A DNA stretch of 64,000 bases from Eubacteriales bacterium (GTDB lineage: Bacteria; Bacillota; Clostridia; Oscillospirales; QAKW01). Of this stretch, positions 1 through 64,000 are shown in pieces. Each line of letters begins with the position of its first letter. Position 1 is the first letter of the stretch. Under the pieces are notes generated by a model. That model had not been told where the DNA came from, did no database searches, and saw only the letters and a program-made list of their open reading frames with translations. The position numbers were made by a program, and so were the translations under genes. The DNA lies in contig JAZQDW010000067.1 in NCBI GenBank assembly GCA_045546995.1, positions 1,864 through 65,863 of the forward strand, in the 5' to 3' direction.

Positions 1-772
1 TAGGGTTGACACCTTTTTCCGCCGCCATTTTACGAATGAAATCCAGTCGCTCGCCGCCGATATATTCTGCCGGCAGGCGCTCGGGATACTCATAGCCACC
101 CTTACACAGACAAGCGTAAGAAACCAGCGGCATATTTTTATCGCACAGATAACGCAAGCGTTCTCTGTTGCAGATCTCATTAAAGGCATAGGTGGGCGCC
201 ACGGGATAGTTGGGGTGCAGATAGGTCAGACGCTGTTGCATCACGGTGAATTCCGTTTGTCCGTGGTCGGCGGCAATGGTATTGGCCTGCGCCAGCCGCC
301 AGGTATCGTAATTGCTGGCGCCGAGCGTGCGCACCTTCCCCTTTTCTACCAAACGGTGGAAGGCCTCCATCGTTTCGTCTTGCGGGGTATTCATATCATC
401 AGTATGGGCGTAGTACAGATCTATATAGTCGGTCTGCAGCTTCCGCAGGCTTTCATCCACCCAGTACTCGATCTGCTCTTTTTTAAGTCCCTGCCCCTTT
501 CCGTGGCGATCAAAGCCGACCTTGGTGGCCAAAACCACCTGATCACGGCATTTACGGGAAGCAAAGTATTTACCCAGCACCGTTTCGCTTTCATCGCCGG
601 TGCCGGCCCAATGAGCGTAGTTATTGGAGGTATCAATAAAATTACCGCCTTGCTCAAGATACAGGTCCAGCACCTCAAAGGCCTCTGCCTCGGAGGTGGT
701 GGTACCGAAATTCATCGCACCCAATGCAATCTGGGAAACGTTAAGTCCGTTGGGAAGAATGATCTTTTTCAT
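1..772 (-). CDS. aldo/keto reductase family oxidoreductase (C-terminus runs off window start)
   Basis: Absent from ORF track because edge-truncated. Reverse translation from ATG 772-770 reads MKKIILPNGLNVSQIALGAMNFGTTTSEAEAFEVLDLYLEQGGNFIDTSNNYAHW...YIDLYYAH. ORF 215..781(+) is its antisense shadow. Confidence 0.85.
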   Translation of the reverse strand, partial: MKKIILPNGLNVSQIALGAMNFGTTTSEAEAFEVLDLYLEQGGNFIDTSNNYAHWAGTGDESETVLGKYFASRKCRDQVVLATKVGFDRHGKGQGLKKEQIEYWVDESLRKLQTDYIDLYYAHTDDMNTPQDETMEAFHRLVEKGKVRTLGASNYDTWRLAQANTIAADHGQTEFTVMQQRLTYLHPNYPVAPTYAFNEICNRERLRYLCDKNMPLVSYACLCKGGYEYPERLPAEYIGGERLDFIRKMAAEKGVNP

Positions 773-790
773 ATTATTTAAGCCCTTTCT

Positions 791-3001
791 TTATTTAAAA
801 CGATCGATCACGTCGTCCTGCAATCGCTTGCAAAGATCGACAAACACGCCACTGTAGCCCGTGACCCGCACCCGCAGATCACGATGCTCGTAAGGTGATT
901 CTTGCGCGGACAGCAATTCGTCCAGTCCTGCGGCGGAAACCTGCGCGTGCAGGCCGCCACGGTTAAAGTACGTGCCCAGCATTGCCGCAAATACAGCCTT
1001 TCCCTGCTCGCCTTTATAATCAGCAGGATCCACGTCCAGATTCAGCGCCCCGGAAAGCAAAGCATCATGGGGCAAGGAGGCTACCGCCTCCAGCATTGCA
1101 ACCACACCGTTTTCACAGGCGCCGCACGATGGGCGGAGATTTTGAGAAAACGAGGTATGGGCACGCCGTCCGTCCGGTGTGGCGCCATATAATTGACCGG
1201 TCTTGAGATGCCAGGTATCACTCTGCAGGGTGGGAGAAAGAAACAGCCCCATTTCTTTTAAATACGGGCGACTTTTCTCCATCAAGAGATCGGAGTAGCT
1301 CCGCGCCAAACGATAGGCCCAATGATTAGATAAGACTGAACCGGAACCGTATTTTTCAACACTTCGGCACAAGGCAAGGATCTCAGGATATCCTTCAAAA
1401 TCGGCTTCTACCGCTTGTAAAAGTTCAGCAAGGGTCAGCCGCTTTTGACGAAATACAAGCTCGTCCACCGTGGTAAAGCAGTCTACCACCGTACCAAACA
1501 TATGGAAGGATTGCAAGCCCAAATAATATTTGGCCGAAGCCGTAAAGCTTTCGGCATTTTGCAAGGCATGTTCCGTAAAGCAATCCGTATAATTCAGCAA
1601 TGCCGACGGGCGTCGTTTACAAACACGTATATCGGTGGAAAAGCGGAGCAGTTTTGCATCCGCAAACTCCGCCATACAGGAAAGAAAACCATCAAAGACA
1701 TCATCTATCGTGGCGTTGGCGCCCAATTCCTGTAACACGTTCATAAAATCGTTGGGCCAGCTGTACTCGGCGTGCATACGGCGCAGTGGCTGGGAAAGCA
1801 ACGCGGTTTCCTCCGGCGTGGCCGTACCGAACTGCAGGGCTCTGGGACTGCTCTGCATCCAGGCGCAGTGATCCCCCAAGGTCGGCCAGTTACAGCCAAA
1901 ATGCTCGTAGCGCACCGCATCCTCCCACGGGATGCCCATACGCTGATAGGCTGCAAGAATGGTAGTATCGTTATAATACATCATCGCCGCGCTTTGCAAC
2001 GATTTTTCCGTCAGTACAGACCACAGTTCCGGATACAGCGTATCCATATCCTTAAAATATCGAACCACGATCACGGGATTTTTAAATTCGGGGCGGATGC
2101 AACGGGCAAATATTTCGGTCAGCTCGTTGACCGCCGGTCTGCCCTCGTTGTCCGTACCGGCAAGCAGTAAATACTGCGGCGCATCAAAATTTAAGATTCG
2201 AGAGAAGGTGGTGGAGTTGGTCTCATCCCCCAACTGATGCTCGCCTCTGCCCATGATCAGATTGTGCTTGCAATAATAATCGGTAATGAGCGCTGCCGCT
2301 TGTTCCCGGGTCAGGCGACCCTCGGCAATATCACGGCAATACAGCGGATACAAAATCTGATCCAGCCGTCCCACCGTCAACGTAGGATTTTCGGTAATAT
2401 AGGCGCAATCGATCAACGTGATGATCCACAATAGCTGCAAAGCCGCATAAAAGCTTTGCGGGGTGGCCGTTGCCGCCTCCTCCAAGGCCTGCGCCAGTGA
2501 GAGATTTCCCAGTGCTTTTGCCTGCTCGGCATAGCGAAGCATATACGAAGATATGGCATCATAGATCTCTACAATGCTCTCCAAAAAGATCCGTTTATCC
2601 TCATCCTGCTCACTGTCCAGACGTTCCAGCGCCAACTGACGCATTCCCCCAAGACCGTGCTGTACAACAAAATCCCAGGAATAGGTGCAATGACCTGACG
2701 GATACAGCACGCAACGGGAGGGATAATCCGGATGATGAATAAAGGCTTGAAATGCCGCCTCCTCCGTTTCGGTCAGTTCACGGTTGATGCAACGCCCCGC
2801 GATCAAGTCGTGAGGTTCCAACGGCACCGATACCCGTTGCAACAGGATCGATAAAAATTTTGCCGCCCGCTTGGGCTGCGGCAGGTTGGCATATTCACTT
2901 TTAATCTCGTTAAAAATCAAAAAACGTTCAGCCGTGGTGGCAAACAACGGCTGTTCGGTCAGCGCGATGATCGCCTCGTTGATATTACGGGTCAAATCCA
3001 T
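791..3001 (-). CDS. glycyl radical enzyme (pyruvate formate-lyase-like family)
   Basis: C-terminal glycyl radical motif RVRVTGYSGVF (Gly codon 857-859). Candidate Cys loop HFGCNWP about 345 aa upstream (Cys codon 1892-1894). Track start is GTG 3010; ATG 3001 has AAGGTG 6 nt upstream. Confidence 0.85.
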   Translation of the reverse strand: MDLTRNINEAIIALTEQPLFATTAERFLIFNEIKSEYANLPQPKRAAKFLSILLQRVSVPLEPHDLIAGRCINRELTETEEAAFQAFIHHPDYPSRCVLYPSGHCTYSWDFVVQHGLGGMRQLALERLDSEQDEDKRIFLESIVEIYDAISSYMLRYAEQAKALGNLSLAQALEEAATATPQSFYAALQLLWIITLIDCAYITENPTLTVGRLDQILYPLYCRDIAEGRLTREQAAALITDYYCKHNLIMGRGEHQLGDETNSTTFSRILNFDAPQYLLLAGTDNEGRPAVNELTEIFARCIRPEFKNPVIVVRYFKDMDTLYPELWSVLTEKSLQSAAMMYYNDTTILAAYQRMGIPWEDAVRYEHFGCNWPTLGDHCAWMQSSPRALQFGTATPEETALLSQPLRRMHAEYSWPNDFMNVLQELGANATIDDVFDGFLSCMAEFADAKLLRFSTDIRVCKRRPSALLNYTDCFTEHALQNAESFTASAKYYLGLQSFHMFGTVVDCFTTVDELVFRQKRLTLAELLQAVEADFEGYPEILALCRSVEKYGSGSVLSNHWAYRLARSYSDLLMEKSRPYLKEMGLFLSPTLQSDTWHLKTGQLYGATPDGRRAHTSFSQNLRPSCGACENGVVAMLEAVASLPHDALLSGALNLDVDPADYKGEQGKAVFAAMLGTYFNRGGLHAQVSAAGLDELLSAQESPYEHRDLRVRVTGYSGVFVDLCKRLQDDVIDRFK

Positions 3002-3011
3002 AGTATTCACC

Positions 3012-3947
3012 TTATAATACGTTGATCAGTATGATGCCGCCAAATGCTACGATCATACCCAATATACTTCTCTTTGTGATCTTTTCACCAAAAAACACCA
3101 TACCGGTCGCGCTGTTGATGATCAGGGCGCCGCCCTTCACGATCGGATAGAGTATCTGAGAGGGCATCCCCATCACACCCGTCGCCAAGGTTTGCAAAAA
3201 GTTGGTAGCAAACAAAAAGCTGGCCATAATACCGATGTGGATCCAGGTCGGACGCAAAGAAGCGCCAATGTTTTTACAGTACTCACGTCTATACGGCGCC
3301 GGTCGTTTCAACAAAAGCACCACCAGTATCATCAATACCGCAAGGAAACAACAAACGAAGGAATAAAAATGAAATACCGACATCGGATATACCGTTTCCC
3401 CTGCGAAGGCGCCACCCTCTTGGTAAAACTTGGTATAAAGTTGCTGTGAAAAGGAGATCATTCCGTCACCAAGCAACGCCATAATCAACCAAAGGATGCC
3501 GCCAAAGGTCTTTTTGGGTCCGGTTTTATTAAACTTTGAAAGAATGGCGGATGCGATTACGATCAGCGCAAAGCCTGCCATCTTGGGAAGTTTGATCGGC
3601 TCGGCAAAAAAGAATGCGCACAACACCGCCGGAATGATCGATCCCAATGTGAGCGTCACGTCCACCGTGACCAAAGCGTTATGTTGCACGGCAAGCATCC
3701 AGCCAATCAAAAATGCCAAATTTGCCAGACCCGATAGCAGACAAACGGCAAGCATACCGCCGCTCACGGGTATAGCGCCACCGTCAAACAGCATCAGCAC
3801 AAAGCCAATGGCCATACATATAGCCATACGGATGGTGCTGAATAGATATGCATCCTCCGTATGCGTTGCCTGAATGCTGACTTTTTTTCCACTGTATCCC
3901 TTTGCGGCGTTGAAAAACAGAGCCAGCAGAACCACCAGGTATACCAC
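3012..3947 (-). CDS. DMT/EamA-like polytopic membrane transporter
   Basis: About 10 hydrophobic segments. The track ORF (to 4346) has an implausible non-membrane N-extension. GTG 3947 is preceded by GGAGGA at 7 nt. Stop lies 1 nt from the GRE ORF, consistent with an operon. Confidence 0.65.
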   Translation of the reverse strand: MVYLVVLLALFFNAAKGYSGKKVSIQATHTEDAYLFSTIRMAICMAIGFVLMLFDGGAIPVSGGMLAVCLLSGLANLAFLIGWMLAVQHNALVTVDVTLTLGSIIPAVLCAFFFAEPIKLPKMAGFALIVIASAILSKFNKTGPKKTFGGILWLIMALLGDGMISFSQQLYTKFYQEGGAFAGETVYPMSVFHFYSFVCCFLAVLMILVVLLLKRPAPYRREYCKNIGASLRPTWIHIGIMASFLFATNFLQTLATGVMGMPSQILYPIVKGGALIINSATGMVFFGEKITKRSILGMIVAFGGIILINVL

Positions 3948-4076
3948 GACAATTTCCTCCAAAATGTGATATTCTGTCCTAATTGTAAATAAAACGCGGA
4001 AGCAGTTCCATATATTTTTGTATAAAATATGGATTTTTCTATACAAATATAGTATAATGAAAGAGAGGTGAGCAGG

Positions 4077-4898
4077 ATGCGTTACGTAGATATCAAAAAA
4101 CTCTGTCAAGAAGATCTGAACGTGCAAGGAGTGGAGATATTTCCCGAAATGTGGGCCCGACACAGGCAGTTTAACCAATATCAGACACGCCCCCGTCCCA
4201 CGTCGGCCCTGTTTTTGATCTGTACGGAGATTACGGTAACCTTTTTTCCCCGGGGCGAAGCGCCGATTACGGGAAAAATAGGAGACGTGATCTATATTCC
4301 CAAGGGCATCTGTTATCACGTCCACACATCCGATACACAAGATCAAGTGGCTACCTATACCGTCAATTTCGTTTTAAGCGCTGAAAAAGAGATCCTGCTT
4401 CAATCCAAAATCACCAAGCTCGCCACCTGTACCGACGGGCGTTTGGCGGCAAGCGCAGAACGATTACATCGGGCGATCTACGGACAGCCGGGACCCCAAA
4501 ACCTTGTAAAAATAAAATCTGCATTTTTCTCGCTGCTGGAGCTAATCTGCGAAGTGGCAAACGCCGATCGAGACAGCTATTATCCCATCCGTGCGGGCGT
4601 CAAAGCCCTGCAGACGGAATGGAACCAAAACCGAAAAGTGGAAGAATATGCTATTCTGTGCGGTATCTCTCCTGCTTATTTTTATCGTTGTTTTAAAAAT
4701 TGGTGCGGTCAAAGTCCGGTGGAATACCGAAACAGCCTGCGAATGCGCTATGCCGCCGACCTGTTGTCACACACCGATATGCAGATCGGTGAAATCGCCG
4801 CAATGGTGGGATTTGAAGACCCGTTTTATTTCAGTCGGATTTTCACGGCACAATTCGGTCGTTCTCCCAGACAGTACCGCCGCAATCGGGAACGGTAG
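4077..4898 (+). CDS. AraC family transcriptional regulator (cupin-like N-domain plus C-terminal HTH)
   Basis: C-terminal AraC HTH signature (...YFYRCFKNWCGQSPVEYRNSLRMRYAADLL...GFEDPFYFSRIFTAQFGRSPRQYR). Divergent from the transporter-GRE operon. Confidence 0.85.
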   Translation: MRYVDIKKLCQEDLNVQGVEIFPEMWARHRQFNQYQTRPRPTSALFLICTEITVTFFPRGEAPITGKIGDVIYIPKGICYHVHTSDTQDQVATYTVNFVLSAEKEILLQSKITKLATCTDGRLAASAERLHRAIYGQPGPQNLVKIKSAFFSLLELICEVANADRDSYYPIRAGVKALQTEWNQNRKVEEYAILCGISPAYFYRCFKNWCGQSPVEYRNSLRMRYAADLLSHTDMQIGEIAAMVGFEDPFYFSRIFTAQFGRSPRQYRRNRER

Positions 4899-4902
4899 CT
4901 CG

Positions 4903-5670
4903 CTATATCTTCTTTTGCTGCTTCAGCCAAATATAAGTCACCAAGGGCTCGGGCAGCAATTTCACACCCAATACCTGCAGACGAATACGAACATCGTGAA
5001 TAGACAGTTTTTTACGCTTACGCAGATCCTTGAGGGCAGTCTTAACAATCTGATCCGGAGTAAAAACAATATTATAGTAGGTTACCGCATCCACCTCTTT
5101 GGTTTTTGCGCGGTCAAAAAAGGGTGTTTGTACCCAGCCGGGACAAATGGCCATAACATGAATCCCACGGGGCTTCAGCTCGGCATACAAGCCTCTGCTG
5201 TAGCTGAGTACAAAGGCCTTCGTCGCGGCGTAGGTGTTCAGATACGGCACGCTTTGAAAAGCGGAGAGCGAATCGAGATTTAAAATGGTACTCCCCTTTC
5301 TCATATGCGGTAAACAAAGGCGGGTCATTCGCACCAGAGCGCGAACGTTTAGATCAATCATTCCCAGATCGTCCTCCAGCGGCACACTTTCTACGCCACC
5401 GAATTTTCCGTAGCCACTGCAATTAAGCAGCAATGAAACGTCGGGCCGGACGTCCTTTAAAAGTGTTTCCAAACGCGCAAAACCGGCCTCCTCCGTAAGA
5501 TCCATCGGCAACGGACGTACCTTTGCGCGGGTCAATGCATCCAGTGTCTCCAATTTGTCCGCACTGCGGGCGATGGCCCATATTTCGTCATATTCGTATT
5601 CCCGATCCAGCGCCAGTAAAAATTCACGTCCCATTCCGGTGCTGGCACCGGTGATCACAGCGATTTTCAT
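4903..5670 (-). CDS. SDR family short-chain dehydrogenase/reductase
   Basis: N-terminal TGASTGMG Rossmann motif and a YxxxK-type region (YAATKAFV). Confidence 0.85.
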   Translation of the reverse strand: MKIAVITGASTGMGREFLLALDREYEYDEIWAIARSADKLETLDALTRAKVRPLPMDLTEEAGFARLETLLKDVRPDVSLLLNCSGYGKFGGVESVPLEDDLGMIDLNVRALVRMTRLCLPHMRKGSTILNLDSLSAFQSVPYLNTYAATKAFVLSYSRGLYAELKPRGIHVMAICPGWVQTPFFDRAKTKEVDAVTYYNIVFTPDQIVKTALKDLRKRKKLSIHDVRIRLQVLGVKLLPEPLVTYIWLKQQKKI

Positions 5671-5728
5671 TTGAGTAATTCCCCCTGAAAAAAGGCAGTC
5701 TTTTATAACAAAAGACTGCCTTTCTTAT

Positions 5729-6682
5729 TTATTTGAGCATACCGAGATAGGCAGCGCCGATGATGCCGGCGTCATTGCCCAGAGTTGCCGTACGCAATTG
5801 GGTACGCTTTGCAAAGTTGCGGGCAAAATCGTTTTTATCCAAAAATGCCTCGATAGGATCGGTCAGCACCTTACCCTGACCGCAAATACCACCGCCGATG
5901 GACAGGATATCCGGCTGGAAGATATTGATCAGGTCGGTAATACCTTCGGCAATATAGGTGATATACCGATTGACCACCGCCTTGGCAGTGGAATCACCGT
6001 CGTGCATGGCGTCGAATACCATTTTGCCGTCTACGTTGTCAATGTTACCGTTGCACATCAGCCACAGCTTACTGCCCTCGTCACTCTTCATGGCCTTTTT
6101 GGCCTGACGAATCAGCGCGGAAGCGGAAGCATAAGCCTCCCAACAGCCGTGTCTGCCACAGGAACACTTCTCGCCGCCCTCACGAATGGCGATATGGCCC
6201 AGTTCGGCGCCGGCATAGTTACAGCCGACCAGCATTCTGTTATCCATAATCACGCCGCCACCGACACCGGTACCCAGTGTGATCATTACAAAGCTTTCCG
6301 CATCCTTACCGGAACCGGCCAGATACTCACCGTATGCAGCCGCATTGGCATCGTTGCCCACAAAACAATCGATACCCAACTGCTCTTTGATCATTGCAGC
6401 CACCGGAACATCGAAAAAGTCCAGATTAAAGGCCTGCACAACAATACCCTCTTTGGAATTGATGGCACCGGGAGAACCAACGCCCACACCGTCAACCTGA
6501 TCGGCGGTGATGCCTGCGTCTTCCATCGCCATTTTGGCGGCCTTAACCATATCAGCCACGATCTCCTCCGCAGGGCGGGGACAATTGGTCTTAACCTGAC
6601 CGCGGCCGATGATATTATAGTTTTCATCTACGACACCAACGGCAATGTTGGTACCGCCAAGATCAATACCTATTTTATACAT
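5729..6682 (-). CDS. glcK: ROK family glucokinase
   Basis: MYKIGIDLGGTNIAVGVV N-terminus and ROK zinc motif CSCGRHGCWEAYAS. Confidence 0.85.
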   Translation of the reverse strand: MYKIGIDLGGTNIAVGVVDENYNIIGRGQVKTNCPRPAEEIVADMVKAAKMAMEDAGITADQVDGVGVGSPGAINSKEGIVVQAFNLDFFDVPVAAMIKEQLGIDCFVGNDANAAAYGEYLAGSGKDAESFVMITLGTGVGGGVIMDNRMLVGCNYAGAELGHIAIREGGEKCSCGRHGCWEAYASASALIRQAKKAMKSDEGSKLWLMCNGNIDNVDGKMVFDAMHDGDSTAKAVVNRYITYIAEGITDLINIFQPDILSIGGGICGQGKVLTDPIEAFLDKNDFARNFAKRTQLRTATLGNDAGIIGAAYLGMLK

Positions 6683-6691
6683 AGATTACTC

Positions 6692-7753
6692 CTAAATATT
6701 TTCTTTGATCAGGATGCCTTCTTTTGCAGAACGGAAGGCAGCCTCCATAACCTTTGTGGATCGGCGAACGTGATCGGGCTGTACGACAACCTTGCTGTAA
6801 TCGCCGCTCTCAATGGCATCCGCCAGACGGATATGCAGTTCATGATTGCTGGTATGCTCGTCAATATCAATATGAGATTCTTCGGTACTGTCAGCAGGAC
6901 GGGCGGCCATGGTACGGGTGGGGCCGGCAGCGGTATAAATTACGCTGGCCTTCCAATCCATGGTGGTATCCAGTTCTCTGACAATATCCACGCCACTGCC
7001 CCAATCGGCAATCTTCATGGAGCCGGCATCACAATGCACCAACCAACGGGGAGAGGTCAGGAAATGGAAAGTGCCGATCTCAATGGTAACGCAGGTGCCG
7101 TTTTCAAACTTCATAAAAAGTTTGAAGTTGTCGTCAACCTCGGCGTATTTGAGATTGAACATCTGACAATACAACTCGGTAATGGGACAAGGGAACAGTT
7201 GAAGGATCTGATCGATCAAATGCACACCCCAATCAAACATCATACCGCCGCCCGCTTCTTTAGCGCAACGCCAGTCACCGGGAATACCTCTGGCGCCGTT
7301 CACACGGCTCTCAATAAAGAAAGGCTTACCAATGGTGCCTTCTTCCAGCACACGCTTGATGAGCAGATAATCTCTGTCCCAACGGCGGTTTTGATGAACG
7401 GTAAAGATCTTACCCGTCTCCTTGGAAACCGCCAATACCTCCTCCAGATCCTCGGAGGACAGCATGCAGGGCTTTTCGCACAGAACGTGCTTACCCGCTT
7501 TCATAGAACGAATGGCATAGTCCTTATGGAAATTGTTGGGAGTAGAAATGAGAACCAGATCGATCTCGGGATCCTGCAACAGACTCTCTGCATCAGGATA
7601 TACGATCAAGCCCATTTCCTTGATATTTTCATTCTTTTCGGGGTTGATGTCATAGGCACCCTTAACGGTGATCTGCGGCACTTTTTTATTAATAAGCTTT
7701 GTGTGCCAATTACCCATACCGCCAAAGCCGAAAATACCCATTGTGATACTCAT
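6692..7753 (-). CDS. Gfo/Idh/MocA family oxidoreductase
   Basis: N-terminal Rossmann GIFGFGGMG and the EKP motif (HVLCEKP). Confidence 0.85.
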   Translation of the reverse strand: MSITMGIFGFGGMGNWHTKLINKKVPQITVKGAYDINPEKNENIKEMGLIVYPDAESLLQDPEIDLVLISTPNNFHKDYAIRSMKAGKHVLCEKPCMLSSEDLEEVLAVSKETGKIFTVHQNRRWDRDYLLIKRVLEEGTIGKPFFIESRVNGARGIPGDWRCAKEAGGGMMFDWGVHLIDQILQLFPCPITELYCQMFNLKYAEVDDNFKLFMKFENGTCVTIEIGTFHFLTSPRWLVHCDAGSMKIADWGSGVDIVRELDTTMDWKASVIYTAAGPTRTMAARPADSTEESHIDIDEHTSNHELHIRLADAIESGDYSKVVVQPDHVRRSTKVMEAAFRSAKEGILIKENI

Positions 7754-7789
7754 AATAAATTACCTCGCTATTTTTAACTACCTTTTATA

Positions 7790-8755
7790 TTATGCCCAGA
7801 AAACGTCGGTCTGGATGGGATCCTTCATAACAACTTCCTTGAGCACGTCTACAGCCTTCTCCAGACCTTCCTCGGTGCTCATCATAGCATCCTCGTGCTC
7901 GATAGAGATGGCGCCGTCATAACCGATCAGTCGCAGGGCACTCATCATATCCTTCCAATCCTTCATATCGTGACCATAGCCCAAAGAACGGAAGTACCAA
8001 CGGCGCTCGGCCAGATTAGCAAAATCGCCGGTATCCAGCACGCCGTTTTTCTTAATTTCTTCCTCATCCAGGTAAACGTCCTTGGCATGGAAGTGATAAA
8101 TAGCGCCCTTCAGCTCCTTAATGGCGTAAACGGGATCGATGCCCTGCCAATACAGATGAGAGGGGTCGAAGTTGGCACCGATGATGTCGCCGACTGCGGC
8201 ACGCAGCTTAAGCAGGGTCTGGGGATTGTAAACACAAAAGCCGGGATGCATCTCAAAGGCGATCTTCTTAATACCGTGCGCCTTGGCAAATTCGGCCATT
8301 TCTTTCCAGTAGGCAATAACGATTTCCCACTGATAGTCCAGAATCTTAACAAAGTCGTTGGGCCAACGGCAGGTTACCCAGTTGGGATACTTGCTTCCTT
8401 CGCTGTCACCGGGGCAACCGGAAAAGCCGATAACGGTATCAACACCCATCGCCTCTGCAAACAGAATGGCACCCTTGAAATCCTCATGATACTCACTTGC
8501 AATTTTGGCATCGGGATGCACGGGGTTGCCGTGGCAGGAAACGGCGCTGATGGACAGGTTGTACTTGGCCAAAGTGTCCTTCATTGCCTGAATCTTCTCG
8601 GGCTGATCCATAATGGTCAAAGGATCGGTATGATGCTTACCGGTGGTGCCACCACAGGCAAGCTCAACCGCATCAACGCCCAGAGAATTGAGATACTTAC
8701 ACATCTCCTCAAAACTACGGTCACGGAATAATGCTGTAAAAACGCCGATCTTCAT
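7790..8755 (-). CDS. sugar phosphate isomerase/epimerase (xylose isomerase-like TIM barrel)
   Basis: MKIGVFTALF...VDAVELACGG pattern. ATG 8755 follows GGAGGA. The track start at 8782 adds 9 codons. Confidence 0.8.
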   Translation of the reverse strand: MKIGVFTALFRDRSFEEMCKYLNSLGVDAVELACGGTTGKHHTDPLTIMDQPEKIQAMKDTLAKYNLSISAVSCHGNPVHPDAKIASEYHEDFKGAILFAEAMGVDTVIGFSGCPGDSEGSKYPNWVTCRWPNDFVKILDYQWEIVIAYWKEMAEFAKAHGIKKIAFEMHPGFCVYNPQTLLKLRAAVGDIIGANFDPSHLYWQGIDPVYAIKELKGAIYHFHAKDVYLDEEEIKKNGVLDTGDFANLAERRWYFRSLGYGHDMKDWKDMMSALRLIGYDGAISIEHEDAMMSTEEGLEKAVDVLKEVVMKDPIQTDVFWA

Positions 8756-8957
8756 ATTGGAAGTTCCTCCTAAATTTAACATATTATAATTTTATTATAT
8801 TAAACAACAACGCGGATTGCAAGACAAAAACCGAAAAAAAGCAGACCTTTTTTGGCTTTTCCCTTATAATCGTCACATTTATTTGGACAATAAATAAAAA
8901 TGTGACCAAAAATGTAAAACAGGCCGCATCAATCGACGCAGCCTGTTTTTTTAAAAA

Positions 8958-10154
8958 TCAGTTTCCTTTTACCAGACGCTCGGTATCCAAAGCGATGGCC
9001 AGTTCCTCGTTGGTAGGAATAACGAAAGCGGCAACACGGCTGGCATCGGTGGTGATCTTCACGGCCTTGCCACGGCAATTGTTGGCCTCACTGTCCACCT
9101 CAACGCCCAAAAATGCAACCTGATTGAGGATATCGGCGCGCATAATGGGGTTGTTTTCGCCGACGCCGGCGGTAAATACTACGGCATCCAGACCACCCAT
9201 AACGGCAGCGTAGGAACCGATATATTTTACGATCTGATAATTGAACATATCCAGTGCCAACTGAGCGCGGTCATTGCCCTCATCGGCGGCCTTATCCAAA
9301 TCGCGGAAGTCGCTGGAGACGCCGCTGACACCCAGAACGCCGCACTTTTTATTGAGGAAATCGCCGATCTCATCCACGGAGATGTTAAATTTCTTCATAA
9401 TGAACGGCAGGATGGCCGGGTCGATATCACCGCAACGGGTGCCCATCAGCAGACCGGCAAGAGGCGTAAAGCCCATGGAGGTATCCACGCACTTACCGCC
9501 GTCAACGGCAGTAATGGAAGAGCCGTTACCCAGATGGCAGGTGACGATCTTCAGCTCTTTGGGATCTTTGCCCATCATTTCGGCGCATTTGGCGGCAACG
9601 TATTTATGAGAGGTGCCGTGAGCGCCGAAGCGGCGGATCCCGTGATCGGTATAATATTCATAAGGCAGCGCGTAAACACTGGCGACCTTGGGCATAGTTT
9701 GATGGAAGGAGGTGTCGAAAACGCAGATCTGCGGAATGCCCTCACCCATAACCTCAATACAGGCGCGGATGCCGGTAACAGCAGGCGGATTGTGAAGCGG
9801 TGCAAACTCGGTCAGCGTTTCCAGCGTTTTGATCTTTTCCTCGTCCATAATGCAGCTTTCGGGGAAGATCTCACCGCCGTTAACTACGCGGTGACCAACA
9901 GCAGAAATGTCGGAAACGTTTTCAATAACACCGTATTCGGCGTCGGTAAGATACTTCAGCACCAATTCGATGGCAACCTTATGGTTGGGCAAAGCGATCT
10001 CCATTTTGATCTCTTTATCGCCGGCCACGTGTTTGAAAGCGCCGTCAACGTTGATACGCTCGCACTGACCCTTGGCCAGAACAGCGTGATCCTCCATATT
10101 GATCAGCTGGTACTTCAAAGAAGAACTGCCGGCATTGATAACCAGAATTTTCAT
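8958..10154 (-). CDS. ackA: acetate kinase
   Basis: MKILVINAGSSSLKYQL N-terminus, full length of about 398 aa. Confidence 0.95.
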   Translation of the reverse strand: MKILVINAGSSSLKYQLINMEDHAVLAKGQCERINVDGAFKHVAGDKEIKMEIALPNHKVAIELVLKYLTDAEYGVIENVSDISAVGHRVVNGGEIFPESCIMDEEKIKTLETLTEFAPLHNPPAVTGIRACIEVMGEGIPQICVFDTSFHQTMPKVASVYALPYEYYTDHGIRRFGAHGTSHKYVAAKCAEMMGKDPKELKIVTCHLGNGSSITAVDGGKCVDTSMGFTPLAGLLMGTRCGDIDPAILPFIMKKFNISVDEIGDFLNKKCGVLGVSGVSSDFRDLDKAADEGNDRAQLALDMFNYQIVKYIGSYAAVMGGLDAVVFTAGVGENNPIMRADILNQVAFLGVEVDSEANNCRGKAVKITTDASRVAAFVIPTNEELAIALDTERLVKGN

Positions 10155-10249
10155 TTTTATTATCCTCCGTAAAAAATTTTACTTTAAAAACATCAATATG
10201 TATTATATAATAGAAATATCAGAGTTTCAAGTATCACAGGAGAAAAAAA

Positions 10250-11380
10250 TTGGTCAATTTTATTATTTGTGAATTTAATCCCTTCCACAACGGGCACGCC
10301 CATCTGTTAAAAGAGGTCCGCCCCCATCCCACCGTATGCATTATGAGTTCCCACGTGACCCAGCGCGGCGATATCGCCGTCACGGACAAATGGACCCGCG
10401 CCCACATGGCGTTGGAATGCGGCGCTGATCTTGTGCTGGAATTATCCGCCCCCTTTGCCATGGGCAACGCCCATACCTTCGCAGCAGGAGCCGCCGCCCT
10501 TGCGCGGGCCACGGGACTGCAAGGCCGTTTTTGCTACGGCACCGAAGGAGAGGTCCTGCCAACACTGCAACGCTTGGCCGCCATTGATGACAACCGATTG
10601 GATCCGACGGTGAAGGCCTTGCAGAAGCAGGGGTATTCCTACGCCAAGGCGTTGGCCACCGCCTACGAGCAGATCGATCCACAGGCGGCGACCGTCCTAT
10701 CCACGCCCAACAACGTTTTGGCTCTTGAATATTTGCGGGCCGCCCCTGACTTTGCGCATTTTTCCATTTCGAGAATAGGCGCCGCCCACGATTCGCCGGA
10801 CGGGCAAGACGGCTTTTGCTCTGCTTCCCTGCTACGTGAAAATATGAGTCAATACGCCGCCTTCACGCCGTCTGCCATACACGTTCTTTATCAAAAGATT
10901 TTAGACGAAGGATGCTTTCCCGATGTCAAAAAGAAAGATTTATTGTGGTTGCACGCCTTACGTGGGTTAACGGTGGAGCAATGGGACGAGATCGCCCCCG
11001 ACGGTATCGGCCGACGGTTTGCGCGAGCCGTACAAACCGCCGAAAGCGTCGAGCAATTATTAAGCGAAGTTAAAACCAAATGCTGTACCCACGCCTCCCT
11101 GCGCCGCCTGGCCATGAAAGCGTTTTTGGGTCTGCCACCCACCGACTCGCCCCAATACATCCGTGTATTGGGCGCCAACGCCGTCGGGAGAAAAATATTG
11201 TCCTCCATGCGCCCCACTCTGCCCGTTTTGACCAAGCCTGCCGCCGTGCGAGAATTATCCGCCGAAGCCTGCGCACTGATGGAGTACGAAAGCAGACTGA
11301 CAGATCATTTTATGTTTATGTTTCCCGCCCCCCGTGGCAAGGGAGCAGAATTTTTGACCTCACCCGTAATGGTGGATTAA
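10250..11380 (+). CDS. tmcAL: nucleotidyltransferase of the TmcAL (tRNA-Met cytidine acetate ligase) / UPF0348 family
   Basis: N-terminal IICEFNPFHNGHAHLL motif. TTG start 6 nt after AGGAGA. Confidence 0.7.
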   Translation: MVNFIICEFNPFHNGHAHLLKEVRPHPTVCIMSSHVTQRGDIAVTDKWTRAHMALECGADLVLELSAPFAMGNAHTFAAGAAALARATGLQGRFCYGTEGEVLPTLQRLAAIDDNRLDPTVKALQKQGYSYAKALATAYEQIDPQAATVLSTPNNVLALEYLRAAPDFAHFSISRIGAAHDSPDGQDGFCSASLLRENMSQYAAFTPSAIHVLYQKILDEGCFPDVKKKDLLWLHALRGLTVEQWDEIAPDGIGRRFARAVQTAESVEQLLSEVKTKCCTHASLRRLAMKAFLGLPPTDSPQYIRVLGANAVGRKILSSMRPTLPVLTKPAAVRELSAEACALMEYESRLTDHFMFMFPAPRGKGAEFLTSPVMVD

Positions 11381-11880
11381 TCGTCAAGACCGTGGTACCA
11401 AGCCAGTACGTCTGCAAGGTGCTTTTCATCCACAAAGTCGCCGCCGGCTCGGATGAGCTGTAGCATTGCGGCTTCCTTCTCATCCGCATTCTTTTTGGCG
11501 GACAGCATTTTGATCAGCATCCGGATCATCCACTTATGGAGGCCCCGCAATTTAGCGTGATCCATACCACCCTGCAAAGTAAACAGCGGCATAGCGTCCG
11601 GTAGTTTTTCCGCCGTACGGATCTCACTTAACAATTCGCCTGTCGGACACAGACCGACGGCACACAGAGCGGCAATGCTACAATGCTTTGCCGCTTTTTT
11701 GTATTCTTTAATATGAGAAGCAAACAACCACCCCATATAAATCGCAGGTTGCGTTTTATCCCCGGATTTGATATATTGAGACAGAGATACACATGGCAAA
11801 TCAAGCTTTTGTGACAGTAGCGCGGCATATCGGGCGGTATGTCCGGTTTCGGACGTGTATACGATGATTGCGGGTTTCAT
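11377..11880 (-). CDS. flavodoxin-like protein
   Basis: MKPAIIVYTSETGHTARYA N-terminus. The track ORF is extended 40 codons upstream without support. Confidence 0.65.
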   Translation of the reverse strand: MKPAIIVYTSETGHTARYAALLSQKLDLPCVSLSQYIKSGDKTQPAIYMGWLFASHIKEYKKAAKHCSIAALCAVGLCPTGELLSEIRTAEKLPDAMPLFTLQGGMDHAKLRGLHKWMIRMLIKMLSAKKNADEKEAAMLQLIRAGGDFVDEKHLADVLAWYHGLDD

Positions 11881-11893
11881 TTTATTCCTCTTT

Positions 11894-12751
11894 TCATTTA
11901 TAAATATATGTCGTATCCTGCTCCGGTACACCCAGATGCCGGGACGGAAGCTGACCGATGTATTTTTTGTATACGTTTGAAAAATACGAAAAATTTTCAA
12001 AGCCGCACATCACGGCGACCTGCTTGACAGAATATTTGCCGCTGCGCAGTAATCGCTCGGCATAGCCACAACGCACCGCTTGGATATACTGCAACGGCGT
12101 CAAACCAAGATATTGCTTAAAGGCCCGCGCAAAATAGTATTTACTGAAGCCTGCACACGCAGCCATTTCCTCCAACGTCAGTTTTTTACCAACGTTGTTT
12201 TTAACGTATTCCATCGCCTGGTGCATACATTTTGCCCGTTGATCGTGATGCGCGTGAGTAGTGCGCGGGCTGCTGTACTGCCGGCACAGCGCCAGCAACA
12301 GCTCCAGCACCGCACTCTTAATGGCGGTTTGCCGAAAAGGTCCGTTTTCCATATATTCGGTAACAACACGCTGATACAACACATTGATCTGCTTTTCACG
12401 CACGATGGGCTGAAAGTGAAGCGTCTGCTCGTTTATACCATTACTGCGGCAAAAACTGCTATCAATAATAAGACAATGATATTCCAATTGTTGTTGTACC
12501 GTGACCTGATGCACGGCAAAGGAGTCAATGACCGCAACATCACCGGCAGAAACAGGATAAGACGTGCCGTTGATATACACCGCGCCACTGCCCCGGATAA
12601 AATATAAGATTTCCGGATTTTCGTGAAAGTTACCCACCGCCGTCGTCGTTAGCCGATCCGTGTGAAAAATAAAGGGCAGTTGATGACCGAGCAAATGCGG
12701 CTCAAATTTAAAATCACGGGATGAGAGCAATATTTTGTTATCCATAAGCAA
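11894..12751 (-). CDS. AraC family transcriptional regulator
   Basis: Cupin-like N-domain plus C-terminal AraC HTH (GFSKYYFARAFKQYLGLTPLQY...GFENFSYFSNVYKKYIGQLP). Divergent from the GH20 gene. Confidence 0.85.
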   Translation of the reverse strand: MLMDNKILLSSRDFKFEPHLLGHQLPFIFHTDRLTTTAVGNFHENPEILYFIRGSGAVYINGTSYPVSAGDVAVIDSFAVHQVTVQQQLEYHCLIIDSSFCRSNGINEQTLHFQPIVREKQINVLYQRVVTEYMENGPFRQTAIKSAVLELLLALCRQYSSPRTTHAHHDQRAKCMHQAMEYVKNNVGKKLTLEEMAACAGFSKYYFARAFKQYLGLTPLQYIQAVRCGYAERLLRSGKYSVKQVAVMCGFENFSYFSNVYKKYIGQLPSRHLGVPEQDTTYIYK

Positions 12752-12828
12752 TATTCTCCATTTTCATTTACAAAATTATTATATATAATCGTATTAAAGA
12801 AATCAATAGAAATTAGGAGGTTTTCCAA

Positions 12829-14526
12829 ATGATCCATCTGATTCCGTCCGTAAAAGAATTGCAGTTTTTTAACGACGTCGTAGAAAAGAAAGCAATATTT
12901 TACAAATCCGATACCATAGATGCACGCATTGCAAAAGCGTTGCAAGCATTGCCCTTTGCCGAGGGCGGATTGCCCGTCAGCATAGTGTGCGGCGAGCAAG
13001 GCGAGGCCTATGAACTGAATGTTTCCAATCAAGGTGTTTCCATAAAAGCCGCCGGTCCCGCCGGTGCCTTTTATGCCGTACAGACCTTGCGGCAATTGTT
13101 TGAACAGGACCAACTTCCCTGCGTGAAAATCAAGGACGAGCCCGATTTCCCCTACCGCGGTTTTTATCACGACGTGACCCGCGGCAAGATCCCTACAATG
13201 GAAACGATGAAAAAGCTCATCGACGACATGGCCTACTACAAGATGAACGCCCTGCAATTGTACGTAGAGCATACCTACGAGTTTGAGGAATATAAAGACG
13301 TACACGCCAAGACGGGTTGTCTGACAGCCGCGCAGCTCAAAGAGCTGGACGCCTACTGTGCCGAGCGTTTTATCAGCTTTGAGCCGTCGCTGTCCACCTT
13401 CGGTCATCTCTTTGAGTTGCTCAATCAGGACAAATACGCGCACCTGCGTGTCAACAAGGGCGAATTGGCAAAAAATGCCTGGCATCACCGTATGGCCCAT
13501 CACACCATTGATCCCCTCCATCCTGAAAGCATCGAGATCATCAAAAGTCTGATCGACCAGTACGAGCCTAATTTTACCACCGATATCTTCAACATTTGCT
13601 GTGACGAGACCTTCGATTTGAAACACTACGGCAAAGAAGGCGAGGAGGTCGACACCGGCAAGCTGTACATTGATTTTGTCAAAAAGATCATTGCCCATCT
13701 GAAGGCGAAGGGCAAAACAGTTATGATGTGGGCCGATATTTTGCTGGAGCATCCCGAAGTGATCGAAGAATTACCCGAGGATACCATTTTTCTCAGTTGG
13801 CAATACGGCGCCGTCCCCAACGAGCAGAAGATCATCAAATTTAAGGATCTGGGGCGCACGCAGATCGTTTGCCCCGGCACCACCACCTGGAGCCGTCTGT
13901 GTGAGAACCCCAGTATTTCTCAACGCAACATCGCCAAAATGGCAGAATACGGCAAAAAGCACGGCGCTTTGGGTGTGCTGAATACCAACTGGGGTGATTA
14001 TGCCAACCCCTGTTCCCTGGAGCTGGCCATGTTCGGTATGATCTGGGGCGCAGAGAAGTCCTGGTCGGTCAACACACCTGCGGATGAAAAGTTCAATGAT
14101 GCCATCAACCATCTGTGCTATCACAACGATCATTTCACCGATTTGCTGTTTGAGCTGAACACCCTGCACAGTCTGGTCAACTGGAATGCATTTACACTGT
14201 GCTATCACGAAAAGCAAAACGGTCTGCCCACCGATCATCGCGGCATTGCCACCGTTAATATGGTTACCCTGCAGGACGGTTATCTGGCGCTGAAGAAAAA
14301 GCTGGACAAGGAGCCGGAAAGCCCGTTTATCACCGAAATGAAGGTGGCCGCCGAAGGTTTGTGCGTATTGACCGAGTTGACTGCCAAAATGATTGGCTAC
14401 AATCTGGAACGCGTAACCGACACCAAAGAATGGCTGGCAAAATACAGCAAGCTGTGGCTGGAGAAAAATCAACCCAACGAGCTGTACCGCATCGAAGAAA
14501 TGATCAATGATTGCGAAAATTACTGA
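12829..14526 (+). CDS. glycoside hydrolase family 20 beta-N-acetylhexosaminidase-like
   Basis: IKDEPDFPYRGFYHDVTRG...MNALQLYVEHTYEF pattern typical of GH20 catalytic domains. Confidence 0.75.
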   Translation: MIHLIPSVKELQFFNDVVEKKAIFYKSDTIDARIAKALQALPFAEGGLPVSIVCGEQGEAYELNVSNQGVSIKAAGPAGAFYAVQTLRQLFEQDQLPCVKIKDEPDFPYRGFYHDVTRGKIPTMETMKKLIDDMAYYKMNALQLYVEHTYEFEEYKDVHAKTGCLTAAQLKELDAYCAERFISFEPSLSTFGHLFELLNQDKYAHLRVNKGELAKNAWHHRMAHHTIDPLHPESIEIIKSLIDQYEPNFTTDIFNICCDETFDLKHYGKEGEEVDTGKLYIDFVKKIIAHLKAKGKTVMMWADILLEHPEVIEELPEDTIFLSWQYGAVPNEQKIIKFKDLGRTQIVCPGTTTWSRLCENPSISQRNIAKMAEYGKKHGALGVLNTNWGDYANPCSLELAMFGMIWGAEKSWSVNTPADEKFNDAINHLCYHNDHFTDLLFELNTLHSLVNWNAFTLCYHEKQNGLPTDHRGIATVNMVTLQDGYLALKKKLDKEPESPFITEMKVAAEGLCVLTELTAKMIGYNLERVTDTKEWLAKYSKLWLEKNQPNELYRIEEMINDCENY

Positions 14527-14543
14527 TTCTTAAAAACAATTTT

Positions 14544-14565
14544 TACTAATTGATAATAATTACTA
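14544..14565. promoter_or_regulatory. AT-rich imperfect palindrome, candidate Fur/PerR-family operator
   Basis: TACTAATTGATAATAATTACTA (16 of 22 positions self-complementary) abutting the -35 of the perR-rbr promoter. Confidence 0.35.
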
Positions 14566-14594
14566 TTGACAACAAGCCTCTGCTGTGATACAAT
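14566..14594 (+). promoter_or_regulatory. sigma-A type promoter of the perR-rbr operon
   Basis: TTGACA, 17-nt spacer, TACAAT, with TG at -15/-14. Confidence 0.7.
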
Positions 14595-14657
14595 GAAACC
14601 ATCAAGCAGAGGCTTGTTTCATTAACAAGCACATCAAACGAAAAGAGAGGTGACCAA

Positions 14658-15032
14658 ATGCGTCAAATCAGAAACACCCCCCAACGTGACATCGTTCGGG
14701 AAGCGATGCACGAAAACTACAACCATCCCACCGCTGAAGAGATTTTTGAAAAGATCCATCAAGAGCACCCCTCCATCAGCTTTGCCACCGTTTATCGCAA
14801 CCTGAATCTTTTGGCAGAGCAAGGGGAAATTTTACGGTTGCACATGCCGGAGGGTCCGGATCACTATGACTGCACCACTTCCCCACACTATCATTTCTTA
14901 TGCAGAAAATGCAATCGCATTCAGGACACAGACATCCCCTTTACGGAGGATTTTGATCACATTTGTCCCGAAGGATGCACAGCAGAGACTCACGTTTTGA
15001 CCTTAATCGGTCTATGCCAACATTGTAATTAA
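14658..15032 (+). CDS. perR: Fur family transcriptional regulator (PerR-like)
   Basis: TPQRDIV...HPTAEEIF...[10 protein letters not shown] winged helix and C-terminal CxxC...CxxC. Sits directly upstream of rubrerythrin. Confidence 0.8.
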
Positions 15033-15057
15033 TAATTTTTTTAAAGGAGCGTTTATT

Positions 15058-15594
15058 ATGAATTTGAAAGGTAGCAAAACCGAAAGAAACTTAATGGAGG
15101 CATTTGCCGGCGAAAGCATGGCCAGAAACAAATACACCTATTTTGCCTCCAAAGCAAAAAAAGATGGATACGAGCAGATCGCCGCGATCTTCCAGTCCAC
15201 TGCCGACAACGAAAAGGAGCACGCCAAGCTGTGGTTTAAACTGCTCAATGACGGTATCGGCTCTACCCTGGACAATCTGAGAGCTGCCGCCGCCGGCGAA
15301 AACGAAGAGTGGACCGATATGTATGCCAGAATGGCAAAAGAGGCCCACGAAGAAGGCTTTGAGGATATTGCCCGCCTGTTCGAGGGCGTAGCCGCCATTG
15401 AAAAAGAGCACGAAGAAAGATACCTGAAACTGGTTGAAAACATCGAAAACGGCAGTGTATTTAAGAAAGACAGCAAGGTCGTATGGATCTGCCGCAACTG
15501 CGGTCACATTGTTGACAGCATCGAAGCTCCCGAATCCTGCCCCGTCTGCGCCCATCCCCAGGCATACTTTGAGTTGCGCGTCATCAATTACTAA
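15058..15594 (+). CDS. rbr: rubrerythrin
   Basis: Ferritin-like ExxH repeats ([18 protein letters not shown]) plus a C-terminal rubredoxin CRNCG...CPVC. Confidence 0.95.
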
Positions 15595-15614
15595 AGACTT
15601 CTCCCCTCTTCCGG

Positions 15615-15647
15615 CCCCGTGCGTAAAAAGCACGGGGCTTTCCTTTT
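15615..15647 (+). terminator. intrinsic terminator after rbr
   Basis: CCCCGTGC/GCACGGGG stem followed by a T-rich tract. Confidence 0.6.
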
Positions 15648-15654
15648 ATAAAAA

Positions 15655-15697
15655 ACTGCCCCCGTTTATGCGTACAGCACAAACGGGGGCAGTTTTC
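15655..15697. terminator. bidirectional intrinsic terminator (rbr / CPBP gene)
   Basis: 13-bp stem ACTGCCCCCGTTT/AAACGGGGGCAGT flanked by an A-run and a T-run. Confidence 0.7.
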
Positions 15698-15714
15698 AAC
15701 TTTAAAAAATATCA

Positions 15715-16617
15715 TCACAAAATATAGGTAAAAACCATCTTCAAAATACAACCGGCCACAAACAACCACAAACTGATACTGCTCCAAGGAGAAGCCTTGG
15801 AACGGCGTTTGACGTAACGAAGTTTTCCGTGATTTCCACGCTCCGCAATCACCTTTTCCAGCATTTTCAGCACACCGATCAAAATCAAAAAGAGGATCGC
15901 AATGATGAAAATGACAAACAACGTATCTTCCAAAATATAAGTGATATAGTCCTGATGATAAGAGATCATCAACGCCACAAGATTGTTGAGGATATGGGCG
16001 ATCAACGCCGGCCAGACTGAATCAAACAGCAAGGTCAGCACGCCAAAGCACATACCGGCCACAAACAGCGACAGCATCGTGATGGGATTGGCGTGAAACA
16101 GCGCAAAAATCAACGAGGTGATGACCACGGCGCGCACGCTACCGTACTGCTCATACTCGCTCAGCGCCACGCCGCGCAATAACAGTTCCTCCGTCACGGC
16201 GGGCAAAAGCACCATCGTCAGCAATAAAACCAACGGATTCTGGGAGGAAAAACCAACCAACGCCGTGGGCTGCACGGTGGAATTGACCGAGGTGAATACC
16301 ACGGCGCCCAGCACGTTGAGCAAGCCGCAAATCAAACAGATCGCCACACCCATTAACAGTGTAAAAGGGATATATTTTACAGGCAACGAATGCAGGCGCA
16401 TAATGCTTTTGGCTTTTTTGCCGCTTTTCTTGATATAAATCAACATCGGAATGATAAAGATAAAAGCATAAACGAGCATTACGCCCCAATTACGCAGTTT
16501 CAGCCAACCGAAATGCTGCAATGCGCTGAGCGCCAGCAAAAGCGCTAATATAATCAGGCAGAGAAGGGATATTTTATTTTTTCGTGGTGCTGCTGCCATA
16601 TTATACCTCACAAGCAA
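15715..16617 (-). CDS. CPBP family intramembrane glutamic endopeptidase (CAAX protease-like)
   Basis: Multi-TM with EELLLRG and FALFH...HILNN motifs. Confidence 0.8.
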   Translation of the reverse strand: MLVRYNMAAAPRKNKISLLCLIILALLLALSALQHFGWLKLRNWGVMLVYAFIFIIPMLIYIKKSGKKAKSIMRLHSLPVKYIPFTLLMGVAICLICGLLNVLGAVVFTSVNSTVQPTALVGFSSQNPLVLLLTMVLLPAVTEELLLRGVALSEYEQYGSVRAVVITSLIFALFHANPITMLSLFVAGMCFGVLTLLFDSVWPALIAHILNNLVALMISYHQDYITYILEDTLFVIFIIAILFLILIGVLKMLEKVIAERGNHGKLRYVKRRSKASPWSSISLWLFVAGCILKMVFTYIL

Positions 16618-17149
16618 GCTCTTGTTTTAAAGCTTCCATTCTTTCTTTACCGCAAAGCGTCTCCACCAGTACCAGAGAAAATTCCATTGCCGTGGCCGCT
16701 GAGCGGGAGGTGATGATCTTCCCGGACTTGCAGACTGCCTTTTTACTGAGTTTGGCGCCAAGCAGTCCATCCTCCATACCGGGATAACAGGTTGCTTCCC
16801 GATCCATCAACAGAAACATACGTCCCAAAATGGTAGGGGCGGCACAAATGGCGGCAATCCACGCATCCTGCTTCTCCGCGCGACGAATCATATCCCGAAC
16901 GAAATGCGATTCTTCCAATCTTTGATAACCGGGATAGCCACCGGGCAGGATGAGCATTTCCATATCACGCAAATCATCTGTCACACGCTCCTCGGTGCAA
17001 TCAGCGACCACCGTAACACCGCGGGCACCCGTGACCTCCCGATTTCTGATACTGACCGTCTTTACCGGCACGTCACAGCGGCGCAACAAATCTACAGGCG
17101 TCAGCGCCTCCACCTCTTCAAAGCCGTCGGCAAGTAAAACGTAAACCAT
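16601..17149 (-). CDS. DJ-1/PfpI family protein
   Basis: VLLADGFEEVEALTPVDLLRR...AAICAAP nucleophile-elbow Cys. Confidence 0.85.
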   Translation of the reverse strand: MVYVLLADGFEEVEALTPVDLLRRCDVPVKTVSIRNREVTGARGVTVVADCTEERVTDDLRDMEMLILPGGYPGYQRLEESHFVRDMIRRAEKQDAWIAAICAAPTILGRMFLLMDREATCYPGMEDGLLGAKLSKKAVCKSGKIITSRSAATAMEFSLVLVETLCGKERMEALKQELACEV

Positions 17150-18012
17150 TATTTCTTCTCCATTTCAACCTCGTATTTATGAACGATCAGCGCCGGCGCA
17201 TAAGACATCTTGGCCTTCCGCAGGCCCTTCTCCCCTGAATCGTCCTCACGATTGATATATTCATATCCGTTACAATAAGCACGGACGAATTCACGATTGA
17301 TCATCGGATAGGCGCCGCGAACGTAATGAAGCGCCTTTTCCACGTGTACGCAATAGGTCTGCGCCGTGATCGGCTCGCCGTAGGAATAGGCAACGATATC
17401 GCCGCCCGCATACAGCACCAGTCCGTCCAGACCCATTTGCAAAAACTGCTGCAGTTCGAGTTCTGCCGCATCCAGCTCATCCTGTAAATTTTCGTCCAAT
17501 TCCCGTTCGGCCGCCCACATTTGATGAAAGCGCACCACGTCGGACAGGTTATCCGCTGTGATGGGGGCGACATACCAATCAGGATAATCCCGAACAAAGG
17601 CATTGATATGATTCCGCTTTGCCGCCAATTTTTTCCCGGTCAACTCCGCCAACGGCTCCCGCCGGTAGAGATAATCCGACCATCGGCGATCGTAAAAAGC
17701 GCGAATATGGGTAAAATACTGCTCCAAAAACGAAAAATCTTCGTTTTCGACGGCAAACATTGCCACCTTTTCCGTCGGATAAAGCTCGATCACCTTTTGC
17801 AGAGCCGCCGCGCGGTTTTTACCGATGGGCAACGAATACCGATCCCCCAACCGACAGACCAGGGTGTCCATCACGTTGGCCACCTCAATACCAAAGGTAT
17901 TACCCCAGGTATAAAGGTTTGCAAAGCTTTCCTCACAACTCTTATGTTTGGTTTCCGCCATGACGGCACGGATCCATTCACGGTCGGCAAGGGTCACCTT
18001 GTGAAAATCCAT
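17149..18012 (-). CDS. DUF2156-like protein (lysyl-PG synthase C-terminal-like / GNAT fold)
   Basis: Motifs FANLYTWG...KLAAKRNHINAF resemble the DUF2156 family. Assignment is from memory only. Confidence 0.5.
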   Translation of the reverse strand: MDFHKVTLADREWIRAVMAETKHKSCEESFANLYTWGNTFGIEVANVMDTLVCRLGDRYSLPIGKNRAAALQKVIELYPTEKVAMFAVENEDFSFLEQYFTHIRAFYDRRWSDYLYRREPLAELTGKKLAAKRNHINAFVRDYPDWYVAPITADNLSDVVRFHQMWAAERELDENLQDELDAAELELQQFLQMGLDGLVLYAGGDIVAYSYGEPITAQTYCVHVEKALHYVRGAYPMINREFVRAYCNGYEYINREDDSGEKGLRKAKMSYAPALIVHKYEVEMEKK

Positions 18013-18013
18013 C

Positions 18014-18688
18014 TTACAAAACCTCTTGTTTTACAATACTGTAGATCCGCTCGGCGTTTTCTTCGATGGAAAAGGCGTGAGTATCATCACACAGGCGTAC
18101 CACGCGCCAATCCCAATACTCACCGGCATACAACGCACTTTTTCTGCAAAAACGCAAATACTCGATATCCTTTTCGTGGATATCCTTTTTCCCCTCGTCT
18201 CCGTGATAGCGGCCGGTCATCAGCCGTTGGGAGATGTCGGGATCCATATCCAGATACAACGTGATATCCGGGCGAGGCAATCCCAGCAGGGTGTATTCAT
18301 ATTCCTCCAGCCACCGCAAAAAGGCATCCCATTCGTCGGCGGGCAGTTTGCCCATCTGATGGGTGGCGTTACTGGTGGTATAGCGATCGGCGATGATGAT
18401 GCCGCCGTTATTATAAAAATCCTGCCAGTATTTCTTATAGCTTGCAAACCGATCCACCGCATAAAACGAGGAGGCGGCATAAGCGTTGACGTCCTCCGGT
18501 CGGGTGCCGAATTCGCCGCCAAGATACATCTTAACCAATTCACTGGAACGCTCGTTATAATCGGGGAAGGTGATTTTTTTCACCTGCAACCCTTCCTCGG
18601 TCAGCCGTTGCGCCAGACGTGCGGCGTGTGTCCCCTTGCCACTACCGTCCAGACCCTCCAGCACGATCAATTTTCCCATATTACTCAC
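18014..18688 (-). CDS. tmk: thymidylate kinase-like (dTMP kinase)
   Basis: P-loop LEGLDGSGKGT. Adjacent to and overlapping thyX. Confidence 0.75.
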   Translation of the reverse strand: MSNMGKLIVLEGLDGSGKGTHAARLAQRLTEEGLQVKKITFPDYNERSSELVKMYLGGEFGTRPEDVNAYAASSFYAVDRFASYKKYWQDFYNNGGIIIADRYTTSNATHQMGKLPADEWDAFLRWLEEYEYTLLGLPRPDITLYLDMDPDISQRLMTGRYHGDEGKKDIHEKDIEYLRFCRKSALYAGEYWDWRVVRLCDDTHAFSIEENAERIYSIVKQEVL

Positions 18689-19412
18689 CCAAAAACTTTT
18701 CTTTCATTTCCTGCATTTTGCCGCAGGTCATCTTCCCCTCCGGACAACGGCCCTTCAGGCAGGGCGGACCGGCATAACGGAAGATCGTAGGCGCCACCTC
18801 TTTTACCAGCGCGCACATCTGTGTGGCCAGTTCTCTGATCTCCCACTGCGCGCGGTTACAGCACCGCAGGCGGAAGAAGTTGAGCAGGCTACGGGCGTTC
18901 ATCGTCATAATCATTTTGGTGGCGCAGGCGTTGGGCAAAACGAAACGGGCATCCTCGATCGCCTTTTTCTCTGCCGCCTTGGCATCCATCTGTCCGATAT
19001 ATTTTTGCTCCAGCGTAGCCGCCAGATCCTGATAAGCCGCAAAAATATCCTGCATAGTCTTTTCATATTTGGCCAGCGCCACGGCATCCTCGGCAATAGC
19101 GGGCGGCGTTACAAAGCTGAAAATATTTTCCTTAACGTATCGTTGGCTCTGCACGCTGAAGGAGGCGATACGGTGCCGTGTAATCTGCGCCAGCAACGCG
19201 CGGCTGACCCCCTCGATACCGAAGGTGAAGGTGATATGCTCAATGGGGCTTTCGTGACCCAAAGAGGCAAGCATCTCCAAAAACTTTTCCGTTTTTTCCG
19301 GCGTCAGACCCTCCATAACCGTATCAATATCTGCGCTGGCATAGCACAACTTGGCCGCCGCGGCAACGGTTTTTTCCCCGTCGGGGGTATAATTAAGCAG
19401 GGTTACCTTCAT
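18681..19412 (-). CDS. thyX: FAD-dependent thymidylate synthase
   Basis: ThyX motif RHRIASFSVQSQRY. Confidence 0.95.
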   Translation of the reverse strand: MKVTLLNYTPDGEKTVAAAAKLCYASADIDTVMEGLTPEKTEKFLEMLASLGHESPIEHITFTFGIEGVSRALLAQITRHRIASFSVQSQRYVKENIFSFVTPPAIAEDAVALAKYEKTMQDIFAAYQDLAATLEQKYIGQMDAKAAEKKAIEDARFVLPNACATKMIMTMNARSLLNFFRLRCCNRAQWEIRELATQMCALVKEVAPTIFRYAGPPCLKGRCPEGKMTCGKMQEMKEKFLGE

Positions 19413-20143
19413 TTTGCCTGCCTCCTTTGCTTTTTATATTTGTAAACGCTTACAAAAAACTTGGGCAGTTTCATCATTCGTTTGGCGCGCCAAGGTTCCT
19501 TAAGCAAGCGGTACAGCCATTCCAGACCCAGTTTAATAAAAATCTTGGGCGCCCGTTTTACCGTGCCGGCAAATACATCCAGACTACCGCCCAGACCCAT
19601 CATCAGGCTGATATTAAGTTCCGCCTTATGCTGCATCATCCACTGCTCCTGCTTAGGTACGCCCAGGCAAACGAACAGCGCATCGGTATCGGCGGCGTTG
19701 ATGGCATCTACCACCGGACCGTCCTCTTTGAAATAACCGTCCTGCACGCCGCAGATGATCAGATTGGGATGCGCCTGCTTCATCTTTTCAGCGGCGGCGG
19801 CGGCCACACCGGGCTTGGCCCCCAGCAAAAACAGGCGTTTTCCCTTACGTTCCATTTCAGCCAGCAGGTTCCACGCCAGATCGCAACCGGCCACCTTCTG
19901 CTTCAGCGGGGTGCCCAAAATCTGCGCGCCCTTGACCACACCGATTCCGTCCGGAATGATATAGTCGGCGCTGCCGATGATCTTGTGCACGCCCTCGTCC
20001 TCAACGCACAGTTGTAAAATTTCTGCATTGGGGGTGACGATCACCCGTTTATCTTTGGTGTCCAAAAAGGCGCTGACATCCTGCACCGCCTGTTCCATCG
20101 TAACGTTTTGAATGGGAATTCCCACAACATCAACTGTCATCAA
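19409..20143 (-). CDS. WecB/TagA/CpsF family glycosyltransferase
   Basis: IVTPNAEIL...IIPDGIGVV...LGVPKQE pattern. Confidence 0.8.
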   Translation of the reverse strand: MMTVDVVGIPIQNVTMEQAVQDVSAFLDTKDKRVIVTPNAEILQLCVEDEGVHKIIGSADYIIPDGIGVVKGAQILGTPLKQKVAGCDLAWNLLAEMERKGKRLFLLGAKPGVAAAAAEKMKQAHPNLIICGVQDGYFKEDGPVVDAINAADTDALFVCLGVPKQEQWMMQHKAELNISLMMGLGGSLDVFAGTVKRAPKIFIKLGLEWLYRLLKEPWRAKRMMKLPKFFVSVYKYKKQRRQAK

Positions 20144-20311
20144 AAATACACTCCTTTATGGGTGGACATACTTGTATTTATTATAACAAAATATCAAATA
20201 TATTGCAATAAATATAAAGAAAAATATAGGATATTCTTTTCTCTTTACAAAAGAACAAAGTTGTGCTATACTGTTTGGAGAGAAAAAACTTACAAAGGAG
20301 TTTGATATACT

Positions 20312-20608
20312 ATGGCAGCCGCAAAACAAAAATCCGAATTTTTCACCTATAAGGGTCTGCCCTTCGTTCGCAGCAAAAACTTTATTTACTACGGCAATCC
20401 CGGCGACAAGCACATTATTTTCATCAACATTCTGGAAACGGACGGCAGCGCCGAGGATCTGCCCACCCGCGTCAGCGTTGAATTATTGCTGACCGACGAG
20501 ACGTTACTTCCCAACGAGCGTTCGCTGAAGAAAAAGGAAAAAAGCTCGCTGTACGAAGCATTTGATCTGGGCCAGATCTGGTTGCAGAGAGCAAACAAGG
20601 CAAAATAA
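20312..20608 (+). CDS. hypothetical small protein (98 aa)
   Basis: ORF with its own terminator. No motif recognised. Confidence 0.5.
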   Translation: MAAAKQKSEFFTYKGLPFVRSKNFIYYGNPGDKHIIFINILETDGSAEDLPTRVSVELLLTDETLLPNERSLKKKEKSSLYEAFDLGQIWLQRANKAK

Positions 20609-20615
20609 TTAAAAA

Positions 20616-20642
20616 GGTGACGGGTTTCCGTCACCTTTTTTC
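20616..20642 (+). terminator. intrinsic terminator
   Basis: GGTGACGG/CCGTCACC stem followed by T7. Confidence 0.75.
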
Positions 20643-20703
20643 TTGCAAAAGCACCGAAGATCAGAGTACAATATATATAAGATTTCAAGAGAGGGCGTAC
20701 AGT

Positions 20704-21321
20704 ATGGCAACATATATTTTTATTATGGAGCTGATCGGTAGCGTGGCCTTTGCCATTTCGGGAGCCGTGCAGGCCATTCAGCACAAAATGGACGTATTCG
20801 GCGTAATGGTATTGGGGCTGGTCACCGCTGTGGGCGGCGGGATCGTACGTGACGTGATCATCGGTGACGTGCCGCCAAAAATGTTCCGCGATCCCACCTG
20901 CGCCATCGTAGCGCTGGTTACGTCGCTGATCGTCTTTTTCGTATTTCACCGCATCCAGTATGCAAAATGGGCGGAAAAACTGTTGTACGTCGCTGACAGT
21001 GTAGGGCTGGCGGTATTTACCGTAGTCGGTGTGGAGTGCGCCTATGTCATGGGACACAAATCGCTGACGCTGATGATCTTCGTCGGTGTAATCACCGGTG
21101 TGGGTGGCGGCCTCCTGCGGGACGTTTTTACCGGTACCATTCCCTATGTTTTCCGCAAACACGTCTACGCCACAGCTTCGCTGGCTGGAGTGCTGTCCAT
21201 TTGGCTCTGCTCCTTCGTCACCGATTTCACCGTTGCTATGGGTGTTGGTGCCGGAGTGATCGTCATCATCCGCTTGTTGGCCATCCTCCTCCACCTTAAT
21301 CTCCCCACCAGTCAAGAATAA
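20704..21321 (+). CDS. trimeric intracellular cation channel (UPF0126/YadS-like) membrane protein
   Basis: Duplicated glycine-rich motif VGGGIVRDV / VGGGLLRDV. ATG 20704 chosen; the track N-extension overlaps the upstream terminator. Confidence 0.75.
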   Translation: MATYIFIMELIGSVAFAISGAVQAIQHKMDVFGVMVLGLVTAVGGGIVRDVIIGDVPPKMFRDPTCAIVALVTSLIVFFVFHRIQYAKWAEKLLYVADSVGLAVFTVVGVECAYVMGHKSLTLMIFVGVITGVGGGLLRDVFTGTIPYVFRKHVYATASLAGVLSIWLCSFVTDFTVAMGVGAGVIVIIRLLAILLHLNLPTSQE

Positions 21322-21368
21322 AAAAGCCACTCTGTATAAAGTGTACCCTAAAGGGCAGTAATTCAAAA

Positions 21369-21400
21369 GGCAGAAACGATTAAATTCGTTTCTGCCTTTT
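21369..21400. terminator. bidirectional intrinsic terminator
   Basis: GGCAGAAACGA/TCGTTTCTGCC stem followed by a T-run. Confidence 0.7.
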
Positions 21401-21429
21401 ATCGTAAGGTTCAGCGTTTTATAATGTTT

Positions 21430-23214
21430 CTAATTGAAATCAAATGAAATTACAGGGATTTTTTTATGATTGCCCCAGTTATCAACGGGGATTAAAATAA
21501 GCTTATCAAATGTTTGATGAACGTTTATATGATAGGAGCGTTTTCGGTTATTTAAAATATGCAAAAGTTCATATTGACAACCATTTAATTCACCTATCAG
21601 TTTAAATTCCTTGCACAATGTTTTTGGCATACACATTTGTGGGCTGTCCAAACGATGATTGGCACGGGTTGAGTGTATGCGTTCGCAAACAGTTCCGGGA
21701 AGAGTATCACGATTTAAATCACTGCAAAACACAATATGTACAGCAGCTATGTTCGTTTGGCTGAAACTGTAACAGATTTGCTCGCCAGCATTTGCTATAT
21801 ATGAACAATTATTCTCGTCGGTATTATAAATACGATGTGCTCTATCCTGGCCATTCCTTATAACTTCGCTATTAATGTTAAGCTTGGCATTCAAACATAA
21901 TGAAGATATCTCTCTTGTTTTGGAAGGAAGAAAACAATCTTCATTCATAAGTAAATTCTGTAACAAATCAATTTTATTACAATATACATCGTGAGGGGTA
22001 AACCGATTTTTAACAGCAATAGATGCAGCTTTTCCTACGGCTTCTCCCAACAAAGCACACGTTGCCATAACACGGATACTACTCATCGCCGTATGTGTCA
22101 TACTGATGTTTCTTCCTGCAAAAAACAGATTTTCAACATTCTTTGAATACAAGGCCCGATAAGGTATTGAATAAGGTGCGGGTGTTGCATAATGAGTATT
22201 AGGAATCCCCTTATGGTAAAATCCCCCGGGGAAATGATCATCAAGGGGCCAACCTCCAAATGCAATTTCATCAGTAAAAATTTTTTCGTTACTGATGTCC
22301 TTCTGCGTAATCATATATTCACCGCACATTCTGCGAGATTCTCTTTTACCCGGTAAAAATCCCAAAAAGTCCAAATCCCATTTCGATGCATTATATTTTC
22401 CCGAGTTTTTTATATAATCCCATGTTCCTGTAGCAAGAGCAATAAGTTCATCTCTCAATTCTTCTGTATCATCAATGGTGTTTTTGTTGCCGCCTAACTC
22501 AAGATACCAGAAGTTTTCGGAGTCATTATATATATCCGGCCTTCTGTTTGTAAAGTCCTCCTCTGTCAGGGGTGTACTCCATAAAGGAGGAATAAATTCT
22601 ATATTTTGAGTGGTTTCACGCCCTTGAATCAAACAAGACATACCCATTGTCATCTCATCGGCAACTTTTGTTTCTGTACATTCTCCAAATTCACTGTCTG
22701 CCTCGCGTCCTATGCGAAACTGGGCATCGCAAAGAGGGGCAAGAATACTGTCGCCTGAACTATCACAAAAAAAGTGAGCCTTAACTTCATAAAAACATTG
22801 TGTTGTCATCTGATATCCAATAACCGTATTTATTTTAGTATCACGATTATATTTAAATTCGCCTTTTTCAACTGTTGCATCCATACAGGTGCAATTTAAA
22901 AGCAAGGTGATATTTTCTTCGCGCCGAACGAAATCATACAATACTGTATCCCATATTGCATAGCTTTTTGTCGGGTTTCGATATAGATTTTCCAAAGCGA
23001 TTTCTTCCAATATACCCGTTTCACGATTATCTCTGCCTTTTGCTCCACATATCCACATTCGTATTTCAGATGAAGCATTACCACCTAAAATGGGGCGTTC
23101 ATGCATAAGTACCACCTTTAGACCCTCTCTCGAAGCTGAAATTGCGGCAGCTATACCTGACATACCACCACCCACAACACACAAATCACAATCGATTAAT
23201 CTCTTTTTCAGCAA
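21430..23214 (-). CDS. FAD-dependent oxidoreductase (594 aa)
   Basis: N-terminal dinucleotide-binding CVVGGGMSGIAAA. The gene is visibly more AT-rich than its surroundings. Confidence 0.75.
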   Translation of the reverse strand: MLKKRLIDCDLCVVGGGMSGIAAAISASREGLKVVLMHERPILGGNASSEIRMWICGAKGRDNRETGILEEIALENLYRNPTKSYAIWDTVLYDFVRREENITLLLNCTCMDATVEKGEFKYNRDTKINTVIGYQMTTQCFYEVKAHFFCDSSGDSILAPLCDAQFRIGREADSEFGECTETKVADEMTMGMSCLIQGRETTQNIEFIPPLWSTPLTEEDFTNRRPDIYNDSENFWYLELGGNKNTIDDTEELRDELIALATGTWDYIKNSGKYNASKWDLDFLGFLPGKRESRRMCGEYMITQKDISNEKIFTDEIAFGGWPLDDHFPGGFYHKGIPNTHYATPAPYSIPYRALYSKNVENLFFAGRNISMTHTAMSSIRVMATCALLGEAVGKAASIAVKNRFTPHDVYCNKIDLLQNLLMNEDCFLPSKTREISSLCLNAKLNINSEVIRNGQDRAHRIYNTDENNCSYIANAGEQICYSFSQTNIAAVHIVFCSDLNRDTLPGTVCERIHSTRANHRLDSPQMCMPKTLCKEFKLIGELNGCQYELLHILNNRKRSYHINVHQTFDKLILIPVDNWGNHKKIPVISFDFN

Positions 23215-23328
23215 AGCAATATTCCTCCTCTGATTGACAAAATTGTTATTTGTAGTATAATTGTATTATATTTCTGATGAATTTTCTATGAATAAAACGC
23301 CAAAAAATATAAAGAAAATGCAAACTAT

Positions 23329-24141
23329 ATGAATAATCTTATTAAAAATATCGCTTCATACCTCAATTATCTGAACAAGGAATGCGGATTAATTGTTTCC
23401 GTACACTTTAGGAAAGATGTGTTTAACCATATACACGATAGTTTGGCATCAATCATTTTGCCTTACAACCGCCACACAAACTCATATTGTGTAATGGTAA
23501 AAAACGCAAATCACAACAAATGTTTACTGAATCAGAAAACAATTTTAACAAAATGCCAAAAAGGAGAAGCTTTTTGCCATATTTGTCACGCAGAAGTGCA
23601 TGAATACATATATCCCATTTGCAAAAATGATAATACGGTAGGGTTTATTGCTGTCAGCGGATACAGAAGGAATGATCCAACTGAATGTAATATTTTAAAT
23701 TACAATTTATGGAAAAGTGCCCTTGGCACAGAAATTCCTTTAAAAATATGTAATTCGGTTATTCCACCGCTTAGCACTATGCTTGAATGTGCGTTGCATA
23801 CATATTGGGTAGAAAATGGTGATGAATATAATCAAATATTGCAATTATTATATGAATATCACTCAAATATTACCCTTTCTGATTTAACGCAACATTTTCA
23901 CAGAAGTAAATCGAATATCAGCCATCTGTTTAAGAAAGAAAACGGTATGACCATTCGTGCCTACTGCAACAAGCTAAAGCTGGAAGATGCAAAAAAACTT
24001 CTTTTAGAAACAGATATCCCTATTACGGAAGTTGCACTGAATGTTGGGTTTAATGATACAAGCTATTTTATTCATCTTTTCAAAAACAAGTATGGAATAT
24101 CACCGCTTCAATATCGAAAAGCAAATAAATATACAAAATAA
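23329..24141 (+). CDS. AraC family regulator with Cys-containing N-terminal sensor domain (PocR-like?)
   Basis: C-terminal AraC HTH (GFNDTSYFIHLFKNKYGISPLQYRK). AT-rich. Divergent from the FAD oxidoreductase. Confidence 0.75.
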   Translation: MNNLIKNIASYLNYLNKECGLIVSVHFRKDVFNHIHDSLASIILPYNRHTNSYCVMVKNANHNKCLLNQKTILTKCQKGEAFCHICHAEVHEYIYPICKNDNTVGFIAVSGYRRNDPTECNILNYNLWKSALGTEIPLKICNSVIPPLSTMLECALHTYWVENGDEYNQILQLLYEYHSNITLSDLTQHFHRSKSNISHLFKKENGMTIRAYCNKLKLEDAKKLLLETDIPITEVALNVGFNDTSYFIHLFKNKYGISPLQYRKANKYTK

Positions 24142-24186
24142 CGAGAGGTTTAGTGGCAATATTAAAAATAAATATTCATATATAGT

Positions 24187-24220
24187 AAAACGTGAATGCG
24201 AAACACCGCATTCACGTTTT
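24187..24220. terminator. bidirectional intrinsic terminator
   Basis: 12-bp stem AACGTGAATGCG/CGCATTCACGTT flanked by A- and T-runs. Confidence 0.7.
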
Positions 24221-24257
24221 ATTATTATTTAGAGTCCCCTCATACAGAGTAGCTTTT

Positions 24258-25475
24258 TTATGGATTTTCTTTACGAAGGATGTCCATAGGACTCAGAGGT
24301 ATACTGCAGGGCATATACAACAGTTGTTGCGAATGAGGGGCATCGGGTACGCTCTCCCCCTCCTCCGTCACAAGACTTTCCACCCGTAAGGCAAAATCGT
24401 CCCGATGGGGGGAAAGCACCTCCAGCATATCCCCCACGGCAAATTTATTTTTCTGTCGGATCAGCGCCACGCCGTCCTTCCACGATTCCACCGTTGCCAC
24501 CACGTCGTAGGGACGGATATAACCGCCGTCCAGCGGGTTAAAGCCGTCCTCTCCCATCGGAGCGTAATAAAAGCCGGTGGAAAAATCCCGATGCGAGGCC
24601 TTTCCGGCCTGTATCAGATAACGTTCTCCGTTTTCAAGCATACCGCGGGCGCAATATTCGTCAATGGCCTGCCGATACGCCTTGACGGTGGTGGCAACGT
24701 AATAAAAGGTTTTCATCCGTCCTTCGATCTTAAAGCTGTCCACGCCGGCCTCGATCAGCTCGTCCACGTGCTGTACCATACAAAGATCCTTGGAGTTGAA
24801 AATATACGTTCCTTTACCGTCCTGCTCCACGGGAAAATACTGGCCCTCCCGTTTGGCCTCGGTCATCGTATATTCCCAGCGGCAGGGTTGGGCGCAGGCG
24901 CCCCGATTGGCATCCCGCCCCGTCAAAAAGGCGGACAAATGGCACCGTCCCGATACCGACATACACATAGCGCCGTGGACAAAGCACTCGATCTCCAGTT
25001 TGTCCCCCACGGCGGCGCGGATGGCGCGAATCTGCTCCAACGACACCTCCCTAGCCAACACCACACGGGTGGCCCCCAGCGCGGCATATTGCAGCGCCGT
25101 GACAGCGTTGGTGATATTGGCCTGGGTCGAAACGTGGATCGCCACGTTGGGAGCATACTGTTTTGCCAGCGCCATCACACCGATATCCGCAATGATAAAC
25201 GCATCCGGGCCGATGGCGGCCATCGTTTTGAAAAATTCCGGCAGACGCGCGGTTTCCTGTTCGGTGGGATAGGTGTTGACCGTGACGTACACCTTGACTC
25301 CTTGACCGTGGCACAGCGTAATTGCCTGCCGCAACTCGTCCAGATCAAAATTGCCAGCCGCGGCACGCATACCGAATTCACGGTACGCCAAGTATACCGC
25401 GTCAGCGCCGTAAGCAAGAGCGTATTCCAATCGGGTCATATCCCCTACCGGCGCCAAAAGTTCAGGTCGTTTCAT
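24258..25475 (-). CDS. peptidase U32 family protein
   Basis: MKRPELLAPVG...GADAVY...VYVTVN pattern. ATG 25475 chosen. Confidence 0.8.
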   Translation of the reverse strand: MKRPELLAPVGDMTRLEYALAYGADAVYLAYREFGMRAAAGNFDLDELRQAITLCHGQGVKVYVTVNTYPTEQETARLPEFFKTMAAIGPDAFIIADIGVMALAKQYAPNVAIHVSTQANITNAVTALQYAALGATRVVLAREVSLEQIRAIRAAVGDKLEIECFVHGAMCMSVSGRCHLSAFLTGRDANRGACAQPCRWEYTMTEAKREGQYFPVEQDGKGTYIFNSKDLCMVQHVDELIEAGVDSFKIEGRMKTFYYVATTVKAYRQAIDEYCARGMLENGERYLIQAGKASHRDFSTGFYYAPMGEDGFNPLDGGYIRPYDVVATVESWKDGVALIRQKNKFAVGDMLEVLSPHRDDFALRVESLVTEEGESVPDAPHSQQLLYMPCSIPLSPMDILRKENP

Positions 25476-25534
25476 ATTCTTCCTCACAATCAAAGCACTC
25501 CGATGAAACGCCATCGGAGTGCCTTTGTTTTATT

Positions 25535-26827
25535 TTACGATACGGTACTGGTTCCGCCGGTGCCGTTGCCCGCTTTTTTAACATTGGAGAGATGCTCGCT
25601 GTAGGTTTTGGAGAAGAGCGTGCCCTCGGATGAGGCAACGAAGAAATAATAATCCGTATCTGCCGGATCCAGCGCCGCCTTAATGGCATCCAGACCGGGA
25701 CAGGAAATGGGACCGGGCGGCAAGCCTTTGTTGATATAAGTATTATAAGGATTGTTCATTTCGGTATCGGCGTAGGACAATACCGGTTTCCGTTCGGGCA
25801 GAACGTACTGCACTGTGGCGCAGGACTCAAGATAAGGATAGGTCTCCGAATCAAGACGGTTATAGAATACACTGGCCACCTTGGGGAATTCCTTACTGTT
25901 GGCGCCCTCCCGTTCAACGATGGAGGCCATGGTAATGATCTCGTCCAAGGTATACTTACTCTTACTGAGCAGTTTTGCGATCTCGTCCTTCTCGATCTTC
26001 TTTTTGAAGTTATCGAGCATAGTGGTGATCATACCGACCTCATCCCCCAGATATACCTCGTAGGTATCGGGGAACAAATAGCCCTCCAGGCGGTTGTTCC
26101 GCTTGGGAAGTCCCTCCAAAAAGGCATAATCAAACTTGTGATCGGCCAAAACCTTTTCCAGCACCGCACGATCTGCCTGCGCCTCGCTGACCAGCAGATC
26201 CACGATCTCCCGTTGTTCCATACCCTCGGTAATGGTGATCTTGACCACATCCCGCTTTTCACTGTTTTTCTTCAAAGCGGTAATGATCTCTTTATAACAC
26301 ATATTGGAATTCAACTCGTACTCACCGTACTGAAAGCCGGTGGTCTTTTTGAATTTACAATATCCCTGAAAGGCAAGAGACGAGTCGATAACGCCGTTGT
26401 TTTTCAGTACCTCACCGATCTGCTTGGCAGAGGCACCCTTGGGCACGGTGACCACGATCACCTCATCCTCTTTGACAAAGGCGTTGATATCGTTGGCGGC
26501 CACGACGATGCACCAGGTGATCAGTACCGAAATGGTAACCAATACAACATAAAAAATGATATGCTTTGTAAATTTAATCATATTCTTTTTTGAAAATAAC
26601 TCCGCAAAGTCAAAACGTTCTTTTTCCGCATTATGCGCCACCGTTTCGGGCACTGCCCGTGTATGGCGACGAATCCGTTCCCGATCCCCCAGGCGCACAG
26701 GCCGTGTTTCGGACGAGGTATGACCGCTGCGGCGATAACTGCCGGCCGGCTGATCGCCGTTATTGCGTCGCCCCGTGTAGGAACCGGTGGATGCCCTGCG
26801 CGGTGTTTGATTATTTTGATCGCTCAC
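25535..26827 (-). CDS. mltG: endolytic transglycosylase MltG (YceG-like)
   Basis: Single TM then a YceG domain with EGYLFPDTYEV. GTG 26827 lies 8 nt after AAGGAGG; the track start is 26887. Confidence 0.8.
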   Translation of the reverse strand: MSDQNNQTPRRASTGSYTGRRNNGDQPAGSYRRSGHTSSETRPVRLGDRERIRRHTRAVPETVAHNAEKERFDFAELFSKKNMIKFTKHIIFYVVLVTISVLITWCIVVAANDINAFVKEDEVIVVTVPKGASAKQIGEVLKNNGVIDSSLAFQGYCKFKKTTGFQYGEYELNSNMCYKEIITALKKNSEKRDVVKITITEGMEQREIVDLLVSEAQADRAVLEKVLADHKFDYAFLEGLPKRNNRLEGYLFPDTYEVYLGDEVGMITTMLDNFKKKIEKDEIAKLLSKSKYTLDEIITMASIVEREGANSKEFPKVASVFYNRLDSETYPYLESCATVQYVLPERKPVLSYADTEMNNPYNTYINKGLPPGPISCPGLDAIKAALDPADTDYYFFVASSEGTLFSKTYSEHLSNVKKAGNGTGGTSTVS

Positions 26828-26954
26828 GACATTGACCTCCTTTGCACGATTACAATTATTATATAATATATTTTTGAATTTGTCCACACTTTTGCCAATT
26901 CTTTCACCAATCCTTTACTTTCTCATACACTGAAAAGTGAAGGAGTGATCGTTT

Positions 26955-28010
26955 ATGCATACATTTCTCGCCGCCAACACGGCAAACGGCTTTTACAGTC
27001 TGTTTGACGAGTTGTGCAGGCAGACAGACCATAATATATTGCTGATCAAAGGAGGGCCGGGTACCGGCAAAAGTACCCTGATGCGTACCATCGCTGACGC
27101 CGCCGAGCAGAAAGGGTATCGGGTGGAGCGCATTCACTGCTCCTCCGACCATAACTCGCTGGACGGTGTGGTGGTGACGGAAAAACGGCTGATCCTGTTG
27201 GACGCCACCCCACCCCACTGCGTAGATCCGAAATATCCCGGAGCAGTGGAGCAAATCCTGCCGCTGGGAGAATATTGGGATCGAAGCAAGTTGATCCCCC
27301 ACCGTCGAAAAATCATCCGACTGACGGAAGAGATCCATCACTTGTTTACCCGCATTTATCGGTTATTACACGGCGTGGGAACGTTGCAACAATACAGCGA
27401 CGGTTTACTGGAGCCGACGTTTGATACACTGCGGGGCGAAAAAGCCGTACAGAAGATCCTGTCCCGACAAGCGGCCACCGATCAACATCGAACGGCCACC
27501 GTCACGAAACGCTTTCTTTCCGCCATTACCGCAGAGGGGCACGTTTTGTTCGAGGATGCCTTTGCAAATTGCCGCAACGTTGTGATGATCGAGGACAGTT
27601 TTGACGACGGACATCGGCTGACTGCCCTGTTTGATGCACGATTGCTCGCCTTAGGGTATGACCGGACGGTGTTTTGTGATCCGTTGTTACCGCAAAGGAT
27701 CGACCACATTTACGTCCCTGCGCTGGATCTGGGCATTCTGCGGCAAAACAGCCGCCTGCAATGGAAACAACCCCTTTCGGTCGAGCGTACCATTCATATG
27801 CGACAGCTGAGCGATCACGAACAACTCTCCGAAATCAAAAACAAACTGCAATTTGCCAAAAAACTGTGCCGAAGTATCTATGATGAGGTAGCAGAGTTGA
27901 TGGCAAGCGAAAAAGCTTTACACGATGAATTAGAACAATGTTATATAGAGGCAATGGACTTTGACGCCTTACAAGAGAAAGCGGATGAATTGCGGTCGAC
28001 GTTGCTGTAA
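26955..28010 (+). CDS. P-loop ATPase, function unknown
   Basis: Walker A GGPGTGKST. No further assignment. Confidence 0.6.
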   Translation: MHTFLAANTANGFYSLFDELCRQTDHNILLIKGGPGTGKSTLMRTIADAAEQKGYRVERIHCSSDHNSLDGVVVTEKRLILLDATPPHCVDPKYPGAVEQILPLGEYWDRSKLIPHRRKIIRLTEEIHHLFTRIYRLLHGVGTLQQYSDGLLEPTFDTLRGEKAVQKILSRQAATDQHRTATVTKRFLSAITAEGHVLFEDAFANCRNVVMIEDSFDDGHRLTALFDARLLALGYDRTVFCDPLLPQRIDHIYVPALDLGILRQNSRLQWKQPLSVERTIHMRQLSDHEQLSEIKNKLQFAKKLCRSIYDEVAELMASEKALHDELEQCYIEAMDFDALQEKADELRSTLL

Positions 28011-28041
28011 AAAAGACAAGGGAATGTTTTTCCCTTGTCTT

Positions 28042-29901
28042 TTATTCTTCTTCCAGTTCCAGCCATTCATCGGTCAGATCTGAAATTTTTTGCTTATTTT
28101 CTGCCAAAGCATCACAGAACTGTTGCAGTTTTTGATAGTCGTTTTCGCCGGCGGACAGTTTCGCCTCCAGTTCGGCGTTTTCCTGCTCCAGCGCCTCCAT
28201 TTCCCGCTCAATGGCCGCAAGACGGGCACGGCGTTTGGCCAAACGGGCGCGTTCCTTTTTATCCTTATGATAGGAGGTATTGTCTGTCGACTTTTTCTCT
28301 GTCGGTTCCTTCGACGGAGCGATGAAGGTATTTTGATATTCCTCCAAACTTGCAAACCGTTGCAGGCCGGCAGGTGTCATACAATAGATGGCCGTGGGTA
28401 CACGGGAAAGCAGATATCGGTCATGAGAGATCATCAACAGCGTTCCCTCATAGGCCGCCAGCGCATCCTCCAGATTTTCACGGCTGGCCAGGTCCAGATG
28501 GTTGGTCGGCTCGTCCAGCATCAAAACGTTATCTCCATCCCGCATCAGGCGGGCAAAGCTGACGCCGGCCTTCTGTCCGCCGCTAAGGGTGGAAATGGGC
28601 GCAAAAACCGCCTCCCCCTTCAGTTGAACGGCTGCCAGCAGATCACGGATCACGCCGTCGGCATCGCCCACGTGATCTTCTCTTATTTGCTCCAGCGGCG
28701 TAAGAGACGGGTCAAGAGCAGCACCGTGCTGATCGAAATAACCGATCTCAACACCTTTGCCCCAACAGATCTCTTTACCTTCCGATTGCAAAAGACGGTT
28801 AAAAAGCGTGGTCTTTCCGACGCCGTTTTGTCCCACCAAAGCAATTTTTTCACCTCGTTTAATTTCTATTTCGATTTTTTTACACAGTTCCCGCTCGCCG
28901 ATGGTCAGCGACATCGGTTGCACTGAAAGCACGTCAAAGCCGCTTTTCCGTGTGACGGAAAAAGAAAACCGCATTCCACGGTGCGCCGGCGGCGGAAGTT
29001 GTGGAATTTCCAGCTTTTCCAACTGTTTGCGGCGGCTCTTGGCCATAGCAGAGGTGGAGGCGCGTACCAGATTGCGCGCCACGTAATCCTCCAGTTGCGC
29101 CTTTTGCAGCATTGCCTTATCATATTCACGCCGCAGGGTCAGGCACCGCTCTTCCCGCAGCGTCTTATATTTGGAATAATTTCCGGGGTAGCAGACCAGA
29201 TGGGGCTGTTCCACTTCCCAGATTTGACTGACGGTGCGGTCGAGAAAATAGCGATCATGGGAGACCATCAGCACCGCGCCCTTATATTCCGCCAAAAAGT
29301 CCTCCAAAAAATGCAAGGTGGCAAAATCCAAATGGTTGGTCGGCTCGTCCAGCATCAACAGCTCCGGGGCGCTGAGAAGTAATTTACCCAAAGACAAGCG
29401 AACACGCTCACCGCCCGAAAGGTGATCCACCACCCGATCCCACCACGAGGCATCAAAGCCAAGACCGGTCAGTACACGGGCGATACGCACGTCGATATTA
29501 TAGCCGTCGGCGGCCTCAAACTGCTGTGTCAGGCTCTGCAAACGGTGTAACAGCACGGCGTCCTCCGCCTCTCCCGCGCCAAGCTGACGGCGGCACTGCT
29601 CCATCTGTTCCTCAATGGTCAGAGTGTCGGCAAAGACGCTACGCATTTCGGCGATCACAGTATTGCCGCTGGAAAGGGGCGTGTTTTGCCGCAAATAGCC
29701 CACCCGCACGTTTTTACCCAAGATCACCTCACCGCCGTCAGCAGGCAATAATCCGGCGATCACATTGAGCAGGGTGGATTTACCGGCGCCGTTGATACCG
29801 ATCATACCGATGCGGTCCCCTTCCTCGATCTTGGCATTGATGGAGGAAAGGACGGTATGCTCACCGTAGCTTTTTTCAATTTCCTTAAGTGTTAATATCA
29901 T
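28042..29901 (-). CDS. ABC-F family ATPase (tandem ABC domains, no TM)
   Basis: Two Walker A sites (GINGAGKST, GQNGVGKTT), two LSGG signatures, C-terminal coiled-coil tail. Confidence 0.9.
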   Translation of the reverse strand: MILTLKEIEKSYGEHTVLSSINAKIEEGDRIGMIGINGAGKSTLLNVIAGLLPADGGEVILGKNVRVGYLRQNTPLSSGNTVIAEMRSVFADTLTIEEQMEQCRRQLGAGEAEDAVLLHRLQSLTQQFEAADGYNIDVRIARVLTGLGFDASWWDRVVDHLSGGERVRLSLGKLLLSAPELLMLDEPTNHLDFATLHFLEDFLAEYKGAVLMVSHDRYFLDRTVSQIWEVEQPHLVCYPGNYSKYKTLREERCLTLRREYDKAMLQKAQLEDYVARNLVRASTSAMAKSRRKQLEKLEIPQLPPPAHRGMRFSFSVTRKSGFDVLSVQPMSLTIGERELCKKIEIEIKRGEKIALVGQNGVGKTTLFNRLLQSEGKEICWGKGVEIGYFDQHGAALDPSLTPLEQIREDHVGDADGVIRDLLAAVQLKGEAVFAPISTLSGGQKAGVSFARLMRDGDNVLMLDEPTNHLDLASRENLEDALAAYEGTLLMISHDRYLLSRVPTAIYCMTPAGLQRFASLEEYQNTFIAPSKEPTEKKSTDNTSYHKDKKERARLAKRRARLAAIEREMEALEQENAELEAKLSAGENDYQKLQQFCDALAENKQKISDLTDEWLELEEE

Positions 29902-30431
29902 AAAGGGTACTCCAAAACATAGGTGGTGATTTGGTGATATTCGGCCGTAGCCTTAATAACAAAACCGCGGGAAAGATACATCTGCAGATGCTGATCACCG
30001 AAGATCTCGGTCAGCGGGGTCAGCCTCTCCCGTCTGCAATAGGCAATAAAATGATCGATCATTTTACCCGCCCAGCCCTGACCGCGATGGTCGGGAGCCA
30101 CCGCCATAATGTCAAGCACCGCAAAATCTCGGTAATAATATTGATCCAAAATCTGAAAACGATTCAGTTCCTCCAGCGCGGGCGGACAGTCAAAATCCTC
30201 CTCCGGCGGGCTATCCCAGCGATACAGGCATAGCACACCCTCCAATGCATCGGATGGCGTGTAAAGCAATAGCTCTTTACAGTTCGAAAGATAGCCGTAA
30301 AAGAACTGATACAGCCATTGCCGTCCGTCGGAATGGCCGCGCAGGCAATGAGCAAAAGCAGGGTCGCCAAAAAAGCCATCGGCAAACAGCTTTGCCGCCG
30401 TTTCGATTTGTTGCTCCTGCAATAATTGCAT
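29898..30431 (-). CDS. GNAT family N-acetyltransferase
   Basis: Acetyl-CoA binding-like HRGQGWAGKM. 4-nt overlap with the ABC-F gene. Confidence 0.7.
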   Translation of the reverse strand: MQLLQEQQIETAAKLFADGFFGDPAFAHCLRGHSDGRQWLYQFFYGYLSNCKELLLYTPSDALEGVLCLYRWDSPPEEDFDCPPALEELNRFQILDQYYYRDFAVLDIMAVAPDHRGQGWAGKMIDHFIAYCRRERLTPLTEIFGDQHLQMYLSRGFVIKATAEYHQITTYVLEYPL

Positions 30432-30535
30432 CCAAACGCCCTCCTTTTTTCATAATAAACTCATTATAACACATTCTGCGTCGGTATAAAACAGTTTTTT
30501 TGAGAAAAACTAACAGAAATCGAAGGAGGGATCGA

Positions 30536-31810
30536 ATGAAATATACGATTGCAAAAATCAATGCACAAATGATCTTAGACAGCCGAGGGATGCCGACCGT
30601 GCAGGCACGGGTAGAAACGAGTGACGGCGCCCTGGGTGTGGCGGCCGTTCCCAGCGGCGCCTCCACCGGAAAATATGAAGCGGTGGAAAAGCGAGACAAG
30701 CGGGAGGCATTCGGCGGCAAAGGGGTAAGCGATGCCATCGGAGGGATTTATGAAGAGATCGCTCCGGCGCTGGAAGGCAAAAACATTTTTGCCCAATGGG
30801 AGCTGGACCGTGCCATGATCGAGCTGGACGGAACCCCCGGCAAGGAGCGACTGGGAGCCAATGCCATACTGGCCGTTTCGCTGGCCTGCGCCCGCGCGGC
30901 GGCCGCCGCCAAGCAAAGTCCCCTGTTCCGTTATCTGGGAGGCCTGGATGCCTGCATTATGCCGGTACCGATGATGAACATTCTCAACGGCGGCGCGCAC
31001 GCTTCCAATGCCTTGGACTTTCAGGAATTTATGATTATGCCGGTAGGCGCGGACAGCTTTAGCGACGGACTGCAGATGGGGGTTGGCGTTTATCACGCCT
31101 TACGGCGATTATTAAAGGAAAAAGGGCTTTCCACCGCCGTGGGCGACGAGGGTGGCTTTGCCCCCGAGATTGACAGCGAATATACCGCCCTGGAGCTGCT
31201 TTGCGATGCGGTCACAGCCGCCGGATACCGCCCCGGAGAGGACGTGGTGTTTGCGCTGGACGCCGCCGCCTCGGAATGGATCAAGGGAGATCACTACCAT
31301 CTGCCCAAGGCGGATCGGGAAATACAGGAGGCAGAACTTATGGAGCAGTATCGCCGTCTGTGCAGCGCTTTTCCCATTCGTTCTATTGAAGATCCCTTTG
31401 GGGAGGAATCCTTTGACGGATTTCGGCAGTTGACCCATCATTTTGCCGGTCAGGTGCAGATCGTGGGAGATGATCTATTCGTCACCAACCCCAACCGTCT
31501 GCTACACGGCATTCAAAGCAGAAGCGCCAATGCCATTCTGATCAAACCCAATCAGGTGGGCACACTGAGCGAAACGATGGAAACAGTGCGGCTGGCCAAA
31601 CGGCACGGATATCGCTGCATTATGTCCCATCGCAGCGGCGAAACGGAGGACACCACCATTGCTGACCTTGCCGTAGCGTTGGGATGCGGTCAGATCAAGA
31701 CCGGCGCCCCCGCCAGAAGCGAGCGTGTCTGCAAATACAACCGTCTGCTGCGCATCGAGCAAATGTTGGGAAGCAGCGCCTACTATCCCGGACGGAGTGT
31801 GATGAACTGA
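30536..31810 (+). CDS. eno: enolase (phosphopyruvate hydratase)
   Basis: ILDSRG...VPSGASTG...SHRSGETED...[12 protein letters not shown] 30536 after GAAGGAGGG. Confidence 0.9.
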
Positions 31811-32487
31811 TGTGTGAAATGGATACGCCGGAAGAGGCGCCCCTTTCCCCTGCGGAGGACAATGGAATCATTACCACGGCCGGCGGGATTCAGGCGTTGA
31901 CCATCATCGGCCAAATCGAAGGGCATTATATTTTGCCCGGACAAAACAAAACCACCAAATACGAGCACGTATTGCCCGCGCTGGTGGAGATGGAGGAAAA
32001 CGAAGCCGTCAAGGGTCTGTTGATCTTGCTGAACACGGTGGGCGGCGACGTGGAGGCGGGGCTGGCCATTGCAGAGATGATCGCCTCCATGACCAAGCCC
32101 ACCGTTTCCCTGGTGCTTGGCGGTGGCCACTCCATCGGCGTACCGCTGGCGGTGGCGGCAAAGCGCTCCTTTATCGTCCCCAGCGCCACCATGACCATGC
32201 ATCCGGTACGCACTACAGGGCTGGTCATCGGTGTGCCGCAGACCTTCCGTTTTTTTGACAAGATGCAGGACCGCATCTCCGATTTTATCTGCGCCCATTC
32301 CAATATTTCCCGTTCCGTCTTACAGCAAATGATCCGCAACGTAGGAGAGCTTGTCAACGACATGGGAACGGTTTTGGACGGTCGGCAGGCGGTGGAATAC
32401 GGTCTGATCGATGCCGCCGGCGGATTGGGCGAGGCATTGGATGCACTGTACGAAATGATCGGTACGGCGGATGAGCAGAAAAGCTGA
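31810..32487 (+). CDS. ClpP-fold serine protease family protein (TepA-like)
   Basis: [14 protein letters not shown]...GGGHSIG...TMHPV pattern. The ATG overlaps the eno stop (tgATG). Confidence 0.65.
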
Positions 32488-32561
32488 CGGAGCAATAACC
32501 GCCTATCTTACCTTGTAATTATGCACAATTTTAAAATGCTTTTCTTGTACACTTTTTCATA

Positions 32562-32590
32562 TTGTATAGGTTGGTAAAATATGGTAAAAT
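32562..32590 (+). promoter_or_regulatory. candidate sigma-A promoter of the leader
   Basis: TTGTAT, 17-nt spacer, TAAAAT, with TGg extended -10. Conserved in the right copy. Confidence 0.55.
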
Positions 32591-32624
32591 AAAATTACAG
32601 AAATCTATGAAAGAGGTGAGCCCC

Positions 32625-32693
32625 ATGGTAATAGACTGTTCCGTGATCGGTTGCAGTTCCTTTCGTGCGGCTCATTTTTCTTTCCACCGGTAG
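32625..32693 (+). CDS. 22-aa small ORF MVIDCSVIGCSSFRAAHFSFHR (leader peptide or small peptide candidate)
   Basis: AAAGAGGTG SD 6 nt upstream. Conserved in the second copy as MAIDCSVIGCSSFRAAHFSFHR. Coding status unproven. Confidence 0.4.
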   Translation: MVIDCSVIGCSSFRAAHFSFHR

Positions 32694-32709
32694 AACCAAA
32701 CAAGCCAAA

Positions 32710-32743
32710 GCGCAAGGGGGCTGTAGCCACCCTTGCGCTTTTT
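32710..32743 (+). terminator. intrinsic terminator between the leader ORF and the rhs gene
   Basis: GCGCAAGGG...CCCTTGCGC stem with inner GGCT/AGCC extension, then T5. The rhs ATG lies 35 nt downstream with no promoter recognised in between. Confidence 0.7.
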
Positions 32744-32777
32744 ACATATTCATTATTGCTTAGAAAGGAGCAAAAAA

Positions 32778-35700
32778 ATGAAAACAAAGTTATGGCTACG
32801 CAGTATTTCTTGGCTTGTTTGTTTACTGCTGATCACTCAATGCTGTACTTTTGCGGTTTCTGCCGAAACGGAAACTGTAGCCACTGAAGCAACAGAAGAG
32901 CCTGTGCAGATCGAAGGCGAGTTGATCCAAAAGCGCACGGCGAATGAAAAATACTTTATGCGCAGTGACCAAAGTATTCTGGCGGCGGTTTATCCGAATG
33001 CCGTTCATTATAAGGACGTGGATGGCACCTGGAAAGAGATCGACAACCGCTTAACTGAATCCACCGATGGTGCAGAGACGGTATTTTCCAACACCGTCAA
33101 TGCGCTGAACGTCAAATTTGCCAAAAAAGCAAAAGATGGTAAGTTGGTGAAGCTTCATTATGAAGATACCAAAATTGCTTGGTACTTAAATGGCGCCGCC
33201 AAAACCACCGCCACCCCATTGGAAAACGACTGGCCGGAGCAAACGGATCCTACGGCAGTGATTGGCAATCAATCCGCCGTCTTATATGAAAATATTTTAC
33301 CGAAAGTAGATCTGGAATATCTGCTCATCGGTGATGAACTGAAGGAAAATATTGTCTTAAAAGACCGCACGGCCATAGGTACCTACACCTTTACCTATGA
33401 AACGGGCGCGCTTACAATGACCCTTTCCGACAATATGATCACTCTTTGGCAAGGGGATAAGGCGGTTCTGTTTTTGAACGCGCCTCTGATGACCGATGCC
33501 GCCGGCAACACAAGTGATGCCATTACGCTTTCTTTGCGGCCGGAAAAGGAAAACGAAAATAATCACGTTTATACGGTTTCCGTCACCCCCGATGCCGAAT
33601 GGCTGAACGCCGCCAGGCGTGTATATCCCGTCAAGGTGGATCCTTCCCTGACCACCGAGCAGACCTATGAAAACATAATGGACACCTACGTCAGCAAGTT
33701 GGCTCCCGGGTCTAATTATACAGATGAGATCACGTTCCGTGTTGGCAAGGATGCATCCACCAATGATGTCTATCGGGCGTTTCTAAAGTTTGATCTTCCC
33801 ACGGATATCGGCGAAAGCGATCGTGTGGTAAATGCTACCCTAAATCTGTATCCCGATCCACGATTGACCCATCTGGATACCCTGAATGCCATGGCATCAC
33901 AGCGTCCCGTGTTGCAGGCGCACGCCGTCCAAGAGACGTGGGCTACAAACGAGATCACGTGGGGCAATCAACCCGAGACGGACAGCGATATGCTGGATTA
34001 TGAGATCGTTGAGGCCAAAAACGGCTCAGAAGATGCCACCCGTTGGTACGGATGGAATATTACCTCCTTGGTGGATGATTGGTATACCTCCGGTGTCAAT
34101 AACGGTGTGATGCTGAAACTGGATAATGAATCCGGTTATACCGGCAATACGGTTGCCAAATTCTGTTCTTCGGAATTTAATTTGCTGGAAGATGATAATT
34201 CAATCGTATTCCCCTTGGTCAGTATTACCTATCTTAATATGCTGGGTCTGGAGGACTATTGGACGTATCATTCTTTGGATGCCGGCGTGGGCGGTACTGC
34301 CTACGTCAATGATTTTACCGGTGGCCTGACGATCGTGACTCCTGTGGCATCGGTAGACAGCGCTCACACGCCGCTGAACGTGTCGCTGGTCTATTCTCCC
34401 GGCTCTAACGATGCAAGCATCAATGCGCTGAACGTGGGCAATCATTTTATGCTCAATCTGCAGTGCTACGTAAAGCCGGTCACGATCGGCGACGTTCAAA
34501 AATATAAATACGTCGATGGGGACGGCACCACCCACTATTTTGCACAAAAAAATAATAAATGGACGGATGAAAGCGGCCAGGACCTGACCCTATCAATGGG
34601 CGACGGATATTATACCATACGGGATAAAAAAGATAATCTCCTGCGCTTTTATGCAGATACCGGCCGCCTGTGTAATATTAAAGACAGCGTGGGCAATAAT
34701 ACCCAATTGTATTATACGGTGGTGAACGGAAAATACTATCTCTCCTCCGTCACCAACGGTACCCACACCATCACCTTTACCCGTGACAGTAACAACCGTT
34801 TGTCGCGCGTGTATTATCCCGATGCCGACGGAACCAACGATCAGCGCTTTGCACAGATCACCTATACGGCATCTAAAAATGGCATTTACCATTTGACACA
34901 ATATATTCAGCAGGGCACCACATTGACCCCGACCCACATCGTCAGCTTCCCCTGTGATCATAACGTGGTCAGTCGGATCATCAGTTGTCCGTATGATGCA
35001 GATCGGGCAGATGGTGCCGCATTAAGCGGAACGGCATTGATCTTCGGTTATACCAACGAAGGGAATCTGTCTGAGCACCGTCGACGTATCACCTCTTATA
35101 AGATGGTGCCTTACGTAAACGGCACCCTGCAATCCAATCAACCGGAATACCATTATGCGGTCACTTATCATCGCAATGCTACGCGTTTTACCTCTCAAAT
35201 TGCAGGAGATAGCGGTGTATTTAGTAATGAACTCTACACCTTTGATGCATTGGGCAGAACACGCTCGGCCCAGGATCAGGACGGCTATGCCACCTATCAG
35301 GAGCACGGCATCAGCGGTGGCGCCAAGAATAAGGTCACCTTTACCTCCGATACACGCCGCCACGTTGCAAATCTTCTGAAAAATCACAGCTTTGAAAAGG
35401 GCGATGCCACCACCCTGACCCAATGGGCAAAAATCGGCAACAGCGGCGATAATGCAGCCATTAAAGGGACTGCCGATAACGAGCCGGTCTTTGTCGGCAC
35501 AAAGGCAATGAAGGTATATAAAAATGATGCCGCCCAAACCGTCAATTCCTCGGTGCGGCAGGCCATTACGCTGACAAAGGGCAAAAAATATACCCTCTCC
35601 GCCTATGTCTACACCGATTTGACCACCCTTTCCACTTCCGGCTATACCGGCGCATTTTTGTGCGTAGAAACGGCGGATTATTCACCCCAGAGCTATTGTC

Positions 35701-38700
35701 ACAATATTATCAGTGACGGCGCTTGGTCACGCCATTTTGTCACCATCGACCTGACCGGGAACGTGGATATGGCAACCAGTGAAACGTTTTACGTTTATCT
35801 TGGTATTGAGCGAGCAAAGGGTGCGGTATATTTTGACGGTGTCCAACTGGAAGAGGGCGGCTCGGTCAATTCCTATAACCTGATCGAAAACGCCGGCTTT
35901 GAGGACAGCACGGACACCGCCTGGATCGGTACCGAGCTGCAAAGCGGCGATGGCCGCACCACCGATTCCTCCCGTGTGGGATACTTCTATAAAATGGTCG
36001 GCAACAGTAAAACGTCCAAAAAGCTGGCCCGGACCGTCACCGTCAGCGGTAAACAGGGCGATGGCATAACGGCAGGTGCCTTTATTCGCAACTTCGGCCT
36101 GCCCAATAAGGATACCTATCATAACGGCACCAAACAGGATTGTGCCATCACGTTGGAAATTTGCCATTCCGACGGTTCCTCCCAATTTGTCACCCAAAGT
36201 GCGGAAAATGAGGTCGATCATTGGCAATACGTTTGCCTGGGAGCTGTTGCCGAGGAGAATTATACACAGCTTAAACTGTATCTAAAGTTCATTTATAACG
36301 GCAATACCGCATATTTTGATGACGTCGGTCTGTATCGGGACACCTTCGGGCAAAGCCTGACCTACGATGAAAAGGGCAACGTTACCACCGTGGTAGATAT
36401 GGCCAATAATACCAAAAACATCATCACCGACGGTAATAACGATATGACCTCCTATACGGACGGCGAGGGCAACGAGTATACCTTCGAGTATGACGGTGGA
36501 AACAGTGCGACGAAAAAGCATCTGCTGACCAAGGTGACCGATCCTTTGGACGATCAAACGGCATATACGTATGATGCAAAGGGCAACGTTACCAAGACCA
36601 CCTTAACGGATGCGGCGGGTAATATGACGATGTCCGCCTCCACCGCCTATACGGCAGATGGACATTACGTTGCAAGTCAGACGGATGCGGCAGGTATGTC
36701 CATTCGTTATAATCGTTCAACCGTGGACGGACGGGTAAATGACGTTCGTGCACCGTTGCCCGACGGTTATGATCTTAAAACTAGTTATACCTACGATCCG
36801 CTTACCAAGGAGACGGTGGGCGTTGAAGTGGCAACCGATATTCCCTACGGTGGCGAACACCGTTCTTTGCCCGCCAACGTAACCTATGCTTATGACCGTG
36901 GCAATTTGACGGATATCGTCCGTAAGGCTGACACAACCAAGCAGATGGGCTATCATATGACCTACGATAACGTTGGCAAACGCACCGGCGTGTATTGGTC
37001 GGGCAAAACCAACACCCAATCGCTGTTGCAATCCGCCACTTATAAAGATTTTGGTGCAGTGGATACCGTTACCTACGGCAATGGCCAAACCTTGTCTTAT
37101 ACCTACAACAACGCAGGCTTGGTCACTGAAAAGGCATATAATAATACGCCGGTGGTAAAATACGACTACAATGCAAACTATGCCCTCGGTGCCGCCGCCT
37201 ATTATCGCCCGGTCAGCAACACCTGGGAGCGTACCAACTACTTTTATGACCTGGCAGGCCGGATCTCCGAAACTAAGGATACCCGCGGTCTCAGCACCGG
37301 CGCCTATTCGTATGATAAAAACAATCGTCTGCTCTCCTATCGGTCGGTCTTGGAGGATGCCCACGTAGATCTTGGGTATACTACGCGCTATACCTATTTG
37401 GCCGATAACACGCTCAAATCCATCTGTCTGGATCCCGATGGCGGATATGAAAGCGGTACGATGCGGTACGGCTATGATGGGATCGGGCGACTGTATATCA
37501 AGAGATTATCGCTGGATAGTATGGACAATTCTTTCAGAATAGACTATACTTATAAGCAGAATGAGGACGGTTCCCGTACCACCCGACCTTCCACTACCTC
37601 TTACAAGGGTATATACAATGGTACCACCGTGGAGGGTTCGTACTACAGCACCTATTATGACGACGGCAAAATTGCCTCTCATCGGGTCATCGATAACAAC
37701 GGTACAAAAACCACGGCATTTGAATATGATGCATTGGGGCAACTTACTTCCACCGATGACGGCACCGACGAATACACCTATTCCTACGATGCCGGTGGCA
37801 ACCTCACCGCAAAAACCTTCACCACTTCGGCAGATGACAGCGATTATACTGCCACCTATACCTACGACAGCAACTTTTCCGACCTGTTGACCGGATATGC
37901 CAAAACCGAGGACGGTGTCACCACCACCCGCACCTATAATTATACTGCGAGCAATGGTACCAAATTTGTCAATCCCGTTTCCATTACCGAAACCAACGGC
38001 ACCACCAGCAGTGTGATGCAGCTTGGTTGGCGGCAGGGCCGGACGTTGGAAAGCATTACCACCGATGCCGGTACCGTTCGCTATGAGTACAATGAAAACG
38101 GTCAGCGTATTTTGCGACAACTGGTCAACGGCGCCAAACGGGAATACTATTACAACGGCACGCAGTTGGAGTATATCAAGATCCTTACGGCGGCGGGTAA
38201 CCTGACAAGCACGATGCGTTATATTTATAATGCAAACGGTCAGGCGGAATATATTCTGTACATTACCAAAGGCAATGCAAAAACTCCCGCGGCCTACAAC
38301 CTGTACTACATTCTGCGAGATAACACGGGCGTGATCCAAAAGCTCATCAAGGTGCGCGCGGCAAGTTCTACCTCTGTCACCCCCACCTTGTCCGTGGCAG
38401 TGGAATATAAGTACGACCCCTACGGTAAGCTTCTGTCTATCACCAAGGCCAGCGGCGAGAGCGTTGGCACCTACAACCCCCTCGTTTATAAGGACTATAT
38501 CTGGGACAGCGAGACTGATTGGTACTACTGCAACAGCCGTTATTACGATCCCGAAACGGGCAGATGGATCAATGCGGATGCATATTTAACTACGGAACAA
38601 AGTATTACCGATACCAATATGTTTTTGTATTGCGGAAATAATCCTGTTCTTTTTGAAGATGCTAGTGGAAATAGGTACGCTGTTTCCGCTTCGCAAATAG

Positions 38701-39188
38701 AAGACGAAACATGGGAGGAGAGAGGCTATTCATGTGATCATATGAATAAGCAAAGTGGTCGTGGGCTCAATCCATCCCACAGAGAAGAACTTCCGACAGG
38801 AGAACGACTCATATATTATACAGTTGGAAACAGCAAGGTTGTTACACCGAAATCTTTAGGAAAAAATACAATTATTATCAAGGATGTGAGAAATAATAGC
38901 CTTGACCCAGGAAATGCAAATATGCAAATTGTAGATTCGTACAAATACACTCGTCGTCAAAATGAATTAAGGATTAATATTCTTAATAGTATGCTACATT
39001 ATTGCCAAAGAGTTCCAAATTCCGGTAATGGATGGATTAGAAGTGTTCCATCGATGCTGTGGGAGTGGGATTTGCACAATTTGGCACACGACTTGTATCT
39101 TAAGCGATCAAGTAGCGGAAGCGTTGATCTTGATAATAAATCAGAAGATTGGGGGATCATTCAACATATATGGTACGCAATTTCTTGA
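32778..39188 (+). CDS. Rhs/YD-repeat polymorphic toxin, Sec-signal, WapA-like (2136 aa)
   Basis: Signal peptide MKTKLWLRSISWLVCLLLITQCCTFAVSA. DNRLRE-like and two CBM-like regions. Many YD repeats (YxYDxxGN/R). Core end ...RYYDPETGRWINAD...LYCGNNPVLFEDASG, followed by a 170-aa unassigned AT-rich tip. Confidence 0.9.
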   Translation: MKTKLWLRSISWLVCLLLITQCCTFAVSAETETVATEATEEPVQIEGELIQKRTANEKYFMRSDQSILAAVYPNAVHYKDVDGTWKEIDNRLTESTDGAETVFSNTVNALNVKFAKKAKDGKLVKLHYEDTKIAWYLNGAAKTTATPLENDWPEQTDPTAVIGNQSAVLYENILPKVDLEYLLIGDELKENIVLKDRTAIGTYTFTYETGALTMTLSDNMITLWQGDKAVLFLNAPLMTDAAGNTSDAITLSLRPEKENENNHVYTVSVTPDAEWLNAARRVYPVKVDPSLTTEQTYENIMDTYVSKLAPGSNYTDEITFRVGKDASTNDVYRAFLKFDLPTDIGESDRVVNATLNLYPDPRLTHLDTLNAMASQRPVLQAHAVQETWATNEITWGNQPETDSDMLDYEIVEAKNGSEDATRWYGWNITSLVDDWYTSGVNNGVMLKLDNESGYTGNTVAKFCSSEFNLLEDDNSIVFPLVSITYLNMLGLEDYWTYHSLDAGVGGTAYVNDFTGGLTIVTPVASVDSAHTPLNVSLVYSPGSNDASINALNVGNHFMLNLQCYVKPVTIGDVQKYKYVDGDGTTHYFAQKNNKWTDESGQDLTLSMGDGYYTIRDKKDNLLRFYADTGRLCNIKDSVGNNTQLYYTVVNGKYYLSSVTNGTHTITFTRDSNNRLSRVYYPDADGTNDQRFAQITYTASKNGIYHLTQYIQQGTTLTPTHIVSFPCDHNVVSRIISCPYDADRADGAALSGTALIFGYTNEGNLSEHRRRITSYKMVPYVNGTLQSNQPEYHYAVTYHRNATRFTSQIAGDSGVFSNELYTFDALGRTRSAQDQDGYATYQEHGISGGAKNKVTFTSDTRRHVANLLKNHSFEKGDATTLTQWAKIGNSGDNAAIKGTADNEPVFVGTKAMKVYKNDAAQTVNSSVRQAITLTKGKKYTLSAYVYTDLTTLSTSGYTGAFLCVETADYSPQSYCHNIISDGAWSRHFVTIDLTGNVDMATSETFYVYLGIERAKGAVYFDGVQLEEGGSVNSYNLIENAGFEDSTDTAWIGTELQSGDGRTTDSSRVGYFYKMVGNSKTSKKLARTVTVSGKQGDGITAGAFIRNFGLPNKDTYHNGTKQDCAITLEICHSDGSSQFVTQSAENEVDHWQYVCLGAVAEENYTQLKLYLKFIYNGNTAYFDDVGLYRDTFGQSLTYDEKGNVTTVVDMANNTKNIITDGNNDMTSYTDGEGNEYTFEYDGGNSATKKHLLTKVTDPLDDQTAYTYDAKGNVTKTTLTDAAGNMTMSASTAYTADGHYVASQTDAAGMSIRYNRSTVDGRVNDVRAPLPDGYDLKTSYTYDPLTKETVGVEVATDIPYGGEHRSLPANVTYAYDRGNLTDIVRKADTTKQMGYHMTYDNVGKRTGVYWSGKTNTQSLLQSATYKDFGAVDTVTYGNGQTLSYTYNNAGLVTEKAYNNTPVVKYDYNANYALGAAAYYRPVSNTWERTNYFYDLAGRISETKDTRGLSTGAYSYDKNNRLLSYRSVLEDAHVDLGYTTRYTYLADNTLKSICLDPDGGYESGTMRYGYDGIGRLYIKRLSLDSMDNSFRIDYTYKQNEDGSRTTRPSTTSYKGIYNGTTVEGSYYSTYYDDGKIASHRVIDNNGTKTTAFEYDALGQLTSTDDGTDEYTYSYDAGGNLTAKTFTTSADDSDYTATYTYDSNFSDLLTGYAKTEDGVTTTRTYNYTASNGTKFVNPVSITETNGTTSSVMQLGWRQGRTLESITTDAGTVRYEYNENGQRILRQLVNGAKREYYYNGTQLEYIKILTAAGNLTSTMRYIYNANGQAEYILYITKGNAKTPAAYNLYYILRDNTGVIQKLIKVRAASSTSVTPTLSVAVEYKYDPYGKLLSITKASGESVGTYNPLVYKDYIWDSETDWYYCNSRYYDPETGRWINADAYLTTEQSITDTNMFLYCGNNPVLFEDASGNRYAVSASQIEDETWEERGYSCDHMNKQSGRGLNPSHREELPTGERLIYYTVGNSKVVTPKSLGKNTIIIKDVRNNSLDPGNANMQIVDSYKYTRRQNELRINILNSMLHYCQRVPNSGNGWIRSVPSMLWEWDLHNLAHDLYLKRSSSGSVDLDNKSEDWGIIQHIWYAIS

Positions 39189-39994
39189 AAACCGCGTTTT
39201 CGGCGGTCAACATTATTTTGTATATAGTACTGATGCTTCCATTGATAGCATTTCCGATCCTTTTGTTCTTTCCCTATATATTTGAAGCAAACCTGTACTT
39301 TTCAACCATCTATTACTATCTGCTATCAGGACAGATCGAACTCTTTTTGCTTTTGGTTATTTTACTGCTGTTCTTTTTTATAAAAATCATTCGTCGGGAA
39401 AAAGTTTATTATTTATTCTCATCGCTGTTGCTGATAGCAAATTGCATTTTTGACGTTTTGACTTGGAACAAACCATTGCACGCGGTTGGAATTATCGTCA
39501 AACTGTTGATTGCGATCTCATTTTTTGTTGAAGGATGGAGGGCGCGCGGAGATTATTTCTCAAAGCACAGGAAAAACTTGCGTTTTTCTGTTTGTTGGGG
39601 TAGTGTGTTGTTTTTTGCCGGCTTTTTGCAATATATGTTGCTGAAATTTGAGCAAGGTCCCATTCTCATTTTTGCGGTCGCCATCTTATTTGTTGTCGGA
39701 CAAGCAATTTGGTTCATCTGTCAGCACATGTCCGCAAGGGATGTTGGTTACATTTGGCTTGGCTCGACATTTGTATGGGGGCTCCTTTCTTCTTGGTTAT
39801 CGTTGCTGCTGTATAAGCCGTTTCCATATTGGTTTGATGTTTCCGAAGATTATATGAATGAAAAATTTTGGCCGTTTTTTGTTTTCCAAATCCTTCATTT
39901 GGTAACAATGGGCATTGTGTGGTGCATCAAGGCAAGAGGCGGTTCTAAGAAAACAGAAAGAAATAACACAGGGGACGATTCTCTTGTCTCCTGA
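39170..39994 (+). CDS. polytopic membrane protein, putative cognate immunity protein
   Basis: Overlaps the rhs stop by 19 nt. AT-rich like the toxin tip. About 8 hydrophobic segments. Start choice uncertain (TTG 39149, ATG 39170 or ATG 39233). Confidence 0.55.
   Translation: MVRNFLKTAFSAVNIILYIVLMLPLIAFPILLFFPYIFEANLYFSTIYYYLLSGQIELFLLLVILLLFFFIKIIRREKVYYLFSSLLLIANCIFDVLTWNKPLHAVGIIVKLLIAISFFVEGWRARGDYFSKHRKNLRFSVCWGSVLFFAGFLQYMLLKFEQGPILIFAVAILFVVGQAIWFICQHMSARDVGYIWLGSTFVWGLLSSWLSLLLYKPFPYWFDVSEDYMNEKFWPFFVFQILHLVTMGIVWCIKARGGSKKTERNNTGDDSLVS
39967..39991 (+). repeat. REP-like element (degenerate core GGGGACGATTCT, mixed arms)
   Basis: cacaGGGGACGATTCTcttgtctcc. Supplies the last codons and the stop of the immunity gene. 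Confidence 0.7.
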
Positions 39995-40052
39995 CCTGTT
40001 GACCGGCTATGCTAAAACCGAGGGCGGTGTCACCCCCACCTTGTCCGTGGCA
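39993..40052 (+). pseudogene. orphan rhs fragment A
   Basis: Matches rhs 37881..37922 joined to 38382..38399 at a shared GTCACC, equivalent to an in-frame 459-bp deletion. Ends at a REP-like element. Confidence 0.8.
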
Positions 40053-40063
40053 AATTGCAAGGG

Positions 40064-40088
40064 AACACAGGGGACGGTTCTGTGTGTT
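40064..40088 (+). repeat. REP-like element, stem version 2 (ACACAG/CTGTGT)
   Basis: aacacagGGGACGGTTCTgtgtgtt. Confidence 0.8.
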
Positions 40089-40089
40089 G

Positions 40090-40249
40090 ACGGGCGTGAT
40101 CCAAAAGCTCATCAAGGTGCGGGCGGCAAGCTCTACCTCGGTCACCCCCACCTTGTCCGTGGCGGTGGAATATAAGTACGACCCCTACGGTAAGCTTCTG
40201 TCTATCACCAAGGCCAGCGGCGAGAGTGTGGGCACCTACAACCCCCTCG
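40090..40249 (+). pseudogene. orphan rhs fragment B
   Basis: 160 bp matching rhs 38325..38484 with 6 mismatches by hand alignment. Homology stops exactly at the next REP-like element. Confidence 0.85.
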
Positions 40250-40281
40250 GGGGGGACAAGGGGACGGTTCTCTTGTCCCCC
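40249..40281 (+). repeat. REP-like element, stem version 1 (GGGGGACAAG/CTTGTCCCCC)
   Basis: gggggggacaagGGGACGGTTCTcttgtccccc. Confidence 0.85.
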
Positions 40282-40330
40282 GGCTCCTTAACAAACGGAA
40301 ATACAACAAATAGCTTTGGTGTAAAATTGC

Positions 40331-40368
40331 AACACAGGGGACCAACACAGGGGACGGTTCTATGTGTT
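40331..40368 (+). repeat. REP-like element, version 2, with a partial 5' duplication
   Basis: aacacaggggacc then aacacagGGGACGGTTCTatgtgtt. The 3' flank runs into the -35 of the RAYT-like gene. Confidence 0.8.
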
Positions 40369-40395
40369 GACGATTTTAGTTTGCTATGTTACAAT
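40367..40395 (+). promoter_or_regulatory. candidate promoter of the RAYT-like gene 1
   Basis: TTGACG, 17-nt spacer, TACAAT, with TGt extended -10. The -35 overlaps the end of the REP-like element. Confidence 0.55.
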
Positions 40396-40412
40396 CAAAT
40401 TGGTGATGCGAT

Positions 40413-41159
40413 ATGCCAAGACAGGCGAGACAGAAAAGCGAAAGCAGAATCTACCATGTAATGCTTCGCGGAATCAATCAACAACAAATTTTTGAGGATT
40501 CAGAAGATTATGATAAGTTCCTCAATATTATGAAAGACTGTAAGGCAATATGCGAATTTAAGCTATTTGCATATTGCCTTATGAGAAATCATATTCATTT
40601 ACTTATTAAAGAGTGCAAAGAGCCGTTGGAACAAATATTTAAACGAATCTGCGGACGATTTGTATACTGGTATAATATCAAGTACCGACGTACAGGCCAC
40701 TTGTTTCAGGATCGTTTTAAAAGCGAGCCGGTGGATTCGGAGAAGTATTTCTTCACCGTACTGCGCTATATCCACCAAAACCCTACCAAGGCAGGTATTT
40801 GTAAGTGTGTTGAGGACTATGCCTACAGCAGTTATTCGGAATATACTGGTATAAGCAGACTTGTTGACACAGAATATGTTTGGGCACTGACTACGCTTGA
40901 AGATTTTGTTGGCCTTAATCATGAAACAGTTGACACGCCCTGTTTGGATGTTTCCGAGAAAGTCATTGCGCGCGTAACGGACGAACAAGCAAGAGCAATC
41001 ATCAAAAAGATCGCGCGGTGTGACAACGTTTCGGATTTCCAAAACTTAGATCTTGTGACCAGGGATAAATGTTTGAAAAAGTTTAGAGACAAAGGAATTT
41101 CAATCAGACAGCTAAGCAGATTAACGGGCATCAGTTTTAGTATTGTGAGAAAATTCTAA
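40413..41159 (+). CDS. RAYT-type (IS200-like Y1/HUH) transposase-like protein with C-terminal HTH
   Basis: HUH motif NHIHLLI. Tyr motif LRYIHQNP. GHLFQDRFKS. C-terminal GISIRQLSRLTGIS helix-turn-helix. Confidence 0.8.
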   Translation: MPRQARQKSESRIYHVMLRGINQQQIFEDSEDYDKFLNIMKDCKAICEFKLFAYCLMRNHIHLLIKECKEPLEQIFKRICGRFVYWYNIKYRRTGHLFQDRFKSEPVDSEKYFFTVLRYIHQNPTKAGICKCVEDYAYSSYSEYTGISRLVDTEYVWALTTLEDFVGLNHETVDTPCLDVSEKVIARVTDEQARAIIKKIARCDNVSDFQNLDLVTRDKCLKKFRDKGISIRQLSRLTGISFSIVRKF

Positions 41160-41160
41160 T

Positions 41161-41216
41161 CACACACAGAACCGTCCCCTGTGTTCTATCACACACAGAA
41201 CCGTCCCCTGTGTTCT
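41161..41216 (-). repeat. two tandem REP-like elements (version 2) inverted relative to the upstream copies
   Basis: cacacacAGAACCGTCCCCtgtgttct repeated with a 29-bp period, starting 2 nt after the RAYT stop. Confidence 0.85.
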
Positions 41217-41399
41217 AATATTAACTGTTCTGTTAATCCAAGGTATCATCTGTATAATTCGGTTTTTCAAAAAGTAAATAATAGGTAGGATACAGAGGAT
41301 GGCTTCCAGATTGGCAACTCGTAATCTCAACAACAAAAATAGGGACGATTCTCCATTAAAAAGGAACTTTTATGTGACAATCAAGGAACGGACAATCAA

Positions 41400-41461
41400 G
41401 GGACAGTTCTTTGCCTCGGAAAAACTTAAACAGGGGGACAAGGGGACGGTTTTCTTGTCTC
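41400..41461 (+). repeat. direct-repeat copy 1 (gggacagttctttgcctcggaaaaacttaaacaggg) fused to a version-1 REP-like element
   Basis: 36-nt block repeated at 42577..42612 with 1 mismatch. REP gggggacaagGGGACGGTTTTcttgtctc at 41433..41461. Confidence 0.75.
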
Positions 41462-41480
41462 GAACAAAGGAGATGTTGCT

Positions 41481-42566
41481 ATGATAAAAAAACGAATGGT
41501 CTGCATATGTGCTATTATGTTGCTGTTGTTTTCTTCTTGTGGAAGCACAAATATAGTAGATCGTTTTGCCGAAACGGAACTGACAAAAGAAATCGCACAA
41601 ACCATTGTGCATTCTTTTAATTCTGCTCAGATTGATCAACCTTTTTCAACATCAGATGTTGTTCCCTATGAAATGGCATTTAAGTATTTTCGTTATTTTG
41701 GATTTTATAATGAAAAGGGTGAAATGCGCCCACAAGTGGTTTCATATCAAGATGGCTTGAAATACAAGGTGCCACGCAAAGTGGTGGATACGTATTTGAG
41801 TTCAAAGTTTAATACGACTCCAAGCGCCAAAAGCATTTCATGCTATGATGCACAGAGCGACTCTTATGTGATCGCACCCGTAGACAGTTATGCCGGAAAA
41901 ATAACGATTGATTCCATTGATAAGCTGGATAACAACCAATATCAAATCCACGCAACTGTGCAAGATGAACCGACAGAAACTCTTTTTTCTTTTGAGCAAA
42001 CGTTTACAATTGAGTATAACGGGTCATTTAAGTTTTTATCCTTTGAAGAAAAAGAGAAGGCATTTCAAGAGTTGACGGCAGAGGAACAAAAACTTTTATC
42101 GTATATTAATGATTATTATTTCTTTGATACACGTCAGTATTATGATGAAGATCACAAGATTCCTTATGACGTTGCTTTTAAGTGTTTTGCCATCTACGGT
42201 TTTTGGGATAACAATGGGGCTCTGCGCAAGGAATTAAAGCAGTATGCCACCGGAAATGAATACGAAGATCCATATAATATTCCTGCGAAAATAGTAGATG
42301 ACTTTGTCGCTTCAAGGTTTGACGTAGAGATAGATCGATCCAATATTGAAAATTACAATAAAGAAAGCGACTCATATCTCATTCTACCGAACGCTGCAGA
42401 TGGGCACGATTTTGCAGAATTGATAAGTTATGAACGTTCCGGAAACATCTATAGGATTATTGTAAATCAGCGGAATTGGTTAGATCCGAATTTGGTTGAA
42501 AAGCAAATGTTTCGTCTTGAAATAAATGACGAGAACTGCAAATATCTTGCTTTTACCAAGATTTGA
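41481..42566 (+). CDS. lipoprotein with internal two-fold duplication, function unknown (possible orphan immunity protein)
   Basis: Lipobox LLLFSSCGS. Two ~170-aa repeats (PYEMAFKYFRYFGFYNEKGEMR... and PYDVAFKCFAIYGFWDNNGALR...). AT-rich. Confidence 0.65.
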   Translation: MIKKRMVCICAIMLLLFSSCGSTNIVDRFAETELTKEIAQTIVHSFNSAQIDQPFSTSDVVPYEMAFKYFRYFGFYNEKGEMRPQVVSYQDGLKYKVPRKVVDTYLSSKFNTTPSAKSISCYDAQSDSYVIAPVDSYAGKITIDSIDKLDNNQYQIHATVQDEPTETLFSFEQTFTIEYNGSFKFLSFEEKEKAFQELTAEEQKLLSYINDYYFFDTRQYYDEDHKIPYDVAFKCFAIYGFWDNNGALRKELKQYATGNEYEDPYNIPAKIVDDFVASRFDVEIDRSNIENYNKESDSYLILPNAADGHDFAELISYERSGNIYRIIVNQRNWLDPNLVEKQMFRLEINDENCKYLAFTKI

Positions 42567-42572
42567 AAGAGA

Positions 42573-42639
42573 CAATGGGACAGTTCTTTGCCTCGGGAAA
42601 ACTTAAACAGGGCGGGAGATTTTCTCCCGCCCTGTTTTT
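42573..42639 (+). repeat. direct-repeat copy 2 plus terminator hairpin; left copy of the nested inverted repeat (partner 50712..50782)
   Basis: gggacagttctttgcctcgggaaaacttaaaCAGGGCGGGAGAttttTCTCCCGCCCTGttttt. The hairpin works as a bidirectional terminator for the lipoprotein and nitroreductase genes. Confidence 0.8.
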
Positions 42640-43165
42640 ATTTATAGCTGACAAGTTCGTCCAGGGATTTGCGCTTTTTGGGGCGAAGCTTGTCTCCCTC
42701 GGCGGCGTAGCCTAACGTGATGACCAACCGCACCGGCGTGTTCAGATCGCAGGCCGTGCGGATCTTTTGATCGTCAAACCAGCCGAGGATACAGGTGGAC
42801 AAGCCCTGCGCCGTTGCCTCGGCGGTAAGATAGGCACTGAGAATGCCGATATCAATGGAACGGTAATCGTTCCCCTTGAGTTTGGCCCCAACGGCGGCTG
42901 TGCGCACGTAGGGGCGTTCGCTGATAACGATCAGTACGGGGGCTTTGGCGGCAAATTTATTCATTCCCATACCCATAGTAGCGCCGGCCACGGTACGGGC
43001 AGTATCACCGGTACATACTGTTATATGATAGGGCTGACCGTTGCAGGCAGAGGGAGCAAGGCGCGCCGCCTGCAGCACCGCCTCCAGCTTGTCCTGTTCC
43101 ACCGACCGATCGGCATCATAAGCGCGGCAGGACTGCCGCAGACGTGCGATCTCTGAAAAATTCAT
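42638..43165 (-). CDS. nitroreductase family protein
   Basis: RQSCRAY...APSACNGQP motif. Confidence 0.8.
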   Translation of the reverse strand: MNFSEIARLRQSCRAYDADRSVEQDKLEAVLQAARLAPSACNGQPYHITVCTGDTARTVAGATMGMGMNKFAAKAPVLIVISERPYVRTAAVGAKLKGNDYRSIDIGILSAYLTAEATAQGLSTCILGWFDDQKIRTACDLNTPVRLVITLGYAAEGDKLRPKKRKSLDELVSYK

Positions 43166-44031
43166 AGTTCTTTCTCCTTTCGGGCGGCGATAAATGCCGT
43201 AATTTCTTCGAGTCGGCGTTTGCCTTCCGCCACACCCTCGTCATACACGCGCTGCAGGACGGCCGGGTCGTGCTCGATATGCCCGATCTGCAGGGGCGCA
43301 GACGGACGAATGACCAAAGCCTTCCCTGCCCTCTCCAGCGTTTCGATATAAGCAAGAGTTTCGTTATACACCGTATGGCGCTGTTGCATCGCCCGAACAA
43401 TGCCGGGATGCTTTCGCAACAGCAGGCGCATCAACGGCACCAGCTTGTTGGGTTTTTTACGGTATCCGTCGGGTCGGGTCAAGATGATGATATTATGCCC
43501 ATATCCCCGCTCCTCCAAAAACCGAATGGGAATAGAATCGGCAATACCGCCGTCCAGATACGTCCTTCCTTCCAGTTTGACCGGCGTGGATACCAACGGC
43601 ATCGAGGCAGAAGCACGCATCCATTCCAGCCCTTCCCGATCGCTACGCTCCAGCTTACGGTAGGTCGGCGCACCGCTGATCGTTTCGGTGCAGACCACGT
43701 AAAATTCGGTGGGATCGGCGGCAAAGGCATCGTTATCAAAGGGATCCAGCGTTTCGGGCAGCTCCCGATAGCAAAAATCTGCGCCGTACAAGTCCCCTGT
43801 TTTGATCAACGAGCGAAAGCTGCAAAACCGTGGGTCCTTACAATATTTTTTATTATAACGCAGTACCCGACCGATCTGTCGAGATTTATAATTACATCCA
43901 AAGGCCGCCCCTGCCGAAACGCCCACAATGGCATCCACCGACAGGCCTGCCGTCAGCATTACGTCCAGCACACCGGCCGTAAACAGACCGCGCATGGCGC
44001 CGCCTTCCAAAACCATACCTGTTTTCATCAT
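43162..44031 (-). CDS. patatin-like phospholipase
   Basis: GGAMRG oxyanion motif and GVSAG nucleophile elbow. Confidence 0.85.
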   Translation of the reverse strand: MMKTGMVLEGGAMRGLFTAGVLDVMLTAGLSVDAIVGVSAGAAFGCNYKSRQIGRVLRYNKKYCKDPRFCSFRSLIKTGDLYGADFCYRELPETLDPFDNDAFAADPTEFYVVCTETISGAPTYRKLERSDREGLEWMRASASMPLVSTPVKLEGRTYLDGGIADSIPIRFLEERGYGHNIIILTRPDGYRKKPNKLVPLMRLLLRKHPGIVRAMQQRHTVYNETLAYIETLERAGKALVIRPSAPLQIGHIEHDPAVLQRVYDEGVAEGKRRLEEITAFIAARKEKEL

Positions 44032-45767
44032 TCTTCTGCGATCAGATCATTATCACGGAATTGCAGAGCGTATAGATCCTTATACGTTCCGCCGGCTGCC
44101 ATCAATTCCTCGTGGGTGCCCCGTTGGGTGATCTTTCCGTCAACTACCACGGCGATCTCGTCCGCATTGCGGATGGTGGACAGACGATGGGCGACCACCA
44201 GAGTGGTACGGCCCTTACACAACTCATCGAGCGCCTGCTGGATCAATACCTCGGTGGTATTATCCAGCGCGCTGGTGGCCTCGTCCAAAATCAAAATGGC
44301 CGGATCCTTCAAAAACACGCGAGCGATGCTCAACCGTTGCTTTTGACCGCCGGAAAGCTTTACGCCACGTTCACCGATCTCGGTATCATAGCCGTTTTCC
44401 AGCGTCATCACGTAATCGTGAATTTTGGCCTGTTTGGCGGCGGTGATCATCTCCTCCTCGGTGGCGTCGGGGCGACCGTACATAATGTTCTCCCGAATGG
44501 TGCCCACAAACAAAAATACGTCCTGCTGTACGATGCCGATATTCCGCCGCACCGAATCCAGCGTCAGTTTGCGCAGGTCGGTGCCGTCAATGCAGATACT
44601 GCCGCCATCCTCCCCGAGCTGATAAAAGTTGGGCAAAAGATGGCACAGGGTGGTTTTACCGCCGCCCGAGGGGCCGACCAACGCCAGCTTACGGCCGGGG
44701 GCCAGATGCAGATCAATATGATGCAGTACCTCATTTTCCTCTTCATAGGCGTAGCAAACGTCCTTGAATTCGATCTCACCACGGACGTTTTCCAACGGTA
44801 TCGCATCGGGAGCATCCTGCTCGGCCGGCTCCTCCATGACCTCCACAAAGCGTTTAAAGCCGCTGACACCGTTTTGAAATTGCTCCATGAAGCCGATAAG
44901 GGTAGTCACGGGGTTGATAAACAAATTGACCGATACGATAAAGGTGGAATAATCACCGAAGGAGATCCGTCCGGCGTAGAGAAACAGGCCGCCGGCAATC
45001 AGAATAAACACGTTAAATACGTCGGTCACAAAGGTGGTGGAGGAATGAAACTTCGCCATGGCGTGATACGCCCGACGGGAGGAATCCACAAATTCCTCAT
45101 CCCCCACCCCGAATTTTTCGATTTCACGCTCGGCATTGGTATAGGCCTTCGTCACGCGGATGCCGGTGACACTGCTTTCCACCGCCGCATTGATGGTGGC
45201 ATTGCTTTTGCGCCGATCATCAAAGGCCAGGCGCATTGCCTTGCGATAATGCATAGTCACCGCCATCAAAATGGGCACGCAGGTGAAGATGATCAGCGTC
45301 AATATCCAATCAATGGACATCAGATAGGCAAAGGACAGCACGATCATCACCGTACAGATCAGCAGATTTTCCGGGCCGTGATGCGCCAGTTCGCACACCT
45401 CGAACAGATCGCTGGTGATACGGGTCATAATTCGTCCCGTTTCGTTTTGATCGTAAAAGCGGAACGGCAGTCTTTCCAGATGGGCAAACAGATCCTTCCG
45501 CATCTGCGACTGCATCCGTACGCCGATGACGTGGCCATAATATTGCACAAAATACCGCAAAAACATCCGCACCACGTACAGCGCCAGCACGATAACGCCG
45601 GCAATAACGATAGTGGTATACATCTTTTGCGGGATATATTCATTGAGCATCTTATTGGTGACGATGGGATAGACCATACCGATCACCGAGATCATCAGCG
45701 CCGCCAGCATATCGAATATCAGCATTTTAATATGCGGTTTATAGTAGGCGATAAAACGTTTAAGCAT
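44028..45767 (-). CDS. ABC transporter, fused permease/ATPase (MsbA-like exporter)
   Basis: 6-TM N-domain. Walker A GPSGGGKTT, LSGGQKQR, ILILDEATSALD. ATG 45767 after AGGAGG. Confidence 0.9.
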   Translation of the reverse strand: MLKRFIAYYKPHIKMLIFDMLAALMISVIGMVYPIVTNKMLNEYIPQKMYTTIVIAGVIVLALYVVRMFLRYFVQYYGHVIGVRMQSQMRKDLFAHLERLPFRFYDQNETGRIMTRITSDLFEVCELAHHGPENLLICTVMIVLSFAYLMSIDWILTLIIFTCVPILMAVTMHYRKAMRLAFDDRRKSNATINAAVESSVTGIRVTKAYTNAEREIEKFGVGDEEFVDSSRRAYHAMAKFHSSTTFVTDVFNVFILIAGGLFLYAGRISFGDYSTFIVSVNLFINPVTTLIGFMEQFQNGVSGFKRFVEVMEEPAEQDAPDAIPLENVRGEIEFKDVCYAYEEENEVLHHIDLHLAPGRKLALVGPSGGGKTTLCHLLPNFYQLGEDGGSICIDGTDLRKLTLDSVRRNIGIVQQDVFLFVGTIRENIMYGRPDATEEEMITAAKQAKIHDYVMTLENGYDTEIGERGVKLSGGQKQRLSIARVFLKDPAILILDEATSALDNTTEVLIQQALDELCKGRTTLVVAHRLSTIRNADEIAVVVDGKITQRGTHEELMAAGGTYKDLYALQFRDNDLIAEE

Positions 45768-46041
45768 CTGATTCCTCCTGTCTTGTTCATTGATCACGTC
45801 GATTTATTCTTATAAGTTAATTATAAAAAAATTATAACATATTGCGCAAAAGTTTTGCAATAAAAAGTAGGCAAAGCGCACTTAAAAAAAGAAAGCCAAC
45901 AGCCGTCGTATCTCATCAAGGTGCAAGAGGGTTTATGCACGGCTATGCCGTGATGATATGCGGGGCCTGCGGCTTGGATAAAAAAAGAACAGCTAAACGG
46001 TGCGTAAAGCATGATAAGAAAAGCGATTAGGTGCGTAAATC

Positions 46042-46518
46042 CTATCTTTGATTGAATGTAGATAACTCCTCACACTTGGGATATCTTTTCAGATAGCCAT
46101 CTATGATAGCCTTATCCCTACTAATAATGAGAGTCCACGAACTGTCACAAGGGACAATTTCTACAGAGGAAAGCGGATGTTGGAGAGATACTGGATTTTG
46201 ATAATACCCATTATAATCTTCGGCAGACGGCAATGGATATTTTAAGACTTCTTCAACTGTGATATTTTTAGGAAAACCGCAAAAACATCCCCAAATCCAT
46301 TGAAAATCCTCTTGTTCAATTATAGCAGATAATTCATCACCCGAAAACCAACAATACTCTTGATCAAGCAGTTTTTTGATATCCTTATTCCGTGGATAAC
46401 ATACACCATCCGTAATAAGCCAATTATATTGCAGTTGTGCATTGTTAATTGCCTGAAAAACCTTGCTCATATAAGTGTAGTATTTATGATTTCTCCTATC
46501 AACAATGCCATATGTCAT
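46042..46518 (-). CDS. hypothetical protein (158 aa), AT-rich islet
   Basis: ATG overlaps the stop of the upstream four-helix-bundle gene (ATGA). No motif assigned with confidence (possibly DUF2691-like, from memory). Confidence 0.55.
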   Translation of the reverse strand: MTYGIVDRRNHKYYTYMSKVFQAINNAQLQYNWLITDGVCYPRNKDIKKLLDQEYCWFSGDELSAIIEQEDFQWIWGCFCGFPKNITVEEVLKYPLPSAEDYNGYYQNPVSLQHPLSSVEIVPCDSSWTLIISRDKAIIDGYLKRYPKCEELSTFNQR

Positions 46519-46868
46519 CTTACATTCTCCTTTGCAGTTCGGCAGGATGCGATCAGCATTGCTCTTAACGAAGTACACTTTGCAGAAAGTGTTTTATAAG
46601 TTTGTTCGTCAATGTATTTTGTTCTGTACAAAAGTTCAAGCCAGTAACCTGTTTCGCTTGCTTCTTTTAAGGCGATTTCAAGCTTGGAAATAAAATCCTT
46701 CTTGCCTTGTGCATACTGTGTTTCGTGGATGTTGGCACCAATGCTTGTACCACTTCTGCCGATTTGATTGGAAACGATAGATTCCTTGACAGATTTTAAT
46801 TTTTTTACCAATTCAATTATATCAACTGAGAATTCCATAGAAAGTTCCCTAAGTTTTGATTCTGACAT
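46515..46868 (-). CDS. four-helix-bundle protein (23S rRNA intervening-sequence protein / Avd-like family)
   Basis: MSESKLRELSMEFSVDIIELVKKL...IGRSGTSIGANIHETQ...ALKEASETGYWLELL is typical of this family. Confidence 0.7.
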   Translation of the reverse strand: MSESKLRELSMEFSVDIIELVKKLKSVKESIVSNQIGRSGTSIGANIHETQYAQGKKDFISKLEIALKEASETGYWLELLYRTKYIDEQTYKTLSAKCTSLRAMLIASCRTAKENVR

Positions 46869-46923
46869 AATATACACCTCGCTTTTCAATATTATATCGC
46901 ATAATTGGATTGTTTGTAAATAA

Positions 46924-47052
46924 GTGATAAGTGATGCAGCTACGCTGTGATAGGTGATGCGATGCGTTCCATTCACGCGCCGCAGGCGTGCATCACGGGC
47001 GACGCCTGCATCACGCACGCAGTGCGCATCACGTTCCGAAGGAACGCATCAC
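46924..47052. repeat. mirror array of heptamer GTGATGC / GCATCAC interleaved with unique short GC hairpins
   Basis: Left half: GTGAT at 46924, 46931, 46947, 46954. Right half: GCATCAC at 46990, 47008, 47026, 47046 (18-20 bp period). Spacers are CGCCgcaGGCG, GGCGaCGCC, GCACgcaGTGC, GTTCCgaaGGAAC. Confidence 0.7.
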
Positions 47053-47053
47053 G

Positions 47054-47096
47054 CAAAGAAACCTGATTTGTCTGGTAGACAAATCAGGTTTCTTTG
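47054..47096. other. 20-bp perfect-stem hairpin abutting the tRNA-Val(GAC) 3' end
   Basis: CAAAGAAACCTGATTTGTCT ggt AGACAAATCAGGTTTCTTTG. Confidence 0.7.
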
Positions 47097-47097
47097 T

Positions 47098-47173
47098 TGG
47101 TGGGAGTAACAGGACTCGAACCTGTGACCCCTTGCACGTCAAGCAAGTGCTCTACCAGCTGAGCTATACTTCC
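47098..47173 (-). tRNA. tRNA-Val (anticodon GAC), with encoded CCA
   Basis: Cloverleaf read by eye. Anticodon loop TTGACGT. GTTCGAGTC T-loop. One A3:C70 mismatch in the acceptor stem. Confidence 0.8.
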
Positions 47174-47188
47174 ATTTTGTACTATGTT

Positions 47189-47216
47189 ATTATATCACAC
47201 TTTTTTGAAAATGCAA
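47189..47216 (-). promoter_or_regulatory. candidate separate promoter for tRNA-Val(GAC)
   Basis: On the minus strand: TTGCAT, 16-nt spacer, TATAAT, with TGa extended -10. Confidence 0.45.
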
Positions 47217-47295
47217 TACCTTTTTTAAAAAAGTGATCGAAAGTCGCTGTATCGCCTGCGGCGAGACAGCTCTGCGCGAACTGCAGACTGCGACC

Positions 47296-47333
47296 AAAAG
47301 AAAAAGCATCCCGATAGGGATGCTTTTTCTTTT
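47296..47333 (-). terminator. long hairpin terminator after the three-tRNA unit
   Basis: AAAAGAAAAAGCATCCC gata GGGATGCTTTTTCTTTT, a 17-bp stem. Confidence 0.6.
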
Positions 47334-47408
47334 GGTGGAAGTTACAGGGCTCGAACCTGTGACCCTCTGCTTGTAAGGCAGATGCTCTCCCAGCTGAGCT
47401 AAACTTCC
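47333..47408 (-). tRNA. tRNA-Val (anticodon TAC), with encoded CCA
   Basis: Perfect acceptor stem GGAAGTT/AACTTCC. Anticodon loop CTTACAA. Confidence 0.85.
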
Positions 47409-47416
47409 GTGGGATA

Positions 47417-47491
47417 TGGTGACCCGGACGGGAATCGAACCCGTGTTACCGCCGTGAAAGGGCGGTGTCTTAACCGCTTGACCACCGGGCC
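47417..47491 (-). tRNA. tRNA-Glu (anticodon TTC), with encoded CCA
   Basis: GGCCCGGTGGTCAAGCGGTTAAGAC...CTTTCAC anticodon loop...GGTTCGATTCC. Confidence 0.85.
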
Positions 47492-47495
47492 AAAA

Positions 47496-47572
47496 TGGTA
47501 GCGGCAGCGGGATTCGAACCTGCGACCAATCGGGTATGAACCGAGTACTCTAGCCAACTGAGCTATGCCGCC
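47496..47572 (-). tRNA. tRNA-Met (anticodon CAT, elongator-like), with encoded CCA
   Basis: GGCGGCATAGCTCAGTTGGCTAGAG...TTCATAC anticodon loop. Lacks the initiator features. Confidence 0.8.
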
Positions 47573-47610
47573 ATATATTCGGCCGCTTGATTTCTCAACG
47601 GCGCTCGTAT

Positions 47611-47639
47611 ATCTTACTACAACTCGGCAACTTTGTCAA
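47611..47639 (-). promoter_or_regulatory. candidate promoter of the tRNA operon
   Basis: On the minus strand: TTGACA, 17-nt spacer, TAAGAT. Confidence 0.55.
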
Positions 47640-47657
47640 CAGTTTTTTAAAAAAAAA

Positions 47658-47685
47658 TTGATTTTTTTCATTTATATGGTATAAT
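47658..47685 (+). promoter_or_regulatory. candidate promoter of dusB
   Basis: TTGATT, 16-nt spacer, TATAAT, with TGg extended -10. Confidence 0.55.
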
Positions 47686-47718
47686 GTTAGCGCAATCAAC
47701 AGGAAATGGTATGGATAT

Positions 47719-48675
47719 ATGACGTTTAAACAACAACCGATCTTTTTAGGCCCGATGGCGGGCAACGGCGATTACGCCTTTCGGCGGATCTGCAAGGAGG
47801 CGGGCGCCGATTTTGTAGTCACCGAAATGATCAGCGCAAAGGCCGTATTTTACCACGACAAAAAAACAAAGTTATTGGCTAACATACGGGCGGATGAGCG
47901 ACCCTGTTTTTTACAGTTGTTCGGCTCGGAGGAACAATGTCTGGACTACGCCGTTAAGGAGCTGGAGGAGGAATTTTCTCCCGAAGGCTTTGACATCAAT
48001 ATGGGTTGCCCTGCCCCCAAGATCTTCAACAACGGTGAGGGCAGTGCCCTATTGCAGGATCTGCGCAAGGCAGAACGAGTGCTGGGCGCCGTGCGGCGCG
48101 CCACAAAGTTGCCCGTAAGCGTCAAAATGCGGCTGGGCGTGGCAACGGGAGATTACGTTGCCGTGGAGGCAGCAAAGTGCTTTGAGGCGGCCGGCGCGGA
48201 TTTTTTGGCCGTACACGGCCGTTACAGAGAGCAATATTACAGCGGCAAAGCGGATTGGAACAAAATCGCCCCCGTCAAGGCCGCCGTCAACATCCCCGTC
48301 ATTGCCAACGGCGATATTACCACGGTGCAAGACTATCGGGACGTTTTGAAGGTCACCGGTGCCGACGGCATTATGGTGGCAAGAGGCGCGTTGGGCGACC
48401 CCCATTTATTCACCCGTCTTGCCGCCTGGAGAGACAGCGGCGCCGTGCTTGCCCCCCAACCCCTTGCCCAACGGCTGGAGACCGCCCTGCAGCAGTTGGA
48501 TCTGGCCATTGCCGACAAGGGCGAAAAGGCGGCTGTTTTGGAAATGCGTAAGCATCTTTTATGGTACGTTAAAGGCGTCCGCGGCGCCGCCGCTTATAAA
48601 AACCGATGCTGTAAGGTCACCACGCGGGCTGAATGCGTGGCGTTATTGACCCAAATTGCAGAGAACAACAAATAA
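47719..48675 (+). CDS. dusB: tRNA-dihydrouridine synthase
   Basis: LGPMAG...FDINMGCPAPK catalytic Cys region. Confidence 0.9.
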   Translation: MTFKQQPIFLGPMAGNGDYAFRRICKEAGADFVVTEMISAKAVFYHDKKTKLLANIRADERPCFLQLFGSEEQCLDYAVKELEEEFSPEGFDINMGCPAPKIFNNGEGSALLQDLRKAERVLGAVRRATKLPVSVKMRLGVATGDYVAVEAAKCFEAAGADFLAVHGRYREQYYSGKADWNKIAPVKAAVNIPVIANGDITTVQDYRDVLKVTGADGIMVARGALGDPHLFTRLAAWRDSGAVLAPQPLAQRLETALQQLDLAIADKGEKAAVLEMRKHLLWYVKGVRGAAAYKNRCCKVTTRAECVALLTQIAENNK

Positions 48676-48676
48676 A

Positions 48677-48722
48677 GCAGGCTGTCAAAGTGGTGAAACG
48701 ACTTTTTGACAGCCCGCTTTTT
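48677..48722. terminator. bidirectional terminator (dusB / cupin gene)
   Basis: GGCTGTCAAA/TTTGACAGCC stem followed by a T-run. Confidence 0.65.
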
Positions 48723-49122
48723 ATTTACATAGAGCGACGATCTGCGCCTTTTGCTCCTCGGTAAGATCCACAATGGGAGAATTGGACAGGCCCGTTTCAA
48801 TATTTTCTACCACCACGACGGCGGTGCCGGGCTCCAGAATATGGGTGTGCCACACGCCTTTTTTGACGTTGTAATATTGCAATGGCTCCATAGACACGCC
48901 GTGGATCTCCCCCGGAGCATCCCCGTCCCCTGCTTCAATCAACGTACATTTGCCCTGCAGCAGAATAAATACCTCGTCGGTCAGCGTATGCTTTTGCAGG
49001 TAGGAAACGCCGTCCGGGGAAGTTTTGTAGCTATCCTTTAAGATGGCGGCGGTCCAGCCACCGAATTCCACCAAACGCTTGTACCCCTCTCCCGGATGGG
49101 AAACGATCTCGATCATTGCCAT
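48721..49122 (-). CDS. cupin domain protein (133 aa)
   Basis: ATG 49122 after AAGGAGGG. Beta-rich cupin-like sequence with HTH...E. The track ORF extension to 49431 is unsupported. Confidence 0.6.
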   Translation of the reverse strand: MAMIEIVSHPGEGYKRLVEFGGWTAAILKDSYKTSPDGVSYLQKHTLTDEVFILLQGKCTLIEAGDGDAPGEIHGVSMEPLQYYNVKKGVWHTHILEPGTAVVVVENIETGLSNSPIVDLTEEQKAQIVALCK

Positions 49123-49221
49123 ATTAAACCCTCCTTTTTTAATATTATACACAACGGAGGGAAGATTGACAAGTACCGCGGGATATGATATCATATTAAA
49201 GTTTTTAAAGGAGAGTGTAAA

Positions 49222-49827
49222 ATGAGCATTTTTGAGATACTGGTACTGGGCGTCGCCTTTTCCATGGACGCCTTTGCCGTAGCCATCTGCAAGGGTTTGT
49301 CCGTGCAAAAGATGAAACTGCAGCACGCACTGACCGTCGGCGCATACTTTGGTATTTTTCAGGGTGTGATGCCCGCCCTTGGCTATTTGATGGCATTTAA
49401 ATTTGAAAGAATGATCAATTCCTTTTCCCACTGGATCGCCTTTGTTCTATTGGCGTTAATCGGCGCCAATATGATCAAGGAGGCGCTGGACAAGGAGGAG
49501 GAGTGCTGTAACGCCTCCTTTGGCTTCCGCACCATGCTGCCGCTGGCCGTTGCCACCAGCATCGATGCATTGGTGGGCGGCGTTAGCTTCGCCTTTGCCG
49601 GGATGACCCCCGCTTTTTTATTGGTGGCCGTATCCACCATTGCGGTCATGACCTTCACCTTCTCCGCCATTGGTGTAAAGGTGGGCAATATGTTTGGCGC
49701 AAAATACAAAAACAAGGCCGAGCTGGCCGGCGGCATTGCGTTGATCGTTATCGGCATCAACGTGGTGCTCAACCGTTACGGCATCGGCAGTGATGCGCTG
49801 ATTGAATGGATTAAAGGATTGTTTTAA
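49222..49827 (+). CDS. mntP: manganese efflux pump MntP
   Basis: Duplicated DAFAVA / DALVGG motifs in a 6-TM protein. Confidence 0.85.
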   Translation: MSIFEILVLGVAFSMDAFAVAICKGLSVQKMKLQHALTVGAYFGIFQGVMPALGYLMAFKFERMINSFSHWIAFVLLALIGANMIKEALDKEEECCNASFGFRTMLPLAVATSIDALVGGVSFAFAGMTPAFLLVAVSTIAVMTFTFSAIGVKVGNMFGAKYKNKAELAGGIALIVIGINVVLNRYGIGSDALIEWIKGLF

Positions 49828-49828
49828 G

Positions 49829-50647
49829 ATGGAGCATTTTATTTGTCCGGTTTGCGGAGAAAACTTAACAGAGAGCGCACACGAGTTTCGTTGCGGCAAC
49901 AACCATTGCTTTGACCGGGCTAAAAGCGGATACGTAAATCTCCTGCGCAGTCAGGTCTCGGGCAAAAAGCGGCACGGCGACGACAAGCTGATGATTCGCG
50001 CCCGCACCGATTTTTTGGAAAAAGGATACTATCAACCGCTGTTGGACGGCATTTTGGAAATTTGTGACCGTCTACAGGACAGAAAGGTACATATCTGTGA
50101 CATTGGTTGCGGTGAAGGATGGTACACCGACGGTGTTTTCCGTCATCTGCGGACGCAGGACAAGGTGGTACAGATGGAGGGCATCGACATTTCCAAGGAT
50201 GCGCTGACCGCCGCCGCCAAACGCAACGAAAAGATCGGCTTTGCCGTGGCCAGCATTTCCGCCCTGCCCATTGCCGACGAAAGCGTAGATCTGCTGCTGA
50301 ATTTATTTGCGCCCTTTGACGAGGGCGAATATGCCCGTGTGCTGAAAAAGGGCGGCATCTGGCTGAAAGCCATTCCGTTGGAGCGACATCTGTTCGGTCT
50401 GAAGGCCGCCATCTATGAAAGGCCATATGAAAACGAGGTCAAAACAGAGGAGCATCCCGGCTTTACGTTAACAGAAACCAAGAAGATCCGCTATAGCATC
50501 ACCTTGAGCGGCGAGGACAAGGGTAATTTATTCCGTATGACCCCCTATTACTACAAAACCGGCAAAGAGGATCAGCAGAAACTGGAAAATGCGGAAAGTA
50601 TTACCACAGAGATCGAGTTTGCCCTGTTGTGCTATCAAAAGCAGTGA
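49829..50647 (+). CDS. SAM-dependent rRNA methyltransferase, RlmA(I)/RrmA-like
   Basis: N-terminal Zn ribbon CPVCGENL...CGNNHCFD and SAM motif DIGCGEGWY. Confidence 0.75.
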   Translation: MEHFICPVCGENLTESAHEFRCGNNHCFDRAKSGYVNLLRSQVSGKKRHGDDKLMIRARTDFLEKGYYQPLLDGILEICDRLQDRKVHICDIGCGEGWYTDGVFRHLRTQDKVVQMEGIDISKDALTAAAKRNEKIGFAVASISALPIADESVDLLLNLFAPFDEGEYARVLKKGGIWLKAIPLERHLFGLKAAIYERPYENEVKTEEHPGFTLTETKKIRYSITLSGEDKGNLFRMTPYYYKTGKEDQQKLENAESITTEIEFALLCYQKQ

Positions 50648-50676
50648 GGATATGCCGATAACAGAAGATACCACTT

Positions 50677-50708
50677 CCCCCTTATTCAAAATAAGGGGGC
50701 TCTTTTTT
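50677..50708 (+). terminator. intrinsic terminator
   Basis: CCCCCTTAT/ATAAGGGGG stem followed by a T-run. Confidence 0.75.
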
Positions 50709-50711
50709 GCT

Positions 50712-50782
50712 CAAAAACAGGGCGGGAGAAAATCTCCCGCCCCGTTTAAGTTTTTCTAAGTCAGAGAACCGTCCCCTGATTG
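50712..50782 (-). repeat. right copy of the nested inverted repeat (hairpin plus aaaacttaaac block plus REP-like core)
   Basis: Its reverse complement caatcaGGGGACGGTTCTctgacttagaaaaacttaaacggggcgggagattttctcccgccctgttttt aligns to 42573..42639. The 42-nt inner block has 2 mismatches. Confidence 0.8.
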
Positions 50783-51306
50783 CCCTTGATCAACTGTTGA
50801 ATTATAGTTTCCTCTTGTGATCCCATAGATAACTGCGTAATATCTTTTATACTAATATAACTCTTGCCGTCTTCGTTTCCATCAACATCAAATTGTTTTA
50901 TAACACAGATATCATGTAGTACAGAATCGACTTTACCAATAACATCCCATTCGCCACTGCTAAGCAATTCCAAAGATACAAGTTGTTTTTTATTTTGAGC
51001 AAAATTCAACAACGACATTAAAGCATTTTCTTGAAATTCTATATCAATCTCAGGCAAAGCTTTTGTTTGCATCAATTTCTGCATTCGTTGATTGTAACAA
51101 CTATCAAGTTCTATACGAAAAACATCTCCAACACTTTTGAGCATAATGCCATCATAATTTCCGTCCGGTAGCAGAAGATACATAACAAACCACTCTGCAT
51201 CTACATACAGCACTTTGCCAAATAAAAATTTGGAGGTGTTATACCCGTTTGTGTATACCGAAGCAAAAATGTTTTTATCACGAATCTCTTTTAAAGTAAT
51301 CAACAT
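50761..51306 (-). CDS. hypothetical cytoplasmic protein (181 aa), possible orphan immunity protein
   Basis: AAGGAGA SD 7 nt upstream. AT-rich. The last 7 codons and the stop lie in a REP-like element. Confidence 0.6.
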   Translation of the reverse strand: MLITLKEIRDKNIFASVYTNGYNTSKFLFGKVLYVDAEWFVMYLLLPDGNYDGIMLKSVGDVFRIELDSCYNQRMQKLMQTKALPEIDIEFQENALMSLLNFAQNKKQLVSLELLSSGEWDVIGKVDSVLHDICVIKQFDVDGNEDGKSYISIKDITQLSMGSQEETIIQQLIKGNQGTVL

Positions 51307-51340
51307 ATCTTATTCTCCTTATGTAGTAATAATTTTCTGC

Positions 51341-51400
51341 GCAAGGGACAAGGGAGGGACAAGAGGACAGAGGGACAAGGGGACGGTTCTCTTGTCCCCC
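51341..51400 (+). repeat. REP-like element (version 1) with an iterated GGGACAAG 5' arm
   Basis: gcaagggacaagggagggacaagaggacagagggacaagGGGACGGTTCTcttgtccccc. Confidence 0.8.
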
Positions 51401-51513
51401 TGGCCAAAATTACTTTACACGGTTAAGTTTATACAATATCCTTTTCCCCAAGTTCCTATCAAAAGTTTGGTATCATGATCATAAAACTCGGCAAAACAGC
51501 CGTGATCTATCTC

Positions 51514-51545
51514 GGGGAGACAAGGGGACGGTTCTCTTGTCTCCT
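51514..51545 (+). repeat. REP-like element (version 1)
   Basis: ggggagacaagGGGACGGTTCTcttgtctcc followed by T7. Lies 5 nt from the RAYT-like gene 2 stop. Confidence 0.85.
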
Positions 51546-51549
51546 TTTT

Positions 51550-52293
51550 TTAAATGTTTGATTCTACAATTTTCTTAGAAATACCAGTTAATCGAGCAAT
51601 TTGCCTTATCGATAAACCTTTGTTATGCAATTTGCTAATATAGAAATTACGTTTTTCTTTATCAAGTTTTTGAAAATCTGCTGCTGTCTTACATTTTGTG
51701 CTTTTCAATATAATCGTTTTTGCTTCAGCATCTGTCAAGCGATAATGTTCATCCATTTCTAAACAATTATCCGCATTTTCTTCTCTGTGATACTCAATAA
51801 ATTGATCCTTCGTAATCATCGAAAGAGCAAAACTTGTATCAACAAAAACCGGAGTTCCTAAATATTCTTTTATGCTACTGTTGGCGTATTCCTCTGCCTT
51901 TATGCATATCCCTGCCTTCACAGGATTCTGATGAATATACCGCAACACCGTGAGAAAATAGCTATCATCCTCAACAGGTTCACTCTTGAATCGATCCTGA
52001 AACAAATGTCCACAGCGGTGATATTTCCAGTTATACCAATAAACATAACTCCCGGCAATTCGTTTAAATATGGCGCTTAATTCTTCTGCGCCTTCTCGCA
52101 ACAGAATATGTATATGATTCCCCATCAAGCAATACGCATATACTGTATATCCGCATAATTCCTTATATAGGGCAAGTGTTTCAACAAATCTTTGACAATC
52201 TTCTCCATCCTCAAATATCTGTTGACGATTGATTCCTCTCAATATTATGTGGTATATTCCACTATCGCTCTTTTTTCGTGCTTGACGTGGCAT
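51550..52293 (-). CDS. RAYT-type (IS200-like Y1/HUH) transposase-like protein with C-terminal HTH, diverged paralog
   Basis: NHIHILL, LRYIHQNP, GHLFQDRFKS, GLSIRQIARLTGIS. N-terminal domain about 64% identical to the 40413..41159 product by hand alignment, C-terminal part lower. Confidence 0.8.
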   Translation of the reverse strand: MPRQARKKSDSGIYHIILRGINRQQIFEDGEDCQRFVETLALYKELCGYTVYAYCLMGNHIHILLREGAEELSAIFKRIAGSYVYWYNWKYHRCGHLFQDRFKSEPVEDDSYFLTVLRYIHQNPVKAGICIKAEEYANSSIKEYLGTPVFVDTSFALSMITKDQFIEYHREENADNCLEMDEHYRLTDAEAKTIILKSTKCKTAADFQKLDKEKRNFYISKLHNKGLSIRQIARLTGISKKIVESNI

Positions 52294-52310
52294 AACTATC
52301 ACCCAATTTG

Positions 52311-52339
52311 ATAATACATCATCATCTATTTTTTGTCAA
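52311..52339 (-). promoter_or_regulatory. candidate promoter of the RAYT-like gene 2
   Basis: On the minus strand: TTGACA, 17-nt spacer, TATTAT. The -35 directly follows a REP hairpin plus T5. Confidence 0.55.
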
Positions 52340-52345
52340 GAAAAA

Positions 52346-52435
52346 GGGGACAAGAGAACCGTCCCCTTGTCTCCCAGAGAACCGTCCCCTTGTCTCCCGA
52401 GAAAAAGGGGACAAGAGAACCGTCCCCTTGTCTCC
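52346..52435 (-). repeat. three REP-like elements (version 1) in inverted orientation
   Basis: Complement cores AGAACCGTCCCC at 52355, 52378 and 52416. On the minus strand two of them read as hairpin plus T5. Confidence 0.85.
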
Positions 52436-52662
52436 TAAATATAATAGTCCCCTTGCGTTGTTTTGACAATCAATCGGGAATCTGTTGTGAATTTAGCAAC
52501 GCTCGGTTGCACCATATCGGAGAAACGCGAAACGTGCTCTCCCGTTTTTTTGTCATATAAATTCGCGCTGCCGCCGCAACAACAAAAATATTTCTCATTA
52601 TGCGCGATGTGATATGATTTCTTGAAAGTAAATAGAATCTCTTTTTTATCAATCACTTTCAT
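52435..52662 (-). CDS. 75-aa ORF, probably a truncated gene remnant
   Basis: AAGGAGG upstream (a GTG at 52656 is better spaced). The ORF ends exactly at the REP cluster boundary. No motif recognised. Confidence 0.35.
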   Translation of the reverse strand: MKVIDKKEILFTFKKSYHIAHNEKYFCCCGGSANLYDKKTGEHVSRFSDMVQPSVAKFTTDSRLIVKTTQGDYYI

Positions 52663-52711
52663 TCCCTCCTTACCATAATCCGCCCATTTGTATATCCCAT
52701 TTTACAAATCA

Positions 52712-52723
52712 TGGGACGGTTCC
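52712..52723 (+). repeat. degenerate REP-like core
   Basis: tGGGACGGTTCC followed by ctgattg (compare 50777..50783). Confidence 0.5.
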
Positions 52724-52737
52724 CTGATTGACTCCTG

Positions 52738-53079
52738 CTATGTCTTTTCGTTTTGACTTGACCATCCGCATTGATCACAACAAATCACATTGTTTCGCAT
52801 GGTGACAGTACCAAATAAAATGCGCGTCGTTCCCAAAGTAACACGTTCCTTTTGTGGGTCAGCCAAATGTTTGTGCCATACTTTATGCGTTTTGGCACCG
52901 CAATTCGGACAAACTTTAAATCGACGTTCAAAAAGTATATGTTGAACAAAGATCGTAATTGCAATCATCACAAATAAAACTCCAGCCGCAATGATGGATG
53001 CTTTAAGTCCGAAAACTTGTTTAATAATGCCCAAAATCACGAACATAAATAATGGAAATAGTAGTTTGTTGTTCTTCAT
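52738..53079 (-). CDS. small membrane protein with C-terminal zinc ribbon (113 aa)
   Basis: Two hydrophobic helices then CPNCG...CDQCG. AT-rich. Confidence 0.55.
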   Translation of the reverse strand: MKNNKLLFPLFMFVILGIIKQVFGLKASIIAAGVLFVMIAITIFVQHILFERRFKVCPNCGAKTHKVWHKHLADPQKERVTLGTTRILFGTVTMRNNVICCDQCGWSSQNEKT

Positions 53080-53088
53080 TGGAAACTA

Positions 53089-53388
53089 TCACTCCTCAGA
53101 TTCTATGTTCTTCTTTTGCCAGCGTATAAGTGCATAACTCATAGAAAGAAAGCAGAAATATGTTGTAATCATGAATACGATGGGCATCTCCGGAAATCGG
53201 TGATTTAAAATTGCATGTACGATTATTGCGGGAATCATATGTAAAAAAGTATAACCAATAGATCCCCACCATAGTTTAAAACTTTTATGGGGATAATATA
53301 TATAATTGTACAGCCAAACAAAAAGACTAAAAATATGAATAATTGGTATCCACATAATTTTCTTTTGCGTACTAATCGAAATTTTCAT
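53089..53388 (-). CDS. small polytopic membrane protein (99 aa)
   Basis: ATG 53388 after GAGGAGAAAAG. The track N-extension is a translated REP element. Confidence 0.55.
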   Translation of the reverse strand: MKISISTQKKIMWIPIIHIFSLFVWLYNYIYYPHKSFKLWWGSIGYTFLHMIPAIIVHAILNHRFPEMPIVFMITTYFCFLSMSYALIRWQKKNIESEE

Positions 53389-53402
53389 TTCTTTTCTCCT
53401 CA

Positions 53403-53429
53403 GAGACAAGGGGACGGTTCTCTTGTCCC
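53403..53429 (+). repeat. REP-like element (version 1) between the right leader and the first gene
   Basis: gagacaagGGGACGGTTCTcttgtccc. Confidence 0.85.
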
Positions 53430-53440
53430 ATAATAAAAAC

Positions 53441-53668
53441 AATATGTAAAAAGCGCAAGGGTGGCTACAGCCCCTTGCGCTTTGGCTTGTTTGGTTCTAC
53501 CGGTGGAAAGAAAAATGAGCCGCACGAAAGGAACTGCAACCGATCACGGAACAGTCTATTGCCATGAGACCCACCTCTTTCATAGATTTCTGTAATTTTA
53601 TTTTACCATATTTCACCAACCTATACAATATGAAAAAGTATACAAAAAAGACATTTTGAAATTGTGCA
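53441..53668 (-). repeat. leader module, right copy of the ~229-bp inverted repeat
   Basis: See 32522..32750. Promoter equivalents at 53600..53628, terminator at 53448..53480. Confidence 0.9.
53497..53565 (-). CDS. 22-aa small ORF MAIDCSVIGCSSFRAAHFSFHR (second copy)
   Basis: Same SD and spacing as the left copy. One amino-acid difference (V2A). Confidence 0.4.
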   Translation of the reverse strand: MAIDCSVIGCSSFRAAHFSFHR

Positions 53669-53770
53669 CTATTGCACGGTTGTTTTGGCACAGAACAACG
53701 AAAAATGATGACGTTGCGCCAGATGTATATCCTCGCCGTTTTTGCGCAAACTAACTTACGGGGTGAAAAA

Positions 53771-54205
53771 ATGAAAGCTATCAACGATGAAGCAATGCTG
53801 CAATATATCAACAAGGCCGGCGAAACCGGTGTGCGCAGTATCCGCAACGTGTTGAATATTGCCAAGGGAGAGGGGTTGCGGCGACAGCTCAAAGAGCAAC
53901 AAATCGAGTACGGCGAGATCTACGCCCAAAGCCGGCAAATGCTCCGACGAAAAGGACGGGAGCCGAGTCATCTGAGCCGACGGGCAAAGTTGAATCTGAA
54001 AATGGGCGTTGCCATGGGCACGATGACCAACCGTTCCCCTTCCAAAATTGCCGAAATGATGATCCGGGGCAACACGATGGGGCTGACCAAAAGCATTCAG
54101 ACCCTGAATCATTATAATGGCAACAGCGAGAGCGTGCGAGCATTGGCCGTCAAGCTGTTGCGCACCGAGCAGGCCAACATTGATGCACTGAAATCCTTTT
54201 TGTGA
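53771..54205 (+). CDS. hypothetical helical protein (144 aa)
   Basis: ATG after GGGGTGA. No family assigned. Confidence 0.5.
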   Translation: MKAINDEAMLQYINKAGETGVRSIRNVLNIAKGEGLRRQLKEQQIEYGEIYAQSRQMLRRKGREPSHLSRRAKLNLKMGVAMGTMTNRSPSKIAEMMIRGNTMGLTKSIQTLNHYNGNSESVRALAVKLLRTEQANIDALKSFL

Positions 54206-54235
54206 TTGACGGCAACCGCCTTTTAAGCTATAATA

Positions 54236-54267
54236 AATACTGCGGGCGACCGCAGTATTTATTTTTT
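54236..54267 (+). terminator. intrinsic terminator
   Basis: AATACTGCGG/CCGCAGTATT stem followed by a T-run. Confidence 0.75.
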
Positions 54268-54280
54268 GAGGTGGCAAGAC

Positions 54281-54823
54281 ATGGCGCATCCGTTAAAGCA
54301 TTTTGCCGTCATCACCCGACATCGGCACAAGGTGATGGCGCATTGTTGGAAGGCAGGCATTTTCTGGCAAGGGCTGGGACACGATCTGTCCAAATACGCA
54401 CCGGTGGAGTTTATTCCCGGCGCCAGATATTATCAGGGCAGCCGTTCGCCCAACGAAAAAGAACGGGAACTGTTTGGCTACAGCCGCGCCTGGATGCACC
54501 ACAAGGGCCGCAACCGCCATCATTTTGAATACTGGACCGACTATAATCCCAAAACACGCACCATGGAGCCGGTGGAAATGCCCGACCGTTTTATCATCGA
54601 AATGTTTTGTGATCGGGTGGCCGCCAGCAAGATCTACGGCGGCAAAAAATATACCGACGATTACGCCCTGAACTATTATCTGCGGGGCTGTGATACCCGC
54701 CGCATCCATCCAAACACCGCCACAAAGCTGGAATTTTTATTGCGGCATCTGGCAGAAAAGGGAGAAAAGGCCACCTTTGCTCTGATCCGAAAAGCAAGAA
54801 AAACGGGCCTGCCCCAAAAATGA
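54281..54823 (+). CDS. DUF5662-like protein (His-rich, HD-like?)
   Basis: HFAVITRHRHKVM...LGHDLSKY...WMHHKGRNRHHFEYW. Family name from memory. Confidence 0.5.
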   Translation: MAHPLKHFAVITRHRHKVMAHCWKAGIFWQGLGHDLSKYAPVEFIPGARYYQGSRSPNEKERELFGYSRAWMHHKGRNRHHFEYWTDYNPKTRTMEPVEMPDRFIIEMFCDRVAASKIYGGKKYTDDYALNYYLRGCDTRRIHPNTATKLEFLLRHLAEKGEKATFALIRKARKTGLPQK

Positions 54824-54828
54824 TAGAA

Positions 54829-54857
54829 CAACGCCCCTGCTGTTGCAGGGGCGTTTG
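54829..54857. terminator. bidirectional terminator
   Basis: AACGCCCCTGC/GCAGGGGCGTT stem. Confidence 0.7.
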
Positions 54858-54860
54858 ATA

Positions 54861-56078
54861 TTATAAGGTGATTTTTTTGAAGGTCTTTTTGCCGCGTTTG
54901 ACGACCAGACCGTCAGCAAAGGCATCCTTGGGGAAGGTGGCGCGGAAATCGGTGACCTTTGCACCGTCTACGCTGACACCGCCCTGCTCGACAGCGCGTC
55001 TGCCCTCGCTACGGGTAGAGACCAAACCGCCCTTAACCAGCACGGAAATGATATCGATCACACCGTCGGTAAAGTCCTCGTCGCTCAAAGCGGCGGAAGG
55101 CATATTGGCGGCGTCGCCTGCGCTGAAGATGGCGCGGGCAGCGGTTTGCGCCTTGACAGCCTCTTCCTCGCCGTGCACCAGCTTGGTCAGCTCGTAGGCC
55201 AAGATCTCTTTAGCGGTATTCAACTGACTGCCCTCCCAGGCATCCATCTTGACGATTTCCTCCAGAGGCAGGAAGGTGAGCATACGAATACATTTGAGAA
55301 CGTCGTCATCCCCAACGTTTCTCCAATACTGATAGAAATCGTAGGGAGAGGTCTTATTGGGATCCAGCCACACGGCGCCGCCGGCAGTCTTACCCATCTT
55401 TTTACCCTCGGAATTGAGCAGCAGGGTGATGGTCATGGCATCAGCCTCACCGCCCAGCTTACGGCGGATCAGTTCTCTGCCGCCCAGCATATTGCTCCAC
55501 TGATCGTCGCCACCGAACTGCAGATTACAACCCAGCGTCTGATACATATGATAAAAGTCATAGCTCTGCATGATCATATAGTTGAACTCAAGGAAGGACA
55601 AGCCTTTCTCCATCCGCTGCTTATAGCACTCGGCGCGCAGCATATTGTTGACCGAGAAGCAAGCGCCGACCTCACGCAGCAGATCCACGTATTTCAGTTC
55701 CAACAGCCAATCGGCGTTATTGACCATAATGGCCTTACCCTCGCCAAATTCAATAAAGCGCTCCATCTGCTTTTTAAAGCAATCGCAGTTGTGCTGAATG
55801 GTCTCCGCCGTCATCATAGAACGCATATCGGTACGGCCGCTGGGGTCACCGATATGACCGGTGCCGCCGCCGATGAGGGCAATGGGGCGGTTGCCTGCCT
55901 GCTGCAATCTTTTCATCAGGCACAGCGCCATAAAGTGGCCCACGTGCAAGCTGTCCGCCGTGGGATCAAAACCAATATAAAATACAGCCTTACCGCTGTT
56001 GACAAGTTCTCTTACCTTTTCTTCGTCAGTCACCTGGGCGATGAGGCCGCGGGCGACCAATTCTTCATAAATCTGCAT
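54861..56078 (-). CDS. tyrS: tyrosine--tRNA ligase
   Basis: HVGH (HIGH) motif, KMGKT (KMSKS) motif, C-terminal S4 domain. Confidence 0.95.
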   Translation of the reverse strand: MQIYEELVARGLIAQVTDEEKVRELVNSGKAVFYIGFDPTADSLHVGHFMALCLMKRLQQAGNRPIALIGGGTGHIGDPSGRTDMRSMMTAETIQHNCDCFKKQMERFIEFGEGKAIMVNNADWLLELKYVDLLREVGACFSVNNMLRAECYKQRMEKGLSFLEFNYMIMQSYDFYHMYQTLGCNLQFGGDDQWSNMLGGRELIRRKLGGEADAMTITLLLNSEGKKMGKTAGGAVWLDPNKTSPYDFYQYWRNVGDDDVLKCIRMLTFLPLEEIVKMDAWEGSQLNTAKEILAYELTKLVHGEEEAVKAQTAARAIFSAGDAANMPSAALSDEDFTDGVIDIISVLVKGGLVSTRSEGRRAVEQGGVSVDGAKVTDFRATFPKDAFADGLVVKRGKKTFKKITL

Positions 56079-56210
56079 CTGTCTTCTCCTTATTACATCA
56101 TTAAATTATATTATAAGAATTATCATTTCTTTTGTCAACTCTTTTTATGGTTGATTTCCGGGAGCAAATGGGCTATAATACTTTGGTAAAGATTTGAAAG
56201 GAGCAAATGA

Positions 56211-56768
56211 ATGAAACGTTGGTCGCTTATACGAAAACTGTTTTGGATCTTTTTTAAGATCGGCGCCTTTACCTTCGGCGGCGGATACGCCATGATCCCG
56301 CTGATCCAGAAGGAAGTGGTGGAAAACAACCAATGGATCACCGATGACGACATTTTGGACATCATCGCCATTGCCGAATCCACCCCCGGACCCATCGCCA
56401 TCAATTCGGCCACCTTTGTAGGCTATAAGATAGCCGGCTTTTGGGGGGCGGCGGCCGCCACAACGGGCGTGGTGCTCCCCTCTTTTGTGATCATTTTGGC
56501 CATTTCCTTTGTACTGAATCAATTTCAGAATCTAAAGGCGGTCAAATACGCCTTTTTCGGCATCCGCGCCGGTGTGCTGGCCCTGTTGATCAAGGCGCTG
56601 TGGAGCATGTATACCAAGTGCCCCAAAGGGATCCTTACCTACTGCCTGATGGCCGCCGCATTTATTGCCGTAGCCGTATTTGATATCGGCGTACTGTGGG
56701 TGATCCTGGGTTGCGCCGTCGCCGGTATCATCGTCGCTCTCATCACGGAAAGGAGGGCGAAAGCATGA
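56211..56768 (+). CDS. chromate transporter family protein (half-size, N-type)
   Basis: FGGGYAMIPL...ESTPGPIAIN. Confidence 0.8.
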   Translation: MKRWSLIRKLFWIFFKIGAFTFGGGYAMIPLIQKEVVENNQWITDDDILDIIAIAESTPGPIAINSATFVGYKIAGFWGAAAATTGVVLPSFVIILAISFVLNQFQNLKAVKYAFFGIRAGVLALLIKALWSMYTKCPKGILTYCLMAAAFIAVAVFDIGVLWVILGCAVAGIIVALITERRAKA

Positions 56769-57361
56769 TCTTTTTAGAGTTGTTTCTGACCTTCTTTATG
56801 ATCGGCGCCTTTACGGTGGGCGGCGGATACGCCATGCTCCCCTTCATTCAATCCGAGGTATTGGCCAAGGGTTGGATGGAGAATGAGGTTCTGACCAACT
56901 TTATTGCCGTCAGTGAGTCCACCCCCGGCCCCTTCGCCATCAACATTTCCACCTACATCGGCGCCGTTAAGGGAGGCGAGGCATTGGGCATCGGCGGCAG
57001 CTTTTTAGGCTCCTTTTGCGCCACCATGGGCGTAGTGCTCCCCTCGTTTATCATCATTTTAATCGTTGCCCGTATCTTTGAGGCGTTTAAGACCAACAAA
57101 TACGTCAAGGGCGCCATGACCGGTCTGCGGCCCGCAGTAGTGGGACTGATCGGCGCGGCTATCATTTCGGTAGCGTTGACCGTGTTTTTCCCCGATGGGC
57201 TGAATCTAACCGTTTTCAAGGAGGTCACCACCTATATTTCCTTGGCCGTCTTTGCCGTGATGACGGTACTGGCCTTCAAAAAGGTACATCCCATTATCAT
57301 TATCTGCATTTCCGCCGTGATCGGCATCGCGGCAGGCTATGCCCTGCAATTACCTATGTAA
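56765..57361 (+). CDS. chromate transporter family protein (half-size, second subunit)
   Basis: VGGGYAMLPF...ESTPGPFAIN. ATGA overlap with the previous gene. Confidence 0.8.
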   Translation: MIFLELFLTFFMIGAFTVGGGYAMLPFIQSEVLAKGWMENEVLTNFIAVSESTPGPFAINISTYIGAVKGGEALGIGGSFLGSFCATMGVVLPSFIIILIVARIFEAFKTNKYVKGAMTGLRPAVVGLIGAAIISVALTVFFPDGLNLTVFKEVTTYISLAVFAVMTVLAFKKVHPIIIICISAVIGIAAGYALQLPM

Positions 57362-57380
57362 AATTTTAAAGGACACACCG

Positions 57381-57419
57381 CAGAGAGACACTTCGTAAAG
57401 AAGTCGTCTCTCTGTTTTT
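57381..57419 (+). terminator. intrinsic terminator
   Basis: CAGAGAGAC...GTCTCTCTG stem followed by T5. Confidence 0.75.
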
Positions 57420-57533
57420 ATATAAAAATGACACTTTACGCAAAAGCGAAAGTGTCATAGTGGGTTACGTATTTTAAAGCATATATAAAAGTTACTTGCC
57501 GAAAACAAGAAATTTATTTTTCGGCAGGTTTAA

Positions 57534-57706
57534 GTGATATTGCAAACTACCGTTTGCAGTGATATTTTGCCTTGCGGCAAAGTGAGATAAAAGCCTGCGG
57601 CTTTTGTGATATTATATTCGCTCCACAACTCGGCGAAGCCGAATATCACACGGCATAACCGTATATCACTGCGAAGCAATATCACTCGCCTTTAGGCGAA
57701 TATAAC
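57534..57706. repeat. mirror array of heptamer GTGATAT / ATATCAC interleaved with unique short hairpins
   Basis: GTGATAT at 57534, 57559 and 57606; GTGAGAT at 57582. ATATCAC at 57643, 57663 and 57679; ATATAAC at 57700. Each unit carries a different 9-19 nt palindrome. Confidence 0.7.
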
Positions 57707-57752
57707 TGCGGCACCTTCCTTACGGAGGGTGCCGCCAGTGTGTCCTTTTTAT

Positions 57753-58475
57753 TTATTGCATCATAGTGTCCAACAGGGACGAAGCGAAAAGATAATTCAT
57801 CTCCCGCTTGGGATGATTGATGTAATTGGCCAGCAGATCGGTGGTGTCCACCCCCAGGGCGGCCAACCGTTTCCATTTGGCATAGACGTCGCAAACAGGC
57901 ACGTCATACTCTGCCGCCACGGCCTTCGCCGCATCAATATAGCGATCCAGCACCCCTGCATTTTGCCGCTCGGCCACCTTACCTGCAAACTCACGCAGGT
58001 TTTCCCACGGGATATGACAGCTGACCTCGGTGTTTTGCATATTGGGGGTCATAAAGATCACCTCACCGCCGTCGGCCTTGAGCTTTTCAAAAATGCCGGC
58101 AAGGGCGGTGGTGTAACGATCTAATTTATCAAGGCCCTGGGCGTTGTCATTCAGACCGAAGCAAACCACCGTAAGGTCCGGATGATGAGACAGCACGTCC
58201 CGTTCCAGCCGTTCCAACGCTCTGGGGGCATTATCGCCACTGATGCCCGCATTGATGATATTCACCGGGCTTTCGGGGAACAGCAGCGTCAACATATCAT
58301 AAAGATACTTATGATATGCACTGGATTTATCAAATACGGTCTCAAGATTTCCATCGTTTTTGTAGTAGACCTCAAAGCAACCCTGAGTCACACTGTCCCC
58401 CAAAAAGGCAATGGTGGGCGTAGGTCTACCCTGGCGATCGCGCCCCTTGGCAGCCAGTTTTTCCATTATTTTCAT
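57753..58475 (-). CDS. SGNH/GDSL hydrolase family protein
   Basis: FLGDSVTQG block I and a GLNDN block. ATG 58475 after AAGGAG. The track N-extension overlaps the upstream gene. Confidence 0.8.
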   Translation of the reverse strand: MKIMEKLAAKGRDRQGRPTPTIAFLGDSVTQGCFEVYYKNDGNLETVFDKSSAYHKYLYDMLTLLFPESPVNIINAGISGDNAPRALERLERDVLSHHPDLTVVCFGLNDNAQGLDKLDRYTTALAGIFEKLKADGGEVIFMTPNMQNTEVSCHIPWENLREFAGKVAERQNAGVLDRYIDAAKAVAAEYDVPVCDVYAKWKRLAALGVDTTDLLANYINHPKREMNYLFASSLLDTMMQ

Positions 58476-58485
58476 AAAAAACTCC

Positions 58486-59058
58486 TTATTCGGGTTTGGT
58501 TTCCAATTGCAGAGGAAAATCGCCCAATTTGTTGACCTTAAATCCGTTTTGCTTGTACGTCTCGTAATCAAAGGCTTCCAGCTCGTCAATGGCCAATTTG
58601 TGGAACTCATAAAAATTATGCCACCATTCATAGCCACTGCCAAGTTCTGCATTGAGATAGGCGTCTGCAATATCACAGCCCATGGCAGGCGCCACATAAA
58701 AGGCTCCCATGGCCAATACGTTAACACCGTTGCCCGTGATGGCGCGCAACGCTGCCGGCACACTTTCTACTACGCCGGCATGGACGTGAGGGCATTTGCT
58801 GGCCGCAATATGGATACCCATACCGGTACCGCAAAACAGCAACGCTCTTTCAAACTCCCCTTCACTGATCATCGCGCCCGCCCGCAGGCCTACACGATGA
58901 AACATCAAGTCGGTATCGTCCGGATCGCTATCGGCGCGAACGCCCACGTCCGTCACCTTCCATCCCTTTGCCTGCAGATGGGCGACCACCGCCTCCTTCA
59001 GCGGAAATCCGGCAAAATCAGCGCCAACCAAAATATATTTATCCTTTACTGTCTTCAT
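58486..59058 (-). CDS. RpiB/LacA/LacB family sugar-phosphate isomerase with C-terminal extension
   Basis: LFCGTGMGIHIAASK motif. Confidence 0.75.
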   Translation of the reverse strand: MKTVKDKYILVGADFAGFPLKEAVVAHLQAKGWKVTDVGVRADSDPDDTDLMFHRVGLRAGAMISEGEFERALLFCGTGMGIHIAASKCPHVHAGVVESVPAALRAITGNGVNVLAMGAFYVAPAMGCDIADAYLNAELGSGYEWWHNFYEFHKLAIDELEAFDYETYKQNGFKVNKLGDFPLQLETKPE

Positions 59059-59203
59059 AAAACGTTCTCCTTTCCAAGTACTGACTCAATTATAAAATGA
59101 ATTGCCTGTAAAATCAAGCATATTCTTTTACTTTGCTCCCTTGCAATCACAATCGCTCTATGGTACAATAATGACAATTTGCCAAAGAAGAGAGGGTGTT
59201 TGT

Positions 59204-60583
59204 ATGGCCGGTCGTTTTTTCGGTGATCGACAGTTTTATAAAAAGATCATCTATCTGATGATTCCCATCATGATCCAGAACGGAATTACCAACTTCGTCA
59301 ATATGCTGGATAATATCATGGTTGGCCGTGTGGGCACAGCAGAAATGACGGGTGTTGCCGTCAGTAACCAATTGTTGTTCGTATTTAATTTGTGCATTTT
59401 CGGCGCCATCAGCGGCGCCGGCATTTTCGGCGCTCAATTTTTCGGTAAGGGCGACCAAAAAGGTGTGCGGCACACCTTCCGCTTTAAACTGATTTTTTGC
59501 ACTCTCATCACCGTCGGCGCTATCGCTTTGCTGTTTTTCGGTGCGGATGCGCTGATCGGTCTGTACCTCAAAGGAGAGGGCAACGCCGCCGATATTGCCG
59601 CCACGCTGGCCTACGCCAAAGAGTATTTATTCATTATGCTGATCGGTTTGTTCCCCTACAGCATCGCGCAGTGTTATTCCGGTACCCTGCGTGAATCGGG
59701 CGAGACCGTATTGCCCATGGTGGCAGGCGTAACCGCCGTTTTGGTCAATCTCGTTTTAAATTACGTATTGATCTTCGGTAATTTCGGCGCTCCGAAATTG
59801 GGTGTGGCGGGCGCCGCCATCGCCACGGCAATCTCCCGTTTTGTCGAATGCGGCATCGTAATGATATGGACCCGTATGCAGGCAAAGCGATTTCCGTTTA
59901 TCCTTGGGACCTATCGCAGTATGTACGTACCGATGGCTCTGGTCAAACAAATTTTCGCCAAAGGTTTGCCACTGATGGCAAACGAGGTAATGTGGGCGGC
60001 CGGTATCGCGCTGATCAATCAATGCTATTCGGTACGGGGACTGGACGTGGTAACCGCCACCAACATCTCGCAGACCTTTTGGAACGTGTTTTCCGTCGCC
60101 TTTATGGCGGTGGGCGTTGCTATCGGCATCGTCGTCGGTCAAATGCTGGGCGCCGGCGAAACGGAGGAGGCAAAGCTGGCCGCCTCCCGTATGATTACCT
60201 TTTCCATTCTGCTTTCTGCGGCAATGGGGCTGTGCTATTGCGTTGCCGCCATTTGGATCCCCGCCGCATACAACACCACCGACGATATTCGTCAAATGGC
60301 CACCCGCATTATGCAGATCAGCGCCCTGGCCATGCCGCTGGATGCCTGCGCCCATGCCAGTTATTTCACCCTGCGCTCGGGAGGAAAGACCTTTATCACC
60401 TTTATCTTTGACAGCGGATACGTTTGGCTGTTTCATTTACCGGTAGCCGCGCTGTTGGTGTATTGCACCGACCTGCCCATTTTACCACTGTATCTGATCT
60501 GTCAGCTGTTGTTGATTTTCAAAAGTATTCTCGGCCTTGTGTTCGTTGCCAAAGGCAACTGGGCCAACCGTATCGTTGCATAA
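59204..60583 (+). CDS. MATE family efflux transporter
   Basis: 12-TM profile. N-terminal IPIMIQNGITNFVNMLDNIMVG. Confidence 0.85.
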   Translation: MAGRFFGDRQFYKKIIYLMIPIMIQNGITNFVNMLDNIMVGRVGTAEMTGVAVSNQLLFVFNLCIFGAISGAGIFGAQFFGKGDQKGVRHTFRFKLIFCTLITVGAIALLFFGADALIGLYLKGEGNAADIAATLAYAKEYLFIMLIGLFPYSIAQCYSGTLRESGETVLPMVAGVTAVLVNLVLNYVLIFGNFGAPKLGVAGAAIATAISRFVECGIVMIWTRMQAKRFPFILGTYRSMYVPMALVKQIFAKGLPLMANEVMWAAGIALINQCYSVRGLDVVTATNISQTFWNVFSVAFMAVGVAIGIVVGQMLGAGETEEAKLAASRMITFSILLSAAMGLCYCVAAIWIPAAYNTTDDIRQMATRIMQISALAMPLDACAHASYFTLRSGGKTFITFIFDSGYVWLFHLPVAALLVYCTDLPILPLYLICQLLLIFKSILGLVFVAKGNWANRIVA

Positions 60584-60617
60584 AATAAAAGGAGCAAGTT
60601 TTTGCTCCTTTTATTTT
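60584..60617. terminator. bidirectional terminator
   Basis: AAAAGGAGCAA/TTGCTCCTTTT stem. Confidence 0.75.
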
Positions 60618-61077
60618 ATTCAGGATAATTCATACGGTCCACGTTCCAGTTTGCTAAAACCATTTTCATTTCAGCGGCAATGTCCTTGGCTCCGGGTAGA
60701 TCGTGCTCCTTATAATTGCCACACTCCTCTTTTTTACTGCCGGGAATCGCGCCCACAAAGCCGCTGATAAAATCCACCGATGCCTGCACCAAAGCAAGAG
60801 CATCTGCGTAACTGACCGTGTCCCGCAGCAGAAGATAAAACCCGGTACGACAGCCCATGGGCCCGACGTAGATCACCTGCTCACCCAGTGTGCTGTTGCG
60901 GGCGTAGGTGGCAAATAAATGCTCGAAAGTGTGCATGGCGCCGTTGGAAAGATAATCACCGCCGTTGGGCAGTTTCATCCGAATATCATAGGTCACCACG
61001 TCCCCGTCCACACGGGAGATATACATTCCACGGGTCAGGGTATCGTGATTGATGGTAAAGCTGGCAATTTTTTTCAT
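60616..61077 (-). CDS. luxS: S-ribosylhomocysteine lyase
   Basis: HTFEHL metal motif and GCRTGFY. Confidence 0.95.
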   Translation of the reverse strand: MKKIASFTINHDTLTRGMYISRVDGDVVTYDIRMKLPNGGDYLSNGAMHTFEHLFATYARNSTLGEQVIYVGPMGCRTGFYLLLRDTVSYADALALVQASVDFISGFVGAIPGSKKEECGNYKEHDLPGAKDIAAEMKMVLANWNVDRMNYPE

Positions 61078-61188
61078 ACTTCATTCTCCTTTGTATATTT
61101 TATTGTAGCACGGTTGTCTGTCCGTGTCAATCTTCCCCCTTGCAATACGAGTGCAGATATAGTAAAATAAGGCAAAGGAGAACGGGAT

Positions 61189-61842
61189 ATGTATTATTTA
61201 TTTGATTTGGACGGCACGCTGACCAAGCCGGAAACGGGCATCACCAATTCCATCAAGTATGCCCTGCAAAAATTTGATATTACCGAAGAGGATATGGATA
61301 AATTGCGGTTGTGCATCGGACCGCCGCTGATCGACTCGTTTGAAACGTTCTGGCACTTTCCCCGTCCCAAGGCCGAGCAGGCCGTGGCGTATTATCGGGA
61401 GTATTTTGCCGTAAAAGGATTGTTTGAAAACGAGGTATACGAGGGCATCCCCACGCTGCTGCAACGGCTGTCCGCCAAGGGTGGAAAGCTGATTTTGGCC
61501 ACCTCCAAGCCGGAGGAATACGCCGCGCAGATCTTAGATCATTTCGGTCTGCTGTCCTATTTTACGGCGGTCGTGGGCAACACCTTAAAAGAAGAGCGTC
61601 CCAAGAAAGAGGACGTGCTGGCCCACATTTTAACGTTGTTTCCCGACATCAGCAAGGAAAACGCCATTATGATCGGCGACCGAAAATACGATATCATCGG
61701 CGCCGCCCGTATGGGTCTGCCCTCGGTGGGTGTGCTGTACGGCTATGGCGACAGAGCAGAAATGAAAGCGGCAGGCGCCACCGATATATGTGAAACCGTG
61801 GCTGACCTGCAGGAATTTTTACTGGAAAGGACCAAATTATGA
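61189..61842 (+). CDS. HAD family hydrolase (phosphoglycolate phosphatase-like)
   Basis: DLDGTL motif I, TSK motif II, GDRKYD motif IV. Confidence 0.8.
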
Positions 61843-62282
61843 GAGCAGTTGTAACCCGTGTCAAAGAGGCATCCGTCACCATTGACGGTACGGTAAACGG
61901 CGCCATTGGCAAAGGATATTTGATTTTGTTGGGCATTGCCCCCACCGATACGGAGGCGCAGGCTGATTGGCTGGCCGATCGGATCGTGGGATGCCGTGTA
62001 TTTGAGGACGAAAACGGAAAAATGAATTTATCCCTGGGTCAGATAGAAGGCGCGCTGTTGGTGGTATCCCAGTTCACCCTGTACGCCGATCTGAAAAGCC
62101 GCCGTCCCGGCTTTACCGGCGCCGCCCGACCCGACATTGCCGAGCCGCTGTACCGTTATTTTTTGAAAGCGTTGGCCGCAAAGGGCTTTACCGTGGCGCA
62201 CGGTGAATTTGGCGCAGATATGCAGGTCTACTCCATCAACGATGGGCCGGTGACCCTGCTGTTTGACAGTGAAAACAAATAA
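61839..62282 (+). CDS. dtd: D-aminoacyl-tRNA deacylase
   Basis: MRAVVTRV...SQFTLYAD...GPVTLL. Confidence 0.95.
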
Positions 62283-62320
62283 ACAGAAGCCGCTTGTCAC
62301 AAAACAAGCGGCTTCTGTTT
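62281..62320. terminator. bidirectional terminator
   Basis: 17-bp stem AAACAGAAGCCGCTTGT/ACAAGCGGCTTCTGTTT. Confidence 0.8.
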
Positions 62321-63161
62321 ACAGATCGTCATAAGGGTGCTCGGGCAAAATGTTTTCAAAAATATAGGTGCTTACGTATTGTTTAGCCAAGCGCAGCTGT
62401 TCTTCCGTACGGATGGTCCAGCCGGCGGTGGCCGCACCCAGCATTTTACAAACGCCGAAGGCCAGCGCATTGGTGTCCATCACGTCATAGCTGATAAAAT
62501 CGGGGCGTGCCAGAAAATTAAAAAGCAACCAGCCCGAGAGGATATTTAAAAATTTGCGGTCCTTTTTTTCGTGTACCAGAAAATTACGCGAAAGCTGTCC
62601 GCGACAGATGGAGGCATGATGCAGGCGGTACCACCACAGCACCGGCGGATAAAAGGACTGAATGATATATTTTCCGTGGTATTCCCGCAGAATCCGATCT
62701 GCCGCCGCGCAGAGGGCGGCGCTGTTTCCGCGGACACATTTAAATTCCAACAAAAGGGGCACGTCGCCATCCACCAGTTTCAGCACCTGCTGCAACGTAG
62801 GAATGGTCTGATCGGTACCGTCCAGATGCAGCGCCTGCAATTCGGCCAAAGTGGATCCTTCTATCGACAGATCCTGCTCACACAAGCGACCGGTGGTATC
62901 ATCGTGAAAGACTACCACGTGACCATCCTTGGTCAAATGGATATCCGTTTCAATGCAAAACCCCAGCTTTTTTGCAAGCAAAAAGGCATTGATCGAGTTT
63001 TCGGGGGCGCCCATTTCCCGATTATGAAGTCCACGGTGCGCCACGTACATTCCGCGCATCAACACCCTGTCCCCATGGCGACGCAGGGCGGGAAAAATCA
63101 AAAACAAATACAGCAAAAAAACTGCGACGATCACAATGACCGCAACTGTCATAGCCATCAC
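62319..63161 (-). CDS. glycerophosphodiester phosphodiesterase family protein with N-terminal TM anchor
   Basis: VAHRG...ENS...ETDIHLTKDGHVVVFHD. Confidence 0.85.
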   Translation of the reverse strand: MMAMTVAVIVIVAVFLLYLFLIFPALRRHGDRVLMRGMYVAHRGLHNREMGAPENSINAFLLAKKLGFCIETDIHLTKDGHVVVFHDDTTGRLCEQDLSIEGSTLAELQALHLDGTDQTIPTLQQVLKLVDGDVPLLLEFKCVRGNSAALCAAADRILREYHGKYIIQSFYPPVLWWYRLHHASICRGQLSRNFLVHEKKDRKFLNILSGWLLFNFLARPDFISYDVMDTNALAFGVCKMLGAATAGWTIRTEEQLRLAKQYVSTYIFENILPEHPYDDL

Positions 63162-63292
63162 CTACCTTATTATGTATTGTATCAGTTTATGCGGAAATAT
63201 GCAAGTCGGCATTGTATTTTTACGCAAATTATGATACACTTTGAAAAAGACCGATATACACGGCCGACCACAGCCGAGAAAGGAGGCACGCC

Positions 63293-64000
63293 ATGCGTTT
63301 AAGCGGCATCACCATCCCCGTCGACCAACATCAGGACATCATTGCCGCCGCAACCAAAAAATGCGGCAGAAAGCCCACGAGCGTCCGCATTCTGAAGCGG
63401 TCCGTTGATGCGCGAAAAGCGCCCGTACGCTTTGTTTACAACCTGGAAGCCACGTTTGACGGCGTTCCGTTGCCACCCATCGAGCGTCTGCAGGTACCGC
63501 AAAAGAAAGCGGAGAGACGACCGGTGGTCATCGGCTTCGGCCCGTGCGGAATGTTTGCCGCATTAATATTGGCGCAGGCAGGATTACGCCCCATTGTACT
63601 GGAACGGGGCAAAAGCGTTAATCAGCGGCAAAAGGATATCGATGCGTTTTGGAAGGGCGGTCCCCTACTGCCTCACAGTAACGTGCAGTTTGGCGAAGGC
63701 GGCGCCGGAACCTTTTCCGACGGCAAGCTGACCACCCTCATCGGCAGTCCTCTTTGCGCCGAAGTGTTGGAAACCTTTATTGAGTGCGGTGCGCCCGAGG
63801 AGATCCGATGGCTGTCCAAGCCACATATCGGCACGGACGTTTTGCGACAGGTAGTGACAAATCTGCGGCAGAAAATCATTGCTCTGGGCGGGGAGATCCG
63901 CTTTGAAACGCAGGTTACCGAACTCATTACCCAAAACGGCATTCTGCAGGGTGTGGTGGCCGGTGAGGTCATCCCGGCCAAACAGGTCGTTTTGGCCATC
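63293..64000 (+). CDS. FAD-dependent protein (COG2509-like NAD(FAD)-utilizing dehydrogenase), 3' end off window
   Basis: Absent from the track (edge-truncated). AGGAGG then ATG 63293. MRLSGITIPV...VVIGFGPCGMFAAL...FGEGGAGTFSDGKL. Confidence 0.75.
   Translation, partial: MRLSGITIPVDQHQDIIAAATKKCGRKPTSVRILKRSVDARKAPVRFVYNLEATFDGVPLPPIERLQVPQKKAERRPVVIGFGPCGMFAALILAQAGLRPIVLERGKSVNQRQKDIDAFWKGGPLLPHSNVQFGEGGAGTFSDGKLTTLIGSPLCAEVLETFIECGAPEEIRWLSKPHIGTDVLRQVVTNLRQKIIALGGEIRFETQVTELITQNGILQGVVAGEVIPAKQVVLAI

Follow-up and report, generated by a model that had tools for sequence, protein, structure and literature searches.

The array of hairpins and GTGATAT-type heptamers at 57420-57750 is a copy of Gut-1, an orphan motif of gut Clostridia, and is thus of an already known kind, not a new one. 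Comparison with its relatives indicates that Gut-1 in turn is half of a larger conserved, two-armed element located directly behind gene terminators. As a possible, still tentative function we favor a bidirectional terminator or insulator module acting on transcription.

Identification of the array as a copy of Gut-1

Within the window, the whole stretch of 64,000 nucleotides analyzed here, the array is flanked by a plus-strand chromate transporter gene and a minus-strand GDSL/SGNH hydrolase gene, as named in the initial annotation. A recheck of the exact coordinates recovered all eight heptamers and all hairpins at the positions given there. The region 57420-57750 folds with a minimum free energy of -131 (plus) and -126 kcal/mol (minus), far better than shuffles at about -78, corresponding to z values of -10.2 and -11.4, respectively. 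GTGATAT occurs 24 times in the window (shuffles 7.7 ± 2.8), and six of the 24 are packed into ~150 nt at the array. A scan of the window for clusters of at least four GTGAT/ATCAC per 150 nt returned only this array and the one at 46.9 kb, both of the order ++++----, bearing out the likeness in architecture proposed initially. The 18 solitary GTGATAT of the window lie in coding sequence and not at ribosome-binding sites, which speaks against GUGAU as a Shine-Dalgarno extension.

The Rfam family Gut-1 (RF01706) matched the minus strand at 57638-57708 with 59.1 bits, compared with a gathering score of 50, and an E-value of 3.6e-9 when the whole window is scanned. On the plus strand, the arm at 57532-57617 yielded 40.7 bits, under the threshold, and the 46.9 kb array 24.7 bits. 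The defining features of Gut-1, three tandem hairpins with GUGAWAU linkers and covarying stems, are present as judged from the model alignment and 34 relatives. An Rfam hit explaining the array had been put forward initially as one result that would refute the observation; the hit obtained identifies the array and gives it a name, without explaining what the array does, as the family itself offers no explanation.

Table 1 Features of the two-armed element and its surroundings.
Feature	Sequence	Position	Strand	Remark
T0	GCGGCACCCTCC-GTAA-GGAAGGTGCCGC	57708..57735	-	Strong hairpin; 12-pair stem including one C.A mismatch
H1	GTTATAT	57700..57706	-	T-rich first heptamer; plus-strand form ATATAAC at 57700
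P0 5' arm	TTATATTCGC	57696..57705	-	Six H1 bases (TTATAT) and first four bases of h1
h1	TCGCC-TAAA-GGCGA	57686-57699	-	Gut-1 match region
H2	GTGATAT	57679-57685	-	Gut-1 match region
h2	TGC-TTC-GCA	57670-57678	-	Gut-1 match region
H3	GTGATAT	57663-57669	-	Gut-1 match region
h3	ACGG-TTATG-CCGT	57650-57662	-	Gut-1 match region; two-sided changes in relatives
H4	GTGATAT	57643-57649	-	Gut-1 match region
h4	TCGGC-TTC-GCCGA	57630-57642	-	Two-sided changes in relatives
Linker	GTTGTGGA	57622..57629	-	After h4; degenerate fifth heptamer
Centre	GCGAATATAATATCAC	57606..57621	-	16-mer
P0 3' arm	GCGAATATAA	57612-57621	-	Within the centre; overlaps R1 by one base
R1	ATATCAC	57606-57612	-	First right-arm heptamer; GTGATAT at 57606 on plus
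h5	AAAAGCC-GCA-GGCTTTT	57589-57605	-	Right arm
R2	ATCTCAC	57582-57588	-	Right arm; GTGAGAT on plus
h6	TTTGCC-GCAA-GGCAAA	57566-57581	-	Right arm
R3	ATATCAC	57559-57565	-	Right arm
h7	TGCAAAC-GGTA-GTTTGCA	57541-57558	-	Right arm
R4	ATATCAC	57534-57540	-	Right arm, last heptamer
Abutting hairpin	CTTGCCGAAAA...TTTTCGGCAGG, then TTTAAGTGATAT	57495..57528	+	Abuts right arm; kept in orthologous loci
Terminator-like hairpin	ATGACACTTT...AAAGTGTCAT, then TTTTT	57428..57458	-	~75 nt past the element; conserved GTAACCCACT ahead
Chromate-transporter terminator	GAGAGAC...GTCTCTC, then TGTTTTT	57383..57412	+	Canonical; context, outside the element

In minus-strand sense, the strong hairpin T0 comes first, ~17 nt past the hydrolase stop codon (57753-57755) and 1 nt ahead of the first heptamer. 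T0 and H1 together look like an intrinsic terminator. H1 appears to play two parts, providing the U-tract of T0 and contributing to the 5' arm of a predicted long-range helix, P0, this arm being complementary to the centre at 57612-57621. The right arm, when read on the plus strand, constitutes a second Gut-1-type array. The hairpin abutting it is locus-specific and would be the mirror counterpart of T0 for transcription arriving from the chromate-transporter side. A simple terminator scan of the window flagged three array units, all in the GTGATAT orientation. The terminator-like hairpin at the far end is conserved in the loci L164, L166, L168, L176, L179, L197 and L240, and its membership in the element is uncertain.

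Conservation and distribution of the element

Using the centre 16-mer with W at position 8 as anchor, we located related copies at at least 120 loci in contig stretches of gut Clostridia MAGs, the hosts being of the Oscillospirales group (Acutalibacteraceae, Oscillospiraceae, Ruminococcus, Faecousia) from humans and ruminants. The full element of ~210 nt consists of T0, four hairpins each after GTKNTAT (the first after GTTWTAT), the centre GCGAATAWA, and four ATATCAC with three intervening hairpins. Parsing of the hairpins gave this 4+4 layout for 73 of 125 anchored elements, most of the others being cut by contig or locus ends or having imperfect stems. In these 73 relatives, H1 is GTTATAT in 41 and GTTTTAT in 29, the linker after h4 starts with GTT in 67, and the right-arm heptamers are near-invariant (R1 in 73, R2 in 72). 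T occupies heptamer position 3 in 97% of H1, 58% of H2, 30% of H3, 11% of H4 and 92% of the post-h4 linkers. Among the hairpins of the ~125 elements, 143 different sequences occur in the left arm and 202 in the right arm, with the heptamer alone in common. Heptamers also differ within one genome, GTGATAT occurring together with GTGATGC in this window and with GTGATGT in the L127 and L186 genomes.

Scans of viral contigs by heptamer pattern identified genuine arrays in L013 and L051 only, the remainder being almost all unrelated giant-virus tandem repeats. One phage contig carries one-armed arrays in sense orientation inside an apparent operon. A BLAST search with the element returned one unannotated faecal phage record and no plasmid match. 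No recurrent neighbor gene was found, as 108 Pfam families are spread over 144 flanking ORFs, the commonest, 23S_rRNA_IVP and HTH_3, accounting for 4 each.

Part of this distribution would suit a repeat of REP/BIME, BOX or MITE type, selfish or once mobile, that was spread by a hairpin-acting transposase and is by now mostly decaying or co-opted, without a function of its own. The element is extragenic and located at gene 3' ends, its ends resemble inverted repeats (AGTTATATTC at one, GAATATCACT at the other), and several copies occur per genome (~1 per 65 kb in the window and flanking DNA). The unit number varies between one and five through deletions or duplications that join or repeat neighboring units, and L140 holds two near-identical copies with different left flanks. 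Template switching at quasi-palindromes can yield compensatory changes without selection. Against such an origin, copies inside one genome (identity 0.68-0.94) are no more alike than orthologues, for which the best between-genome identity has a median of 0.90, and recent mobility of a MITE was rejected on this ground. The stems are unique and not one repeated sequence, positions are kept over many species, and the 25 most frequent Pfam families inspected among the 144 neighboring ORFs contain no transposase family, where REP/BIME would have a Y1 (RAYT) transposase gene flanked by the units, and no recombinase family. The fixed T0 junction, moreover, points either to a function or to highly specific targeting. 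We regard a functionless mobile repeat as quite improbable; the comparison of copies indicates that they are old, at orthologous sites and vertically inherited.

Covariation, long-range folding and strand sense

Across the hairpins, 92-96% of cells are paired, with covariation scores of 0.34-0.53 compared with 0.09-0.13 for shuffles and ~0.05 for slid controls. In h3-h7 every pair has changed on both sides among the 34 relatives, with 86-98% of cells paired; for the left arm as a whole, too, two-sided changes in relatives support the hairpins. On this comparative evidence, selection is shown to act on the hairpins and not on hairpin sequence. The helix P0, in which H1 and the 5' arm of h1 would pair with the centre, comprises 11 pairs with 99.7% of cells paired. 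Its one variable pair is A-U in 20, U-A in 13 and G.U in 1 of the 34 sequences, and its W position covaries in 99 of 99 elements; in other subfamilies the sequence of P0 is quite different.

The ladder of paired forward and reverse heptamers suggested in the initial annotation did not withstand this comparison, as variable heptamer positions break pairs instead of covarying. The ladder column pairs 8-202, 33-175 and 53-149 are unpaired in 31, 21 and 11 of 34 non-redundant relatives, respectively, and mismatches affect H1:R4 in 70 and H2:R3 in 52 of 73 elements. The sole point in its favor is the use of one heptamer type in both arms of each element (GTGATAT/ATATCAC, GTGATGC/GCATCAC, GTGATGT/ACATCAC), which an inverted duplication accounts for equally well. 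P0 replaces the ladder as the predicted long-range fold supported by covariation. The annotated central hairpin ATATTCG...CGAATAT overlaps the shorter local hairpin h4 and comparatively represents one arm of the longer-range helix. An inverton, with the P0 arms as 10-11 bp inverted repeats around the left arm, was rejected, as none of the 125 anchored elements, on inspection, showed an inverted left arm. Loop-loop complementarity between the left and right arms was no better than in shuffles.

The indicators of strand sense diverge, with stem extension and RNA energies pointing to the GTGATAT sense and the loops to the ATATCAC sense. Folded with RNA parameters, each arm is stabler as its GTGATAT-sense strand in 72 of 73 elements, by 5-6 kcal/mol, and TAT...GTG lengthens every stem by U.G, A-U and U.G; with DNA parameters neither strand is clearly preferred. 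On the ATATCAC strand, GNA is the prevailing type of triloop in either arm (minus-strand counts: TTC 150, TAC 49 and TGC 20 in the left arm; GAA 43, GCA 22 and GTA 20 in the right arm), the tetraloops on this strand are mostly GNRA/GNNA, and the closing pair is C-G in ~90%. Counted as distinct hairpins in minus-strand sense, G.U versus A.C wobbles amount to 22 versus 8 in the right arm, 5 versus 8 in the left arm and 13 versus 17 in T0; we place no reliance on these counts.

A stable non-coding RNA, generated by read-through or 3'-UTR processing, could account for part of these data. Its hairpins would serve as spacers displaying a repeated single-stranded motif that binds or titrates a multimeric protein, like the CsrB/CrcZ sponges, or P0 would close a multi-branched domain recognized by a protein. 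The Gut-1 match above threshold and the covariation of hairpins and P0 agree with such an RNA, and a constant heptamer between hairpins of variable length suits a single-stranded motif with a folded spacing independent of stem length. In minus-strand RNA sense, G.U intermediates exceed A.C ones in the right arm and each of the 34 P0 sequences contains a G.U pair, and the conserved terminator-like hairpin with its T-run downstream on the same strand has no gene ahead of it. We nevertheless consider this reading unlikely: a promoter for the array was not found in the window, and the element begins 1-2 nt past a terminator hairpin. In addition, the sense-strand heptamer of the left arm is mostly absorbed in stems and little displayed, the wobble counts for the left arm and T0 do not single out a strand, and an sRNA would not usually have a second, mirrored arm.

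The loops draw attention to single-stranded DNA. Mini-hairpins of the GCGNAGC or GCGNNAGC type have exceptional stability as DNA and are far less stable as RNA, bind SSB poorly, and are known at the primase sites of the phages G4, St-1 and alpha3, at RSF1010 ssiA and at N4 virion RNA polymerase promoters (PMC13037366); their stability depends on the closing pair (PMC3201870). In the element, SSB-resistant C(GNA)G/C(GNNA)G mini-hairpins would leave the invariant ATATCAC unpaired, on arms whose strands diverge from the centre and become exposed by replication, transcription or repair, to be read for example by primase, the restart primosome, an HUH-type enzyme or a hairpin-binding protein. Consistent with this, the GNA, GNRA and GNNA loops with their C-G closing pairs occur on the ATATCAC strand of both arms, C.A mismatches on this strand block heptamer pairing so that the heptamer stays single-stranded, and P0 requires ~110 nt of single strand. 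We judge the proposal quite unlikely, however, as orientation tracks the upstream gene and not replication, DNA parameters prefer neither strand clearly, and the 144 flanking ORFs include no associated enzyme gene. The mirrored loops could also be a frozen inverted duplication, a GNA strand switch needing two simultaneous changes, and the fixed T0 junction is left unexplained.

More speculatively still in scope, and in our estimate also quite improbable, Gut-1 might represent, instead of an sRNA, a novel type of structured-DNA or dual-strand element in the chromosome. Diverging mini-hairpin arrays would then hold ATATCAC single-stranded for a multimeric protein, with P0 as a conformational switch against h1, at the ends of transcription units; they might serve, for example, as a two-way terminator that depends on a factor or as a landing pad for replication or repair enzymes.

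Genomic context and the terminator junction

At the T0 position, a hairpin of at most -12 kcal/mol (median -20) is present in 67 of 70 elements, and in 65 of these 67 it ends 1-2 nt ahead of H1. On the opposite side just 12 of 70 elements have a strong hairpin, compared with 18% of control windows. The T0 loops are mostly GNRA-type tetraloops in minus-strand sense. Of the ORFs lying closest upstream, 49 run in the same direction as the element and 19 in the opposite one, with no ORF in a further 21 cases, and in Rfam-scanned loci the upstream feature is often a co-directional tRNA gene. Because upstream ORFs in co-directional orientation end at a median distance of 56 nt from H1, T0 is probably the primary terminator of the upstream gene, and because H1 is always T-rich (GTTATAT/GTTTTAT), T0 and H1 fit the rule of a hairpin plus U-tract. 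A GC-rich hairpin followed by a U-rich tract in gene sense is thus provided by T0 with H1 and, in part, by the inner units.

Convergent ORFs flank 34% of the elements, compared with a baseline of 16% at these loci (odds ratio 2.7, p = 0.0025), a gene 3' end is faced by one or both arms in 50 of 56 cases, and divergent gaps are depleted of elements. GC skew is positive for minus-strand sense in 63 of 108 loci; given this limited agreement, we rejected an orientation set by replication.

A good sigma-70 promoter begins 0-7 nt past the last heptamer in 18 of 95 elements and lies within 70 nt in 22 of 95, compared with 8 for the reverse complement and 4 for shuffles. A general promoter-proximal role was rejected, as a promoter adjoins ~20% of the copies and these come from ~3 orthologous groups. 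The promoters do bear on the idea of an array bound as double-stranded DNA, where a sequence-specific protein on heptamers in both orientations would organize or regulate a nearby promoter or the local chromosome. Heptads of the form WATCACW are the binding sites of the omega repressor of plasmid pSM19035, the near-invariant right-arm heptamer with its flanks (AATATCACT) fits this form, and a forward-then-reverse layout is typical of protein-binding sites. The initial annotation had argued against a simple operator, and we concur: heptamer spacing is uneven (16-25 bp), giving no helical phasing, the spacers are kept as hairpins by compensatory changes that duplex binding does not need, and most copies are without an adjoining promoter. 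With different heptamers inside one genome, the few orthologous groups behind the promoters and no plasmid match in addition, we hold duplex binding to be very unlikely.

In our preferred explanation, RNA polymerase coming from either side would meet a run of stable hairpins with A/U-rich tails (GUUWUAUU, GUGAUAUU), and read-through beyond the primary terminator, from the upstream gene as well as from convergent or antisense transcription, would be stopped. Beyond the anatomy, the conservation, the selection on hairpins, the fixed T0 junction and the bias to gene 3' ends and convergent gaps, which we observed, we infer termination or insulation as the selected function. Several observations count against the terminator model. 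With an efficient T0 the remainder would hardly be transcribed, making a strongly conserved backup odd, and the most conserved heptamers are those of the right arm, which in many cases is not turned towards a gene end (22 '++' contexts). The perfectly covarying P0 has no part in the model, and the C(GNA)G/C(GNRA)G loops belong to the ATATCAC strand, which an incoming polymerase would not make as RNA. Furthermore, the one-armed phage arrays lie in an apparent operon, where strong terminators would harm, and the T-richness at position 3 is not a clean gradient over the heptamers. The model thus leaves out P0, the near-invariant right-arm heptamer and the C(GNA)G loop bias, which together suggest an extra partner reading the single-stranded heptamer.

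The analysis places Gut-1, an orphan since its one-sentence description in 2010, in at least 120 contig stretches of Oscillospirales-group MAGs, shows that its Rfam model describes only one half of a larger element joined firmly to a terminator, and replaces an intuitive ladder fold by a long-range helix with covariation support. The bias to 3' ends and convergent gaps makes a function at transcription ends testable. If factor-dependent termination in both directions or a role as structured-DNA sites is borne out, the elements would represent a new genome punctuation in gut bacteria that are abundant and for the most part uncultured; otherwise the array is a well-characterized instance of a known orphan motif.

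Comparison with known systems

Gut-1 was reported from gut metagenomes with no sequenced organism (Weinberg et al. 2010, PMC2864571), and we found no literature on Gut-1/RF01706 past that paper. The published motif, three tandem hairpins each after GUGAWAU from the human gut, is the same as here, and its Rfam type, 'Gene; sRNA', would imply a putative RNA role for the present element. The Rfam model spans just 77 nt of one arm, although the centre GCGAAUAUAAUAUCAC and the mirrored arm are both already present in the seed sequences taken with their flanks (BAAZ01000095, BAAZ01025322). What the published description does not cover is the junction with the terminator, the second, mirrored arm, P0, the bias in the loops and the occurrence in at least 120 MAG contig stretches.

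With the single-stranded DNA initiation sites (G4/St-1/alpha3 origins, RSF1010 ssiA/ssiB, N4 promoters) the element has C(GNA)G and C(GNNA)G loops and closely packed hairpins in common, and RSF1010 possesses two initiation signals on opposite strands. Those are single sites in origins of small replicons, whereas the present elements are many chromosomal intergenic sites next to terminators, with no link to replication according to GC skew. The omega heptads of pSM19035 and inc18 plasmids likewise occur in direct and inverted orientation, and ATATCAC(T) fits their WATCACW consensus. Omega arrays, however, are contiguous, plasmid-borne and upstream of specific promoters, whereas the heptamers here are separated by hairpins of 9-18 nt, chromosomal, without a plasmid match, and adjoined by a promoter in only 18 of 95 copies.

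The REP/BIME sequences of enterobacteria are extragenic palindromes clustered in opposite orientations at gene 3' ends and in convergent gaps, thought to serve termination, mRNA 3'-end protection and gyrase binding, and the element shares this context bias with them and with the pneumococcal BOX. REP units consist of one conserved sequence in hundreds of copies, mobilized by RAYT transposases. In the present element, by contrast, every stem is unique (143 and 202 distinct hairpins in the two arms, in place of one repeated palindrome), the 7-9 nt linker alone is conserved and the copies appear old. Finally, T0 with GTTWTATT resembles intrinsic terminators, including bidirectional ones, in its GC-rich hairpin and U-rich tract ~15-20 nt past a stop codon or tRNA gene, and single array units resemble weak terminators. 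Ordinary terminators do not possess a conserved linker, a second arm in mirror orientation, a long-range helix that covaries, or as many as eight additional hairpins.

A mirrored heptamer-hairpin array between convergent genes

The array of heptamers and hairpins reported at 57428–57750 in the initial annotation is real and was well observed: heptamers, hairpins and flanking genes all lie as placed, with a chromate-transporter gene (plus strand) on one side, a GDSL/SGNH hydrolase gene (minus strand) on the other, and short spacer hairpins between the heptamers that each differ. The arrangement greatly exceeds chance expectation: the window holds 24 copies of GTGATAT, six of them packed at this array, versus 7.7 ± 2.8 in shuffled sequences, and folding of the region on either strand was ~50 kcal/mol better than that of its own shuffles (z ~ −10 to −11). 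GTGAT/ATCAC clusters in the window were found only here and at 46.9 kb, and the claimed likeness of the two arrays stands, both consisting of four forward followed by four reverse copies.

Features of the two arrays in the window (P0, long-range helix)
Feature	Position	Strand	Remark
Forward heptamer GTGATAT	57534, 57559, 57606	+	sequence read
Forward heptamer GTGAGAT	57582	+	sequence read
Reverse heptamer ATATCAC	57643, 57663, 57679	plus-strand reading	sequence read
Reverse heptamer ATATAAC	57700	plus-strand reading	sequence read
Longer hairpins	57428–57458, 57495–57528, 57708–57735
P0 arms	57696–57705 and 57612–57621
Sister element, heptamer GTGATGC/GCATCAC	46924–47097	−
Sister: tRNA	47101–47173	−	first in order
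Sister: terminator hairpin	47053–47097	−	next, then four units, centre
Sister: P0 GATGCGTTCC/GGAACGCATC	47041–47050 and 46961–46970		plus-strand coordinates
Sister: right arm		−	degenerate, heptamers nearly contiguous
Sister: promoter-like site	46920..46891	−	after right arm
Sister: 23S_rRNA_IVP family gene	46515–46868	−	last in order

Anatomy and relatives of the element

Searching one genome per species with the centre plus the next heptamer as pattern returned at least 120 matches; every one of those listed is a Clostridia gut MAG (humans, cattle, sheep, goats, deer and others), the taxa including Acutalibacteraceae, Oscillospiraceae, Ruminococcus, Faecousia and "Eubacteriales". A single unannotated record of a faecal phage matched the element, two viral contigs hold genuine arrays, and the plasmids searched gave no match. 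One of the viral contigs (L051, IMGVR_UViG_3300028832_000052; L numbers denote loci with related arrays) carries at 3800–4400 two one-armed GTGATAT-plus-hairpin arrays, GC-rich, without mirror arm or P0 and both in gene sense, separated by a small gene resembling, by eye, the Prp ribosomal-processing protease.

The anatomy was derived from 125 anchored copies read on the strand equal to the window minus strand, 73 of which parsed cleanly into 4+4 units, most of the others being truncated at the end of a contig or locus or imperfect in their stems. The order is T0, 1–2 bases, H1, h1, H2, h2, H3, h3, H4, h4, linker, centre, R1, h5, R2, h6, R3, h7, R4, where T0 is a terminator-like hairpin, H and R are left- and right-arm heptamers and h the hairpins between them. 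T0 is strong, its stem having a median length of 12 pairs. H1 reads GTTATAT (41/73) or GTTTTAT (29/73), h1 TCGCC-loop-GGCGA, H2 GTTATAT (30), GTGATAT (24) or GTTCTAT (10), h2 usually TGC-TTC-GCA, and H4 GTGATAT in ~64%; the linker begins GTT in 67/73 and the centre is GCGAATAWA. In the left heptamers positions 3 and 4 are variable; the right-arm heptamers, R1 being ATATCAC, are almost invariant (R1 73/73, R2 72, R3 63, R4 52). A T follows and an A precedes the heptamer in 92% each, so that the constant block is AATATCACT / AGTGATATT. An array bound by protein as a duplex, which such constancy would favour, is improbable in our estimate. Among the 25 most frequent flanking families there was neither a transposase nor a recombinase, nor any binding protein that recurred.

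True variants carry one to five left-arm units. In L138, L167, L169, L177 and L216, h6 is swapped for a longer nested structure, TCTTTTGGAAATATCTCGCC...GGCGAGGTATTTCCAAAGGA, in which a larger stem encloses both ATATCTC, similar to a heptamer, and a TCGCC/GGCGA hairpin similar to h1; the impression is of one unit inserted into another. A GTGATGT/ACATCAC subfamily was seen at L127 6400–6590, L184 3815–3985 and L186 3476–3525; the genomes concerned carry GTGATAT-type elements too, so the heptamer type goes with the element rather than with the genome.

Several relative MAGs hold orthologous loci with hairpins and flanks alike, and the similarity of paralogues inside one genome does not exceed that of orthologues across species, indicating that the copies are old and vertically inherited. 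Their density of ~1 per 65 kb (two in the window and a further two in 132 kb of flanking DNA) would, by extrapolation, mean tens per genome. Copy number speaks for, and inheritance against, a selfish, REP/BIME-like repeat, which we regard as quite unlikely. On one MAG contig (L140, 2275–2450 and ~4990–5160) two copies share near-identical h2–h7 behind different upstream terminators, that of the second lying 23 nt off rather than 1–2 nt; such evidence of a recent duplication or gene conversion is rare among the copies.

Covariation supports the hairpins and a long-range helix

In a 34-sequence non-redundant alignment, each pair of h3–h7 showed changes on both sides with 86–98% of cells paired, and the whole-structure covariation score was 0.34–0.53 versus 0.09–0.13 for shuffles and ~0.05 for slid partners. 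The ladder originally proposed, in which forward heptamers pair with reverse ones, finds no support: its partners show no compensation (column pairs 8–202, 33–175 and 53–149 unpaired in 31, 21 and 11 of 34), and H1:R4 and H2:R3 are mismatched in 70/73 and 52/73 elements, respectively. The RNAalifold choice was the 11-pair P0, joining GTTWTATTCGC (H1 and the 5′ arm of h1) to GCGAATAW′AAT at the centre. Its sole variable pair is A-U in 20, U-A in 13 and G·U in 1 of the 34 sequences, and W and W′ covary across all copies (99/99). P0 recurs with unrelated sequence in L127 (GATGTGTTCC/GGAACACATC) and L184 (GATGTTTGCCC/GGGCAAACATC), and the 46.9 kb array has its own; the centre thus repeats the h1 3′ arm and continues with the H1 complement. 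P0 and h1 are mutually exclusive and both have covariation support, that of h1 coming from one pair with two changes.

Strand preference and RNA versus DNA

Evidence on the active strand and on RNA versus DNA conflicts. The GTGATAT sense is the minus strand for the left arm and the plus strand for the right arm. Here TAT ahead of the stem and GTG behind it give U·G, A-U and U·G pairs, owing to which this sense is more stable under RNA parameters, by 5–6 kcal/mol in 72/73 elements per arm; the variants GTGATGC and GTGATGT retain these pairs. In the left arm they draw much of the heptamer into the stems, which counts against a non-coding RNA displaying the motif, a reading we hold to be rather unlikely. 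On the ATATCAC strand most loops are GNA triloops or GNRA/GNNA tetraloops, C-G closed, the signature of DNA mini-hairpins; those with such loops are far stabler as DNA than as RNA and SSB-resistant (PMC13037366; PMC3201870). The heptamer on this strand is predicted to be unable to pair and to remain single-stranded. Both points speak for an array of single-stranded-DNA hairpins that a DNA enzyme would read, an explanation we consider unlikely; under DNA parameters the minus-strand sense is just ~0.2 kcal/mol per arm stabler, giving no clear strand preference. Wobble counts favoured the minus-strand sense in the right arm (22 vs 8 distinct hairpins) and showed no clear preference in the left arm (5 vs 8) or in T0 (13 vs 17). 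The mirrored loop orientation might be a frozen remnant of an ancestral inverted duplication.

Genomic context and candidate role

T0 was found in 67/70 elements (median −20 kcal/mol), ending 1–2 bases ahead of H1 in 65/67; a T0-like hairpin at the opposite end was present in 12/70, about the control rate. T0 loops in minus-strand sense are mainly GNRA-type tetraloops, and many T0 share by eye the apex YC-NTAA-GGA, so at least one T0 class is part of the repeated family. The closest upstream ORF runs in the same direction in 49 cases and in the opposite one in 19, with no such ORF in 21; co-directional ORFs lie at a median distance of 56 nt, which would make T0 the primary terminator of the upstream gene. 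In 18 loci scanned with Rfam, several elements stood directly 3′ of co-directional tRNA genes. Of the elements, 34% lie between convergent ORFs, whereas 16% of the remaining ORF pairs at these loci are convergent (odds ratio 2.7, p = 0.0025, indicative only because the counts include orthologous loci and crude ORF calls). In 50/56 an arm points towards the 3′ end of a gene, and divergent gaps are depleted.

A good promoter starts ≤7 nt past R4 in 18/95 copies, representing about three orthologous groups. Element orientation shows no agreement with GC skew, and flanking genes are diverse housekeeping genes. The most frequent neighbours in the flanks of L121–L240 were small 23S_rRNA_IVP (four-helix-bundle) genes (4/144 flanking ORFs, tied with HTH_3), probably one orthologous tRNA-element-IVP locus. 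Unrelated THF and lysine riboswitches share loci with elements (L166 2932–3029 and 6832–7000; L153 7917–8000). In the 57428–57475 region a minus-strand hairpin, ATGACACTTT...AAAGTGTCAT, preceded by GTAACCCACT and followed by TTTTT, is kept in seven orthologous loci (L164, L166, L168, L176, L179, L197, L240). Lying ~75 nt past the element with no gene ahead of it, it resembles a terminator of the minus strand, and may mark the end of an element-crossing transcript or belong to a separate small RNA.

Seven features were set for any model: the welded terminator, the 3′-end/convergent-gap bias, selection on hairpin rather than sequence, the two-sided design, the near-invariant heptamer, P0 and the loop bias. 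We tentatively rank first a two-way terminator/insulator module, possibly acting at transcription-unit ends, because it would cover the first four. GTGATAT-sense units resemble weak terminators, three in the window being flagged by a simple terminator scan, and the T-enrichment of H1 and H2 was counted for this model. The model does not account for P0, for the invariance of the right-arm heptamer or for the loops, and strong termination fits poorly with the phage arrays, which lie within an apparent operon. The probabilities assigned to all readings sum to less than one because something else may be at work.

The element as the full form of Gut-1

An Rfam scan of the entire window gave one non-tRNA match, Gut-1 RNA (RF01706), at 57638–57708 on the minus strand (59.1 bits; gathering score 50). 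Against the same model the plus-strand arm 57532–57617 scored 40.7 bits under relaxed thresholds and the 46.9 kb array only 24.7 bits. The Rfam hit envisaged in the initial annotation as a possible explanation thus names the element, while the Gut-1 family is itself unexplained; as a member of a known family, the element at 57428–57750 is by itself no discovery. The entire comment of the source (Weinberg et al. 2010, PMC2864571) is that Gut-1 occurs in human gut metagenomes only, in no sequenced organism, and the later literature searched held nothing on Gut-1. In the authors' Stockholm file with flanks, the seeds BAAZ01000095 and BAAZ01025322 already have the mirrored arm and share the centre, GCGAAUAUAAUAUCAC; the mirror array is therefore the family's normal full form. 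The Rfam model represents half of the full element, and the "sRNA" label is doubtful. What is worth keeping is a fuller description of Gut-1, comprising the terminator junction, mirrored arm, P0, loop signature, taxonomic home and context bias.
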